DNA of 63,264 nucleotides, filler included, from Licmophora abbreviata (Eukaryota), in assembly GCA_900291995.1 (NCBI GenBank). It is 11 parts of 11 records of this genome, joined end to end, with 100 filler letters (N's around TTAATTAATTAA, not from the genome) between each part and the next. Parts side by side here need not be neighbours in the genome. Positions count along the whole stretch, not along the records: positions 1 to 13,067 come from OLMU01004415.1; 10 more parts are not named here. One strand, 5' to 3'. Shown here one piece after another: positions 1 through 63,264 of the stretch. The first letter of the stretch is position 1. Each line of letters begins with the position of its first letter. The position numbers were made by a program, and so were the translations under genes. The notes below the pieces were generated by a model. That model searched no databases, was not told the DNA's origin, and saw only the letters and a list, made by a program, of their open reading frames with translations.

Positions 1-1
1 C

Positions 2-673
2 AAAGAAGACGGTGCCGTCGCCGGCGCCCCATTTGGATCGGCCGCCATTCTACCAATCTCTTGGATGTACATCAAGATGCTAGGCCCGGACGGCCTCAAG
101 GCTGCAACTGGCAATGCCATTCTGAATGCCAACTACATGGCTGCCCGACTGAACGGAGCCTTCGATGTTTTGTTTGTTGGAAAGAACGGCCAGTGCGCAC
201 ACGAGTTCATCCTGGACCTCCGTCCGATCAAGGCGGCGACTGGTATCACGGAAGAGGATGTTGCAAAGCGTCTTCAAGACTATGGCTTCCACTCGCCCAC
301 CATGTCCTGGCCTGTTGCAGGAACACTGATGATTGAACCAACAGAGAGCGAAGATTTGGCGGAACTTGATCGTTTCTGCGACGCCATGCTGGCAATTCGA
401 TCTGAGATGGATGATGTAGGAAGCGGACGGATTCCCCTGGACGATTCTCCTTTGCGAAATGCCCCACACACCATGGATGACATTTTGAGCAAGAAATGGG
501 ATCGCCCCTACTCTCGAGAGGTGGGGGCTTACCCAGCTCCTTGGGTTCGTGCGAACAAGTTCTGGCCAACTTGCGGGCGTGTGGACAATGTGCATGGGGA
601 CCGAAATTTGGTGTGCACATGCCCGCCTTTGGACGTTTACATGGAGGACGAAGACATCAAGAAGGTTGCGTGA
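2..673 (+). CDS. gcvP: Glycine decarboxylase P-protein, C-terminal part (5' truncated by window edge)
   Basis: Frame open from nt 2 ([23 protein letters not shown]). Motifs [57 protein letters not shown]. Confidence 0.96.
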
Positions 674-911
674 GTCAGTCTTACACTAGTATGAACTATA
701 CAATAGAGAAAGCGCGAAAGCGTGCTCTATCGAAGCTAGGCACAGTTTTCAATGCTTAGGTGTAGTAGGTACGGGATCTAGTACAAACTGCACAAGCTAA
801 TAGACGCGCCTAGACCGCCAATCATTTACTTTTGTTCTGCGGATAAGTCCCTCTCTTGTTTCACGCGCTCCCCTGAATGATTTGTCGTTTTTTTCTGCTG
901 AATCAAGGCGT

Positions 912-2123
912 TCAAGAGGAGGGAGATTCAACCTCAGAGATCTTTTTCTGCAAGATATCTTGCAGCTGCTGTGCATCCTGTACCGCGCCCACCTTGATCA
1001 AATACGAGAGAACCTCTCCCGTGGGCGAGTTAGCATTGAGCTGCACGTGCTTCTCGCCTTTTCTCAAGAGTCTACAGTCGTTTCGAAGAGACAGATTAAA
1101 TAGGAGCTTGTGACTTGCTTCCTGTCGCTGAACAATGCGAGCGTGGCCCATTGACCGCTCAAGCACCCGAAGAGGTCCAATACCCACTTCGTGCCATTGC
1201 TTCTTTTGTGAAGTTATGTTGCTGCTGGTCTGATCCGCCTTGTTCGTGCCTTTATCGGCGTTCGTTTCTTCTGGACTTTCATTCTTTGACGCATCCGCTG
1301 GCTCGGTTACTTTGGAATTGGCGTCAGCTTTGACATCCTCTTGAGGCGTTTCAGCATCCTTCTTCTCACTTTTCTCTGTTGCAGCTGCATCGTCCGATGT
1401 CGACAAACTCAATGCCGGTGCAGTTGACGATGACGGCGGCACCGACGGCGCAGCAGGTTGCTGTGTCTCACCCGGCTCCTCGTCGCTGCTGGCACGCAGC
1501 TCGAAGAGCTTGGCACGAATCGTGAAAAGACACTCCTCTTCTTCTTCTCCATTGGCCACTTCAACCTTGTCGGGGAATTCTACCGCTGAGTCAGTCGATT
1601 TACCGTTCGATGGCGCCCCAAAGGCGCTATTTGTAGATCCAAGGGCCCCAAAGCCTGAGGGCGCTCCACTTCCAAAGACACTACTACTGGTCGTGGCGTC
1701 GCCATTGCTTGCCACACTACCAAAGCCCGAAGTCGTCGCGCTCGTTCCAAACCCAAATCCATTTGTCGTAGTGGTGGAGGAATTCGCCAATGTATTTGCA
1801 AACGCAGCACCAAAGACACCGGCTCCACTATTGGCGAGAGCAGCGGCGAATGGATTCGTGGAAGTCGCAGCCTGAGGCTCTGGGCGTTTGACCTTGACGA
1901 TCCGTCGTTGTTTCAAAGTCTCTTCATCTGCCTTTTGGAAAGTCCCGCCATTGACCGCGAGTTCACTCTCGTTTTCTTCACCGTCCTCACGATCGTCCTT
2001 GGTGATTTGTCGGTCGGCAGTGCGCTTTTTGGACGGCTCTTCAGAGGGCGGGGCTTCGGCGGAGCTTTTCTCCTCTTTTTTGGCTTCTTCCGCATTATTT
2101 TCTACGCCATTGTCATCTACCAT
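912..2123 (-). CDS. NUP50: Nup50/Nup2-like nucleoporin
   Basis: N-terminal KKRTADRQITKD and FQKADEETLKQRRIVKVKR (Nup50 importin-alpha-binding segment), central FG repeats, C-terminal RanBD-like sequence (NGEEEEECLFTIRAKLF...WHEVGIGPLRV). Confidence 0.8.
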   Translation of the reverse strand: MVDDNGVENNAEEAKKEEKSSAEAPPSEEPSKKRTADRQITKDDREDGEENESELAVNGGTFQKADEETLKQRRIVKVKRPEPQAATSTNPFAAALANSGAGVFGAAFANTLANSSTTTTNGFGFGTSATTSGFGSVASNGDATTSSSVFGSGAPSGFGALGSTNSAFGAPSNGKSTDSAVEFPDKVEVANGEEEEECLFTIRAKLFELRASSDEEPGETQQPAAPSVPPSSSTAPALSLSTSDDAAATEKSEKKDAETPQEDVKADANSKVTEPADASKNESPEETNADKGTNKADQTSSNITSQKKQWHEVGIGPLRVLERSMGHARIVQRQEASHKLLFNLSLRNDCRLLRKGEKHVQLNANSPTGEVLSYLIKVGAVQDAQQLQDILQKKISEVESPSS

Positions 2124-2573
2124 GATTGAGAAAGTGTTTCACAGAGTAAACTGGAGACGGGATGCCAGAACAGCGGACGAAAAAGGTGCTGTTAGACCGG
2201 GCCGATGGTCATTGCTGTAGTGTGATCAGAATTTCGCTGACAGCCTGGCGGCATTCACACACTCTCTCAACAGTCACACCTCCGGGTGCTAACGTTTTGA
2301 GCTTCTGTATCATTCGTACGAGGTCTTCCAGGAATTTAGTTCAACTTTTACGAGGCAACTTGAAGTCTTTCTGTGTGGCTGGCTCCCAGTAGCCACCAGT
2401 ACTTCCCCTACGGCGCGACATCGGTGACGCACTTGAGCATCTTCTGCTATTTTGGATGGATGATGTGAGAGAGCGGTTGATGGTTGCTCTGGTGCGACGC
2501 TGCACCATTGATTCATTGCGTTGGAGATTTCATCCGAGTTCATCCAGACACGATCCAAAGCAGTGTTCTTAAG

Positions 2574-3110
2574 ATGGCCCCTGTAAGTTTCTGTGGACGT
2601 TACAACATGATGAGGTGTAGAGAACGACGAGGAGCGACTGGCTGGGCTGAATGAATCAATCGCTGCGCGGCCCTTTGAGAACCGGATGATGTCTCCGCAC
2701 ATCATGCGCTCCCCACACCGATAATTTGTGGCATGATGACGACGACTGTCTCACGGTTTCCCCCCTTTCATTTGCAGTCTAAGACTATCCTCCAGGCTGC
2801 CAGCCTTGCTGTTGGAGCTGCGGCCTTTGCCCCGTCTCCTGCCTTCTCGCGCAGTTCAGCTCTGTCTGCTGGAAAATCCACCAACGATGGTCTTTCCCGT
2901 GAGTATTGAAAGGCATGCCGACCTATAATATTTTGAGGCCAGAGTGTTCTCACTGTTCTTGTTTATTTTTGAGCAGACAGCACCCATGGACCCAACTGCC
3001 CCTGTTGCTCCAAGAAATCGCATGGCGACGGCTGTCCGTGTTGTGCCGTCAAGTGCCTCTGCAGAGTTCCAGGACTCTGTAATACGGGATGTCCTTGTGT
3101 TTGCCATTGA
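2574..3110 (+). CDS. Small plastid-targeted Cys/His-rich, metallothionein-like protein (87 aa, 3 exons: 2574-2582, 2778-2898, 2977-3110)
   Basis: Manually spliced with canonical, phase-compatible introns (GTAAGT..TTTGCAG; GTGAGT..GAGCAG). Product MAPSKTILQAASLAVGAAAFAPSPAFSRSSALSAGKSTNDGLSHSTHGPNCPCCSKKSHGDGCPCCAVKCLCRVPGLCNTGCPCVCH. Confidence 0.75.
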
Positions 3111-3820
3111 TGACACAGAGTGCGAGGGAGCCATTGCATGAAGAGCAGATAGTGGAATCGTCTATGTAATTCCCTAGCAATCAAGCTAACTACTTAAAAC
3201 TACAATACGGATGGACGATGAAGCGTGATGGTGCTGTGTGCAATGTCGTATGATGTGGTACAAACCTAAAACATCGTATCCAGCCGTTACATGACTATCT
3301 CCTCTAGCTCTACATGACGCTATCTCAATGGAGCAGAGCAGCAAGGTACTACTAGTATACCCAGAGAAGTACCGGTACCTGTAATTGTAGTTGTGCAGGC
3401 TGCGAAGCACATCCGGCTTCACCCATCTCATTGGTGCGAACGTACGGAGGAAGGACTGATGAGTCAGGAGTTAAATACCATACTTATCTTCCATGATTTA
3501 TTGTAAGCCAAAAATAGCTATAAATATCGCACTTTCGGAGAGTGCGACTTCAGGTTGACTGCCATCATCCAACTTCCAACTTCTCTCGTTGTCGACATGG
3601 ACCAGAACCTCAAGACCAGTTCAATTTCTGAAGGACGACACGGAAGAAGACAAGCATCAGTGAAACGTCTCCGCTACAAGTAGCCAGTTCGTGGATAGCG
3701 GCTTACCATCCATCTGTTGAGACCCAGCACAGAACGAAAGACAACGAAGACACAGAGAAAACAGAGAGTCAAATCATTCCTGTCTATTTTGAAGCGAAGA
3801 AAAGTAGATCTCACATCATC

Positions 3821-5875
3821 ATGATGATTGAAGGTGAAAAGATTGATGAGGACACCGTGCTAACTCCTACATCCTCCATGACATCGCTCTCCCCCGAAAA
3901 TAACTTTTATCAGGCCACCTTGAATGGCTCGACGGCATCTCCGCTTCATCACAGCAAGACAGAAGATGAGCACCACCAGCAGCCACACATTCCACCACCA
4001 CTCGCCTCGCATCAGATCCCGAACATCGAGTTTCCCACCCCCTCTCTCCAGCCCAAAAAGAAGTCGTCTGGATTTACCCCGATATACGTCTCATCCAGAG
4101 TTTTGCAATATATTTCGCAGACTTGGTTATTCGGACGTTCCTCTGCACAGCAACGCGAAGACAACAGCAAACTGTACGCTTCCACTTGGATTGGTTTCTG
4201 GGCGCTCTTGCACGTGACTTGCGCGAGCTACGTCCTGACACCCATGCGAGATGCAGTCGCACTCGCCGTCGGGGTCCAACACATGCCCACTCTCACCTTG
4301 GCCAGTACAGCCTTGGCCGTCGTGAGTTCCGTTCCCATTGGGTGGCTTTTCGAAGCGCCTGATCCCGAACGGCGCAAAGTTTGGAAGCGCATGGGACTGA
4401 CGCGAGGCGAAACGCAGGGCACGTCGCTGGCCTTGTTCTATCGATGCTTTGCCTTGTCGATTTTGTCCTATGCTGTGGGTTTTAGAGGAGTGAAAATGCT
4501 GCAGAGCAGTGGAATAAGTGGGGAAGGATGGCCTATCTTGGCATCTCTGGGACAGTTTCTCTATGTGGCATTCTTTCTGGTTGTGCATCTGATGAAGCTG
4601 CACTCCTTGTCGCTAATCTGGGGTGTCACGACGGAAGCCATGGAATACGAAGAAGTGGCTAGAAAGCAGCACCGTGGATCCAAGACGCGATTGCAACGAT
4701 TGGCCTTTATTGGATTCGGTGGAACTCTTGGAGGAATCCTAGGAAGGTAAGAGTTACTGGTGATTCGGGAATGCCGACACTTACTCGATGATTGGATCTC
4801 ACTTGTCCTTCCTATTTGATTTTTTATTCTTTTCAGCGTCATTGCTTCATCCTTGGCGCGTATTCTTCACATGTCAGGTCTTCTTATCGTCGCAGCTCTG
4901 CTGCTGGAAATCTCGGCCGAGCTGTCCATCGAGTTGGGACGTATCATGCAGATGCACTGGGAAGATCAGCAGCTCTTCCGCAGCACCGACAACCTTTCGT
5001 CTCTAGACACGAGCATGGTGCGCTCCACGTCGCTTGGCAGTATGAAACGGGTGGCATCTGGAAACTCTCTCCACAGCAAGGCCAAGCACTGTATGAGCTC
5101 TGGAAACTTGTCGAAACTGGCTGAGGAGCCCCCTGTGACGGAAGTGAACGAAGACTCCTTTACGCAACGACTCAAGCGTGGAGTCACAACCATTCTCCGA
5201 TCTCGCTTGCTCATGGCAATCTTTACCTACAATGCTCTCTATGCTTCCACATCAGTCTTGCTTAGCTTCCAGCGTGCTGCTCTGGTCGTCAGTCGCAACA
5301 CGACCTCTTCCACGGAGTCGGATACTGCATTCTTGGCCAATATAAATATGACAAGCTCGATGGTAGTGTTTCTGCTGCAGTTCAGCGGCACGGGTGCGTT
5401 CATTGCCCACAAGTGCGGATCACGCTTGACTCTTGCGCTCATGCCCATCATTCGGCTACTTGGAGTGTTATGTTTGGCCTGGTGGCATGTGACTTTCCAA
5501 GGTCAACCTCCAAACCTGTTCCTATTTCTAATGCTGGACGAGTGCACTCGTGTCATGAACCTCGCAGTGGCTAAGCCGGTGCGAGAATCGCTTTGGCGTG
5601 GTCTCTCCAATGAGGCTCGATACGAAGCCAAACCGATCGTCGATACGCTGGCCAATCGATGGGGAGGTGGCTCTGCTGCATTCCTGGTAAGCCTCATGGA
5701 CAAGGCTCTTGGTTGGATTGGCACAACGCCGAATCAAGACGGCTCGAGAGACATGTTTGGATTTCCTCCCGTCTTGTTTCTCTGCATGTGTGTCGCTGCC
5801 TGGTGGGCGGTGGTCAGTGCTGATCTTGGACATATTCGGAGGCGGATCGACCTTGAACTCAAGAAGCACCAGTAG
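3821..5875 (+). CDS. MFS transporter, NTT/TLC (ATP:ADP antiporter)-like; intron 4747-4836
   Basis: Many TM segments; LTPMRDAVAL..GV near the N-terminus and KPVRESLW..LSNEARYEAKPIVDT near the C-terminus, as in TLC-like carriers. The splice joins the two ORFs in frame. Confidence 0.75.
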
Positions 5876-6208
5876 ACGAGAGACTAAAGAGAGCGTCGAA
5901 GCACCCAATAGACCATGAGAGAATGTCAAATGTCACTCAGCAAGCGCCACGCATTTCAGCCACCTAGAGAATCGAATTATTTCGGCGGACCACGAAGCCT
6001 ACAGACGTCAGTCAAAACGAATTCTGTTTCTGGATCATCCTTGGATTTGTCCTGAAATACAGATGTCACACACTACGCACCAGGTACACAATATCTATGA
6101 TACGAGTAGATGAACTCTCACCCTAGATTTATTAGAGCCCTTTCACACTCAGTTCCTTTCTATTTTTTGGTTTTGCAAACACAACTATCTTGAATTGTTG
6201 AAAGCTAG

Positions 6209-7570
6209 CTAACGACTTGATTCCTCTTGCTTTGACACCAAGAACAACAGGAACTTGTCATCACGCGGCCTCGTCTCGACAATGCCATTGTAGGCCGTTC
6301 GGGGAACTCCCGCCTTTTCGTCATCCATGAGATTGAGGCGTCGCGCGAGTTTCTGAAACTCGCGGAACGACGCGTATTCCAATCTTACATTGGTGGTTTC
6401 CACCAGCTTCAAGGCACCGTCCAAGTCTACCGCGGGAGCGGCTTCCGCCACCAGCTTCCGATACGCCACATCAAATTTGTCATAGTCCAAGTAGGACAAG
6501 TCTTCAAGAGTCCAGTCGATAGGAACAGTGTTCAAATGAACCTGAGTCAAGAGCCCACCAAATTGATTTGAGCTGGCTCCACCTTTGGTTCCGAAATGGA
6601 ATGTTCGGGATATCTCTGGTCTCAGAACGTGCCGACCCTGTCTTTGTTCTGGTTCTCTCAACCAGTCATCCCAGTATCCTTGCGGCCACTTGACCGCAAG
6701 CTCCTCATCCCACAACCAGCGCGGCATCATCCACCCTAGTCCAGGAAAGAAATCACTTCTCAAGACCCGCTTCGGATCAAGGACATGAGAGCCATTGTCA
6801 TTGAAGGCCGATATAGCAAAGAGCCCTTGCGATCGGTCGTCCAACAGAGGCGCTGTTCTCGCAAAGAAGCCAAAGAAATCGGGTGCCACGTGCAAGTCTT
6901 CCTCCAGAATGATGACTCTCTTCGGGAGTGGTGCTTCGGGAGACTGCCGCGCTTCACCCGCAAAGACTTTCTCAAGTGCCCAACCGTAATGTAGAGCAAG
7001 CGCTTCGTACGGACTCTGCTTCACTCGTCGTCGGACATGCTGTTGTTCTTGTACAACTACGTGCTGCAAGTGCACGAGAGGAAGATTGCGCTCGGCAAAC
7101 TTGTTCTTGTACACGGAGATAACATCCGATACTGCTTGATTCAGTCCATCTTGAGAAATGACAATTGGGCATCCCATGTCTGTCGAGAAAAGATGATGTA
7201 AAATGTCGTCCAGTGTCTGCTGCAAGTACTCGGCACGTTTGCATGTGAAAATCAAGAGGGGCGACTCGAATGGTAGTAGTATTCCTTGTTGTTGTCTAGT
7301 AAGAGGAGGGTTGCTGTCAACGAGTGTTCGATCCTCTGGTCTTGCGATTTCAGCTATCCGAATGCTAGAAGCAGTAGAAGATAGTGCCGTCGTCGTAGTC
7401 CTTGTATGATGGTGATAGACTAGAAGACTGGCCGCAACAATCCAAAACCATGCAAGTGCAAAGAGCGTGGCAATCACCACTCGCCCTAGCCAAGTACTAC
7501 CACTACCACTACGACGATGACGACTGCTTTTGCGATGCCTTTCCTCTTTCATCATCATCTTATCTCGCAA
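6209..7570 (-). CDS. MGAT1: N-acetylglucosaminyltransferase I (GT13)
   Basis: Type II membrane anchor; IVISQDG, IILEEDL, AISAFNDNG, RSDFFPGLGWM, WDDWLR, RPEISRT motifs. Confidence 0.93.
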   Translation of the reverse strand: MRDKMMMKEERHRKSSRHRRSGSGSTWLGRVVIATLFALAWFWIVAASLLVYHHHTRTTTTALSSTASSIRIAEIARPEDRTLVDSNPPLTRQQQGILLPFESPLLIFTCKRAEYLQQTLDDILHHLFSTDMGCPIVISQDGLNQAVSDVISVYKNKFAERNLPLVHLQHVVVQEQQHVRRRVKQSPYEALALHYGWALEKVFAGEARQSPEAPLPKRVIILEEDLHVAPDFFGFFARTAPLLDDRSQGLFAISAFNDNGSHVLDPKRVLRSDFFPGLGWMMPRWLWDEELAVKWPQGYWDDWLREPEQRQGRHVLRPEISRTFHFGTKGGASSNQFGGLLTQVHLNTVPIDWTLEDLSYLDYDKFDVAYRKLVAEAAPAVDLDGALKLVETTNVRLEYASFREFQKLARRLNLMDDEKAGVPRTAYNGIVETRPRDDKFLLFLVSKQEESSR

Positions 7571-7999
7571 TATGTTGAGGATGTTGACTGATGGCGTGCT
7601 CGACCATCGTTGTCATGACAACGAAAAGAAACCGTTGCGATTTCTTTCTTCTGTCTGTCATTGTGTCCGCACCCACGACTGTCAGTCGCCCGGTCCACAG
7701 CAACCACGAAGATCGCAGGAGCGCCGTCCATTTCTGACGTAGGACTCAGTAGAGTTTCTACGGCGTGACTCTCGTGGTATATCTCGATCGATCGATCCAT
7801 TCGTGTCGCTCGCTGTGCGATAGTTGGCGCCGTTACTTTGTTGTCCTCCTCTTCTCGCGGGAGGAGAACGAGGACGATTAGGTCAAGCAGCACTCTTTTA
7901 CTCTTTCTCTACTTCTTGATTCTTTAGAAACCCTCTCTTCCTTCCACCACCATGCCTGCTGCTCCCCCAATGAATAAAACGGGCGCGGCGTCGCTCGGT

Positions 8000-10900
8000 A
8001 TGGCGTCGGAAAACTTTGGATATTCGAGAATGCGACTTCGAAGAGTCAAGAAGCTTCAATTTGGCGTGGTCAATCCTCACGAACTGGTGAGTATTTAAAA
8101 GCACGGATGCATGGAAGATTTTAGGAGTGTTTCATAGAGGAAATTAAAGGGGACTTTTTTCCAAAATGAGAGAGAAAACTGTGACTTCACGGCAAAACAC
8201 GGGAACTCCCGGATGTTCCGCCATGCCTGGTACTCGCCGCATCCGCACGACTCCTCATCCCACCACTCTTCTCTATCTCTTTCACTCGAAACAGCGTCAA
8301 TACTCTGTCACACAGGCCATCACGGTCAATGGACGAAAGATACCAGCAGGCATTACACGCTACGAGACCCAAGTACACGGACAGCCCGTATACGGCGGTG
8401 CCAACGATCCCCGACTCGGAAGCCTGCTCGACAAGTCGGACCCAGGCTACTTTGGTCATCTCGAACTCGCCAAACCAGTCTATCATCCTGGACTGACGGA
8501 TGTCACGCTCAAGACCTTGCGCTGCATCTGCATGCACTGCAGCAAACTCAAAATGTCCGAGGACGAGTTTAAATTTCAAAAGTGCAAGCGCATACCCTCC
8601 CGCAAGAGACGCCTCGACACCTTCCACACACTGCTTCGTACCAAAAAGCAGTGCGATCATTGTCAGGGATTGCAGCCCAAATTGACCAAGGTTGGATTGC
8701 ACCTGGAAGCGGACTACCCGGATGAGGACAATGTCAATGGCGGTGATAGTAAGCAGTTTTTCAGTGGCGCCACGGCAGTGGAGGTCTTACGGAGGATGCG
8801 GGAAGAGGATATGAAAACCTTGGGATTGGATATTACACATGCTCGTCCGGAATGGTGTTTGGTCCAAGTCCTTCCCGTCCCGCCCTTGCACGTGCGGCCT
8901 TCGGTCCATGCCGGGGGTGCCACGTCGGAAGATGACTTGACGCACCAGTTGGTCAATGTCATAAAGACCAATCTTGCGTTGCAGCAAGCCATTCACAATG
9001 GCGAACCCAATATTATTGTGGAACAGTTTGAACATTCCTTGCAGCACAACGTGGCGGCATTTATGAATAACGAGCTGCGTGGGATGCCTCAAGTGACGCA
9101 GAGATCGGGACGTCCGTTGAAGACTATCTATCAACGTTTGAAGGGAAAGGAAGGGCGAATTCGTGGCAATCTCATGGGGAAGCGCGTGGACTTTTCAGGT
9201 CGGACGGTCATTACAGCGGATCCCAATTTGGGAATTCATCAGGTCGGTGTGCCTCGGTCGGTTGCGATGAATTTGACTGTTCCCGAGCGCGTGACCGCCT
9301 ACAATGTTGCAGAGCTTTCGGCGCTCGTGAGCAATGGACCAACGACTCATCCCGGCGCCAAGCACATTATTCGAAGCGACGGAACACGCGTCGACTTGCG
9401 CTTTGTCAAGAACAAGTCAGAACTGTTGTTGGCGCATGGTTGGATTGTCGAACGTCATTTGCGCGACGGCGATGTAGTCTTGTTCAATCGACAGCCATCC
9501 TTGCACAAAATGTCCATTATGGGGCATCGTGCCAAGGTTCTGGATTGGAGTACTTTTCGGTTGAATTTGTCTTGTACGTCTCCCTACAATGCAGATTTTG
9601 ATGGCGATGAAATGAATCTACACGTGCCGCAGAGCTTGCCGGCGCGAGCGGAAGCCGAACTCATGATGTTGAGTCCTCGAGTCGTCGTTTCTGGTCAGTC
9701 GAACCGTCCTGTCATGGGGATTATTCAAGACAGTCTGTTGGCGGTTCAGAAAATGACAAAGCGAGATGTGTTTATCGAGAAAGACCTCGTCTTTAACATG
9801 CTCATGTGGATTCCTCAGTGGGATGGGAATGTTCCAATCCCTGCCGTTTTGAAACCAAAGGAGTTGTGGACAGGCAAACAGCTTCTGAGTATGATTCTTC
9901 CCAAAGTTAACCTCAAGTCCAAGGCGAACAATGGTCCTGCGAAAGACTCGTCGGGCAAGACAATGTCAAATACTTTCAATGCCTACGACCATCTTGTGAC
10001 AATTCAAGAAGGAGAGCTGCTTGAAGGAACGATCGACAAGAAGACAATTGGGTCGAGCATGGGAGGTTTGATCCATACTGCGTGGCTCGACGTCGGACAT
10101 GACGATAATGCCCGCTTCATGAACCAGGTTCAGCAACTCACAAATCATTGGGTGCTGCAGTCTAGCTTCAGCATTGGGGTGACGGATGCCGTGGCAGACG
10201 TGGATACAATGCGACAGATCGAGGCAACCATCAACAAGGCGAAGCTTCAGGTGCTGGATCTTGTCCGCCAAGGACAGCGCGGCGAACTCGAAACGCAACC
10301 TGGACGAACTATGATTGAATCGTTCGAGCAGTTCGTCAACAAGGTGCTGAACACTGCTCGTGATCACGCCGGAAAGAGTGCGCAGGCGTCGTTAGACGAG
10401 ACCAATTCGGTCAAGGCTATGGTGACGGCTGGCTCCAAGGGTTCCTTTATCAACATTTCGCAGATCATCGCCTGTGTCGGGCAGCAGAACGTAGAAGGCA
10501 AGCGCATTCCTTATGGTTTCAAGCGCCGCACTCTACCACACTTTTCCAAGGACGACTTGGGCCCGGAATCTCGTGGGTTTGTCGAAAATTCGTACCTTCG
10601 AGGTCTATCTCCGCAAGAGTTCTTCTTTCACGCCATGGGTGGTCGTGAGGGTCTGATCGACACGGCCTGTAAGACGGCCGAGACGGGGTATATTCAACGC
10701 CGTCTGGTCAAGGCAATGGAGACCGTCATGGCGCGGTACGATGGTACCTTGCGTACTAGTGGGGGCCAGATTGTGCAATTTTTGTATGGCGAGGATGGAA
10801 TGGACGCCGTCTGGATCGAGAAGCAACAATTCGATTCACTCACGTTGGCAAAGGGGGAGTTCGAGAAGCGTTTCGTGATCCACGCAACAGATGCCGACTT

Positions 10901-13469
10901 TGGATACGATGACCAGAATCTTCCTTACCTGGAGTCGGAGGTGATGGACGATTGTCGCAACGAGCCAGAAGTTCAGCTCATGCTGGACCGTGAAGTAGAA
11001 GTTCTGCGCGAAGATCAACGAACACTTCGTGTGGTCATGGCGAACCGAGAGGCGGGCCGCGAAAGCGACGAAAGCTCGTATGCACCAGGAAATATTCGAC
11101 GGGTCATCCACAATGCCCTTCGCCAGTTTCGCATTGACAGGACACAACCATCTGACTTGCACCCTCGCGATGTGATCAAGAAGGTTTCAACACTCCTGGA
11201 TCGTCTTGTCGTTGTCGTTGGGGACGATCCCTTGAGCGTCGAAGCACAGAGCAACGCTACGACCCTTTATCGGATTCTGACTCGCAGTCTTCTGGCGACG
11301 AAACGTGTCTTGAAGGAGTTCCGCTTAAGCGAGGCAGCCTTGAACTGGGTAATTGGAGAAATCGAAACCCGATTCAACCATGCAAAAGTGAACCCCGGAG
11401 AAATGGCTGGCGTTCTTGCTGCTCAGAGTATCGGAGAGCCAGCAACACAGATGACGCTGAACGTAAGTACACATACGCTACCGTGCGAGTCTCGCTTAAC
11501 GTTTGAATGTGTTTCTTAGTCTTCACATATGCTTTTGTGTTCAGACATTCCACTACGCTGGTGTATCCGCTAAGAATGTCACTCTCGGAGTTCCTCGGCT
11601 CAAGGAAATCATTAATGTGGCGAAGAGTCCCAAGACTCCTGGGCTGACTGTCTACCTGCGAGAAGAAGTCAGTGGCGATGCCGATATTGCCAAGCTGGTT
11701 CACTCGACTCTAGAGTACACGGTGCTGGGTGACGTTGTGAAACTTACAGAGATCTATTACGACCCCGACGTCAAGAATACAGTAGTAGCTAAAGACCGCG
11801 AGCTCGTGAAGGTCTACTACGAGCTGAGTGATCTAACGGAAGAAGACTTACGTCGTTTGAGTCCTTGGGTCCTTCGCGTTGAGTTGAACCAAACGGTCTT
11901 CTTCGACAAGAAGATGAAGATGAGCGAGATTGTCCAAGAGATTCAGAATGAGTACGGAAGTGATCTGAATGTTCTTGTTGCGGATGACAATGCTGACGAA
12001 TTGGTTGTCCGCGTCCGCATCGTGAATGACGCCCCTACGAATCCTGCCGCTACGCAGGTCGACGAAAATGGGAACCTTTTGGAGACTGAGGAGCCCGAGG
12101 TCGAAATGGGTCAAGAGGACGACATCTTCTTGAAGCGCCTCGAGAAGAGCATGATGTCAAGCCTCAAGTTACGCGGCGTTGACCATGTCAAAAAAGTGTT
12201 TATGCGCGGAGGCGCGAAGCGGACTGTTTGGGATGACGATGCCGGATTCGTCGTCAAAGATGAATGGGTATTGGAAACGGATGGCACGAACCTCATGGCT
12301 GTCCTTGGCGTGGACTACGTTGACTCGACTCGAACCATTAGCAACGACATCGTCGAGGTTTTCATCGTCCTTGGAATCGAGGGTGTTCGCGGAGCTATTC
12401 TCAGCGAATTGCGCAATGTGATAAGTTTCGATGGTTCGTACGTGAACTATCGCCACTTGGCCTGTCTCGTGGATGTGATGACCATGCAGGGCCATCTAAT
12501 GGCGATCGACCGCCACGGAATCAACCGTGTCGAGTCTGGACCTTTGTTGCGCTGCTCTTTTGAAGAGACAGTAGACATGTTGATGGATGCCGCCGTCTAT
12601 GCGGAGGAGGAAATTCTCAAAGGTGTGACGGAGAACATCATGATGGGACAGCTCGCGCGGGTGGGTACGGGCGACATGGAGCTACTCCTTGATGAGCAAA
12701 AAGTGGTCCGCGACGCTGTTGAAGTGGTCGCTGACGATTTTGGCATGGGGCGTGACTTTGGCATGGTAGGCTCGAGTGGAGTGGGGGCGCAGACCCCGTA
12801 TGCTACCACGCCCTTTTCCGCGAGTCCCATGCTTGGCTCCGGCGGTGAAATGTCACCATTCGTGGACGGCGGAGCGGCCTTCAGTCCTGCGGTGGGTGGA
12901 GCGAGCTTCTCTCCGGCCTACAGCCCTTCCAGTGGAAGCTATGGCTCGGGCTTTGCGAGTGGAAGCTACGGTAGCGACTCTGATGGCATGTCATCTCCGG
13001 CATACTCGGGGGCCAGTCCAAACTATTCACCGAGTTCTCCGCAGTACAGCCCGTCTTCGCCGCAGTANNNNNNNNNNNNNNNNNNNNNNNNNNNNNNNNN
13101 NNNNNNNNNNNTTAATTAATTAANNNNNNNNNNNNNNNNNNNNNNNNNNNNNNNNNNNNNNNNNNNNAGTACAGTCCCTCGAGCCCTCAGTACAGTCCTT
13201 CCAGTCCGGCGTATAGCCCGACGAGCCCTCAGTACAGTCCGTCGAGCCCTCAGTACAGTCCCTCGAGTCCGCAGTATAATCCTGCTTACAACGCCCATTC
13301 GCCAAACTACAGTCCAAGTTCACCAAACTACAGTGCGAGCTCGCCCGCATACTCTCCGACGTCTCCCAACTACAGCCCCACCTCACCGGCATACAGCCCG
13401 TCTTCACCTGCTTACAGCCCTTCTTCACCGACCTACAGCCCCTCGAATGCAGAAGAAAAAGAGGATTAG
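8000..13469 (+). CDS. RPB1: RNA polymerase II largest subunit; exons 8000-8086, 8295-11462, 11545-13469 (gap inside the CTD)
   Basis: NADFDGD active site, [35 protein letters not shown] across intron 2, C-terminal heptad repeats. Confidence 0.98.
13000..13445 (+). repeat. RPB1 CTD heptad-coding tandem repeat (21-nt unit), broken by an assembly gap
   Basis: Translates as [35 protein letters not shown] and related units. Confidence 0.95.
13068..13167. other. Artificial 100-nt scaffold spacer; identical spacers start at 18704, 26808, 32431, 39545, 47265, 49492, 52424, 55077 and 59346
   Basis: 44 N + TTAATTAATTAA (stops in all six frames) + 44 N. Confidence 0.97.
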
Positions 13470-14540
13470 AACTGAGCAAGTTTGAATACGTGCGTGTTTT
13501 CTTCATCAGCGTACACAGCTATGACGGGCGAGGTCGATTAAGTTAGTTTGTTGCTTCATCGGGTTTTCTCTACTCCTCTCTCTAGTTTGCTACTCTTACC
13601 ACTTGGTAGTAGGACAATCAGATAGTAGGAATCTGCCAGAACCGGTAAGCTGTATCGGTAGAGCGACTCTAGGTCTGCTTAGCTCTACCGGTCGGTATCA
13701 GGTATGATGGAAACTAGTCGAAGCAATCACGGCCGCCGCGCGAAAGAGTGCCGACTGTGCGGCGGGTCCAAGCACGGCAAGCTCCACATGCTTGTCGGTA
13801 TGATACAAAGTGTAATTTGTAATTTGTAATTTTGAATTTTGAGCGCCGCACAGCACAAACCATTCACTATCTAGCGCTCTGTTTGAATACCTGGTATTGC
13901 GGACTGTCATTATAAAAAAGAGGACGACCGTGAGCGCTACGAATTTATGCTTGATTCATGTGGCATTTAGATGCCGGTGGGATGGCCGGCTCAGTGTGCC
14001 AGATGCTCCCTGAAGTGACGTGGTGCTGTTTTCGCGTACGTTGGATTCTGCGCCCGAAGTCCCAAACGTACGCGACAGGGAATATGTCGCATCTCTGTCG
14101 CATTCGGTTTGCACTCCCCAGCGGAATTGTGAGCCCTATCGACTCCAAGAACTGCTTGAGACACAGGGTCGCGCTATTTTTTCGGTGGATTAACGAGGGT
14201 TTGAAAACTTTGCGCTGGGAATTTTCAATATTGGTGCCAAAACAAGCTGGTTCTTCCTGTTCTTCCCACCACGTGTGCTCCACATCATCGTCACCCGATC
14301 ACATTTTCCTGCTTGTCACAACCCGCCACCCACGCATCTTCTGCAATCTGTCATACTGACCAGCTGGTCCATTAACATTGACTCCTTCAAATCCTATCAA
14401 ACTGTAGATGAGCACACAAAGAGCTGCTTCATCACAACGCACGCGAAGAGGTTTACTACGCAATTGACTCGATCGCCCGGAAACGAAAGCGAGAGCAATA
14501 AGAGGCATCTAGTCTTTTGGCATTTGACTTGGCAGTTTCG

Positions 14541-16020
14541 ATGCCCCAGGTCCTTGACAGCTTGACGGTGCGTACGATGACAATGGACTCTGAAAATCAC
14601 AACCAGGAGTCGAGCACACCAGCCCCTGCGACAGCAGCCTTGAGGTTTATGCAACAATCAGGCTGGTTGACGAACTTCACCTCGTCTGCTCCTCACGGCG
14701 ATACTGAAGAGGGGCATCCGGAGGCGCTCCCAATCACGGTGACAGCAACCTCGGAGCTCAGCAACCCCTTGGGACTGAACTCGAATGTGCACAATCATAG
14801 AACCGGGGAAGTCCGACCATCGAAGCAACTGCACCCTCCAGGAGTAGGCGTCAAGCGATCGAGCGGACTGTTGACCGTTCCTACAAAACTGGCATGTTCC
14901 GGTGGAGGCATCACCTTGGGGTCTGTTGCAGTACCATGGCCAACGCCTGGAGGGAAGAACCTCTCGACGACTGCAGGGGGATACTCTGCGGCAAGCCGCG
15001 CGACAGTTCACGGGATGAAGCATTCTACAGGGAACGACTCGCAGAAGACCGTGCATGGACTCTCTGGGAAACGGGTCAGCAGTGAGCCGATTGTCAGTCT
15101 CACGACATCGTCGACCAAGCCTTGCGCCAAGTACAAGTACAGAAAGGTCATTGGTGGAAAGATTCCAAGAAGCATATCAATGGTACGATTGTCTTGGCTG
15201 TGGGTGGATCGGATCAATGTCTTCTTGTACGAAAGGCTAACTTGCGCTCTCTCTCACGTTGCAGAGTCTTCCTACCGAGATGTCTCCCCAACTGATGCTT
15301 GACAAGATGATTCAAGCACGCGGCTACAGCACCCAAAATTTCTGTAGCCTCGAAGGGGCTTATTACTGCAAACCCACTCCACTACAGATTGCCAGCTATG
15401 GCCTTAAAACTGTTCATTCTGTTCGAAGTTCCGACGGGGAGACTCTCAGTCGCATGTTGGACCTGGGGCTAAGTCCCAACCCTTGCAACACGTTTGGGGA
15501 ATCGATCGTTCACATGGTGTGTCGACGAGCAGACACGAAGCTTCTCAAGATTCTTCTGGACAGGGGTTGTTCGCTGCAAGTCACAGACGACTTTGGCCGA
15601 ACACCTCTGCACGATGCCTGTTGGACGGCGCAGCCCAACTTTGAACTGGTGGATCTCCTTTTGGAGGCAGATGAACGTCTCCTCCACATTGTTGACTGTC
15701 GAGGCTCCTCCCCACTATCTTACGTCAAGAAGGATCATTGGAAACAATGGATTGAGTTCTTCCAAGCGAGGGTTGACCGGTACTGGTCACCAAGAGATGT
15801 CACGAAGGACGGAGGAGAAGGACCGCCAGCTCTGGTCGGCGAACCTCCGCACTCGAGGCCTATCCCTGACCCACAGAACGCCGCAACAATTGAACAAGCT
15901 AGTCTCATATCATCTGGGAAGCTCAACGTACACGATGCATTGCGTCAACGGACAATAAGATCCGCCAAGTCGACAGGGGAGGAAGTTCGTGTCCCAATGG
16001 CAGCTCCTGCTGCCTGCTAG
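14541..16020 (+). CDS. Ankyrin-repeat protein with low-complexity N-terminus; intron 15183-15264; start uncertain
   Basis: FGESIVHMVCRR, DDFGRTPLHDACW, DCRGSSPLSY ankyrin repeats; in-frame GT-AG splice. Confidence 0.8.
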
Positions 16021-16557
16021 ACGCGGAAAGCATACGTCCCAGTGGGATTTTTGGAATCAGAGGTAGCCTGCTGCTATTACTATAAGATGTCTCATAGAAA
16101 GCAACACATTGCTGTGTTCGTACTCTGGCTTAGTTTACTACTCGTAGTAGGAACCTACCAGGCACTGTGCCTGTGCAACAAAATGCTGGAGCGTTGTATG
16201 TACGTCGTCGGCGCAGGAAAGATGATCTTACTCAAAGGACCTCGTTTCTTGTATTACTCTTATCAGAATTCATCTTGAATTTTAAACAATCATTGTTAAG
16301 AGAGAGACGCCGACGGAAGATAGAAGACCACCTCAGCAGCACCTTTCTTCTTTTCGTACATTCTCTTGTGACCGACAGTGCAGCACCGGTACATAAGAAG
16401 CGCAAGATCTAACCACCTTTCAGACGTCTGTTCGAGGCACCTGAATTAAATTTTGTTGACTTTTGAGACCTCTCGTGCCTCGTGCCACCTTCGAAAGCCA
16501 AGCGCTCGCTTTGTCCCATCCCGTGTGCTACAGTGAATTCACTGTACTAGTTTCCTC

Positions 16558-17214
16558 ATGCTTTTCCCGGCCCCATTGGTCAGACTAGCCGGCACGACGG
16601 CGCCGTTGGCTTCAATGATTGTCTTTGCAGCCCCTCTGCCGACTGTGCTTCAGGTTTCGCGAGATCGAGACGTGGGAACGCTCCCTCTCCTTCCCTATTC
16701 TTGCACGGTCGCCTCAGCCTTTGTTTGGTCCACATACGGCATTCTACGACGAGAACCAAAAATATGGTTCACCAATGTAGTTGGACTTGGCATGGCGCTC
16801 TATTTCTTCTTCCAGTTTACCAAGTTTGCCCCCAAAGAGTCGTCGACGTTACCTGGATCGGTTGTGCAGCATTTGCAGAGCGTTCTGGCAATCATGGTGG
16901 GAACTCTTATGGCGGCGATAGCATTCCCGCCCAACACCGTTGGAACAATGGGCGTCATTCTGTGTATAGCCATGTTCGCTAGTCCACTGGCTGCACTGAA
17001 AACAGTGCTACAGACAAAGTCCGCCAGATCGATTCCACTTCCCTTCACCATAGCCGCCATCACTAACTGCTTCCTGTGGTCGATCGTGGGAGTGAACATG
17101 AACGACTTTAACATTGTCCTTCCGAACACCTTGGGCTTAGGTTCAGGATTGGTCCAGTTCTTCCTCAAGATGCTATATCGAAACGCTAGCGGCGAAGTGG
17201 CGATCGCCATGTAG
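16558..17214 (+). CDS. SWEET (MtN3/saliva) sugar transporter
   Basis: Seven TM segments; FAAPLPT..LPLLPY..WSTYG and MFASPL..VLQTKSARSIPLPF..PNTLGL. Confidence 0.92.
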   Translation: MLFPAPLVRLAGTTAPLASMIVFAAPLPTVLQVSRDRDVGTLPLLPYSCTVASAFVWSTYGILRREPKIWFTNVVGLGMALYFFFQFTKFAPKESSTLPGSVVQHLQSVLAIMVGTLMAAIAFPPNTVGTMGVILCIAMFASPLAALKTVLQTKSARSIPLPFTIAAITNCFLWSIVGVNMNDFNIVLPNTLGLGSGLVQFFLKMLYRNASGEVAIAM

Positions 17215-17346
17215 CCGTGATACCGATCTCGAACGGGGCCGCTAAGCTACCATGTACTTCAGATTTTGGTATCCCGTCGTGCATCCGGTGGTGGCTTCTC
17301 CGCACTTGTACAAGGCGACACCTTTAAATTTGCTATTATAGCTTTT

Positions 17347-18432
17347 CTACAACTTTTGCTGCTGCTTGACCACCGCAACACGATCCTTCACGGCTTGTGC
17401 CACAAAGGACCCAACAAAGAATGCCGGCCACCACTGGTGGATGGCTCCCTCGGAGCCAGCCGCCACGGCAAACAGCGCTGGTCCCGGGCACAATCCGGCG
17501 ACGCCCCATCCGACGCCAAATAAAATAGAACCTACAATCAACATGGAATCAATCTTCGTGTTGGTGGGCACCCCATCAAAAGTCACGTTCGGTTCGCTAT
17601 TGCGACGAGCCAGAGGTGCTTTGACAATCGAACAGGAATTCCCCAGACAAAACAGGTTCGTATGACCCGAAATGTAGTATGCCAAGGCACTAACGATAAC
17701 ACCACCACCCATGACGGCCATGAGCGTGGGGTCGTAGGCACCGGTGGCGATCAAGGAGAGGTCCAGAAATCCTCTTACTTTGGCGACACTGACCATTTGC
17801 GAAATTGCCAGTCCCAACGAAAAAATCGACCCAGACAGCGTGGCGCCCGCCAATTTCGACCAATTTACCATGCGCTGCAATTCTTCCTTCTCCCCACTGA
17901 CTCTGACGGGCCACATGGCTCGGAGAAAGAACCACGCGGTTAAAAGGTAACCAAAGAGTGGAAAGAAAGACGGTTTCTCCGTAGTTTGGGCAAACTCAAG
18001 TCCAAGGTAGGAAATGACAAAAACGGAGGCGACTGCTGATGCCATGAAGACCAGGACGGCTGCGAAAGACCGTTTACTGAGTCGTGCGAGGCCGCAGATT
18101 CCATGGCCTGAGGTGCAGCCATTGCCAAGCTTGGTCCCCATGCCGACCAAAAGGCCCCCGAGGAGCTGTCCAAGCGGTGACACAGTTCGTATATCCCCAA
18201 GGTTGAGAATCGGAATGACAGCAGACTCTTGTGCCACAAGCAGCTGTGCTGTCGCGAGAAAAGAGGCTAAAAATGCCAACTTCCATTGCTGGACGGAGGT
18301 GCCAGGTAGAAAAGTCGAATGCACAATACCGCTCGCTCCCATGATGTCTCCGTTCAAAAGAAGCAGCATGGAAGCGGAAAGGCCAATCAAAGCCCCACCG
18401 CAAAGTCCAGATAGAGGTGTGAAGAGTTCCAT
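17347..18432 (-). CDS. YeeE/YedE-family (sulfur-compound transport) membrane protein, two fused halves
   Basis: GGALIGLSA..NGDIMGASGI, GTKLGNGCTSGHGICG, KVRGFLD..YDPTL, FGVGWGVAGLCPGP. Confidence 0.88.
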   Translation of the reverse strand: MELFTPLSGLCGGALIGLSASMLLLLNGDIMGASGIVHSTFLPGTSVQQWKLAFLASFLATAQLLVAQESAVIPILNLGDIRTVSPLGQLLGGLLVGMGTKLGNGCTSGHGICGLARLSKRSFAAVLVFMASAVASVFVISYLGLEFAQTTEKPSFFPLFGYLLTAWFFLRAMWPVRVSGEKEELQRMVNWSKLAGATLSGSIFSLGLAISQMVSVAKVRGFLDLSLIATGAYDPTLMAVMGGGVIVSALAYYISGHTNLFCLGNSCSIVKAPLARRNSEPNVTFDGVPTNTKIDSMLIVGSILFGVGWGVAGLCPGPALFAVAAGSEGAIHQWWPAFFVGSFVAQAVKDRVAVVKQQQKL

Positions 18433-18928
18433 CTTGTGTAGTGAATGTGAATAGAAATGAGGAGGCCGTGCGTTCAAAAGAGAGACGATGTGGTCGATGT
18501 CGCTATCCTGTCCGACTAGCCTCTGCCCCATGCCGTCTTAGTCTTCTGGAAGTGAAAAAGTGGATGGCCTCGAAAAAACTCCGAAGGCCTTTTCCAAATC
18601 GCCAACAGTGCCACGTCACACTGTCTATGTGGTATTTGTCCGATGGACAGATTGGTGACTTCCACGATATCATTCAGGCCCAACGCAAAACAGTCATTTG
18701 ACANNNNNNNNNNNNNNNNNNNNNNNNNNNNNNNNNNNNNNNNNNNNTTAATTAATTAANNNNNNNNNNNNNNNNNNNNNNNNNNNNNNNNNNNNNNNNN
18801 NNNCGAATCATCATCACGAGGAGTCAGGTCATCAATCTATTTCATGCACTATACTGTGCTCTTAGCCACAAACTCGTCCGAGACCAAGTCAACGTCTCAT
18901 CACATTAGAAGCGCCACCCTTGAACAGG

Positions 18929-19936
18929 ATGAATCACATGTCCAACAGCGCGACACGATCGACGGAACGTCAATACGTCGGTCACCGATTCTTACTGACG
19001 CGTTCGACCCGTCGAAATATGCCCGACTACGACGACGATGCCTCAACGCTTGCATCTGTCGATACGTCCTTTGTGCGAAACTTAATTGACTCTACTGATA
19101 AGAAGTTTGTTGATCGTCTCATCGCATCAGATGCTGCAAAAGGAAGTGGAGACTATGACGACGATATCGATGAACAAGCAACACCAAAATCTGAAAAGCG
19201 ATGGTGGCTACCAAAAAAGTGCGGGCATGTCATTTGTGGCATGGCACTTATGTACGTGCTATTAGCCTTGTGGGAGTACAAGCGAACAAAAGGGTGGTGG
19301 GATTTGTACGAAAGCCAGTTAGACACGAGCATGTATACGAGAACCATGGAGCAAGCCAAAGTGCCTCCCGCCTTGAGAGGACGGAACTACGACGCAGTCC
19401 TTAGGGACCCGACAAGCTTGTACGATCCTCTCGCGCCAGACATTTCAGGTCTAGCATCTTCAACCGTCGATTCAAATCCACTGGAGAAGAGTTCCGTATA
19501 CCTTCCAGGTCATACCGTTGCCGGCTCCATGGGCGAAGCCTCTATATCGGGACAGCAGAGATCAGACTATGCTCGTCACGTGGCGAATAACCAAGAGGTC
19601 TCTACTCGGAGGACACAACACGACTCGCTTTGGCACGAGGCCAACGCTCGAGCACAAGTAAAGACGTTGCAGTCATCGGCGAGTCAAACTGCACCACAAC
19701 AGCTGTCGACGAGCCAATATCGACCAGAACAGCCGACAGAGGTCTACACGCAACCGCAAGGCGTTGCCCGTATGATGCCACCACCATCTTTGTCCTATCG
19801 TGGACAGTCGCGACAGTCATTACTATCTCAAACTCAACAGGTGGGAACTGTCACGTCACCGAAACTTTCTGAGGTCTTGAACACAGCAGGTAGGAGTCCA
19901 CAAGAGCCCAGATACATAGAGTCAAGACTTGGGTAG
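18929..19936 (+). CDS. Hypothetical type II membrane protein
   Basis: About 335-aa ORF with an acidic N-terminus, one TM segment (GHVICGMALMYVLLALW) and a Q/S/P-rich tail. Confidence 0.6.
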   Translation: MNHMSNSATRSTERQYVGHRFLLTRSTRRNMPDYDDDASTLASVDTSFVRNLIDSTDKKFVDRLIASDAAKGSGDYDDDIDEQATPKSEKRWWLPKKCGHVICGMALMYVLLALWEYKRTKGWWDLYESQLDTSMYTRTMEQAKVPPALRGRNYDAVLRDPTSLYDPLAPDISGLASSTVDSNPLEKSSVYLPGHTVAGSMGEASISGQQRSDYARHVANNQEVSTRRTQHDSLWHEANARAQVKTLQSSASQTAPQQLSTSQYRPEQPTEVYTQPQGVARMMPPPSLSYRGQSRQSLLSQTQQVGTVTSPKLSEVLNTAGRSPQEPRYIESRLG

Positions 19937-20518
19937 AAAAGGGAGCTCTCTTGGAAACGACACAAGGAGTCACAAAAGAGGTGGACTCATGATCGATCCC
20001 AAGACTCTGGTACCAGAAACGATAAAAAGAGGCCGATTTGGTATCGTTAGGTGGCATGAAGGGCAGGCTGTACGATTACATTACCACTACCAGGTAAACG
20101 TAATCTCTCGTGGTATCCACCGCGGCCGAGTGCACCTTACTTCGTTCACTTCAACGGAAGACTTGTTGATAGAGTACAAGCTAAGATGAGTTGGTCTCGT
20201 TAATAAAATTCTTTCATGCAGAATGCTCATAGATTTGTACGGAAACACATAGTTAGGGCTTCCCATACACTTCGTGCCTTGAACTAGAATGGTCTTTGTG
20301 AGCTGAGATTTGATACGTCGCAAGGCGTTTTCAATGACCATCGAGAGACGAAAGTCATCACTACCCAGTGTGCGATGTCCGAAGTTCAATATATGTGTTA
20401 CACTTCAGCTTCAATTCCAGAAACGCTGAGTAGTACGGGAGTCGGTCATTCTTCCTTGTCAAAACACCCAAAAAGCGCTCTCTGGTCATAATATTTTTTC
20501 GAAACCAGAACCTTGACC

Positions 20519-22342
20519 ATGTCCTCCAGCAGCCGACATCGACGTACCGGTCGCCGCCGCCAAGCAGCAGCGGTCGACGACATTGTTTCATGCCCGTCAG
20601 CTATCGATACGAGAAGAGCACCACAACCCTTCTCTCCCGAAGCAATCTTGAAGACGGTGCTTGATGACGAGGATGACAATACCGTCACCACTGAGTACAC
20701 ACAGTTTTCTAAGTTCTCCCAGCAGGTCTATTCCGGCGTCCGCCACCGCACAGGTGTCGGCCACATTATTGCTGGGTTCGCCCTATTTGTCCTATTGACC
20801 GTCTCCCATCACCAATGGAATACCGAGCAAGAAGCTTCACAGGCTGCCGCCGTCATGAAAGAGCTCGAAGAAGCCAAGCAGCATCAGCGGGAAAGCGCCA
20901 GGGATATGGCGAGCATCACGTCCGCGTGGGAGCAACGTGAATTATCAACAACACCGATGAAGGAGATAGCTATGGGGCTACGTGGATCGGCCAGTGGTAC
21001 TCGCGGTGCTTTAGAGAACAAGCCGAGAGCAGTTCTTCCTCGCAAACCATCTGGAGCCGACAAGGTAGCATCGAATCCTCAGGTGAATACTATGCAGAGT
21101 CGCTCGGTAGTGAAGAACACGGTCAAAGAGGATCCGTCCACCTCAGCCCTGTTGCAGGGCGTTCCACCGGTGAATAGTGAGAAGCCCGTTTCCGCAGCAC
21201 CCGCCGCCGTCATTGTCGAGGGTCCCGAAGTTAGCGTTGTCGCGACGACACCCGCTACCCCGACAGTCGAGAAAGCCGTCGTGTCCGACGAGAAAATTCC
21301 TGAAAAGTTACCCCAGACTCATCCCAAGCATCAGGAACTTGACTCTGTAGTGCCAGAAAGTCACGGTTCCGAGCAGAAATCTCCAGCCACGATCACAAGC
21401 GAAACGCTCACTGTCGCTGTCCCGCTCTCAAAGCCAAAAAGTTCGCTTGATCCAAAGGAGCACGAGCAAGCTCCAAAAGAGGCCATCAAGGAAGTGGAGC
21501 CTGAGAAGTCGAAAGCGACCGTCTCGGCGACGGTCGCAGTGAAAGAAGCTGTGTCGCAACAGCAGAATCAAGCATCATTGGCGCACCACAGCCCGGCAAA
21601 GCACATTCCATCGGTCGAAGAAAAAGTCGAGACGCTTCGAGAGCCAGCCGTCGTATCCGAGGTGAAGGAGGACGTTTCACCCACAGAACCAAAAGAAAAA
21701 GAACAGAGCAAGGAAGGGGCGGTAGCGGTCTCCATCACACCCCCGAGCGAGAGTACGAAGGAAATGATCAATAAACCGCTAGACTCAACGCGAGCCATTG
21801 TCCCAGCTCGGGAGCAAACAGCATCTACTCCGAAGGAAGTGCAGCTGGAGGATGCCTCCACAACAGTCACGAAGGCACCAGAAACACTCATCACTGAGCC
21901 GGCGCCAACACACGAAAATGAGCCGAAGCTGGTGGCACACGTTGACATCGTCGCAGCTACACCGGCTGTAGTTTCTGCTGCTCCAGAGACGAAGGACAAA
22001 GCTCCAGTCCCAACCAGTGTTCCTTCACCAAAGAACGAAGAGACCCCAGTGTCTAGCGAAGGCAAGCCTGCTGTTCAACCAGAAAAGCAATCGCAACCCC
22101 CACCAACTGAACAGGCGCCAGCCAAGGTTCAGGAGCCAATCAGCTCAGAACAGACCCATTCTGTGTCGGGACCAGAGCCCCCTGCATCCTTAGTTTCCGT
22201 CAATGAGTCAAAGCAGAACGACCCCTGCACCACTACGTTCAACACAATTTCGGCCGATGGGGCCCGGATGGTGGCTGTTTTGTCACTACCAGGATGCAAG
22301 GGAGAGCAAGCGGCAGAGAAAAGTCCGACGGCGCTTGCGTAA
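20519..22342 (+). CDS. Hypothetical type II membrane protein with long P/E/K/T/S-rich stalk
   Basis: About 607-aa ORF, one TM segment (GHIIAGFALFVLLTV), a short predicted coiled coil and a low-complexity remainder. Confidence 0.7.
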   Translation: MSSSSRHRRTGRRRQAAAVDDIVSCPSAIDTRRAPQPFSPEAILKTVLDDEDDNTVTTEYTQFSKFSQQVYSGVRHRTGVGHIIAGFALFVLLTVSHHQWNTEQEASQAAAVMKELEEAKQHQRESARDMASITSAWEQRELSTTPMKEIAMGLRGSASGTRGALENKPRAVLPRKPSGADKVASNPQVNTMQSRSVVKNTVKEDPSTSALLQGVPPVNSEKPVSAAPAAVIVEGPEVSVVATTPATPTVEKAVVSDEKIPEKLPQTHPKHQELDSVVPESHGSEQKSPATITSETLTVAVPLSKPKSSLDPKEHEQAPKEAIKEVEPEKSKATVSATVAVKEAVSQQQNQASLAHHSPAKHIPSVEEKVETLREPAVVSEVKEDVSPTEPKEKEQSKEGAVAVSITPPSESTKEMINKPLDSTRAIVPAREQTASTPKEVQLEDASTTVTKAPETLITEPAPTHENEPKLVAHVDIVAATPAVVSAAPETKDKAPVPTSVPSPKNEETPVSSEGKPAVQPEKQSQPPPTEQAPAKVQEPISSEQTHSVSGPEPPASLVSVNESKQNDPCTTTFNTISADGARMVAVLSLPGCKGEQAAEKSPTALA

Positions 22343-22452
22343 CTCAACATGACATCTTGGCTTGTGCCCGAGTCGAGTTCGGTCAGCACATAGTAAATCA
22401 ACAGTTCATATCATATTTCAAGCTCGTACTAGTAGTTCAAGAGTTCGTTGGG

Positions 22453-23700
22453 TCAGTCAAAGTCTAGTAGTCGCAGGGGGTCACTACGCCAGCAGAGACG
22501 ACCATTCGTTCCCGGTGCTTCAAGTCCGTCCAATACCTTCATATGTTCGTCGGAAAGAACGAAGTCAAAGACATCCGAATTTTCCAGCATTCTCTGTCGT
22601 GACGTTGTTTTCGGTGTCAGAGCACAGTTGCGTTGCAAGGCGTAGCGCAAAAGAACTTGCGCGGGGGTTTTCCCCACTTGAGTTGAAATCTCTTCTACCG
22701 CAGGACACGTTCGCAATGTGATTTGGGGTGCTCCCAACAGTTCTGCCCACTGTTTCTTGGTACCATCTTGTCCCCCCAGCGCCGCATATGCTTGCAGCAC
22801 GATCCCCTCCTTTTCACAATAGGCACGTAGTTCATCTTGTGGAAAGAGCGGATGGCATTCCACTTGATTAACAGCAGGCGGCCACACACGTGCAGTCTGC
22901 TTCAACGTTTCCAAGTGCGTGACAGAAAAGTTGGACACGCCGATAGCCCTAACCTTGCCTTCTCGTTGTAGATCCTCCATGGCACGCCACGTTTCCGCCC
23001 GCGTATGTACCATGTCTTCTTGCTTCGTCTTCGCATAGTACCAGGGTCCATGTTCTTGCATCAAGTCTTTGCGACGATTCATGGTGTTCCACGCTGGACC
23101 GGGCCAATGAATGAGATAGAGATCGACATGGTCCACCTGCAGTCGTTTCAAACTCTTGTTGAGACACATTTTCGTTTCGTCGTAGCCATGGTACTTGCGC
23201 CAATGTTTGGTAATGACAAAGAGTTCTTCACGATCTTGCAGTATACCGTCGTCGAGAGCCTTGTGAATGGCCTTTCCAACCTGTTCTTCAGTTGTTTCGC
23301 CGCCATAGATGAATGCGGTGTCAATACAGCGATAGCCTGCGTCGAGTGCCTCCAGTGTGGCGTCAAAACTATGTGCTTTGCCCAATCTGTAAGTTCCAAA
23401 GCCGACCCAGGGCATGATGGGGGCTTGTGACCGCGGGGTGGAATTATAGGTAGGACACGCCAGGGCTATACCGTCTGTCAAGCTACGAGCGTCGGAAGCT
23501 CGTTCAGTGGCCTGAAACCAGGAATCTGGTGTTGACGACATGGCCTTTCGTTTTCGACTCGACATTGCCCCTCTTCTGCCGAGAAGAAGAGGAAACACCA
23601 CAAAGGTAGAGGTCGAGCGAATGATAGAACTGGTGGAAACCAAAGGAAAGGGTTGAATCAATGCGGTAGCAGCGGCGACGGTGCCGTGCGTTAACGGCAT
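22453..23700 (-). CDS. Aldo-keto reductase (start may be 23565)
   Basis: GFGTY, IDTAFIY, LFVITK, DLYLIHWP, AIGVSNF, PAVNQVECHP, TPAQVLLRY. Confidence 0.93.
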   Translation of the reverse strand: MPLTHGTVAAATALIQPFPLVSTSSIIRSTSTFVVFPLLLGRRGAMSSRKRKAMSSTPDSWFQATERASDARSLTDGIALACPTYNSTPRSQAPIMPWVGFGTYRLGKAHSFDATLEALDAGYRCIDTAFIYGGETTEEQVGKAIHKALDDGILQDREELFVITKHWRKYHGYDETKMCLNKSLKRLQVDHVDLYLIHWPGPAWNTMNRRKDLMQEHGPWYYAKTKQEDMVHTRAETWRAMEDLQREGKVRAIGVSNFSVTHLETLKQTARVWPPAVNQVECHPLFPQDELRAYCEKEGIVLQAYAALGGQDGTKKQWAELLGAPQITLRTCPAVEEISTQVGKTPAQVLLRYALQRNCALTPKTTSRQRMLENSDVFDFVLSDEHMKVLDGLEAPGTNGRLCWRSDPLRLLDFD

Positions 23701-23918
23701 GGACTACGATATGCAATCCATGACGCTCAATTTCGGTTTCAATTTCGTGAACAGAAAAGCATCTCACATCTCACATCTCGCAGCAACGCGCGCATTGTCG
23801 AAAGAAAGGTACATGTCACATCTGATGTCACAAGCGACACCAGCTACATAGTAAAAGAAATATCAGCGGTTCAAACGACACAAGCCGCACCACACTTATC
23901 AGAAAACGACCATCCACC

Positions 23919-25323
23919 ATGGCGTCCGGTCTACGGCCTCGGAGAAGCGCACGGAGACCGAGCCCCTCGATGTCTTCGGTCGAAGAAGAGAAAGACGATG
24001 CACAATATGACGCTTCGTCTCTTCTACCGACGGCCAGGTCGCCCCCGCGAAGAAGTATCGTACGATCGAATCCTGCATCGCCATCCAGCAGACCTCCTCC
24101 TCCACCGCCACCTCCCCTTTTTCATGGGACTTCTCCTCAACAGCATGCGCCTCCACCGCCCCCTATGATGACTGTACAGAATTCTCAAAGGAAAGTAGCC
24201 GCGGAAACTACCACCAGAGGCAGCTCCCCAGCAGCAGCAGCTCCCCAGCAGCATCCAACACTTGCGTCGCCATTGCCGCCACTGCAACTACCTGCTCTCG
24301 GTGTGACAGAAGCCACCACTGCTGCTTCAAACACCGCTGCAGATATCACCACTATCACCACTGAGACACAGACCGATTCACCCTACAAGTGGCTACTGTC
24401 TATTCAGCATCAATCCCCTCGCTACGGCTCCACCAAGATTCCCATTGTCGTTTCGCCCGATATGACGGCCCTGAAACTGCAGCTGTGCATACATCAGATC
24501 ATTCGCGATGACACCGCTGGCGAGCACGTAAGGGATGTTGCGGTAAGTTCAGGATCCAATAGATCTTCTAAGTTGGCTGTATGATAAAGCGTCAGCCAAC
24601 GAGCTCATGTCATGTCTCTTTTTGTAGGGTCTGTTTCGCTCGAGTGACGGCTGCTTTCTGTCACTCGAAGCCATTCTGAGTGCACCCGAGGACTCATCTA
24701 TATGTACATGGCTCGTCTACAGACCTCCGCCTCGCCCACCTCGCCCCCCACGACCCTTTTGGACGATCGAAATGATAGTGGGAACATCTCTCGTGGCACT
24801 GGCAGCGCTATGGTATACCAACGACATGGTGTGGCGAGCGATACTGGACACGTCGGGACGCTTGCTGGAAGCAGCCGTGAATTTGCCTCTTCGAGAGTTT
24901 TACCGCTATGGTCCCCCATTTCTCGGATGCTGGGAGGGTGATTCACTCCCTACCATTTGTGCGCGAATCACGTATCATGGTGACGAGGTGAGCAACGGAC
25001 GGAAGAATGAATTGAACCAATGCCATCACTAGGTTTGTGAATATTTCTCATGTTCACTGCCCATATTCTTGTTTTAGGTATTCTGGAGTCGCAACATGGA
25101 AGAATGTCAACGAATCTTTACAGCCAAGGAGGAAGCTACCTTGCGTGTGGTGCGTCCCGTGTTGTATGCGCTACTTCTGGTCGGAGGTTTCTTTGCGTTG
25201 CGAAGTTTGGTGCGAGAGCATGCGCTCACGAGACGGACGCCCGTGAACCGTGACATGATGGAAACCTACCAAGCTTTCAATGTAATGGCTCGTCAGATGA
25301 AACGAGCCCTGCAGCATAGGTAA
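23919..25323 (+). CDS. Hypothetical membrane protein; exons 23919-24542, 24628-24987, 25078-25323
   Basis: Three ORFs join in frame through GT-AG introns. Pro-rich N-terminus, two hydrophobic segments, a Cys/Trp loop (GCWEGDSLPTICARIT). Confidence 0.65.
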
Positions 25324-25488
25324 AAAGGGAGAAAGAGAAATGGTATGACTGTAGACTTTCCTCCTTTCTTTAGGAAACTTAGAAAGATATAGAAACTTCG
25401 ACCAGCCAAAACAAGTCGAAGGAGTCGGGGAGATCGATTGACATCAAGCGCGGCGTCACACATCACATTGCAAAGGGATCGTTCGACA

Positions 25489-26169
25489 ATGGTGATCAGG
25501 ATGCTGCGTTGCTTCACGGCTCTGCTCTTACCATACCTTCACTTTACGTTGATTGCTCAATGTAGTGCTTGGTCACCGATAGTTCGCTCGCCAGTGCATA
25601 ATCGGGGATGCGATGGACGACTGACGACCGTACCGGCAGAAGCAAGCCAGCGGACGGGCCTCCACTTGCTACCAGAGAGTCACACTGGAACTTCTGTACG
25701 GCCATCCACGAGACTGAGTCTACTGGCAAGTAGTGATACGGAGTCATGGAGACAATATGTCCCGCTGGCTGTTTCCTGTTTTGTAATCCTGGACATTCTC
25801 TTAGGATCGCCCATTGTCAATCTGATCTTGGCACCGATGCGCCGTCAGACAGACTTGGCTGCTGGGGACGACGAAAAAGAGCAGAAACCGCAGGGTGTGA
25901 CGATGAAGGGTCTTTTTGAAAACATAAGTGGTGGAAGTGAATCACAGCTCCAGAGTACGACGAAGAAGGAACGAATCGACTCGCAGCGAGTAGCACAAGA
26001 GGCTATCGATCGGGCCGAAAATGCAATGGAACTGAGGAACTATTTGGAACGACAAAAGACAGATTGGGATCGTATGGAAGACTTGAGAAAAAAGATGGAC
26101 AGCCAGATGGACGAGCTCGAAGAAAATCTAGAGAATCTGGAAAAACCCAAGCAAGAGAGCAACGAGTAA
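25489..26169 (+). CDS. Hypothetical, possibly plastid-targeted, single-TM coiled-coil protein
   Basis: Signal peptide ending CSA-WSP, Ser/Arg-rich transit-like stretch, one TM segment, acidic/basic coiled-coil tail. Confidence 0.65.
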   Translation: MVIRMLRCFTALLLPYLHFTLIAQCSAWSPIVRSPVHNRGCDGRLTTVPAEASQRTGLHLLPESHTGTSVRPSTRLSLLASSDTESWRQYVPLAVSCFVILDILLGSPIVNLILAPMRRQTDLAAGDDEKEQKPQGVTMKGLFENISGGSESQLQSTTKKERIDSQRVAQEAIDRAENAMELRNYLERQKTDWDRMEDLRKKMDSQMDELEENLENLEKPKQESNE

Positions 26170-26212
26170 AAGCCCCTTGAAACCAATCCTAGAGTAGAGT
26201 AGCTACCGCCGA

Positions 26213-27773
26213 CTAAGCACCACGAAGTTGCTGCTTCTTGTCTTGATTTCGCTGCCATTGCTCCAGTGTCGGATTTCCAACGACGGGAATGTACTCTTTT
26301 ATTGGTGGCTCCTCACCAGTATGAGTAGAGACCGTTGTGTGTGGATGCTCTGCGTTTTTCAGCTTTGCATACGCCTTTGTGGTAATGGGTTTATGTCGAG
26401 GATGCCAGTAGGCTTCTGGTAAGCCTGGGGGTGGCTTCTTTGATTCCTCTCGTGTTCGAGGTCTCCATGGGGCAGTCAGTAGAACGTCAGGCTCGTCTAT
26501 GGATTCCTCTTTCTCGTCAACCGATGGGCTCTTTATCGTGCCGGATGACACTGGGGGCTCATCTGGAGACGATACTACCTGAGGCGAGCCACGACGCAAG
26601 GAATCGACATTATCAAAATACGAAGCCGCCCCTATACCAACCTCTTTCGTGATTTCGGCTTCCTCGGCTTGACTCGGTGTAGAATATGTTTCGGTCGTCG
26701 TCGCCACCACTGCCCCACCATTCAAGGGCTGAAGTCCTTGCATCGATTGTGCTCCTGACACCAGTGCGGTGCGATGCGATCCTCCTCGCCTTAGTAGACA
26801 AACTGTCNNNNNNNNNNNNNNNNNNNNNNNNNNNNNNNNNNNNNNNNNNNNTTAATTAATTAANNNNNNNNNNNNNNNNNNNNNNNNNNNNNNNNNNNNN
26901 NNNNNNNACCAGTGCGGTGCGATGCGATCCTCCTCGCCTTAGTAGACAAACTGTCAGGAACAAGAGAATGAACATCCCTGTCCGAACTTTCCGCAGTATG
27001 CACCATTCTATCAGTCGCGCGGTTCTCTGTTGGGGGGTGTTGGTATCCCAGAAAGTCGTAAGGTCGTGTTGAGCATGCATACACCAAGCACTTGCGGTTG
27101 CCTTATAGGTCAGGAATTGATGATGTAGGCTCTGCATCGCCCTCTTTAGCTCAGGAGGAAAGCCATCCATCAGGTTCCGAAAAATGCTCATTGTGGGCCT
27201 CGTCTGACGTCTGGATGACGGTCGACTACTACTTTCATCTTCTGTACCACTCACATCTGAGGCACTATTCCTACTACTATTCCCATCTTCCATCCAGACA
27301 AGCGTATCGCGAATCAGATCTGGAGACTTTTCGGTGGCCTCTAAACGTGCGAGGGTGCTGTCGACCTGTTGCTCACGGCGCTTCGTCTTGTTCTGTTGAC
27401 GAATTCGAGATCGGTGAGAGTGACGCCGTCGACTGCTCTTCAGGGAAGTTTTGCTCGGCAATGTCTTCCCTGATGACGAGGACCCCCTACTCATTGGCTT
27501 TCCCAAACGGGAGTTGGAGGACATGCTGCTCGCATCGTCCCATTTCAAAACAGGTGCATCTTCGTCGATCGAGCCATATGGCTTCGATCGTTCGCGAGCT
27601 CGAGAATCAGAACTTTTGGCACGAGTTTTCCTCCAGAAAGTGCATTGCTGTCTCTTTCGATAGGAAAGCTGGTAAATAATAGAGGCTTGCGAAAGCGCTT
27701 CAGGATCGATCACCTCGTGCTCTTGACGGCGCCGACACAAGCGAGAGCCCTGATTTTTTGTGACCACGAGCAA
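26213..27773 (-). CDS. Hypothetical single-TM protein spanning a false gap; 5' end uncertain
   Basis: Collapsing the 48-nt duplication around the gap joins ORFs 26856-27773 and 26213-26761 in frame (TVCLLRRGGSHRTAL-VSGAQSM). Confidence 0.65.
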
Positions 27774-28171
27774 GTCATATCAAGAACAGACCCTATCATA
27801 CCGGAAACAGGCCCAAACAATGCCCCAAAGACCCAAAGACAGAAGAATGACCCTCTGTGAGTTTGTCTGTTTGATTTCTGGTGTCGCTCGGAGAAACAGA
27901 ACTCAGACACGATAGGCACGGAAAGCCGGCGAAGTCAGTGGTCTTGACACCACGACAGGTGACACGCGTATTCGTATTCGTGGACTGCTTCTCGTTTCAG
28001 GTCAGGGGTTTTCGTCGTTGCAGCCTACCTTGCCTTTCCGAGACGACGGCACGGTACTTGACTTTCTCAAGTTTGTTTATTTAGTTTACATTTGTTACAA
28101 ATTTGAACAAATCATTCGTTGATGATAGCGTTGTATGCTGGATGGATACATAGCTTAGCGCGTATCCATTC

Positions 28172-29416
28172 CTATGGCGACCGCCTTGGGTGCGTTCGAG
28201 CCTCCCAAAGCTTCGGACGGTCGTTCGTCTTTGTCTTTCGCTTCTTCCATTGACGAGGTGGCAGTATTTCCACGTCCATGTCTTCCTCCTCAGGAACCTC
28301 GTCGTCTTCAGGCATTCCACCGAGACGTTCCATTCGCTGCTTGGCACGGGCAACCATGCGAAGAGTAAATACTTGCTGGGCAGACAATGCTTTTGATTTC
28401 TTGTGCAGTTTCTTGGCTGATCTGCCGCTTCCTTGGTGCTGATCTGCCGCTTCTTCCAGAATCGCCCTGACATCTCGTTCCAACTGATCCGTCAAAGAAT
28501 CTATATCTCGCTCTTCTTGCTGCAATTCGACAGGATCGTCATCAAAATCTCGCAAGAACAATCGATCAATATTTGCATTGGTCTGGCAAGATCGTTCGAG
28601 AATCTTCAAACAAATCTTGGCCGTCACATCTCGTTCCGTAAGATCGTCCAGATTCTCCTCTTCGTCGTGAATGAGTTGCTTGTACTTTTCCCAGACTTGA
28701 TCGTAGGTCATCCCCTTGACTTGAAACTTGCCATAGCGTTTCCACTGTCGCACTCCATCGTACGTCATTGCAAATAGCCTCGACGGCACTATACACCGCT
28801 CCCGCGCATACAATTTCGCCGCCACCCTCGCCTGATAAGCCAAGGGCGCCAAGTCCTCCGGATGCACTCCCATCCTGTAGAGTTCCATCAAGGCCCTCGG
28901 AAGCAAGGTCTTGTACAAGCGCCGAGCCGTCGTTCCATCCAAATCTCCCCATACAGTGTTGGAATTGGTCCCGAACGCGGTTCTCAGTGCGTCGACGGAC
29001 GTATAGCGTGCTGCCCACTCTTGCTTGCGACGTTCGTAGTCGACCCATTCTTCGTCTGATTTCTGTTGCTCTTTCTTGCGACGAATCCGGACATTTCTTC
29101 TTCTTGGCAGCAAGAATCGATGCTTCCAGTCCAGATCATCATTGTTGGAAGCACTGATAGTATCTTGCAGGTCGTAGGGACGCGTAATGACATCGGCCGT
29201 GGAAGCGTAGGCTTGGGAAGTAGATTTACGCCGTTGTGGTGGAGCAGCAACGTTCTTGCTGTCGTAGGAAGCATGGACGAGAGGAGGCATAGCAAAGCCA
29301 TCGACCGTTGAGGAGGCCATGGCAAACAAAACGGCAAGTGCCAGTTTGCTCCTTGCACATGTTCGACGATGACGACGACTGCTATCGCAAGATGAAACGT
29401 TTCGTGTATCAAGCAT
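28172..29416 (-). CDS. Hypothetical, probably plastid-targeted protein
   Basis: About 414-aa ORF; hydrophobic LALAVLFAMASSTVDG-FAMP presequence-like segment, a globular-looking core and a charged tail. Confidence 0.7.
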   Translation of the reverse strand: MLDTRNVSSCDSSRRHRRTCARSKLALAVLFAMASSTVDGFAMPPLVHASYDSKNVAAPPQRRKSTSQAYASTADVITRPYDLQDTISASNNDDLDWKHRFLLPRRRNVRIRRKKEQQKSDEEWVDYERRKQEWAARYTSVDALRTAFGTNSNTVWGDLDGTTARRLYKTLLPRALMELYRMGVHPEDLAPLAYQARVAAKLYARERCIVPSRLFAMTYDGVRQWKRYGKFQVKGMTYDQVWEKYKQLIHDEEENLDDLTERDVTAKICLKILERSCQTNANIDRLFLRDFDDDPVELQQEERDIDSLTDQLERDVRAILEEAADQHQGSGRSAKKLHKKSKALSAQQVFTLRMVARAKQRMERLGGMPEDDEVPEEEDMDVEILPPRQWKKRKTKTNDRPKLWEARTHPRRSP

Positions 29417-29709
29417 CGTTTTGAATCTGAGCCTAGCTAGCGAGTGTTTGTATAAGAAGAACGGACGATGGGTATGAAACAACAACAAGAACAGGACAGC
29501 GGGGGTTCTCGAAGGTGGTGTCAAAGAGTCGTGGTTTGGTTTTTATGATGAAACGTGACAAGAAAGAGAATGGGATCACTCTCGACTCAGCAGCCGGTGG
29601 CCATCACAAAAAGTGATTGAAGCACTGCACTTCCGGAGGGAAGCCAGGTGGTCATTCATCGGCGGTTGGGTTGGCTGGATAGCTTTTGGGAGTGACATTT
29701 CCTACTGCT

Positions 29710-29855
29710 TTCTACGTGGCCCTACGTATGATCCTCAACGTTGTGTAACTTCTTACCGCAGAACACGTGTTCCACGCATGTAGAACTCAGTACTTATGAC
29801 GTCATGGAGAACAGTGACGCGCACCAACTGGCACTGCAGGATTCTGACGCGTGAC
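29710..29855. promoter_or_regulatory. Cluster of ACGT-core / CRE / CCRE-like bZIP motifs
   Basis: ACGT at 29714, 29724, 29738, 29765 and 29799; palindromes GAACACGTGTTC (29761-29772) and ATGACGTCAT (29796-29805); TGACGC at 29815 and 29845. Confidence 0.45.
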
Positions 29856-30169
29856 AGCTGGTGTCAGCGCGAGGGGCGATGGACAGACAGAGAAGAGAAG
29901 CTTGCGACAGCGTCATTGGACCCGGAAGTTCCAATAGATTGCATACTCGTACATCGCTTGCACGAAGTACTCAAGATACAAGACGATAATGGTCTACCCT
30001 AGATAGTAGCTCTAGTGGAGAACCTGATAGAAAAAGTCATCGCAAGAAGAGCCTGTGCATGGAACAAGGGAGTCAATGTGGATGGTAGCAAGCGTGTTCT
30101 GTACTTTACTTTTATAAAAGGAATAATAGAAAAAAACACGAAACATTCACTGCCGGGGTTCCTCTTGTG

Positions 30170-33100
30170 TCAAGTCTTCGCATGCCCATCGGCGGACGCT
30201 TTGTTGTCTACTTCGTGTTGTAGCATGAAGAGCTGCCATTCGTTCCCTTCACCATTCTTCGATGATGCACCAATATCATTGGCTGCGGCATTGTTTAGAA
30301 TAGAACGCCTCATTGCATGCACACCCCATCCGCCCTCGCCCAGAACCTGAATCACGTCTGGCGCCGACCGAACGACGGGCCAGTCTATTCGTTCCGTCTC
30401 CGACGACTTGACGACGGCACCGCTCGCAGTGATATGACCACGAGAAGGAACAAGCTGCACTCTCCCAATCAACTTGACTCCTGCGGATGATCCCTGAGAA
30501 AGGCTCTTCTTGTAGTCCTCCACTAGGGACAGGATATCGGTACCGTCCCTGCCAGTTACCAGAACGGTGAGAGGAGCTTCTTCTCCTTCCTCAATGCAAG
30601 GGATTTCATTCACATCTCGCCCTCCGGACATTAGAAACAGCTCATCCTCCGCGTCGTTCACAATGATGACAGCCTCGGAGCCGTAGCGAACCTTCTGGTT
30701 CATTGCCTTGGATTCAAAAGTGCATTCGCCTCTCTTGACGAAGCTTATGTCAGCAACCTCTACCACAGCATCTCCATCTTTTTCATCGTCACCACAGGGA
30801 CTGCTGCAGCCAAGACCTACTGTGGGTGCCACCTTACCTTCCACAGTTAGCCCGCCCGTCTCCACCAGTCGTGACGTTAGGGACGGCCCGAACAGAGCAG
30901 GCGAACATGGTACGGACGCCAAGACGAGCTCCTTTACGAGAGCCTCCTCGCCCTCGGGTGGCGAGTTGCACTCGCCCTGTTCATTCATGAGCCCGCTGGA
31001 ACAAGTCTCGGTGGTATCCGACTCTTGCAATGGTGGCATCTCCACTATCTGCACTTGACAGCGGAACGCTCGGTTCTTTGCATCTGAAAACATCACGGAT
31101 CGCCTCTTCGACTGTTCGTCTTCAGACTGAGCCGCATCGTCGTTGTCCTTACGACGAGAAATGGACCGCCAGCTTGTTCCGTGACCTACTGCGTGCACGT
31201 CATCCTCTGCAGTCGGCGTTTCCGGAGCATGTCCTTGCGTCGCTGGACTAATGGAGTAAATCATCACGTATGGATTGAGCGTCCCGTCCTGGGGAGCTGT
31301 CACTGTGTTGACTTCCTCGTTCAATATGGTCGCCATGATTGTCTCACCCGTCTCGACTTGTCGGACCAGGAATCCGAGCCCGTCGACGAAAAGTGAAACT
31401 TCAAATACTCCGAGACCCTCACCCATATCTACGCTCTCAAGCTTGTTCGTCGGTGTCGACGGCGCTTTGCTATCGACAGATCCCTCGCCGTTCTTCTCTT
31501 CTATTTGATGTTTCACACGAGGTGAAGTTGAATTTGAAACGGTGCAAGTTTCGCTGCCGTACGTGTGATCGGTGCCAGGATATAAACCACTTCCGTGAAA
31601 CGCCAAAGCATCTGCTGCGGATAGTATCATGCCCCCTGATTCAGTCAAACCCTCGTCACTGGCAGACGAAACGTAAATATCAGCATAGTCCAGAACACCA
31701 CCATTCAATGCCCGTACCCAGTCAAGCGACGAGCAATGGAAATTCAAGCAGGACTTCTTCAGGGATGATCCATCACCGAGACCACGGTCAGCAATCGATA
31801 CATGTGCAATGTTAGGCCTAGGATCGGCTCCAGAGGGGTCTTCCGCGTGCACGTCCGCGAACGAGCGGATACTATCAGCTAGGATGCTGGATCGGTGTCG
31901 ACCTTCCCCAGTCGACCTGGACTGTTTGCGTAGTAGGACGGCAGTTTCACTGTCGCGGAGACTATTCATGTACAATGGCATCTGACTGCCGATAGTCCAC
32001 TTTTCCATGCTCAGCGTCGACGATCTCGTATCAGAGGGGACCGGAGGCGTGGATCTACCAGACTCTTTGTACTCAAGACGACGGCGTAGAAGGTCGATTG
32101 TATCTGTCCTCATCTGCTCCAAGCGAATGTCGTCATTCGCTTGATCACTAGAAAAACTGGGGACGGAATGTATTGGGTGGGCTTCCGTCGTGAACACCCA
32201 GTCGCGTTCATCATCTTTGTGCAAGATATTGTCATCGTCAAAAGACAAGTATAAGTATTTGAGGGTCTCACTCAGGAAGAAGCTTGGCATCTCGTTGGCG
32301 AGTTGAACGCTCCAGTTGGGTTTCGACTCGGTGCCAGGCAGAGTTCCCGAAGTAGACGGACCCGTATTGTCGACAGTTGCGTAGCCACACTTGTGAGTGG
32401 TCAGCCGCTGCAATGTATGAAGGGCGTAGTNNNNNNNNNNNNNNNNNNNNNNNNNNNNNNNNNNNNNNNNNNNNTTAATTAATTAANNNNNNNNNNNNNN
32501 NNNNNNNNNNNNNNNNNNNNNNNNNNNNNNGCAAAAAGTAGCAGCTCTCGAGTAGTTCCGGGCGGAGCGGGTGCTTTGCGGCTCCCCCGGCCCCGCCGTC
32601 AACTTTCCAATTGCCATAGTTGAACCGCTCCGGGAGGACCCCAAGGAGCTCTCTCACAATAAAGAAACTATTAAGAGTACGAGATGCAGGAGCTAGTTCA
32701 CCAAGCAAGACCTGCATCCCGGGGTAAAACGCCATCAGGCTTTCGAAAACTCGTCGCCCCCCACCATTCCGAAGGCCCAGATTCATGTCGGTGTCAACAT
32801 ACCACTCCCCAAGCCTCGTTCCGTTGTGTACACCATTGTAGGTCGCGACAAACATCGACCAAAAGTCTTCATCATCGGGAAATAGAATGTAATGTTTGAT
32901 CAGATATTCGTAGAAGGAGTCTGAGTTGGATCCAATCCCGCTCAGCGTCTCCGTCCACTTTCCCTTCTCAACTTCAATGTGCTTTCCCAGTAGCTGATGA
33001 GTCCGAGACCGCCGCATCCACAAAGCTCGAGAAGCAAGCTTCGCCGCATTCCCAAAGGATTCGTCTCCAGTGAGATGCGAGAGCAGCTCCATCTCCAATG

Positions 33101-35015
33101 TCAAGGTACCTCCTCCGGCAAGGGAGGCGACTGTCGTTTCACCCCTAGGAATACCAGCCATCAGATTGACCGTACCGTAAGGAATCCCGGTTTTGCTGTC
33201 AAACGCTGGGAGCAAGCGTTGTCCTAGATCGTGCGCCAAGTTCAGCAATATGCCATCGTATGCCCAGTACTCAACGCTTGCGTGACTGCTGGATGTAGTC
33301 GAATTCGTCTTAGAAGACTTCTCGGTTTTTGGAGAAGTCGCGGACTCACAAGATGCAGCAAGTGAGGGGCCACCCGGCACCGCCATTGGGACACTACAAG
33401 GAGTGTCTACATCCATCTGCAAGTCGTCGTCATATGGCTTGTCCGGGGCGTCTCTCAAAGTCTCCTGTTGTGCATTTTGTTTTGAGAACTCGTCAAGAGG
33501 GTCCTCCGTGCCGATCCTGATTTGACCCTTCGTGTCATACACGGCTGCCTTTTCGACGGAACGCGGATAAAGAAAAGCTTCTGCCAGTTGATGTGCCGAC
33601 AAAAGTCCACCTAGGACACGAATATTCGTCTCAAAAACACTGACATTCTGAGGAACACCGAACAAGCCCCCTTCCATGGAGTCATGCAAGAGACGCAAAC
33701 GTTCTACGGACCGCGCAAACTCCGTAGTATTCCCCATGACAATGAGAGTATCCAAGGTATCGACCAAGGTCAAGGCCGGCAATCGCACCAAATCGAAAAC
33801 CCCAGGAGTGCACGTGATGGGCTGCAACTCGGAGGCCGGAAAGGCATTGTACATGTAAGAATCGTAGGCATGCTGAAACATGTTTCGTATCAGATCTCGA
33901 TTCGCGTCACTGCGCGATGCCGGAAAGGGGGGCAGCGCAATGTGCAGCGAGGTGGTGCGATCCGAATGATCCGCCTGAGCCATGGCGACTCCCGACTGTC
34001 GCATATATGCACGAAAGGCCTCCTGCCTCGCCACATGGTCTCGACTCCACTCATTGTCGTCATCGACATGCCCTCGTGGATCCATTGTGGTTTCCTCGAC
34101 CGACTCGCCTTCGACAGTAGTGTCATCGCCGGAAGAATACAACATTCTTATTTCTGGCTCCATTGCACCACGATTTTCACAAACATACAATACATAATGA
34201 CAAGGTTGCGGCTCCATGACAGTTAGGACCTTCCATCTCTCTTCATTCTTTGAATATTGACGACAGACTTGCGGGTTCTTCACCACCAACGATCTTCTTC
34301 TTGTTCTTGTTCGACTTGGGCCGCACAGTTGTCCATGCGAGTAGTACTCCACATGGGACAAGGATGGTTGTACCCATCCCAAAACGATTCTCCAGTGCTG
34401 TTGATCTTCCTCGGTCGGATCCAAGACATGACTCCCCAAGGAGTGTTGATTGGCAACGCGCCACTCGACATTTCTAGTATCAGAGGAAACAACTCTAGGC
34501 TTCCAGTGTTGCTGTACCAGTGTACCGGAGTCATCCATGGAGGATGGCGGACACCATTGATAGGTCCAATGGGAATTTCTGTTTTCATTGTAATAGACAC
34601 ACAACTGATCTTGATCCATCCAAGAGGAAGAAGAAGTCTTGCGCTTGGACTGTGGACTTGTACTACTCGTATAGTTGTTGTCATTCAGATTTGGGTCATC
34701 CGGTCGGTAGTGCGATTGCAGAGCGTGTTCGTACAGAACGCGGCGTCGTGTGACACGACGAGGAGAATCTTTGTTCCTCTCTTGTGGTCGTCGTGATTGG
34801 GATCGAAAAGTAGTCTCTTCCTCTTCTTTGATATTCTTAGTGTCGTTGTCGTTCTCATGATGAACCAGACGATTCCATAGATTCTCCAGTGGATTGGCGC
34901 GTTTCTTGTTGTCCTCCTCATGTTGTTGTCGTTGTTGTGTAGGAGGAACTACTGAAGATGAAGTTGCTCCCAAGAAGCAAAGCGAAAACAAAAAGACAAA
35001 ACGGAGGGACATCAT
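30170..35015 (-). CDS. EDEM-like GH47 alpha-1,2-mannosidase with N-terminal MRH-like domain and C-terminal PA domain (spans gap 32431-32530)
   Basis: Signal peptide; MFQHAYDSYM, VFETNIRVLGGLLSAH, DSFYEYLIK, LRPELLES, SFFLSETLKYLYL, FTTEAHP; PA motif FVKRGECTFESKA..AVIIVND. Confidence 0.9.
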
Positions 35016-35509
35016 TCGTCGTCGTTGAAGCGAAGAGGCATAGTCGCGACTATCTTGAAACGATCGTCGTGGAGGAGCTATTCTTGCATTGCGATTAGTA
35101 GTTCTAGTGCTGTTGCTCCTCATGTGAGCACTGCAATACTACCAGATGGAGACTCGGTATGATAGTACTACGAATATGCACTGATGATGAGAGACTTGCG
35201 ACCGTTCGTTAGAGTGTTTGGTCATGGCCGGTGTGTGCCTCTTCGTCATCAATCACAATCGCGTGCCCGACGTATGATACGCACAGCCTTTTGATTTTTT
35301 TGAATTTGTGACGAAACCTCAGACGGTCACCGATGCCTGACAGACGTCAAACTGACTGACACACAGACAACGAATGCATTCCGCGCGGACGGCGATGATG
35401 TGAGATCGGCGCGTCAGGTCACTTCTTTCTGTGTGAGTGTTGACTGTCATTGTCATGAGTGAATGATGACACTTGAGTGATCCTCCAGAACATCACCACA
35501 TTGCCTACG

Positions 35510-38194
35510 ATGATGACGACGACGAGAAATAGTAGTAGTCTATTGAGGGCATCGCCTTTTGCATCCACGTCTTGGTCGGCACTCTACAACAGAAAATGCA
35601 AATCTGGAGTGTGGGGGGCGTCCTCCAAAATGTCGCCTCTGACGACGACATACCTGACCATGTCACGACGTTCGTTCGTTCACTTTTCATCGTCACGGCA
35701 GAAGGCTCGTCAGCAGAACCGTTCGTCCTCCTCCTTCTTTTCTTCTTCCTCGACAACACGAGACCCCGGTCTTCAGTGGTCTTCCGTAGCCAGTTTCCCA
35801 AAGGACGTCGGAGGACCGGAAGGTTTGCCCAGTCGCACGGAACAAGTCCAACGCTTGCAAAGTAAAGACACGTACGATGTCTTGATTGTCGGTGGCGGGG
35901 CCACAGGAGCAGGCTGTGCCTTGGACGCTGCCAGTCGTGGCAACTTGCGCGTCGCCTGCATCGAACGAGGAGACTTCGCGAGTGAAACCTCGTCGCGGAG
36001 TACCAAATTGATTTGGGCGGGAATCCGGTACTTGGCCACTGCCACTGTCAGTCTATTGAATGCATCCAATCTCTTGAATCATCCCATTACGACACTGCAA
36101 GAGTTTGGAGGTCAATTGAAGATGGTCTTGAACTGTCATCGGGAACGTCGGTATATGACAGACCGGCAAAGGCATCTTACGAATTGGATCCCCATTGCGA
36201 TTCCCTTTGATGCATGGCATATCGCTCCACCGCCCTTTGGACACAAGCTCTTTGGGTACTTTCCTATTCTTGCACCCGTGGTGTTGAAATTCTACGATGC
36301 GCTCAGTCACTTTACGTGTCCTCCGAGCTACATACTGACTCCCGAAAAGGCCAAGCAAGTGTTTCCGCAACTGCGACAACACGAACAAAACAAGCACAAA
36401 AACATCAAGTACTGTGCCGTCTTTTACGAGGCACAGCACAACGATGCTCGTACCAACATTAGTATTGCACTCTCTGCTGCTCAACATGGTGCACACATTG
36501 CCAATTATGTCGAAATGGTAGACACGATTCGGAATGAGGAAGGACGTGTTGTGGGAGTGCTTGCAGTGGATCGAATGACGAATACCAAATTTCCAATCAT
36601 GGCCAAGAAGGTGGTTCTGGCGGGTGGACCCTTTACCGATGTGCTTCGTGAGATGGAACATAAGAACGATGACGACGACGACGATGAAAACACGAAGAAC
36701 ACAATGGTTCCTGCAGTACATGGGGCCTCCGGGACACACATTGTCTTGCCAGGATACTTTTGCCCGAATCACGTGAGTAATTTTTCAATTACAATAAATT
36801 GGGTAATGTACCCTGCCTCGGGCGATCCAAGACGAGGGCATGTGACGTTTTCGAACGATTCCTCACACGCATTCTTTTTCACGCGCACAGATGGGACTGC
36901 TGGACTACAATACGTCGGACGGGCGTTTTCTCTTCTTTTTGCCTTGGCAGAATCACACATTGATTGGAACGACCGACAGGAAAGGCCCCGCTGAGACATC
37001 CCCGCATCCACCCGAAGACGAAGTCCAGTGGCTCCTGAACGAATGCAGCAAGTATCTGAGACCCGATTTGCAGGTGCGCCGTTCGGATGTCTTGAGCGCG
37101 TGGCGTGGGTGGCGTCCTCTGGCAGCGGATCCACACGCTCCTCCGGGCGCACCCGTGTCGCGGGATCATGTCATTTCGGAGAATCCAGAGACGGGGGTCT
37201 TATTCGTTGCGGGAGGAAAGTGGACGACATGGAGAGAGATGGCCGAAGAAGCGATTGATCGAGTAGTTGGTTCGGATGGACCGAAATGTCGAACGCTGGA
37301 CCTGACTCTGTTTGGTGGGGAAGGATGTAAGTGGTGGTTTGATTGCAGTTTAATCGTTGAAGGACGGCGTTACTTTGATTGCCAATGCTTCAGAAACACT
37401 AATGCCGTCGCCCCGTGTCGCTTGCCTCTCCTAATCATATCATTAAAGTCTCAGATCACCTGGCGGTCGACTTGATTCAAAAGCATGGAATGTCGCAAGA
37501 AACGGCGGAGCATATTGCTAGAACGTATGGAGGTCGGTCATGGGAAGTATGCAGACTCTCAAAACCGACGAGCAAGCTATGGCCCCGCTTTGGAGTTCCA
37601 CTGGTCGAGGGCTATCCATACGTGGATGCGGAAGTTGTTTATGCTTGTCGAGAGTATGCATGTACGATTGAAGATGTTCTGAGTCGAAGAACACGTCTTG
37701 CGTTCCTCAACAAGGACGCTGCTCTTGCTGCGATTCCCAAAGTGGCAGACATTATGGCCCGAGAGCTTGAATGGAGTGCAGATGTGAAAGCAAAGCAAAT
37801 CGTAGCGGCCCAAAACTACGTCCAGACGTATGCAGGCCGCATTCCTTCAAAAGCTGGATCGACTTTGCGAGAAGCGACGTACCGGGCTGTCGCGGATATT
37901 TTCAACGCCATTGATACGGACCACAATGGCTTTCTGGATCGGACGGAGATTGGGGAGGTTGCGGAGGTGCTGGGCTTCCCCATGTCGGATGGAGAACTCT
38001 CTGCTGCCTTCCAAGAAATGGATAAGGATGGGACAGGTCGAGTTAGTCTGGAGGAGTTTGAGGGCTGGTGGAACCTGTGTAGCAACCGGAAGACACAGAG
38101 CGCCTTCCACAAGAAGCTCTCGCGCGAACTCGGCGTTGGTGGACTCAAACAAGAAAGTCTGACAAATATGGGAAGTGGAGTGTTTCTAGGATAG
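35510..38194 (+). CDS. GPD2: Mitochondrial FAD-dependent glycerol-3-phosphate dehydrogenase with two EF-hands; introns 36773-36890 and 37327-37448
   Basis: Arg/Ser-rich presequence; DVLIVGGGATGAGCALDAASRG, TSSRSTKL, HNDART, GGKWTTWREMAEE, DVLSRRTRLAF; EF loops DTDHNGFLDRTE and DKDGTGRVSLEE. Confidence 0.92.
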
Positions 38195-38522
38195 ATCGTA
38201 ATAGGTAAATGTGTGAGTGTTAGGAAGACGTATCTGTTCTGTGGGACCGCGAAAAGGTCTTTGCATTTAGAACCCCGTCTGGCCGCCAACGAGCGGGGCT
38301 CAGATACGAGCTACGAAATTTGCTTTGAAGATTGCGAGCTTTTTGGGATCGACTCACTCGACTCACTCACGATTTGATTCTTGATTCGTTTGCCACATGC
38401 CACATGGACCATGGTGGACACAGCCGGCGACAGGGTGCATAGTGTACCACGGTAGAAGCCGTTCGATTGTCTCATTCTCTCAGTGTCTCTCCACTTAGTC
38501 CCATTCTTCGTCTCTAGTCACC

Positions 38523-40709
38523 ATGATGGAAGAAATCACCCTGACGGGAGCGACGTTAACGTCCAACGAAAACACAACGCACAACAGCCACAGTGCTCAT
38601 GCTGCAGGTCTTGAACTGACGGCGCAGTCCAGCGGGCACTCGAATGCGCACTCTCACTCGCATCATACCAATCAGAAGCCATGCTGCTCGGATCACGCTG
38701 CGAATACGCAGCAACAAATGAACTTGATTCCGTCCAAAGCTAGTATCGAACAGCTTCTGCGCTCGCCCACCCCGGACCTGTTCCAAGCCTTGTCCGCTGT
38801 GATTCGCATGAGTCAATATGAAGTCTTTGAAGCCATCATGAAAGAGGGTCTCTTAGAACAAGAGCATGCCAGCAAAAAAGAGGAAGTCTTGAACAGACTT
38901 GGGGCCGACGGGCATTCCTTGGTGCACTGGGCGGCCAAGCGAGGTGCGCTCGTGTGTCCGTGTGTGAATCTGTTTTTAGTGTTCGTACAAGTGGGCTCTC
39001 ACGATCTTGGATCCCAATATCTTCCTCCTGCCAGTTGATGACATTCGCTTTCTCAAGTTGCTTGTCGAGAATGTCACACCGGCCACCACCGACGTGCCGT
39101 CCAAGGACGACGTCGGCATGCGCCCGCTCCACTGGGCCTGCACCGAGGGCAACATCCCGCACGTCTCGCTCCTCCTCCAGAGCGGCGCGTCGCTCGAAAG
39201 TCGCGATGCGAGTGGCTGTACTCCGCTGCTCATATCCGCACAGTATGGTCATGTGCGCGTCGTCGCGTACTTGCTTCAACACGGTGCCAACATTCATGCC
39301 CTTGATAATTCCAACGACAGCGCATTGCACTGGGCTGCCTACAAGGGAAGTATGGAAGTCTGTGGGCTGCTTGTCTTTCAGAGGAGTCTGAACTGGAACT
39401 CTGTGGATGTGTATAAACAAACGCCGCTGCATTTGGCGAGTCTGCGTGGACACACGCCCGTGGTGAGGTACATTCTGCAGCAGTTGAGCAAGAGCGAGCA
39501 GCGTGAGCTGCTGTGTTTGCAAGACAAGAATCAAAAGACGCCGTNNNNNNNNNNNNNNNNNNNNNNNNNNNNNNNNNNNNNNNNNNNNTTAATTAATTAA
39601 NNNNNNNNNNNNNNNNNNNNNNNNNNNNNNNNNNNNNNNNNNNNAACCATGGAATCCTTGGAACCTAGTTCGCGCAAGACAGTTCTGCGAAAGTTACGAT
39701 TGACGCTGCGAGAATTCTTTTCGTTGCACTCGTGGAGGTTGTGGATGGGTTGCCATACGTTTCAAGATGAAGCAGACGAGAGTCCAAAGTTTCCGCTCTA
39801 TTTCGTGCTTCTCGTCATGTCTACTGCTGCCTTGTTCTATCCGTTGGTATTTTTGCCCGTCACCAATACGTCAAAAGGTGTTTTGTGGGATTACATGAGA
39901 CTTCACTTTTTCGCGCTTTCGTGCCAGGCAGTATTGTGGTGGAGTCTGTACAAGACATATTCTACCAATCCAGGCACCTTGGACGATCTTAATCCAATGA
40001 CGCCAAGCCTTCGACGGCTGTATGAAGAGACGTTGGAATCTTATTCAAAGGCAGATTGCAGCAACGACACGGTAAGGGTGACGACGGACTCTGGGTGCTG
40101 GCTTGCGATCACAACGGAGCACAGTTTTTCTGACCTTAGCACTTCGACTCTTCCGTGTCTGCTACGCAGCCTCTCTGCCACACATGTCATATCGCCAGAC
40201 CCTTGCGATCCAAGCACTGCCGCGTGGCACGCCATTGCATCTTGATGTTTGACCACCATTGTCCGTTTGTGGGAGCGACGGTTGGCCTCTACAACTACAA
40301 GTGGTTTTACCTATTCTTGCTCTCGTTGACGCTCTCTGAGGTTGGATTCATCTTTACATTAGGAGTTTACATGTCGCGTCAAATGGTAGTGCCCTGGGGT
40401 ACCTTGTTCTGTGGTATGTTTGTGGCGTTTTTCTTTCTACCGGCGGCTGGCATGTTGATCTATCACACTCAGCTGACGGCAATGAACTTAACGACGAACG
40501 AGCACCAGAACCTGCGGCGATACAAGTATCTGCAAAACGAGAGGGGACAGTACAGCAATCCCTTCTCTCGCGGTATCATGAGAAACATGCTCGATCGCTT
40601 TTCACCCAGTGAATCATCATACACAATTCGCCGATCTGACAACCAAGAGTATCATTCTCTGATGCAGGGTCGAGAGGCGTTGAATGGCGATGTAGTATGG
40701 ACCGTCTGA
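38523..40709 (+). CDS. Ankyrin-repeat DHHC palmitoyltransferase (Akr1/ZDHHC17-like); introns 38944-39034 and 40072-40169; spans gap 39545-39644
   Basis: Several ankyrin repeats, then LCHTCHIARPLRSKHC..FDHHCPFVG and NLTTNE. Confidence 0.92.
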
Positions 40710-40720
40710 AAATTAAACTT

Positions 40721-42796
40721 CTAGAAGCCAGGTGGCGCAAAAATATCTTCTTTCTTTCGTGCTATGGCTAGCACCTTGTAGCGTTCGCCCATATGTTCCG
40801 GCTGGACCAATCGCTCCAACGCGTGATACAAATCTGCAGCTTGCTCTTCCGTCGTCGCGTCATCTTCAATCAACTGGATCACACGTTGCATAGCACCGCA
40901 TGCCGCTAGGAACTTGCCTTGCGTCACAGGCCCAAAAGCACGGGGCAAAGTATTGGCGGATGAGTCCCCGTCGTGCTTCGCATTGACTGCGTGCCGCAAC
41001 GCTTCAAAATCCACGTCGGCGGTCACGTCCACTGTTCCAGGCCGGCTGAGCACGTGAACCTGTTCGTGCCGAGAGAAAGCCCGAATGCTATCGGTCGAAC
41101 CCTCCTGGCCGTAGTCTACGATCAGAGCTGCGCCTGTTGTCTTTTCCAGCAGCTGTGCGATATCTTGCACCAACAGAATGCCCTCGGGACACACTTCGCA
41201 CACATCTCCCACCAGCGCCTGGTCGTCGTGCTGCATGTTTCCAGACCCGTCGACCTTTAGCAACGTTTGCAACGCGGGAGTGGTATTGGGGGACAACACA
41301 TACGTAAGTCGAGGTTTCAACTCTGATGTGACGTTTTCGCTTGGTTCCTCCGCGGCCTGCTTGTCCCCATCTCGTTGCACAGCGACATCGACCAGGCGTT
41401 CTCTCCAGCCATCCTCCGTCTTTTCGAATTGATGAACTGGCAGTGCATCAATGAGCTCTTGACAAATAATAAAGGACGGCAGCTGCGAAGTTCCCTCTCC
41501 ACTGGTTGTCTCCCGAACAACGGAAGCAAAGGACTCGTGCCATGTCACTCGTATTGCATTCATCGTTTCATCAATAGAATGTTTTTCGTCACTTGTCGAG
41601 TCCTCCGACTCTGCTTCCTGGTCTTTTATAAAGACACTGTCCAGTGCAGTCTTAAAAACAAATCGAATGGTTCCATTCTCACTTGCCAGCTTCGACAGCT
41701 GCCGTTCTTGTTCAGACCGCATAGCCGGACTTCGTTCTACCAAGTGAATCTGTCGACACGACGCACCAAACGTGGGATGCTGAAGCGACGTCCTCAACAC
41801 ATCCACCAGCAACGTCCCCTTCCCGGGACCTAGTTCGATGAATTGGAAACTTGATGGCCGTCCCATAGTTTCGTATTGAGTGATGAACCAAACACACAGG
41901 CATTCACCAAATACCTGGGATACTTCAGGCGCTGTGACAAAGTCGCCGCGACGACCGATAATGGAATCTGCTTTTGCAGTTGCATCACTGCTACTACCAT
42001 CGACCATCGCTGAGGGTGCATCAGCCTCTTGATCCCAATCGTTATCAACCGGATTCACGTCAATCTCTGTATCCTCATCAAATATATCCTGCTCCTCTCG
42101 TCGCATGGTAGGATTCGTATAGTAGCCATACTGGGGATGTGTCAACGCTTGCCGCATGTATTCCGCCACCGTAATCGGCGCCCCTCGTACCGAGATGTAC
42201 GCAGCGAGTTCATTCATCAAGGGCGTCGCCAGTTCATAGCCTTTCCAGTCTTGACGCCCAGCTGAATGCATTCTGGGATCGTACAAGTCATTCAGATCAA
42301 TCATGGCTTCCGTGAGATCGCGTTTGACCACCCCCGAAGCATCCGCGTTGAATGCTGGAGGCCTGCTTGGATCGAAAGTAGGGTTATGCGTCTCCAGCCA
42401 CTCAACATGAGAATCAAGATTTGTTTGGAGAATAGAGGTTGTAGGGAGGATTGGTCTGGAAGAAGCAGGGGACGGAGGGGGAGTGACTGGAGGAACAGGC
42501 ACTGCCTCAGTTTTGACAACATCAGTGTCGCTCTCAGCAGGAGATTCTGGGTGACTCGCATCCACGGCATCTTGCTCCTGTTCTTTTTTCTTGGCTGCGA
42601 CTCTTTGTTGTCGTCTGGTGGCTAGCCATCTCTGAAAGACTACCGTGGAGAGGGGAGAAGTCAATGGAACCGAACCGATGAAAGCAGCAGCATCCCCGAC
42701 AGGAAGACCAATCAATCTTGATCTACTGGCAGAGCTCAATATCACTCGTTTGTGAAAATTTAAACTCCACCGATGAACGGACGTCGGAGAGAACAT
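40721..42796 (-). CDS. NDUFAF7: NDUFAF7/MidA SAM-dependent methyltransferase (complex I assembly)
   Basis: ITVAEYMRQALTHPQYGYY, GDFVTAPEVSQVFGE, IELGPGKGTL, ELIDALPVHQF, DVTADVDF, MGERYKV; mitochondrial-like presequence. Confidence 0.92.
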   Translation of the reverse strand: MFSPTSVHRWSLNFHKRVILSSASRSRLIGLPVGDAAAFIGSVPLTSPLSTVVFQRWLATRRQQRVAAKKKEQEQDAVDASHPESPAESDTDVVKTEAVPVPPVTPPPSPASSRPILPTTSILQTNLDSHVEWLETHNPTFDPSRPPAFNADASGVVKRDLTEAMIDLNDLYDPRMHSAGRQDWKGYELATPLMNELAAYISVRGAPITVAEYMRQALTHPQYGYYTNPTMRREEQDIFDEDTEIDVNPVDNDWDQEADAPSAMVDGSSSDATAKADSIIGRRGDFVTAPEVSQVFGECLCVWFITQYETMGRPSSFQFIELGPGKGTLLVDVLRTSLQHPTFGASCRQIHLVERSPAMRSEQERQLSKLASENGTIRFVFKTALDSVFIKDQEAESEDSTSDEKHSIDETMNAIRVTWHESFASVVRETTSGEGTSQLPSFIICQELIDALPVHQFEKTEDGWRERLVDVAVQRDGDKQAAEEPSENVTSELKPRLTYVLSPNTTPALQTLLKVDGSGNMQHDDQALVGDVCEVCPEGILLVQDIAQLLEKTTGAALIVDYGQEGSTDSIRAFSRHEQVHVLSRPGTVDVTADVDFEALRHAVNAKHDGDSSANTLPRAFGPVTQGKFLAACGAMQRVIQLIEDDATTEEQAADLYHALERLVQPEHMGERYKVLAIARKKEDIFAPPGF

Positions 42797-43147
42797 GATT
42801 CGAGCGGAGCCGCTTCTGGATAAGCAGACTGAACGGGCGATCAGCGGTCACAAAGATGATCGCCATGGTGCAGACCACGTTTAGTCCAACCGCGCGGCAG
42901 AAGTAGTCGAGTCAGTCGAGTGAGTCAGGCACAGTGTAGTGTTTTCCTTCAAAACATTCCTGATTCCTTCCACCGAATGTTCTTCCACGGTCTGGCCGTC
43001 GCTCACAAGGCAAGTTGAAGTGTATCTTGAGAATCGTATCTTTCGCGCCAAACAACTTCACGTTGTCCCACGCGATGCGTGTGTGCCTGTAGAAGCGACG
43101 TTCGCCTCACAATTCGATCTAGTAACCGAGTTTGCCCTTATCGCATC

Positions 43148-43747
43148 ATGAAGCTTGCCATCGCCGCCTCCCTTGTCGCCTCCGCTGCCGCCTTCGCCCC
43201 GTCGAAGAGCTCGGTCCGCTCCTCGGTCGCCACCAACATGGCGTTCGACGACGAACTCGGAGTCCAGCCTCCTCTTGGATTCTTCGATCCCCTCGGCATG
43301 CTCGACGGAGCCAGCGAGGAACGTTTCGAGCGTCTCCGCTTGATCGAGCTCAAGCACGGACGTATCTCCATGCTTGCCGTTGCTGGATTCCTCACCACCG
43401 CGGGCGGTGTCCGTCTTCCGGGAGACATTGACTACTCCGGAACCTCTTTCGAGTCCATCCCTGCCGGATTCGCCGCCCTGTCCGTCGTCCCCAAGGAGGG
43501 AGTCGGCCAGATCCTCGCCTTTGTCTTGGCTTTGGAGTTCATCATGCGCGACAACAGCGGAACTGGTGAATTCATCGGTGACTTCCGTAGTGGAACCATC
43601 GACTTCGGCTGGGACACCTTTGATGAAGAGACCAAGCTATCCAAGCGTGCCATCGAGCTCAACAACGGCCGTGCCGCCATGATGGGAATCTTGGGTCTCA
43701 TGGTCCATGAGCAGCTTGGAAACCTCGGAACCGTCATCCCCATCTAA
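43148..43747 (+). CDS. LHCF: Fucoxanthin-chlorophyll a/c binding protein (Lhcf type)
   Basis: ASAAAFAP presequence; ELGVQPPLGFFDPLG, ELKHGRISMLA, ELNNGRAAMMG. Confidence 0.96.
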   Translation: MKLAIAASLVASAAAFAPSKSSVRSSVATNMAFDDELGVQPPLGFFDPLGMLDGASEERFERLRLIELKHGRISMLAVAGFLTTAGGVRLPGDIDYSGTSFESIPAGFAALSVVPKEGVGQILAFVLALEFIMRDNSGTGEFIGDFRSGTIDFGWDTFDEETKLSKRAIELNNGRAAMMGILGLMVHEQLGNLGTVIPI

Positions 43748-44486
43748 GAAGGGACTGACTGTATCAGATCTATGCGATGCACTGTATGATAGTTAATCTT
43801 TAAGCACAAACGAGAGTTATCGTACAAAGAAACTACTTTCTAGTCAATAGCCGTTGAAAACAATACGGGTCCTTCGTTCGAGGATAGGTCAGGTGAACAG
43901 ACGCGTACAGCGCGACCCCACCACATGTACAACGATCTGCCTTGGATTTGTTCTGGTAAACCGGTACATCGTTCTTTCGTCGAAGACCGTTTGACACGCG
44001 GAACTGACGAGTAGAGGTCCCTCGAAAGAAGGCACCAAAGTCTTCGAGGGGACCGCACGCGGCAGAACTCGAGATCGTATGGACATCTTATGAGTCATTT
44101 CTCCTTTTCAAACCTTATCGCAGTTGCAAGATCACTAGGAAAAGAGAAAATAGGCTGGAATCCTTCACTATCGGTAGCCATGACGGTCCATCGAGAAGGT
44201 CGGTCGCGAAGGGCGCGAAGAATCTTGGAGAGAAAATAGAATTGATGTTGGAAATGAGATTCCGCATTCCATGGTACCAGTTTTGCGCGCGCCGGCTCCT
44301 CACAACCACGAAAATGTTTTGCGCGCCATTTTTGTAGCAATCAGTGCGCACATCGTAGAACTTTTGCACACGAACACATCATCATCACACATCATAGGAC
44401 TTAGATGACCTCTGTCTTCAACTCTTTCAAGCGACATTAATGAGCTATTATTCACTGCAACAGAAGTCATTCTCTCAATTAGTACC

Positions 44487-45531
44487 ATGTCTTATTTTGG
44501 TCGATCTCCGATAGTTTTGGTGTTGATACCCTGGATTGCCTTCTTCTTTTTCGCGGCTTTCTTGATTCGACCGATTCTCGCTGAATTTTCATCATCATCA
44601 TCACGATGGACCTTGCCTCCGCGATCCACTGCCGTCGTGACGGGTGGAACCAAGGGCATTGGGCATGCCGTTGTCGAGGAATTGGCCTCCTCGTTACAAT
44701 GTCGAGTCTTGACGTGCAGTCGGAATCAAGAAGATCTTGACCAGTGCATAGATGACTGGAATCGACAGGGTCTGGACGTCGAGGGTGTCGTGGCCGATGT
44801 CGCGACACCCGAGGGCCGAGAAGTGCTGGTCTCAGCTATTCAAACGTTCTTGGGCGAGGATTCACAGCTTGACATACTGGTCAATAATGTCGGTACCAAT
44901 GTACGGAAGCCCTCCGCTGAGTATACGGAGGAAGAGGTAGAATTCGTCTGGAGAACCAACTTTTCCAGTATGTTTCACGTCACAACTGCTTGTCTGAAGT
45001 TCTTACAACGATCCGACAAGTCGCACAGAGGTAGCTCGGTTGTCAATATTGGAAGTGTGGCAGGCGTAACGTGTATGAAATCTGGTACTCCTTATGCAGC
45101 CACCAAGGCCGCCATGAACCAGTTGACGGGCAATTGGGCATGCGAGTGGGGGCCGCTGGGCGTACGAGTGAACTGCGTGGCACCATGGTATATCAATACT
45201 CCTTTGGCTCAACAAGTGTTGAAGAATGAAGACTACAAGCGGTGAGTTGATACTAGTGTTCTACAGTAGTATTGGATTAGTGTGTGAAAGCATATATATG
45301 GGTGTGATGCATCTGACACGCGCGAGCGTCTCCCCTCGTCGACATATATCGTCTGTTTCCCGCAGTTCCGTGTTAGAACGCACGCCACTGGGACGGGTAG
45401 GTGAGCCGTCCGAAGTTGCAGGAGTGGTAGCCTTCTTGTGTCTTCCTGCTGCTGGCTACGTTACCGGCCAAGTTATTTCGGTGGACGGAGGCTTTACCCG
45501 GAATGGATACTACGATCCATTCTACAAGTAG
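44487..45531 (+). CDS. Tropinone-reductase-like SDR with N-terminal hydrophobic anchor; intron 45242-45365
   Basis: [44 protein letters not shown]. Confidence 0.9.
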
Positions 45532-45662
45532 ATGCACTGTCGACTCCTACGAGCATGTATTTTTGAAGCTTTCACCATTCAAGCTATTAAAAAGACACAT
45601 TATCGAGTTCCTAGCCTCCTAGATCGCCAAGTTCATGATGTGCACTCTCACACCACTCTCGC

Positions 45663-46872
45663 CTATGCTTGTTCCACTTTGGCTGGTACATCCATGAAGA
45701 AGTCATTGATCGTATCGGTGTAGTAATCAGGTGTGATTGTATTCTCCGGACTCAACAACTTTTCTTCCGACGTGACTCCACTCAAGACCAAGACGCTCTG
45801 CAAACCATTGTCGGTTCCAAACAAGACATCGGTATCAAGTCGATCGCCGACCATACAGATTCGACTCTTCTCGCACCCCAACTTGTCAGACAGGTAATCA
45901 ATCATAAGAGGAGACGGCTTGCCAACCACCGTTGGTTCCTGCCCTGTACATCCTTTGATAGCACCGACCATACTGCCGTTGCCGGCCCACTCTTGTGCAT
46001 CCGTCAAGTGCGTCACTGCATCGAGGTTGGTGGCAATGAATTCACAATTTTCATTCTCGTTAATGCACAACTGCGCGTACTGAATCTTGTAGTAGTTGAC
46101 GAACCGATCAAATCCCACAATGACCGCACCCACATCCTCATCGTGCTCCAACATACCACCGGGACCCATATCCGGCTGACGATCCTTATCCTCCGGTCCA
46201 CCGATCCACGGGACCCCAATCAAGTCCAACTCTTCACAAATCCCCACTTCCCCCACAATGTAAACCTTCTTACCCGTCTCTTTGAAGTTGGTCTGTTCCA
46301 AATAGGCAGCGGCAGCAAAGGAACTGCTAAAAATTTCTTGGGCCGGAACATCCGTCAATCCGAGCGAGTCAAACTTCTTCTTGTAGCCCGCACGCGATTT
46401 CGTACTATTGTTGGTGACAAAGTACATCTTCTTGCCCAAGGCACGGAGCTTCTGGAGCGTCTCGGGAATACCGTCAATCAAAGAATCGCCCTGCATTTAG
46501 AAACGTTGGAGAACGAAATAAAGTAGCAAAAGGGAGCGTTTGTTAGAGAAACTTTTACTCAAGAACACGATGCTTGTCTGAATTGTCGAATACTACTATA
46601 ACTACGATACGTACTCTCCAGATGACACCATCACAATCAAAGATGAATACATCCGTCTTGTCCAGAAGCTGTGACATGGGTTCACTGAGTTTCGCAACAT
46701 TGGCACGGAGCATCGTACCGCTGAGAGCACGGCGTTGTATCGGCCACGACGACGAAACAAGCTTCTTGGAAACAGCATGACGCGTCGACGAAGCGACGCC
46801 GAACGCTCGAGGAGCAAAGGCCGAGGAAGACGAGATGAGTAAGGAACTCAAAGCGAGCATTGTGAACTTCAT
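45663..46872 (-). CDS. PGP: Plastid-targeted phosphoglycolate phosphatase (HAD IIA); intron 46491-46614
   Basis: SSSAFAP presequence; FIFDCDGVIW, FVTNNSTKSR, VVGKPS, MVGDRLDTD. Confidence 0.93.
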
Positions 46873-47364
46873 GGTATGCAAAGGCGAGATTGCTCCTTGT
46901 TGTCTCTTTTAGTCTCTACAATGAACGAGAACGACACTCTTGTCATCATGTTCAACCAGCAAAACGTGAGCGCAAAACCCTTTTGGCGGGAAAGAAGTGA
47001 CGTGGTCGGGTCGAATCATTCGACTCATTCATCAATTCAATCGGTGTTCGTCTGGCCGGTGACACTCTCACTTTCAACTTCCTCAACAAAAAGCCCAACG
47101 CAAATAGTATAGTACTCCGAGTAGCAGACAACGACGGGACTGTGTGGAGTGCTCTGTTGTCGCTTACAGCTCTGTGAGCATTTTTTCTTCCTCTGCACCG
47201 GCTCGCAATTGCTCTTATAGTCTTTATAACAAGAAAACATGGTAAGAACGGCGATGAAAAAGGANNNNNNNNNNNNNNNNNNNNNNNNNNNNNNNNNNNN
47301 NNNNNNNNTTAATTAATTAANNNNNNNNNNNNNNNNNNNNNNNNNNNNNNNNNNNNNNNNNNNN

Positions 47365-47559
47365 GTGCTCCAAGGACTTGCCATTGACTCCTCTGACACC
47401 CCTCTTGCCATGAACAGCGAATGCCTTCCAATGGAAATTGATGCTTTGAACCCGTTGCAAGGAGCGGCCAGTAGTGCTGGCTTCGTACCTGAGTTCGTTT
47501 CGACAGAGGAAGAGTGGATCAGACTGAAGAAACTGACCTCAGGGCAGAACCAGATCTGA
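47365..47559 (+). CDS. Possible 3' fragment of a gene mostly hidden in a gap
   Basis: Frame is open from the gap edge for 64 codons; no recognisable motif. Confidence 0.3.
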   Translation: MLQGLAIDSSDTPLAMNSECLPMEIDALNPLQGAASSAGFVPEFVSTEEEWIRLKKLTSGQNQI

Positions 47560-47883
47560 CGGAATCGTCTCTGAATTCAACCAGCCCCGCGAGTGCTTTC
47601 CCAGCTTCTCTGCCCTTCGGTGTGGTCTTTACATCGGCTCTAATTTCTTTGTTTGCGCTATAGAAGAAGGCACCTTCGGCTTATAGGCTGCGAATCTAAT
47701 GGGAGTTCCTGCGCATCACGATAGTTACTTATGTGTAGACCATTCTCTAGCTACTAGATGAAACTCGACTGTCTCAGTGACAATTGTAGGCTGTCCCTTC
47801 TCTTTTCTCCATCCGCACTCGTTGCCCCGATACGAGTTTGAGCGCCTTCACTCCCCAGCGTAAATGATAACTTACACAGTCCC

Positions 47884-49783
47884 TCACAACGCACCAAACT
47901 TGACGCGCGTCTTGCTCGGCGTGGCAGCCCACTGCCAAACGTCTCGGGGTGAATCCATGACAAGACGACTTGTCTTGAGTACCCGATTGTCCTTTTGGAC
48001 GTCGGCCACCACACGGGGCCATACGATCTTGACTAGGTGATTGCGTTTCGACTTGGACGTCGGATACAAGTCATGCACGACAGAATCCCGGACGTGCAAG
48101 ACTACGTGCCCCTGAGTCGAATCCTGCTGCAGCAAGTCGTATGCCAGCTCTCGCACTTTTGCAACATCATTCAACAGCTGAAGCCCAGCGCGTCGTCGCG
48201 TACTACGATATCGCACAAGCCATAGGACCAGCACACAGACAAGAACAGGCAACGGATATTTGAGCGTCACGTTGTAAACGGAAGTCGCTGCAAACAGAAT
48301 CAAGGCCGATGCCGATCCTAAGCATACTTCTGCCAACATGATGAAGAATGAACTCATGTAGCACCACCACGGCAATAGCAAATTATCATCGAGATACGTC
48401 GGCAAGAGACCAATCATGACGTCGTCGTTCAATGTGAAGAGTTCCAAATTCTCAGAATATTCAGAAACCATATCCACAAAATCGTCGGCGGAAAGGTCAC
48501 CAACGTTGTCCAAAACATAACTCAGGGGTACAACGGACGCGTCGACTCCGCCCACATCCAGATGCTTGGCCTCCTCGCATCCAGCGACGTAGCATCGTTC
48601 TTGAATGTTGACCTGTTCTAGAACCTTGACCACACTGGCCAGAGTGGCATCTGCATCGCTCGTCAAGACACAGGCGTCCTGCGTTTCTGCAACTTGCAAA
48701 AAGCTCGCTCGACAGGCTCGCAGTTTCTGACCCCAGCAAATCCCTCGCGACGGACAAGGCACCTCTCCCTTGGAATTGTCGCACTGGACTGTTTCGTTCA
48801 AGAGCTCTTCCGCATTGGCGGCAAAGCAAGGAGGAGTCGTCATCGGTTTCGAATAGGAGGGAACTGAGGGGGCACTGGCAAAGAAATCGCCAATGCTGCT
48901 CACCACGTCCGAAACGATGGTCGGATTCTGGAAAAATACGCCGACGAAGCCCATCAAGAGGGCAGTCGCAAGAGCCACCCGACCGAAAGAGCGACCACGA
49001 GTCTTGGGCTCAGGCATCTCATCATCCTGCTCCACCGTGTAGTCCTGCGTCTCCTGTTGAACACGAACAACCTGTTCCGTCACCTGTTTCGTGGTCGAGG
49101 GCGCGACACGACTGGGGGGCGACGGAGACTTGTTCTTCTTCTGCTTTGGAGCCTTCTTTTTCAATGTCGGTGACGAGAAAGGTGTCGCTTCCAACACTTC
49201 CAACTCCACTGCTTTCTTCCCCGTCGCCGACTTCTTCTTCGGGACAGGTGATGCTGTTGTTTTTGACGCCCAAGCGGCCGCACGGGCCTTTTGTTCCTTC
49301 GCGGACAGCTTGGGAGCTGCCTTGGGGGTAGGAGAGCTAGCCAAGACAGGTCTGACGGCCGGTTTATCGTGGGTAAGCTTGCGCTTCTTGCGATTGGGTG
49401 CCAACAGCGGAGAGTCTTCTTCAGACTCTTCCTCGTCGTCGTCGTCTGATGGGGATTTCGGTGGTTTTGCCGCCGCCTCACTGCGACGACTNNNNNNNNN
49501 NNNNNNNNNNNNNNNNNNNNNNNNNNNNNNNNNNNTTAATTAATTAANNNNNNNNNNNNNNNNNNNNNNNNNNNNNNNNNNNNNNNNNNNNCTGGCTCGA
49601 CGGGGCGGAGTCTTCTTGGCTGGTGTGGCCCTTCTTCTTATCCTCCGCGGCTCCACTCGTGCGTCGGTCCCATGCCGCGGCACGAGCTCTGGCAGCCTCC
49701 CGCTGCTGTTTGCGAGTCAAGCGTTCCTCTTCTTTGTCTCCTGCCTTGCGCTTTCGAGAGGACGCCGCAGATCGTGTCGTCAT
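47884..49783 (-). CDS. Man1/Src1-like inner nuclear membrane protein (MSC domain); spans gap 49492-49591
   Basis: Basic NLS-rich N-terminus, TM segment, Cys-rich loop (PCPSRGIC), further TM segment(s), VLHVRD..VWPRVVADVQKDNRV..VWQW. Confidence 0.75.
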
Positions 49784-50151
49784 CGTTCACAAAGGGTGAG
49801 TGATACGGTGCAGGGGGTGGAGGCGATGGCAGAGTGATAATAACTGACGGAGCAGTACGATGATTGGTGATCGGTCCTTCGTTTCATCAGCAACGGCAGT
49901 TTCGTCAGATTTGCCGCCATCCATGTGAAGGTTCAAAACGAGCCTGCGTAGACTGTGGTACCGAGTCTACGCAAAATTTGAATTTTGATATTTGGGAATC
50001 GGGAATCCCAGGATATCCTTGTATTCGGATACTGAGAGCCACTCAAACTCATCGCACTTCAGCTCGCCAGCAAAGAAAAAAGAAAAAACATCAGCCCCAT
50101 TCACACACACAACGGTCTCTCTGTCTCTCTCTTCCGCCATCACTGGCCGCC

Positions 50152-51996
50152 ATGATTGAACTTAGATCTCATAGAAGAATCCTCCTTGTTATGACGTTTG
50201 TTTTCTACCGGCGAGCGGTGACTTTGGCGTTTCGCACTACACACACATCGCTGCGTCCCACGACGCTCATCAACCGTAGATCGGCACTGAGGACATCTCG
50301 GTCGCTATCGCTGAATCCTTCGGATGCTGCTGCTGCAGAATCCTCCTCATCGGCGTCATCGTCTTACAGCACCATCGATCAGTCTGCGATGGCACAGTCC
50401 CGTGCCCCCTTTTCCATGCCTCGCAACAGCGAGGACGACTCGGTACCACAGCAGAAGGGAGGGAAACTGGCGTGGTCTCAGCTCGGACTACTCACAGAAC
50501 TGGTCGACAGTGTCTACGAAGAAATAAAGCTCGAATCACCGACTCCAGTACAAGCCATGACCATTCCTGCATTACTGAAAGAGCCTCCGGAGTCGCTTGC
50601 GTTCTTGGCCGCCACTGGAAGTGGCAAGACGCTTGCCTATCTACTGCCGCTCCTGCAGCTCTGCAAGTCGCAAGAACTCTTTGATACAACTCTCGAAAGA
50701 CGTCCCAAGCGGCCACGGGTCATTGTATTGGCTCCTACTCGGGAATTGGCAATCCAAATCACCGCTGTTACCAAGAAGCTGTCTCACAAAATCAAACTTT
50801 CGTCTCAGTGCATTATCGGTGGCGAAGACTATGGCAAGCAGCGGAAAGTTCTGGAACGATACGTCGATGTAGTGGTGGCGACACCAGGTCGGCTGTTGAA
50901 GCACTGGAAAAACAATAATATATTTCTTGGTGACGTTCAGCATGTCGTACTGGATGAGATGGATACGATGTTGGAACAAGGATTTCAACAAGACTTGGTG
51001 AATTTGTTGCACCCCCTCTTATATACGGATCCCACACAACCAACAGCAGGCTTGAAGAAAGATGGCGCTCCTCGGATTATATTAACGTCGGCCACCATGA
51101 CACAGGCTGTCCAAAAACTGCTCGGCGAGTCGCCGAATGCGAACAGCAGTGGTACCGTGTCGGCCAAAAAGCACTACACGAAACCTCAACAGGTCAGCTC
51201 TGCTGCTTCGGCTCCAACCGATACACCCAAGATTGTCTTGCCACCCCTGAAGGTTATGACAGCACCCGGACTCCACAAGGCAGTTCCACGCTTGAAGCAG
51301 GTCTTTGTCGACGTTGGAAATATCGACAAGATGAGTTTGTTGGTCGACGTTGTCGCCGGAGGTGGCGGCCGAGGAGCGGCCGCACGGCAACAAGATTTGC
51401 GGGACAGTCCGCTCACACTCGTATTTTGCAACACTGTGGCAAGTTGCCGATCGGCTCAGCATGCCCTAGCGGAAGCGGGACTGAATAGCTTGTGCTATCA
51501 TGGGGAATTGAATTCGGTGGCGCGTTCGGAGAATTTTGAGCGGTTTCGAAAAGCGGGGCAGGGGGACGAGAATCAGCCGTCTCTTTTGGTCTGTACGGAC
51601 TTGGCCGCAAGAGGATTGGATGTTCCGCAAGTAGACCATGTCGTTATGTTTGATTTTCCTTTGAATGCACTTGACTACTTGCATCGTTCGGGGCGAACGG
51701 CCCGTGGAGTCAGCGGCGAGCGAGCTGGCAATGGTCGCGTGACAGCGCTTGTTGCCAAGCGCGATCGAGTACTAGCGACTGCCATTTCGAACGCAGTGCA
51801 GCAAGGGCAACCGTTGGATGGATTAAGCAGTCGCAAGACGGATTACCTGCCAGGTGCTCGATTGAACCAAAAGGGCCGCTCGTCCCCCCGACGAAGCGCG
51901 GATGGACGGGGCAGGAGCGGCGGTGGCGGAAGAGGGAGTTCAGCCGCTCGGCAAGCCAAGGAGAATACTGGGAGACGGCAACGGAGTCGAAGGTAG
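50152..51996 (+). CDS. DEAD-box RNA helicase, probably plastid-targeted
   Basis: PTPVQ, ATGSGKT, PTRELA, TPGR, DEMD, SAT, ARGLD, HRSGRTAR; presequence ending TLA-FRT. Confidence 0.9.
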   Translation: MIELRSHRRILLVMTFVFYRRAVTLAFRTTHTSLRPTTLINRRSALRTSRSLSLNPSDAAAAESSSSASSSYSTIDQSAMAQSRAPFSMPRNSEDDSVPQQKGGKLAWSQLGLLTELVDSVYEEIKLESPTPVQAMTIPALLKEPPESLAFLAATGSGKTLAYLLPLLQLCKSQELFDTTLERRPKRPRVIVLAPTRELAIQITAVTKKLSHKIKLSSQCIIGGEDYGKQRKVLERYVDVVVATPGRLLKHWKNNNIFLGDVQHVVLDEMDTMLEQGFQQDLVNLLHPLLYTDPTQPTAGLKKDGAPRIILTSATMTQAVQKLLGESPNANSSGTVSAKKHYTKPQQVSSAASAPTDTPKIVLPPLKVMTAPGLHKAVPRLKQVFVDVGNIDKMSLLVDVVAGGGGRGAAARQQDLRDSPLTLVFCNTVASCRSAQHALAEAGLNSLCYHGELNSVARSENFERFRKAGQGDENQPSLLVCTDLAARGLDVPQVDHVVMFDFPLNALDYLHRSGRTARGVSGERAGNGRVTALVAKRDRVLATAISNAVQQGQPLDGLSSRKTDYLPGARLNQKGRSSPRRSADGRGRSGGGGRGSSAARQAKENTGRRQRSRR

Positions 51997-52523
51997 CAAC
52001 CCATGGATAACCTTTAGCGCTGCGGCTTCCTTGTCCATCTCACCATTCCAGGTATGATATGGTACAAATACAATGCCCAAGACTAAGTGAGATGCTATCC
52101 GAGCACCACATATGTCGAGTATCGTGATAAATATTGGCCCACAATTATTTATACAGAATGACCTCATCGATTGATGACCCATTATAATTTGTGACTGTAA
52201 AAACATCATGATAGATAAATCCTAACGGAGGTCTCACTTTTTGTTTTCGAATCGACACACATCTTGAGCCACACCTCTCGGATCGCACTAGTACACATCT
52301 TACGCATTATTGGGTCCCGTGGGAGCTCTGCAGCTTATTCTGGAAGCGTACCCCCCAATGAATGTCCCACAAGAGTCCATGAGCTCCGTCGGGTCTACAA
52401 ACAAGAAGTTGCAAGATGGATTTNNNNNNNNNNNNNNNNNNNNNNNNNNNNNNNNNNNNNNNNNNNNTTAATTAATTAANNNNNNNNNNNNNNNNNNNNN
52501 NNNNNNNNNNNNNNNNNNNNNNN

Positions 52524-52943
52524 AGTGAAGAGACCGTCATTGTTTCGTCGTCCAGCGATGTAGGTCGGTTACAGGACGCCTTGGAGGCGTGGGAGGAAAT
52601 GGGGGCCTTGTCTCGGGACGTCGGTGCTTTTCTTCTTGAAACTCAATCGTACGCTCTCAAGGACACACTCGCGCTCCAGGCACACGGAAACGTAAAGAAG
52701 CGGGACCTCGATGCGTCTGGTCACTCTGAGAGGGACTCCAAGCACCAGAAACCTTTTTTTGCTGAAGCTCCACCCGACGAGGGTGTAAAAGATCAGGTGA
52801 ATCGCATCCAAAAGATGACACATCTCCTCATGACACTCGAGAGTACGCATAAGGAGCTTCGAGACGAGGTCGAGTTCATGCTGCACGAGTCTCAGCCGAG
52901 CCTACAGCCAGAGGACGGCGATGAGGTTGAAGCTGAAGCGTGA
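52524..52943 (+). CDS. 3' fragment of a hypothetical helical/coiled-coil protein (5' part in gap)
   Basis: Frame is open from the gap edge to TGA at 52943 with protein-like composition. Confidence 0.5.
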   Translation, partial: SEETVIVSSSSDVGRLQDALEAWEEMGALSRDVGAFLLETQSYALKDTLALQAHGNVKKRDLDASGHSERDSKHQKPFFAEAPPDEGVKDQVNRIQKMTHLLMTLESTHKELRDEVEFMLHESQPSLQPEDGDEVEAEA

Positions 52944-53020
52944 CCATGCATGCAAAGTAAATTGATGTGAAAATAAAGTGTGGTGTACATACGTCAAATC
53001 TAGCGTAGTGTATGTGCTAT

Positions 53021-55051
53021 CTAATGTGCAGACATACCAACAGCTCCCTTGAAGGTCTCGTCCATGACCTCGGACAAGGTAGGGTGAGTATGAACCATCA
53101 TACTGAGCTCCTGGACCGTGGTTCCCGCGGCGACGGCGTTGGCACACTCCTGAATGAGATCAGCGGCATGCAGACCAATGATGTGAACAGCGACAACCTC
53201 CCCTGTTTCTTTCTTGAACAGGCATTTCGCCATACCGTTACCCTCTCCTTCTGCCAGGGCCTTCGAATTTGCACGGAAGCTACCGGTGCTCTTACCCAAC
53301 GTCCACCCTTCTTTCTCCGCACGTTCTGCGGCTTGCTCTTCAGTCGGACCGACCATGGAAATTTCTAGTTGTTCATAGAGAAGACAAAAAAAGAGTCGGT
53401 GAGCATGCTGCTTATAGAGGGTATAGAACTCGGAGGCTACGATGCGCTAAGCTTCACTTACCTGGATGAGTAAAGCATGCCTGTGATGTTCACAAAATGA
53501 GGAATTCGCGTGAGGAGGTAAAGTTAGCGAGTGTTCTCATTCCTCTGATCCAACCCTTGATGCCTCACACCTGTCAAAAAGTTTAGACTTACCGCAGGAA
53601 CAGCATCGTGATCAACCTCATGCGCGCGGCCCGCAATGTTTTCAATGGCCGAGATACCTTGAGCAGACGCGGCATGAGCCAACATCATCTTGCCGTTGGC
53701 ATCTCCAATGCAGTAGAGGTTGGGAACGACTTCACCATTCTCGCCATTGGTGAGCACTTCCATCTTTCCCGTAACGGCAACAAAGCCACGGTTGGTTTCA
53801 ATGCCCATGGCCTCGAGTCCCATGTCCTTGGTGTTGGGCACTCGTCCCGTCGCCACCATGGCAGCATCGACCTCGATCGTTTCAACGTGTTCCCTGCAGT
53901 TGTAAGCATAACAATGCGAACATATCAGAGAGATTGCACGAAGCAATAAGCAGCGCCCAACAGCCAAACAGTTCTAAAATGTCTACTCACTTCGTCTCCG
54001 CATCAATCATCTTGATGGTGACGGGCTTTTCTCCTGGAACACCCGGAGTAACTTCCGCGGCAAAGACTCCAGTACGAAAGTCAATGGGACGATCCCGAAT
54101 CAACAAACGCTCGGCCTGTTTGGCAATCTCGCGATCAAACGTGGGCATCAGGGTGGGAAGGGCCTCAATAAAGGTGACTTCGCTGCCCAGGGCCGTGTAG
54201 ACGTCACTGAACTCCAGTCCAATGTAGCCACTGCCAATAATGGCGACCCATTCTGGTACAAATGGGAGTTCCAGGGCGCCGTCGCTAGTGTATACAGTCT
54301 TTTCGTCGACAGTAACACCAGGAGGAACAAAGGGAACCGAGCCAGGCGCCAAGATGATGTCCTGCAATATGGGGGTAGATTTCATAAGCAACAAGGTTGA
54401 ATCGAATCGAGCATGTACCAGCAGCACCAAGCGACAAGCACCCTGCGCTACCAGAGCAATTCTCCTCCCTTTTAGTCCTCAGACACTGCTGTTACTCACC
54501 TTGGCAGTGTAAATTTTGCCAGTGGCATCATCCTTGACTTCATGCGGTTTGCCTGTCAAGACACCGCGGCCTTCAATGACATCGACCCCGAGTCCGACCA
54601 GACTGGCCTCAAGATTGCCCTTGACACGATTCGCCAAGTTCTTGGCATGCGCCGCGATACCCTCACGAGAGTACTTGACTTCGCCATCGACTTCAATTCC
54701 CAATTCTCCAAGATGCTGCTCATTCTGCATTTCGCGAACGCGACCGCTGGCAGCCAGCAACGCCTTGGATGGGACACATCCGCGGTTGACACAGGTGCCG
54801 CCGACGTCTTGTCCGGAAAAGACAGCCGTTTTCAAGGACTGGGCACGAGAATGCAAGGCAGCACCGTGTCCACCGACGCCACACCCAATAATGGCGACAT
54901 CAAAGTCGAACGAGGAGTCCGACATGCGCAGCTGCTGAGTACCGGCGGCAGTAGCAGTGCGGGGACGAAACGACGGAGCGTGGCTCGTAAAGGCAGACGA
55001 ACTGGCACTGCTCAAGAGCAGCAGAGCCGCAGAAACAATCACGTGGACCAT
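53021..55051 (-). CDS. lpdA: Plastid dihydrolipoamide dehydrogenase; exons 55051-54500, 54361-53991, 53893-53593, 53480-53462, 53364-53021
   Basis: SSSA-FTS presequence; [45 protein letters not shown]. All splices are phase-compatible. Confidence 0.95.
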
Positions 55052-55198
55052 GTTGACGCGGTAGGAAAAGGCACAGNNNNNNNNNNNNNNNNNNNNNNNN
55101 NNNNNNNNNNNNNNNNNNNNTTAATTAATTAANNNNNNNNNNNNNNNNNNNNNNNNNNNNNNNNNNNNNNNNNNNNAGCAATCCACCGCAACACCGAC

Positions 55199-56428
55199 AT
55201 GCTACCGTCGCTTCCACCGCAGGCGACGTCGCCATTCTACAGCTACTCCTCTTTCAATACGCTCTCTCCTGTCGCCGTCTTGTACTCGGTCGTGTCTCAG
55301 GCAATCTTTGGCATCCTCCGACCGACTCGCTGGCGACTGCCGGTTCACGAAGTGCCGCGAGGGATAGAAGCGAGTGATAGAATCAGTAAGGGTAGACAGA
55401 AAGTCGCCATTGTCACGGGAAGTAACACGGGGATTGGACTGGAAACAGCACGATCTCTCGTCGATCAAGGATACGAGGTCGTCTTGGCCTGCCGATCGCG
55501 CGACAAGGCCCTGCAAGCAGTCGAGTCCATCCGCACCACCACGTCCACTGAAACAACGGCAAGGCCATTTTCGTACACCCACTCGATTTAAGTAGCTTTG
55601 AGTCCGTCAAGGACTTTTGCAAAATCATCCAGCAGCAGTACAGCTCGATTGATGTCCTCGTCAACAACGCCGGGCTCAATACATCGGGCAAGTCCCAACA
55701 CAACCTCGACTTGTGCTTTCAATCGAATCATTTGGGACATTTCCTCTTGACACATGAACTTATGAATGCCTTGTTGTCCAATGGAGGGGCTCGTGTCGTG
55801 AATCTCTCATCGGTCATGCACCACTATGCGGATGCTACTTTACAGGATAGAGACTACTGGAAACGTGTCGCACAGTTCAGTGAGCATAGGGAACAATCCG
55901 CTTATACGCCATCCAAGCTGGCAGCATTGCTCTTTTCACTAGAATTGAACAATCGATATGGCTCAAAAGGTCTGCGGTCGATTGCTGTCAATCCTGGGGC
56001 AGTGTAAGTACGAACTCGAAGAACTACGTCGTCGGCCATGCATTGACGTCATCATGCTCGACACCTCTAACGACTACTAGTGTCTTGTGCCATTGCCCTC
56101 TTTTCACAGCAACAGTGACATTTGGAGAGGCAAGCCCCGCTGGTTGGTGGCTATCTTTCGATGGATCTACTTGACATCGAAACAGGGTGCGGTCACATCG
56201 GTCGCAGCAGCCATCCAAGACGACCTACCCCCAGACGTGCATTATCTACAACCGTACTGGCTGCCAAAACGCATGAAGTTGGCATTTCCTCCCATGGAAA
56301 TGCTAGGACCCTTTCAGGGGTATCGAGTGACGGCGCCGAGATTACCAGACGATGGGACGAATGGGATTGCCACCGCACAGCACCTGTGGAAAGCGAGCGA
56401 AGAACTTGCTGGCTGTGTGTTTGAGTAG
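55199..56428 (+). CDS. RDH/WWOX-type SDR with apparent frameshift near 55550; intron 56004-56109
   Basis: IVTGSNTGIGLETAR in one frame; LDLSSFESV, DVLVNNAG, NHLGHFLLT, YTPSK in the -1 frame. Confidence 0.8.
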
Positions 56429-56711
56429 CTAGAGCAACGTGTGCAGACGACACTCGGATCACCAGTAGAGCTCGAACGCGTACCCCTTAAAATAAGCATA
56501 CAAGGTTCATATACTAACATCTGGTTGACTGACTTAATCCTGCACTAGTATCGTCACTCTGCCACTGTATTCCCCCCATTGTTGTGTACTCGACAGTGCA
56601 TGTCGTCTTGCTTCCCGCGTAGCTCTTGATTGGAAAGTCATCCGCACAACACAACACCATGAATACGCGTTTTCTCTTGGGCATTACATAAATATTGTCC
56701 TCGTTGGATTT

Positions 56712-58006
56712 TCACGTTTCTCCACCAGCCTTCTGCTCATCTTCCAAGAGCGCATCCTCTTCCGCTTGCTTCTTGCAGACATTGGCCGCATACTGATCCG
56801 ACACTTTGCACTGCACGCCGACATAATTCGTAATGTTTCCAGACGCATCGCGCAAGGCTGCAATGAAGAATTGATTCCAAAACGTGGTGCCGTCGACGCG
56901 ATAATTCAACAAGCACACAGACATGTCGGTGCCTTCTTCGATACTACTGCGAATCTTTTCGACAGCCTTGGGGTCCGTCTCGGGGCCCTGCAGGAAGCGA
57001 CAGTTACGACCCAAGACTTGATCCAAGGTGTAGCCTGTGAGATTCAAGAATCCCTGAGTGGCATAGACAATGGGGTTGTCGGGAAGAGACGGATCCGTCA
57101 CGACAAAGTTCTGCTGGGCTGTTTGAAGTGCCTTGATGAAGGAGAAATCGGGATCATCCAGTACCTTGTTGGCATCCAAAGAGCTATTTGCAATCAATCC
57201 AGGTTCCCCTCCAGAGTTAATCTGCTTTTGAATGAGATCATCCGCCTCAGAGTTTCCGAGGTGACTGCGAATGGCGTTGCGGAGTTTGTCGTTTTCTTCT
57301 TTGAGCAACGATACGGATTGCTGAAGAGACTCGAGCAAGAACTTTTTGCGAATCCTAGACCTCTTGGCGTGCTCCCGATTACGTTCACTGCAAAACAGTA
57401 GTGATTGAGATTGAAGAGAGTATGAGTGAATGATAAAATATAAATACTAAGCACACGCTGATCCACCGAACAAAATTGACACACTGCCACTCACCGCCTT
57501 TCAACCTTTTGCTGATCGCTCATTTTGCGCTCTCCGCTGGACCTTCCTCCAGAAGCCGAACGAGCTCGTTTCTTCTGCTGTTGTTGTTGAGCTGCTGCCA
57601 TCATGGCAGAAGTCGCATACTGCAAATGGTGTCGTTGCTGGGGAGGCTGCTGGTAGGGGACCGCCGCCGTTGTCCCCGACTGTGCGACACCCATGGAAAG
57701 AGCCGGCGCTCCCGGCTTGTCCAGATTCGTCGTTTGAATACCACCCGCTTGCGCCACAGGCGCAAAGTGATCTCCCTGAGGCTTGGATGCGATATTGGCA
57801 ACCTCCTTCTCGCCGGATGGCAAGACACCCTGCTGCTGTTCGCTCAAAAATACGGTCTCTCCTTCGGGCGTGAAGAAGACATCTCCGAAAATGTCATCCA
57901 AATTCAAGGTTGCCGGCGTTCCGCGTTGCGCCACGGCAACCGAGGCTTGTGCCGATAAACCCGGGTCGACGGCGGAAAAGAGAGGTGGTGGAGGAGGATT
58001 GGACAT
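56712..58006 (-). CDS. AUREO1a: Aureochrome (bZIP-LOV blue-light transcription factor), 1a-like; intron 57388-57494
   Basis: bZIP ERRERNREHAKRSRIRKKFLLESLQ across the splice; LOV domain QNFVVTDPSLPDNPIVYA..GRNCRFLQG. Confidence 0.93.
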
Positions 58007-58345
58007 GGCTTACGAAGAGATAAGAACGATCCCTTCGGCCGCTCCATTGATGTGTGATGGCGACCAATTGTGGATCCATTGGCCATCACTTGAGAGAACT
58101 TCGTTGAAAACGTACTGGCGAGTCACGTAGAATCCTTTCAATTTTGTGGGATCTTCAACCGACCCGGAGGTTGCCATAAGTAAATAAATTGAAAAGATCC
58201 CAATCTGGACGTTCCCGATTCCGCTTACAAAAGATCTTTTGCCGCCAAACCTCCAACAACCGTCAACCCGAAGGGCGGCGTCATCGAAAGGTGTGACCCT
58301 TTGTCGCCGTTGTCGCATCTTCTGCATCGCAAACCTGACAACACT

Positions 58346-59301
58346 ATGAGCAGCGAAGCTCCCAAGTCCAAAGAATTGGCCAAGGTCTTTCCGGCCAAGA
58401 GCGAGCTGGCCTTGGAGCAGTACAAGGAGGTCCAAAAGAAGAGCATCGCGGATCCGGCTGCGTTTTGGAGTCAAAAGGCCACTGAACTCTTGGACTGGTT
58501 CCAGCCTTTCCCCAAAGATAAGGTTCTCACGGGGGGATTAGAGTACGGCGATGTGGCTTGGTTTGCCGGAGGAAAATTGAATGTCTGTTACAATGCCATT
58601 GATCGCCACGTGAGCAGTGGTCATGCGAATGATATCTGCATCTTGTGGGAAGGCGACGAGCCGACCGACACAAAGGCATTGAGTTACAGCGATGTGCTGC
58701 GCAAGACGTCTCAGATTGCGAACGCTCTCAAGTCACAGGGTGTCTCGAAAGGAGACGTGGTCACTGTGTACATGCCTATGATCCCCGAACTCGCCATGAC
58801 CATGCTGGCGTGCGCGCGAATCGGAGCAGTGCACAGCGTCGTCTTTGCTGGATTCAGCAGTGAAGCGCTGGGATCCCGTGTTTCGGCGGCTAGCTCCAAA
58901 TTTGTCGTCACGGCAGATCAAGGAAAGCGAGGGGGGAAGACGATTGGCTTGAAGACCATTGTCAACGATGCGCTCACCAAGTACGACTGTGCCGACATTG
59001 TGCAGAAAGTGCTCGTGTGGGAGCGTTTCTACGACGCCGAAGCCGAGAGCGCTCCGTACGAGATGAAGCCCAAGGATGTGCGCATGGATCCACTCGTGGC
59101 CGTCCAGCGGCCCTACTGTGTACCCGAGAGTATGGATGCGGAGGACAGTTTCTTTATCCTATACACGTCGGGATCCACCGGAAAACCGAAAGGATTGTTG
59201 CACACCACCGGAGGCTATGCTCTATACGCGGCGTTCACAACCAAAACGAACTTTGACTTACAAAAAGGGGATATTTTTGCCTGTGTTGCCGATTGCGGAT
59301 G
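58346..59301 (+). CDS. ACS: Acetyl-CoA synthetase, N-terminal exon (remainder lost in gap 59346-59445)
   Basis: WFAGGKLNVCYNAIDRH, YMPMIPE, ARIGAVHSVVFAGFS, ILYTSGSTGKPKG, ADCGW followed by a GTATGT donor. Confidence 0.93.
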
Positions 59302-60052
59302 GTATGTTGAATTATGCCCACATGTCTTGGTGATAACTCCCATACNNNNNNNNNNNNNNNNNNNNNNNNNNNNNNNNNNNNNNNNNNNNTTAATTAATTA
59401 ANNNNNNNNNNNNNNNNNNNNNNNNNNNNNNNNNNNNNNNNNNNNGGGTCAGACGCAACAGCAGCAAGCGTAAACGGTGTGACGGTTACTGTTCATGGCG
59501 AATCGTTTAAAAAATTGTGATTCATTGAGGGAGCATGAAAAGAGAATGCATTCTTCTTCACAATATGGTGATGGTGCTTGAAGAGAACATGTTCTTTGGA
59601 AGGTCTAATAGTATGTTACCTGAAATACTTAAGTCTCATTGATCGTCATGACATCACCTACTATCTGATATTCCTCCGTGAGCCGACGAGACGTCGTGTT
59701 CTCTGTCTGTGCTCGCCGGACGGCATGTCCAAAAATTGAAGATGACATGCGAGCTCTTCGACTTCGAAAAATTCAAATGTCCGTTGGCGTCTACCGGTAC
59801 GAGAAGGGAGGTTTTCATCGCACATAGACGCACTTTCTCACAAACCGAACTCAGAAGACGCATTCAAAGCCAATCCACTGCTTACCAAGCATTCTTAGCC
59901 CACTCGCTACCCAGTAAGTACTGACAGCTGCCCCAATGGGTGTATCTTGTGTTGCGCCATCGTGTTCGCGTCACTCAGTCGCTCACTGCCGCAATTTCCG
60001 TCTGGTTGTGTTTCATTCATGGTTCAGTTTGAATTTAAACTTCATCATCGCC

Positions 60053-61045
60053 ATGCAGTCCGATCACTCTCCCTTTGTTGACACCTCCGAGGAGACCACG
60101 TCGCTTGTGAACGCTCCCGTTGGAGTTATCGATTTGGCAGAGGACGGACTCGTGTTTGACTCGTCGCCCAGCTCAAACGCTGCCACCTTTTCCCCGTCGC
60201 CCAAGTCAAACTCGACGCGGCCTTCTGTGCTTGATCTAGGCGTTCTTCAAGTCCCCGACACGAAGCACCACATTGGACGCTCTGGAAAAGTCCAGTGCAC
60301 CATGTCAGAGCGCGACGGCGGAAACAAGATTGTTCTGTCGTATCAGCTCGAGAATGGCGTCGAGATTCCCGTATTGATGGCCGTTCGTCAGAGCACAGTC
60401 AAGGTGCTTCCCAAGTACCACATTTTCGATATTTCAGCCGATGGAAACTCCCACACGAATCTCACCAAGGACGATCAGCAGTATCTTGGCAAGATCCGTC
60501 GCGACAAGAACATTCGCATCCATGCGTTTGCTCTGAGCGTGCCAGCCAAAAACGACGGATTGGAGGACTCGGACGAGAGCGACATGGAGCAGGTGATGTA
60601 CCTTCTCTACGAGCTTCCCTCGCTAACAAGTGTCTTGCTTCGTAAGGACCCGCCTCGTCGTGCCCAGCTTGCAATGTACGACGAAGGTTCCGACATCGAT
60701 GGGTTCGGAAATCGCTTGTCTTACATGGTGTCTACGAGCAAGAAGTCGACCGGTCACTTGGACCAGGTCGCCTCGTCTTCGTCCGGTCTCTTTGCCTTTG
60801 CCAACAAGGAGCCATACAAGAAGGCGAACGGCGATCTTGCGTTGAACTTTGGTGGGCGTTGCCGTCGCGCTCATTCGGGAAATATGCAGATCTCAGCTCC
60901 CGCTCAGTCCAGTTCCTCCGTTTCTTCCGACGTGGTCCTCCAGGTGTGCAAGTGGGAGAAGAACAAGTTCAACGTCGATTTCCGTGCACCCTTCAACGCG
61001 TTCCAAGCCTTTGCCTTCGCTGTTGCTCAGATCTCCGATTACTAA
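60053..61045 (+). CDS. Tubby C-terminal-domain protein (divergent)
   Basis: YLGKIR, NKEP..LALNFGGR..NMQI, VLQ..KNKFNVDFRAPFNAFQAFAFAV. Confidence 0.8.
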   Translation: MQSDHSPFVDTSEETTSLVNAPVGVIDLAEDGLVFDSSPSSNAATFSPSPKSNSTRPSVLDLGVLQVPDTKHHIGRSGKVQCTMSERDGGNKIVLSYQLENGVEIPVLMAVRQSTVKVLPKYHIFDISADGNSHTNLTKDDQQYLGKIRRDKNIRIHAFALSVPAKNDGLEDSDESDMEQVMYLLYELPSLTSVLLRKDPPRRAQLAMYDEGSDIDGFGNRLSYMVSTSKKSTGHLDQVASSSSGLFAFANKEPYKKANGDLALNFGGRCRRAHSGNMQISAPAQSSSSVSSDVVLQVCKWEKNKFNVDFRAPFNAFQAFAFAVAQISDY

Positions 61046-61251
61046 ACTCTTGAGCAGAGAGGTGCCAGGGTTCCCAGCAGAAAGTTTCGTTCTGTAGTTA
61101 CCGTGCACGTGGCACGGAAGTGAGTCATTCAATTCATGTTAGTAGTAGTTTGAAGTTCTAAAGATAAACGAGGCAGTTGTTCCTCTACTCGTAGTCGATC
61201 AAACACATCAACTGTCCATTCATCTTCGTTGGCACAGCCGTCATGCTCGCC

Positions 61252-62860
<1,609 letters not shown>

Positions 62861-62995
62861 TCACACGAGAAGGTACAGACGGAAGGACTGTTTGCGTGCA
62901 TCCGCGCAATTTCCGTAGCTCGCATCGTGACGTGGGAGCTCGACAGTTCGAAAATAAAAAAGTGACGAGAAAAAGTAAGTTCTCGACCACCATCC

Positions 62996-63264
62996 ATGAC
63001 CATGACGGAAACAGCGTCGAAACGGCAGCGGCTGGAAGACCCAGACGCACCAAATAAAGCGAAAGAGGACATTTGTATAGTAAAAGAGGAAGTGAGGCTG
63101 TCATGTGTAGTAGTAGTACCGAATGACAATCCACAGAGAGAAAAAGTCGACACGACTAGTACAGGCACTACAAGTGTTACAACAGCTGCACATCAGGAGG
63201 ACACCTCCACTACTACTCTTCCGACTTGCAGGTTGTATATTGGTGGTTTGCACCCACGATTAGC
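62996..63264 (+). CDS. Start of a probable RRM protein (3' truncated by window edge)
   Basis: Open frame MTMTETASKRQRLE... ending RLYIGGLHPRL, an RNP2-like motif. Confidence 0.6.
   Translation, partial: MTMTETASKRQRLEDPDAPNKAKEDICIVKEEVRLSCVVVVPNDNPQREKVDTTSTGTTSVTTAAHQEDTSTTTLPTCRLYIGGLHPRL

Follow-up and report, generated by a model that had tools for sequence, protein, structure and literature searches.

Much of the carbon fixed in the sea is fixed by diatoms, whose growth is frequently governed by the supply of Zn, Cd, Co, Cu and Fe. To our knowledge, it is largely unknown how metals are buffered and handed on within the four-membrane plastid. The metallothioneins described so far are, as far as we know, cytosolic. 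With His-containing metallothioneins such as cyanobacterial SmtA/BmtA and the plant Ec types, the peptide considered here shares its small size, a Cys content of about 27%, CC and CxC motifs, the lack of aromatic residues and a small number of conserved His, which could act as ligands alongside the thiolates. Unlike the described metallothioneins, it appears to be synthesized as a longer precursor that carries a bipartite plastid leader.

Among diatoms, dinoflagellates and haptophytes, metallothioneins are predicted only in Symbiodinium and Thalassiosira pseudonana according to the passages of PMC7216689 considered here, which name a single predicted diatom metallothionein, XP_002296843, and none in an organelle (PMC7216689). 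As the sole diatom metallothionein prediction in those passages, XP_002296843 of Thalassiosira pseudonana is the nearest comparator in taxonomic terms; it is not among the matches of our protein searches with exon 3, with P0002 (the homologue described below) or with their alignment. A full-text search of openly accessible papers returned no description of a natural plastid-targeted metallothionein in the abstracts considered. Likewise, none is described in the passages considered of PMC7216689, PMC8779346, PMC9502191 and PMC4329603.

Another described system to which the locus can be compared is the bipartite presequence of the ASAFAP type. Passages of PMC4329603 state that plastid import depends crucially on the Phe at +1 within the 'ASAFAP' motif, that ASAFind demands F, W, Y or L at this position, and that the transit part is hydroxylated, contains few acidic residues and is net positive (PMC4329603). 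The window, i.e. the whole stretch of 63,264 nucleotides of DNA analysed here, contains two other genes with leaders of this kind. One of them, at 43148-43747 (+), is intronless and encodes a chlorophyll-binding antenna protein of 199 aa (PF00504, E 5e-33) with an ...AAAFAP leader. The other, at 45663-46872 (-), encodes a HAD-type (phosphoglycolate-phosphatase-like) protein with an ...SSAFAP leader on its first exon; its single intron (GTACGT...TGCAG) extends from about 46555 to about 46496. The antenna protein places the organism among the algae whose complex plastids are red-derived and, judging by the ...AFAP that it and the HAD phosphatase also carry, ASAFAP-type leaders are in use in this organism.

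For positions 2574 to 3110, the initial annotation had proposed a three-exon gene encoding a short Cys-rich peptide; its coordinates and counts were all reproduced (Table 1), and both exon junctions are backed by the colinear homologue P0002 (see below). The start ATG stands in the context aagATGg, and the 9 nt assigned to exon 1 are its coding portion only, without 5' UTR. Exon 2 (2778-2898, 121 nt) ends with the first base of a split His codon at 2898, exon 3 covers 2977-3110 (134 nt including TGA), and the joined coding sequence of 264 nt yields 87 aa plus stop. Donors (GTAAGT at 2583, GTGAGT at 2899) and acceptors (TTGCAG to 2777, CAG to 2976) are canonical and similar to the sites of the intron in the HAD-type gene mentioned above. 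Exons 1-3 share one genomic frame, and the intron lengths of 195 and 78 nt are both divisible by three; since both introns hold in-frame stops, the leader is joined to the Cys domain only via splicing. A 265-nt contig of depth 2 is identical to 2854-3118, intron 2 included. It is most likely DNA or unspliced material and therefore uninformative on splicing.

Table 1. Features of the proposed gene and competing signals, in window coordinates
Feature	Position	Strand	Evidence
Exon 1, coding part, ATG GCC CCT (MAP)	2574..2582	+	Sequence; P0002 starts MAPVS
Intron 1, 195 nt, GTAAGT...TTGCAG	2583..2777	+	Contains in-frame stops (2652-2654, 2676-2678)
Possible alternative start within intron 1, ATG ATG in frame	2733..2738	+	No Met in P0002 at the corresponding position
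Exon 2, first 16 codons, rest of the putative signal peptide, GAAA end	2778..2825	+	Aligns from P0002 residue 59
Exon 2, transit-peptide-like part, Phe first (2826-2828), FAP motif	2826..2898	+	Composition; P0002 alignment; rule in passages of PMC4329603
Intron 2, 78 nt, GTGAGT...GAGCAG, 40% GC	2899..2976	+	Contains in-frame stops (2907-2909, 2970-2972)
Competing AG acceptor 4 nt further 3', shift to Cys-poor frame	2979..2980	+	Shifted frame unlike P0002
Exon 3, coding part, Cys/His-rich domain	2977..3107	+	All 12 Cys invariant vs P0002
Stop codon TGA	3108..3110	+	Sequence

A phmmer search with the exon 3 frame (45 residues) matched 6 of 1,835,955,588 protein representatives at E <= 0.001. One of these, P0002 (146 aa, E 2.4e-5), matches query residues 3-45 with its C-terminus. 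P0002 is a complete ORF in a transcriptome collection, originates from another marine alga and is the sole member of its 90% cluster; the design is therefore transcribed in another organism. Exon 2, which was outside the search query, displays 56% identity to P0002 residues 59-91 (pairwise E 1e-7), and this similarity begins exactly at the first residue past the proposed acceptor (2778). Exon 3 aligns with P0002 residues 100-145 (E 5e-15) with 24 of 46 positions identical, and these 24 invariant columns include all 12 Cys, three His (5, 17 and 45 in the 45-residue frame) and, in addition, two each of Gly and Pro and one each of Asn and Lys. As the matches follow each other at 59-91 and 100-145, the products of exons 2 and 3 are colinear with P0002, in which leader and Cys domain are contiguous and the linker is nearly as long as that of the window peptide. 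Not one of 2000 composition-preserving shuffles reached the observed P0002 score, neither for exon 2 nor for exon 3. Joint conservation of the putative leader and the Cys/His domain in a second species is directly supported by these alignments, and the same homology directly supports the predicted joining of the exons at 2582/2778 and 2898/2977. In our view, the locus very probably represents a genuine nuclear gene, and its host a diatom-like alga (an ochrophyte whose plastid has four membranes).

The N-terminus of P0002 reads MAPVS, corresponding to the MAP micro-exon plus a translated GTAAGT-type donor, and read-through in the window also gives MAPVS. Thereafter similarity is lost, and it is back at the Ser-Lys that opens exon 2. 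The interior of intron 1, if read through, displays no significant similarity to P0002 (221 of 2000 shuffles reach its score). We infer that residues 4-58 of P0002 may represent a retained in-frame intron of 165 nt, and that the spliced form would have 91 residues. Presumably, the ORF caller of the transcriptome collection holding P0002 keeps ORFs of at least 100 aa; a retained intron together with such a threshold would explain why only the unspliced-type form of 146 aa is found in the databases. Residues 4-58 are open over 55 codons and contain a hydrophobic stretch; if they were translated, the plastid leader would be buried inside the protein.

Assignment of the start codon is less certain than the remainder of the gene model. 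The ATG codons at 2733 and 2736 are in frame with exon 2 and, if intron 1 were kept, would provide a longer leader without a micro-exon. Because P0002 has no Met at the place equivalent to 2733, the conserved MAP micro-exon is favoured as the start.

A different 3' end of the product was also considered. The initial annotation had named transcripts using the AG at 2979-2980 as the outcome that would speak against the peptide: exon 2 would then continue into a frame starting PPMDPTAP, giving a Cys-poor product of ~97 residues, and if this were so, or if the locus were silent, the Cys-rich product would not be made. The two CAG acceptors are only 4 nt apart, and a score for codon and amino-acid usage, with 14 long window ORFs (21777 nt) as its training set (mean 8.6, SD 5.8), prefers the rival frame (+11.9) to the Cys frame of exon 3 (-17.8); exon 2 in the proposed frame scores 8.7, which is typical of the training set. 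However, this score mostly mirrors the rarity of Cys, since a synonymous-only codon score leaves the frames unseparated (Cys frame 0.049, rival 0.121; training mean 0.057, SD 0.070), neither being significantly preferred. Homology does not side with the PPMDPTAP frame, which has no alignment to P0002 at E <= 100, a score equalled by 1707 of 2000 shuffles, and no Pfam match, whereas the Cys frame is conserved in P0002 with all 12 Cys. In addition, the proposed acceptor is the first CAG 3' of the pyrimidine tract. Failure of the locus to produce the Cys-rich peptide thus appears highly improbable. Use of a third AG (2972-2973) would lengthen the product by one codon and leave the Cys frame unchanged. 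For the opposite-strand ORFs at 2310-2750 and 2856-3161, neither a Pfam match nor support of any other kind was obtained.

At the N-terminus, features of both the window peptide and P0002 support the bipartite plastid presequence read by the initial annotation. The first 19 residues contain one Lys followed by an Ala/Leu/Val-rich stretch (mean Kyte-Doolittle 1.0; best 11-residue window 1.85) and resemble the leader of the antenna protein. Phe is found at +1 of the predicted cleavage site in both proteins (GAAA-FAP in the window peptide, GSA-FAP in P0002), so that the window peptide carries one of the residues F, W, Y or L expected there in the ASAFAP type, and both proteins follow the local pattern FAPxPxFS. 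The transit-like stretch of 24 residues contains 7 Ser, 1 Thr, 4 Ala, 1 Arg, 1 Lys, 1 Asp and 0 Glu; with 8 hydroxylated, 2 basic and 1 acidic residues it is net positive, as ASAFAP-type transit parts are. The likeness to the presequences outlined in passages of PMC4329603 extends to a short Ala/Leu-rich putative signal peptide, predicted cleavage at ...A-FAP and a hydroxylated, net-positive stretch (PMC4329603). Compared with the usual ASAFAP-type proteins, the cargo is only ~41-44 residues long, with a leader of about equal length, and the initiator Met is located on a micro-exon of three codons. Neither a twin-arginine nor a second hydrophobic domain follows the leader of the window peptide, which would make the stroma the likeliest destination. 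Based on these sequence features, the product is quite probably targeted to the plastid.

The last 44 residues of the window peptide contain 12 Cys and 4 His, and no F, W or Y. In a six-frame scan of the whole window, comprising 40473 stop-free 44-residue windows, only two hold 12 Cys, both of them in exon 3, and the next-best holds 9; no second Cys-rich frame is present within the 63-kb window. The domain is laid out as two HGxxCPCC units (an internal duplication), a CxC, a PGxC element and a terminal GCxCxCH. Its two CPCC motifs, its CxC and its CxCxC are all kept in P0002, and Cys makes up 27% of the residues. The double HGxxCPCC unit is absent from every described family searched. Of the designation metallothionein-like, as given in the initial annotation, the compositional part stands (12 Cys in 44 residues, no aromatics), and the peptide displays the features by which metallothioneins are operationally recognized, namely small size, high Cys content, CC and CxC motifs and absence of aromatic residues. 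By sequence, it matches no described metallothionein family in Pfam at E up to 10. Hence we use the label in a compositional sense only. Judging by composition, we think it likely that the peptide binds metal.

Searches against family and structure databases were similarly without match. The exon 3 peptide hit 0 Pfam families at E up to 10, P0002 hit 0 at E up to 5, and a profile search of the PDB gave no sequence match at E up to 10. An AlphaFold model of the peptide has a pLDDT of 58, i.e. low confidence, and such low values are common among peptides whose folding depends on metal. The nearest cluster in the ESM Atlas is an insect-type metallothionein cluster which, at 0.75, lies below the meaningful level and represents a weak lead; a second ESM Atlas query returned no usable match.

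These data may suggest a mechanism by which a metal-binding peptide is delivered to the plastid. Following the targeting rules outlined above, the putative signal peptide of 19 residues would direct entry of the precursor into the ER lumen that surrounds the plastid, with cleavage before Phe20. The Phe-initiated, Ser/Ala-rich and net-positive stretch of ~24 residues would then mediate passage across the inner membranes to the stroma and would be removed there, leaving a peptide of ~41-44 residues. Going by its composition, this mature peptide would probably fold around Zn(II), Cd(II) or Cu(I), with 12 thiolates and up to three imidazoles as putative ligands. Metallothionein domains with 11-12 Cys bind about four divalent ions, and by analogy about four divalent ions per peptide may be expected. 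In terms of composition, it could act much as a metallothionein does, buffering metal within the plastid, storing it or donating it. We give roughly even chances to the chain as a whole, i.e. a real gene, plastid targeting and a metallothionein-like function in buffering, storing or donating metal. The link to carbonic anhydrases drawn in the earlier reading is speculation.

Other functions have to be weighed against a metal buffer. The peptide might be a plastid zinc-knuckle mini-protein, in which a treble-clef or zinc-ribbon module binds a protein or nucleic acid partner (e.g. as an assembly factor or regulator) instead of buffering metal. This idea draws on five of the six phmmer matches (P0001 and P0003-P0006), which align only through SHGxGCPCCA; P0001, P0003 and P0005 were scanned and contain repeats of PF14311 ('probable treble clef zinc finger'), and the same repeat is recognizable by eye in P0004 and P0006. 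SHGxGCPCCA differs hardly at all from the second zinc knuckle in the PF14311 (DUF4379) repeats of P0001 and P0004, and the low-confidence model places short helices directly after each CPCC, as may be expected of such a module. The HGxGCPCC unit thus serves as a zinc ligand set elsewhere, and by analogy this resemblance may be taken as a lead for the window peptide. However, the window peptide has no PF14311 match at E up to 10, and the first half of that domain is missing: a W-x-C...H first knuckle is absent, so that only the GCPCC knuckle is shared, and the peptide has one C-terminal domain only, which is small and much richer in Cys. With 12 Cys in 41 residues, vicinal CC and a CxCxC run it is denser in Cys than structural fingers, and it has no aromatic or hydrophobic core residues. 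We regard a zinc-knuckle function as unlikely. P0001 and P0004 are proteins of 663-682 aa with six or seven PF14311 treble-clef repeats, each of which ends in GCPCCAG, a unit that is almost the same as the second HGxGCPCC of the window peptide. As relatives of the window peptide, P0001 and P0003-P0006 were dropped, the shared part being the SHGxGCPCCA unit only, with PF14311 present in the three that were scanned.

A peptide with this many Cys could also act through thiols and disulfides without any metal, either as a redox switch in the plastid, where CP12 works as a peptide of this kind, or as a disulfide-knotted peptide of the secretory pathway. The number of invariant Cys is even and would permit six disulfides, the precursor opens with a putative signal peptide, and small secreted Cys-rich peptides are common. 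Against this, the +1 Phe and the conserved FAP motif point to plastid import and not to secretion, and the stroma is reducing. Vicinal CC and CxC pairs combined with His, moreover, are typical metal ligands and awkward in disulfide knots, and the window peptide has such pairs along with three invariant His; a purely thiol-based function therefore appears decidedly improbable. An even smaller probability, in our opinion a very small one, is left for a plastid mini-protein carrying an Fe-S cluster. Some Fe-S enzymes do carry CPC and CxC motifs, an example being ferredoxin-thioredoxin reductase in its catalytic chain, but the window peptide has no Pfam match at E up to 10, Fe-S families included, and displays no CxxCxxCxxxCP spacing. 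A relation to the CPC/CHC motif of ferredoxin-thioredoxin reductase was dropped for want of a profile match.

Additional relatives of the peptide were sought. A word-indexed protein search with exon 3 against proteins of 80-2000 aa returned nothing beyond P0002; with P0002 residues 58-146 against proteins of 80-256 aa, one of five candidates was real, namely P0002 itself; and the alignment of exon 3 and P0002, searched against proteins of 24-83 aa, gave no relative. Scans of nucleotide collections, which are a poor sample of diatom nucleotide data, yielded 179 pattern matches in metagenomes (three passed tblastn, none of them a relative), 131 in prokaryote genomes (five passed, again none a relative) and 13 in viruses (none passed). 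The three metagenome matches that passed tblastn each had a single CPCC motif inside a long, Cys-poor ORF and were rejected. In an exact look-up, 0 of 10 ATG-to-stop ORFs of the window were present in the protein collection; absence of the protein from this collection therefore says nothing on the genome's own annotation.

If the reading proposed here is true, the plastid peptide stayed invisible because it has fewer than 100 residues, starts on a micro-exon of three codons and matches no family profile. Micro-exon precursors of 87-91 residues fall under the usual thresholds for ORF calling, and the sole database relative, P0002, was caught as an ORF of 146 residues, compared with 91 residues once the putative read-through of intron 1 is removed. 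A conserved Cys/His peptide with a plastid address constitutes a concrete candidate for a role in plastid metal handling. It may even be, although we place this at somewhat less than an even chance, the first genetically encoded metallothionein-type peptide that resides inside a plastid, serving algae whose complex plastids are red-derived as a stromal buffer or donor of Zn, Cd or Cu, with conservation in at least two species. In that case, current models would lack a dedicated protein component of trace-metal handling in the diatom plastid.

Several other observations were made in the surroundings of the gene. An ATG-started frame of 38 codons occupies 2456-2572 (+), its TAA (2570-2572) ending one base before the ATG at 2574; if the transcript begins upstream of 2456, this frame would form an upstream ORF right next to the start codon. 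A divergent gene with a NUP50/RanBP1 domain lies at 912-2123 (-), and its ATG is 450 nt away from the ATG at 2574. This gene and the Cys-peptide gene probably share a short bidirectional promoter region. Directly downstream, at 3632-5875 (+), two long open frames of 372 and 351 codons are found, with no Pfam match at E <= 0.01; they probably belong to a single, intron-containing gene for an unknown protein resembling membrane proteins. Twenty runs of exactly 44 N (880 N in total), which have the look of masking and not of gaps in the assembly, are present at ten places within 13068-59445 of the window, in pairs that are 12 bases apart.
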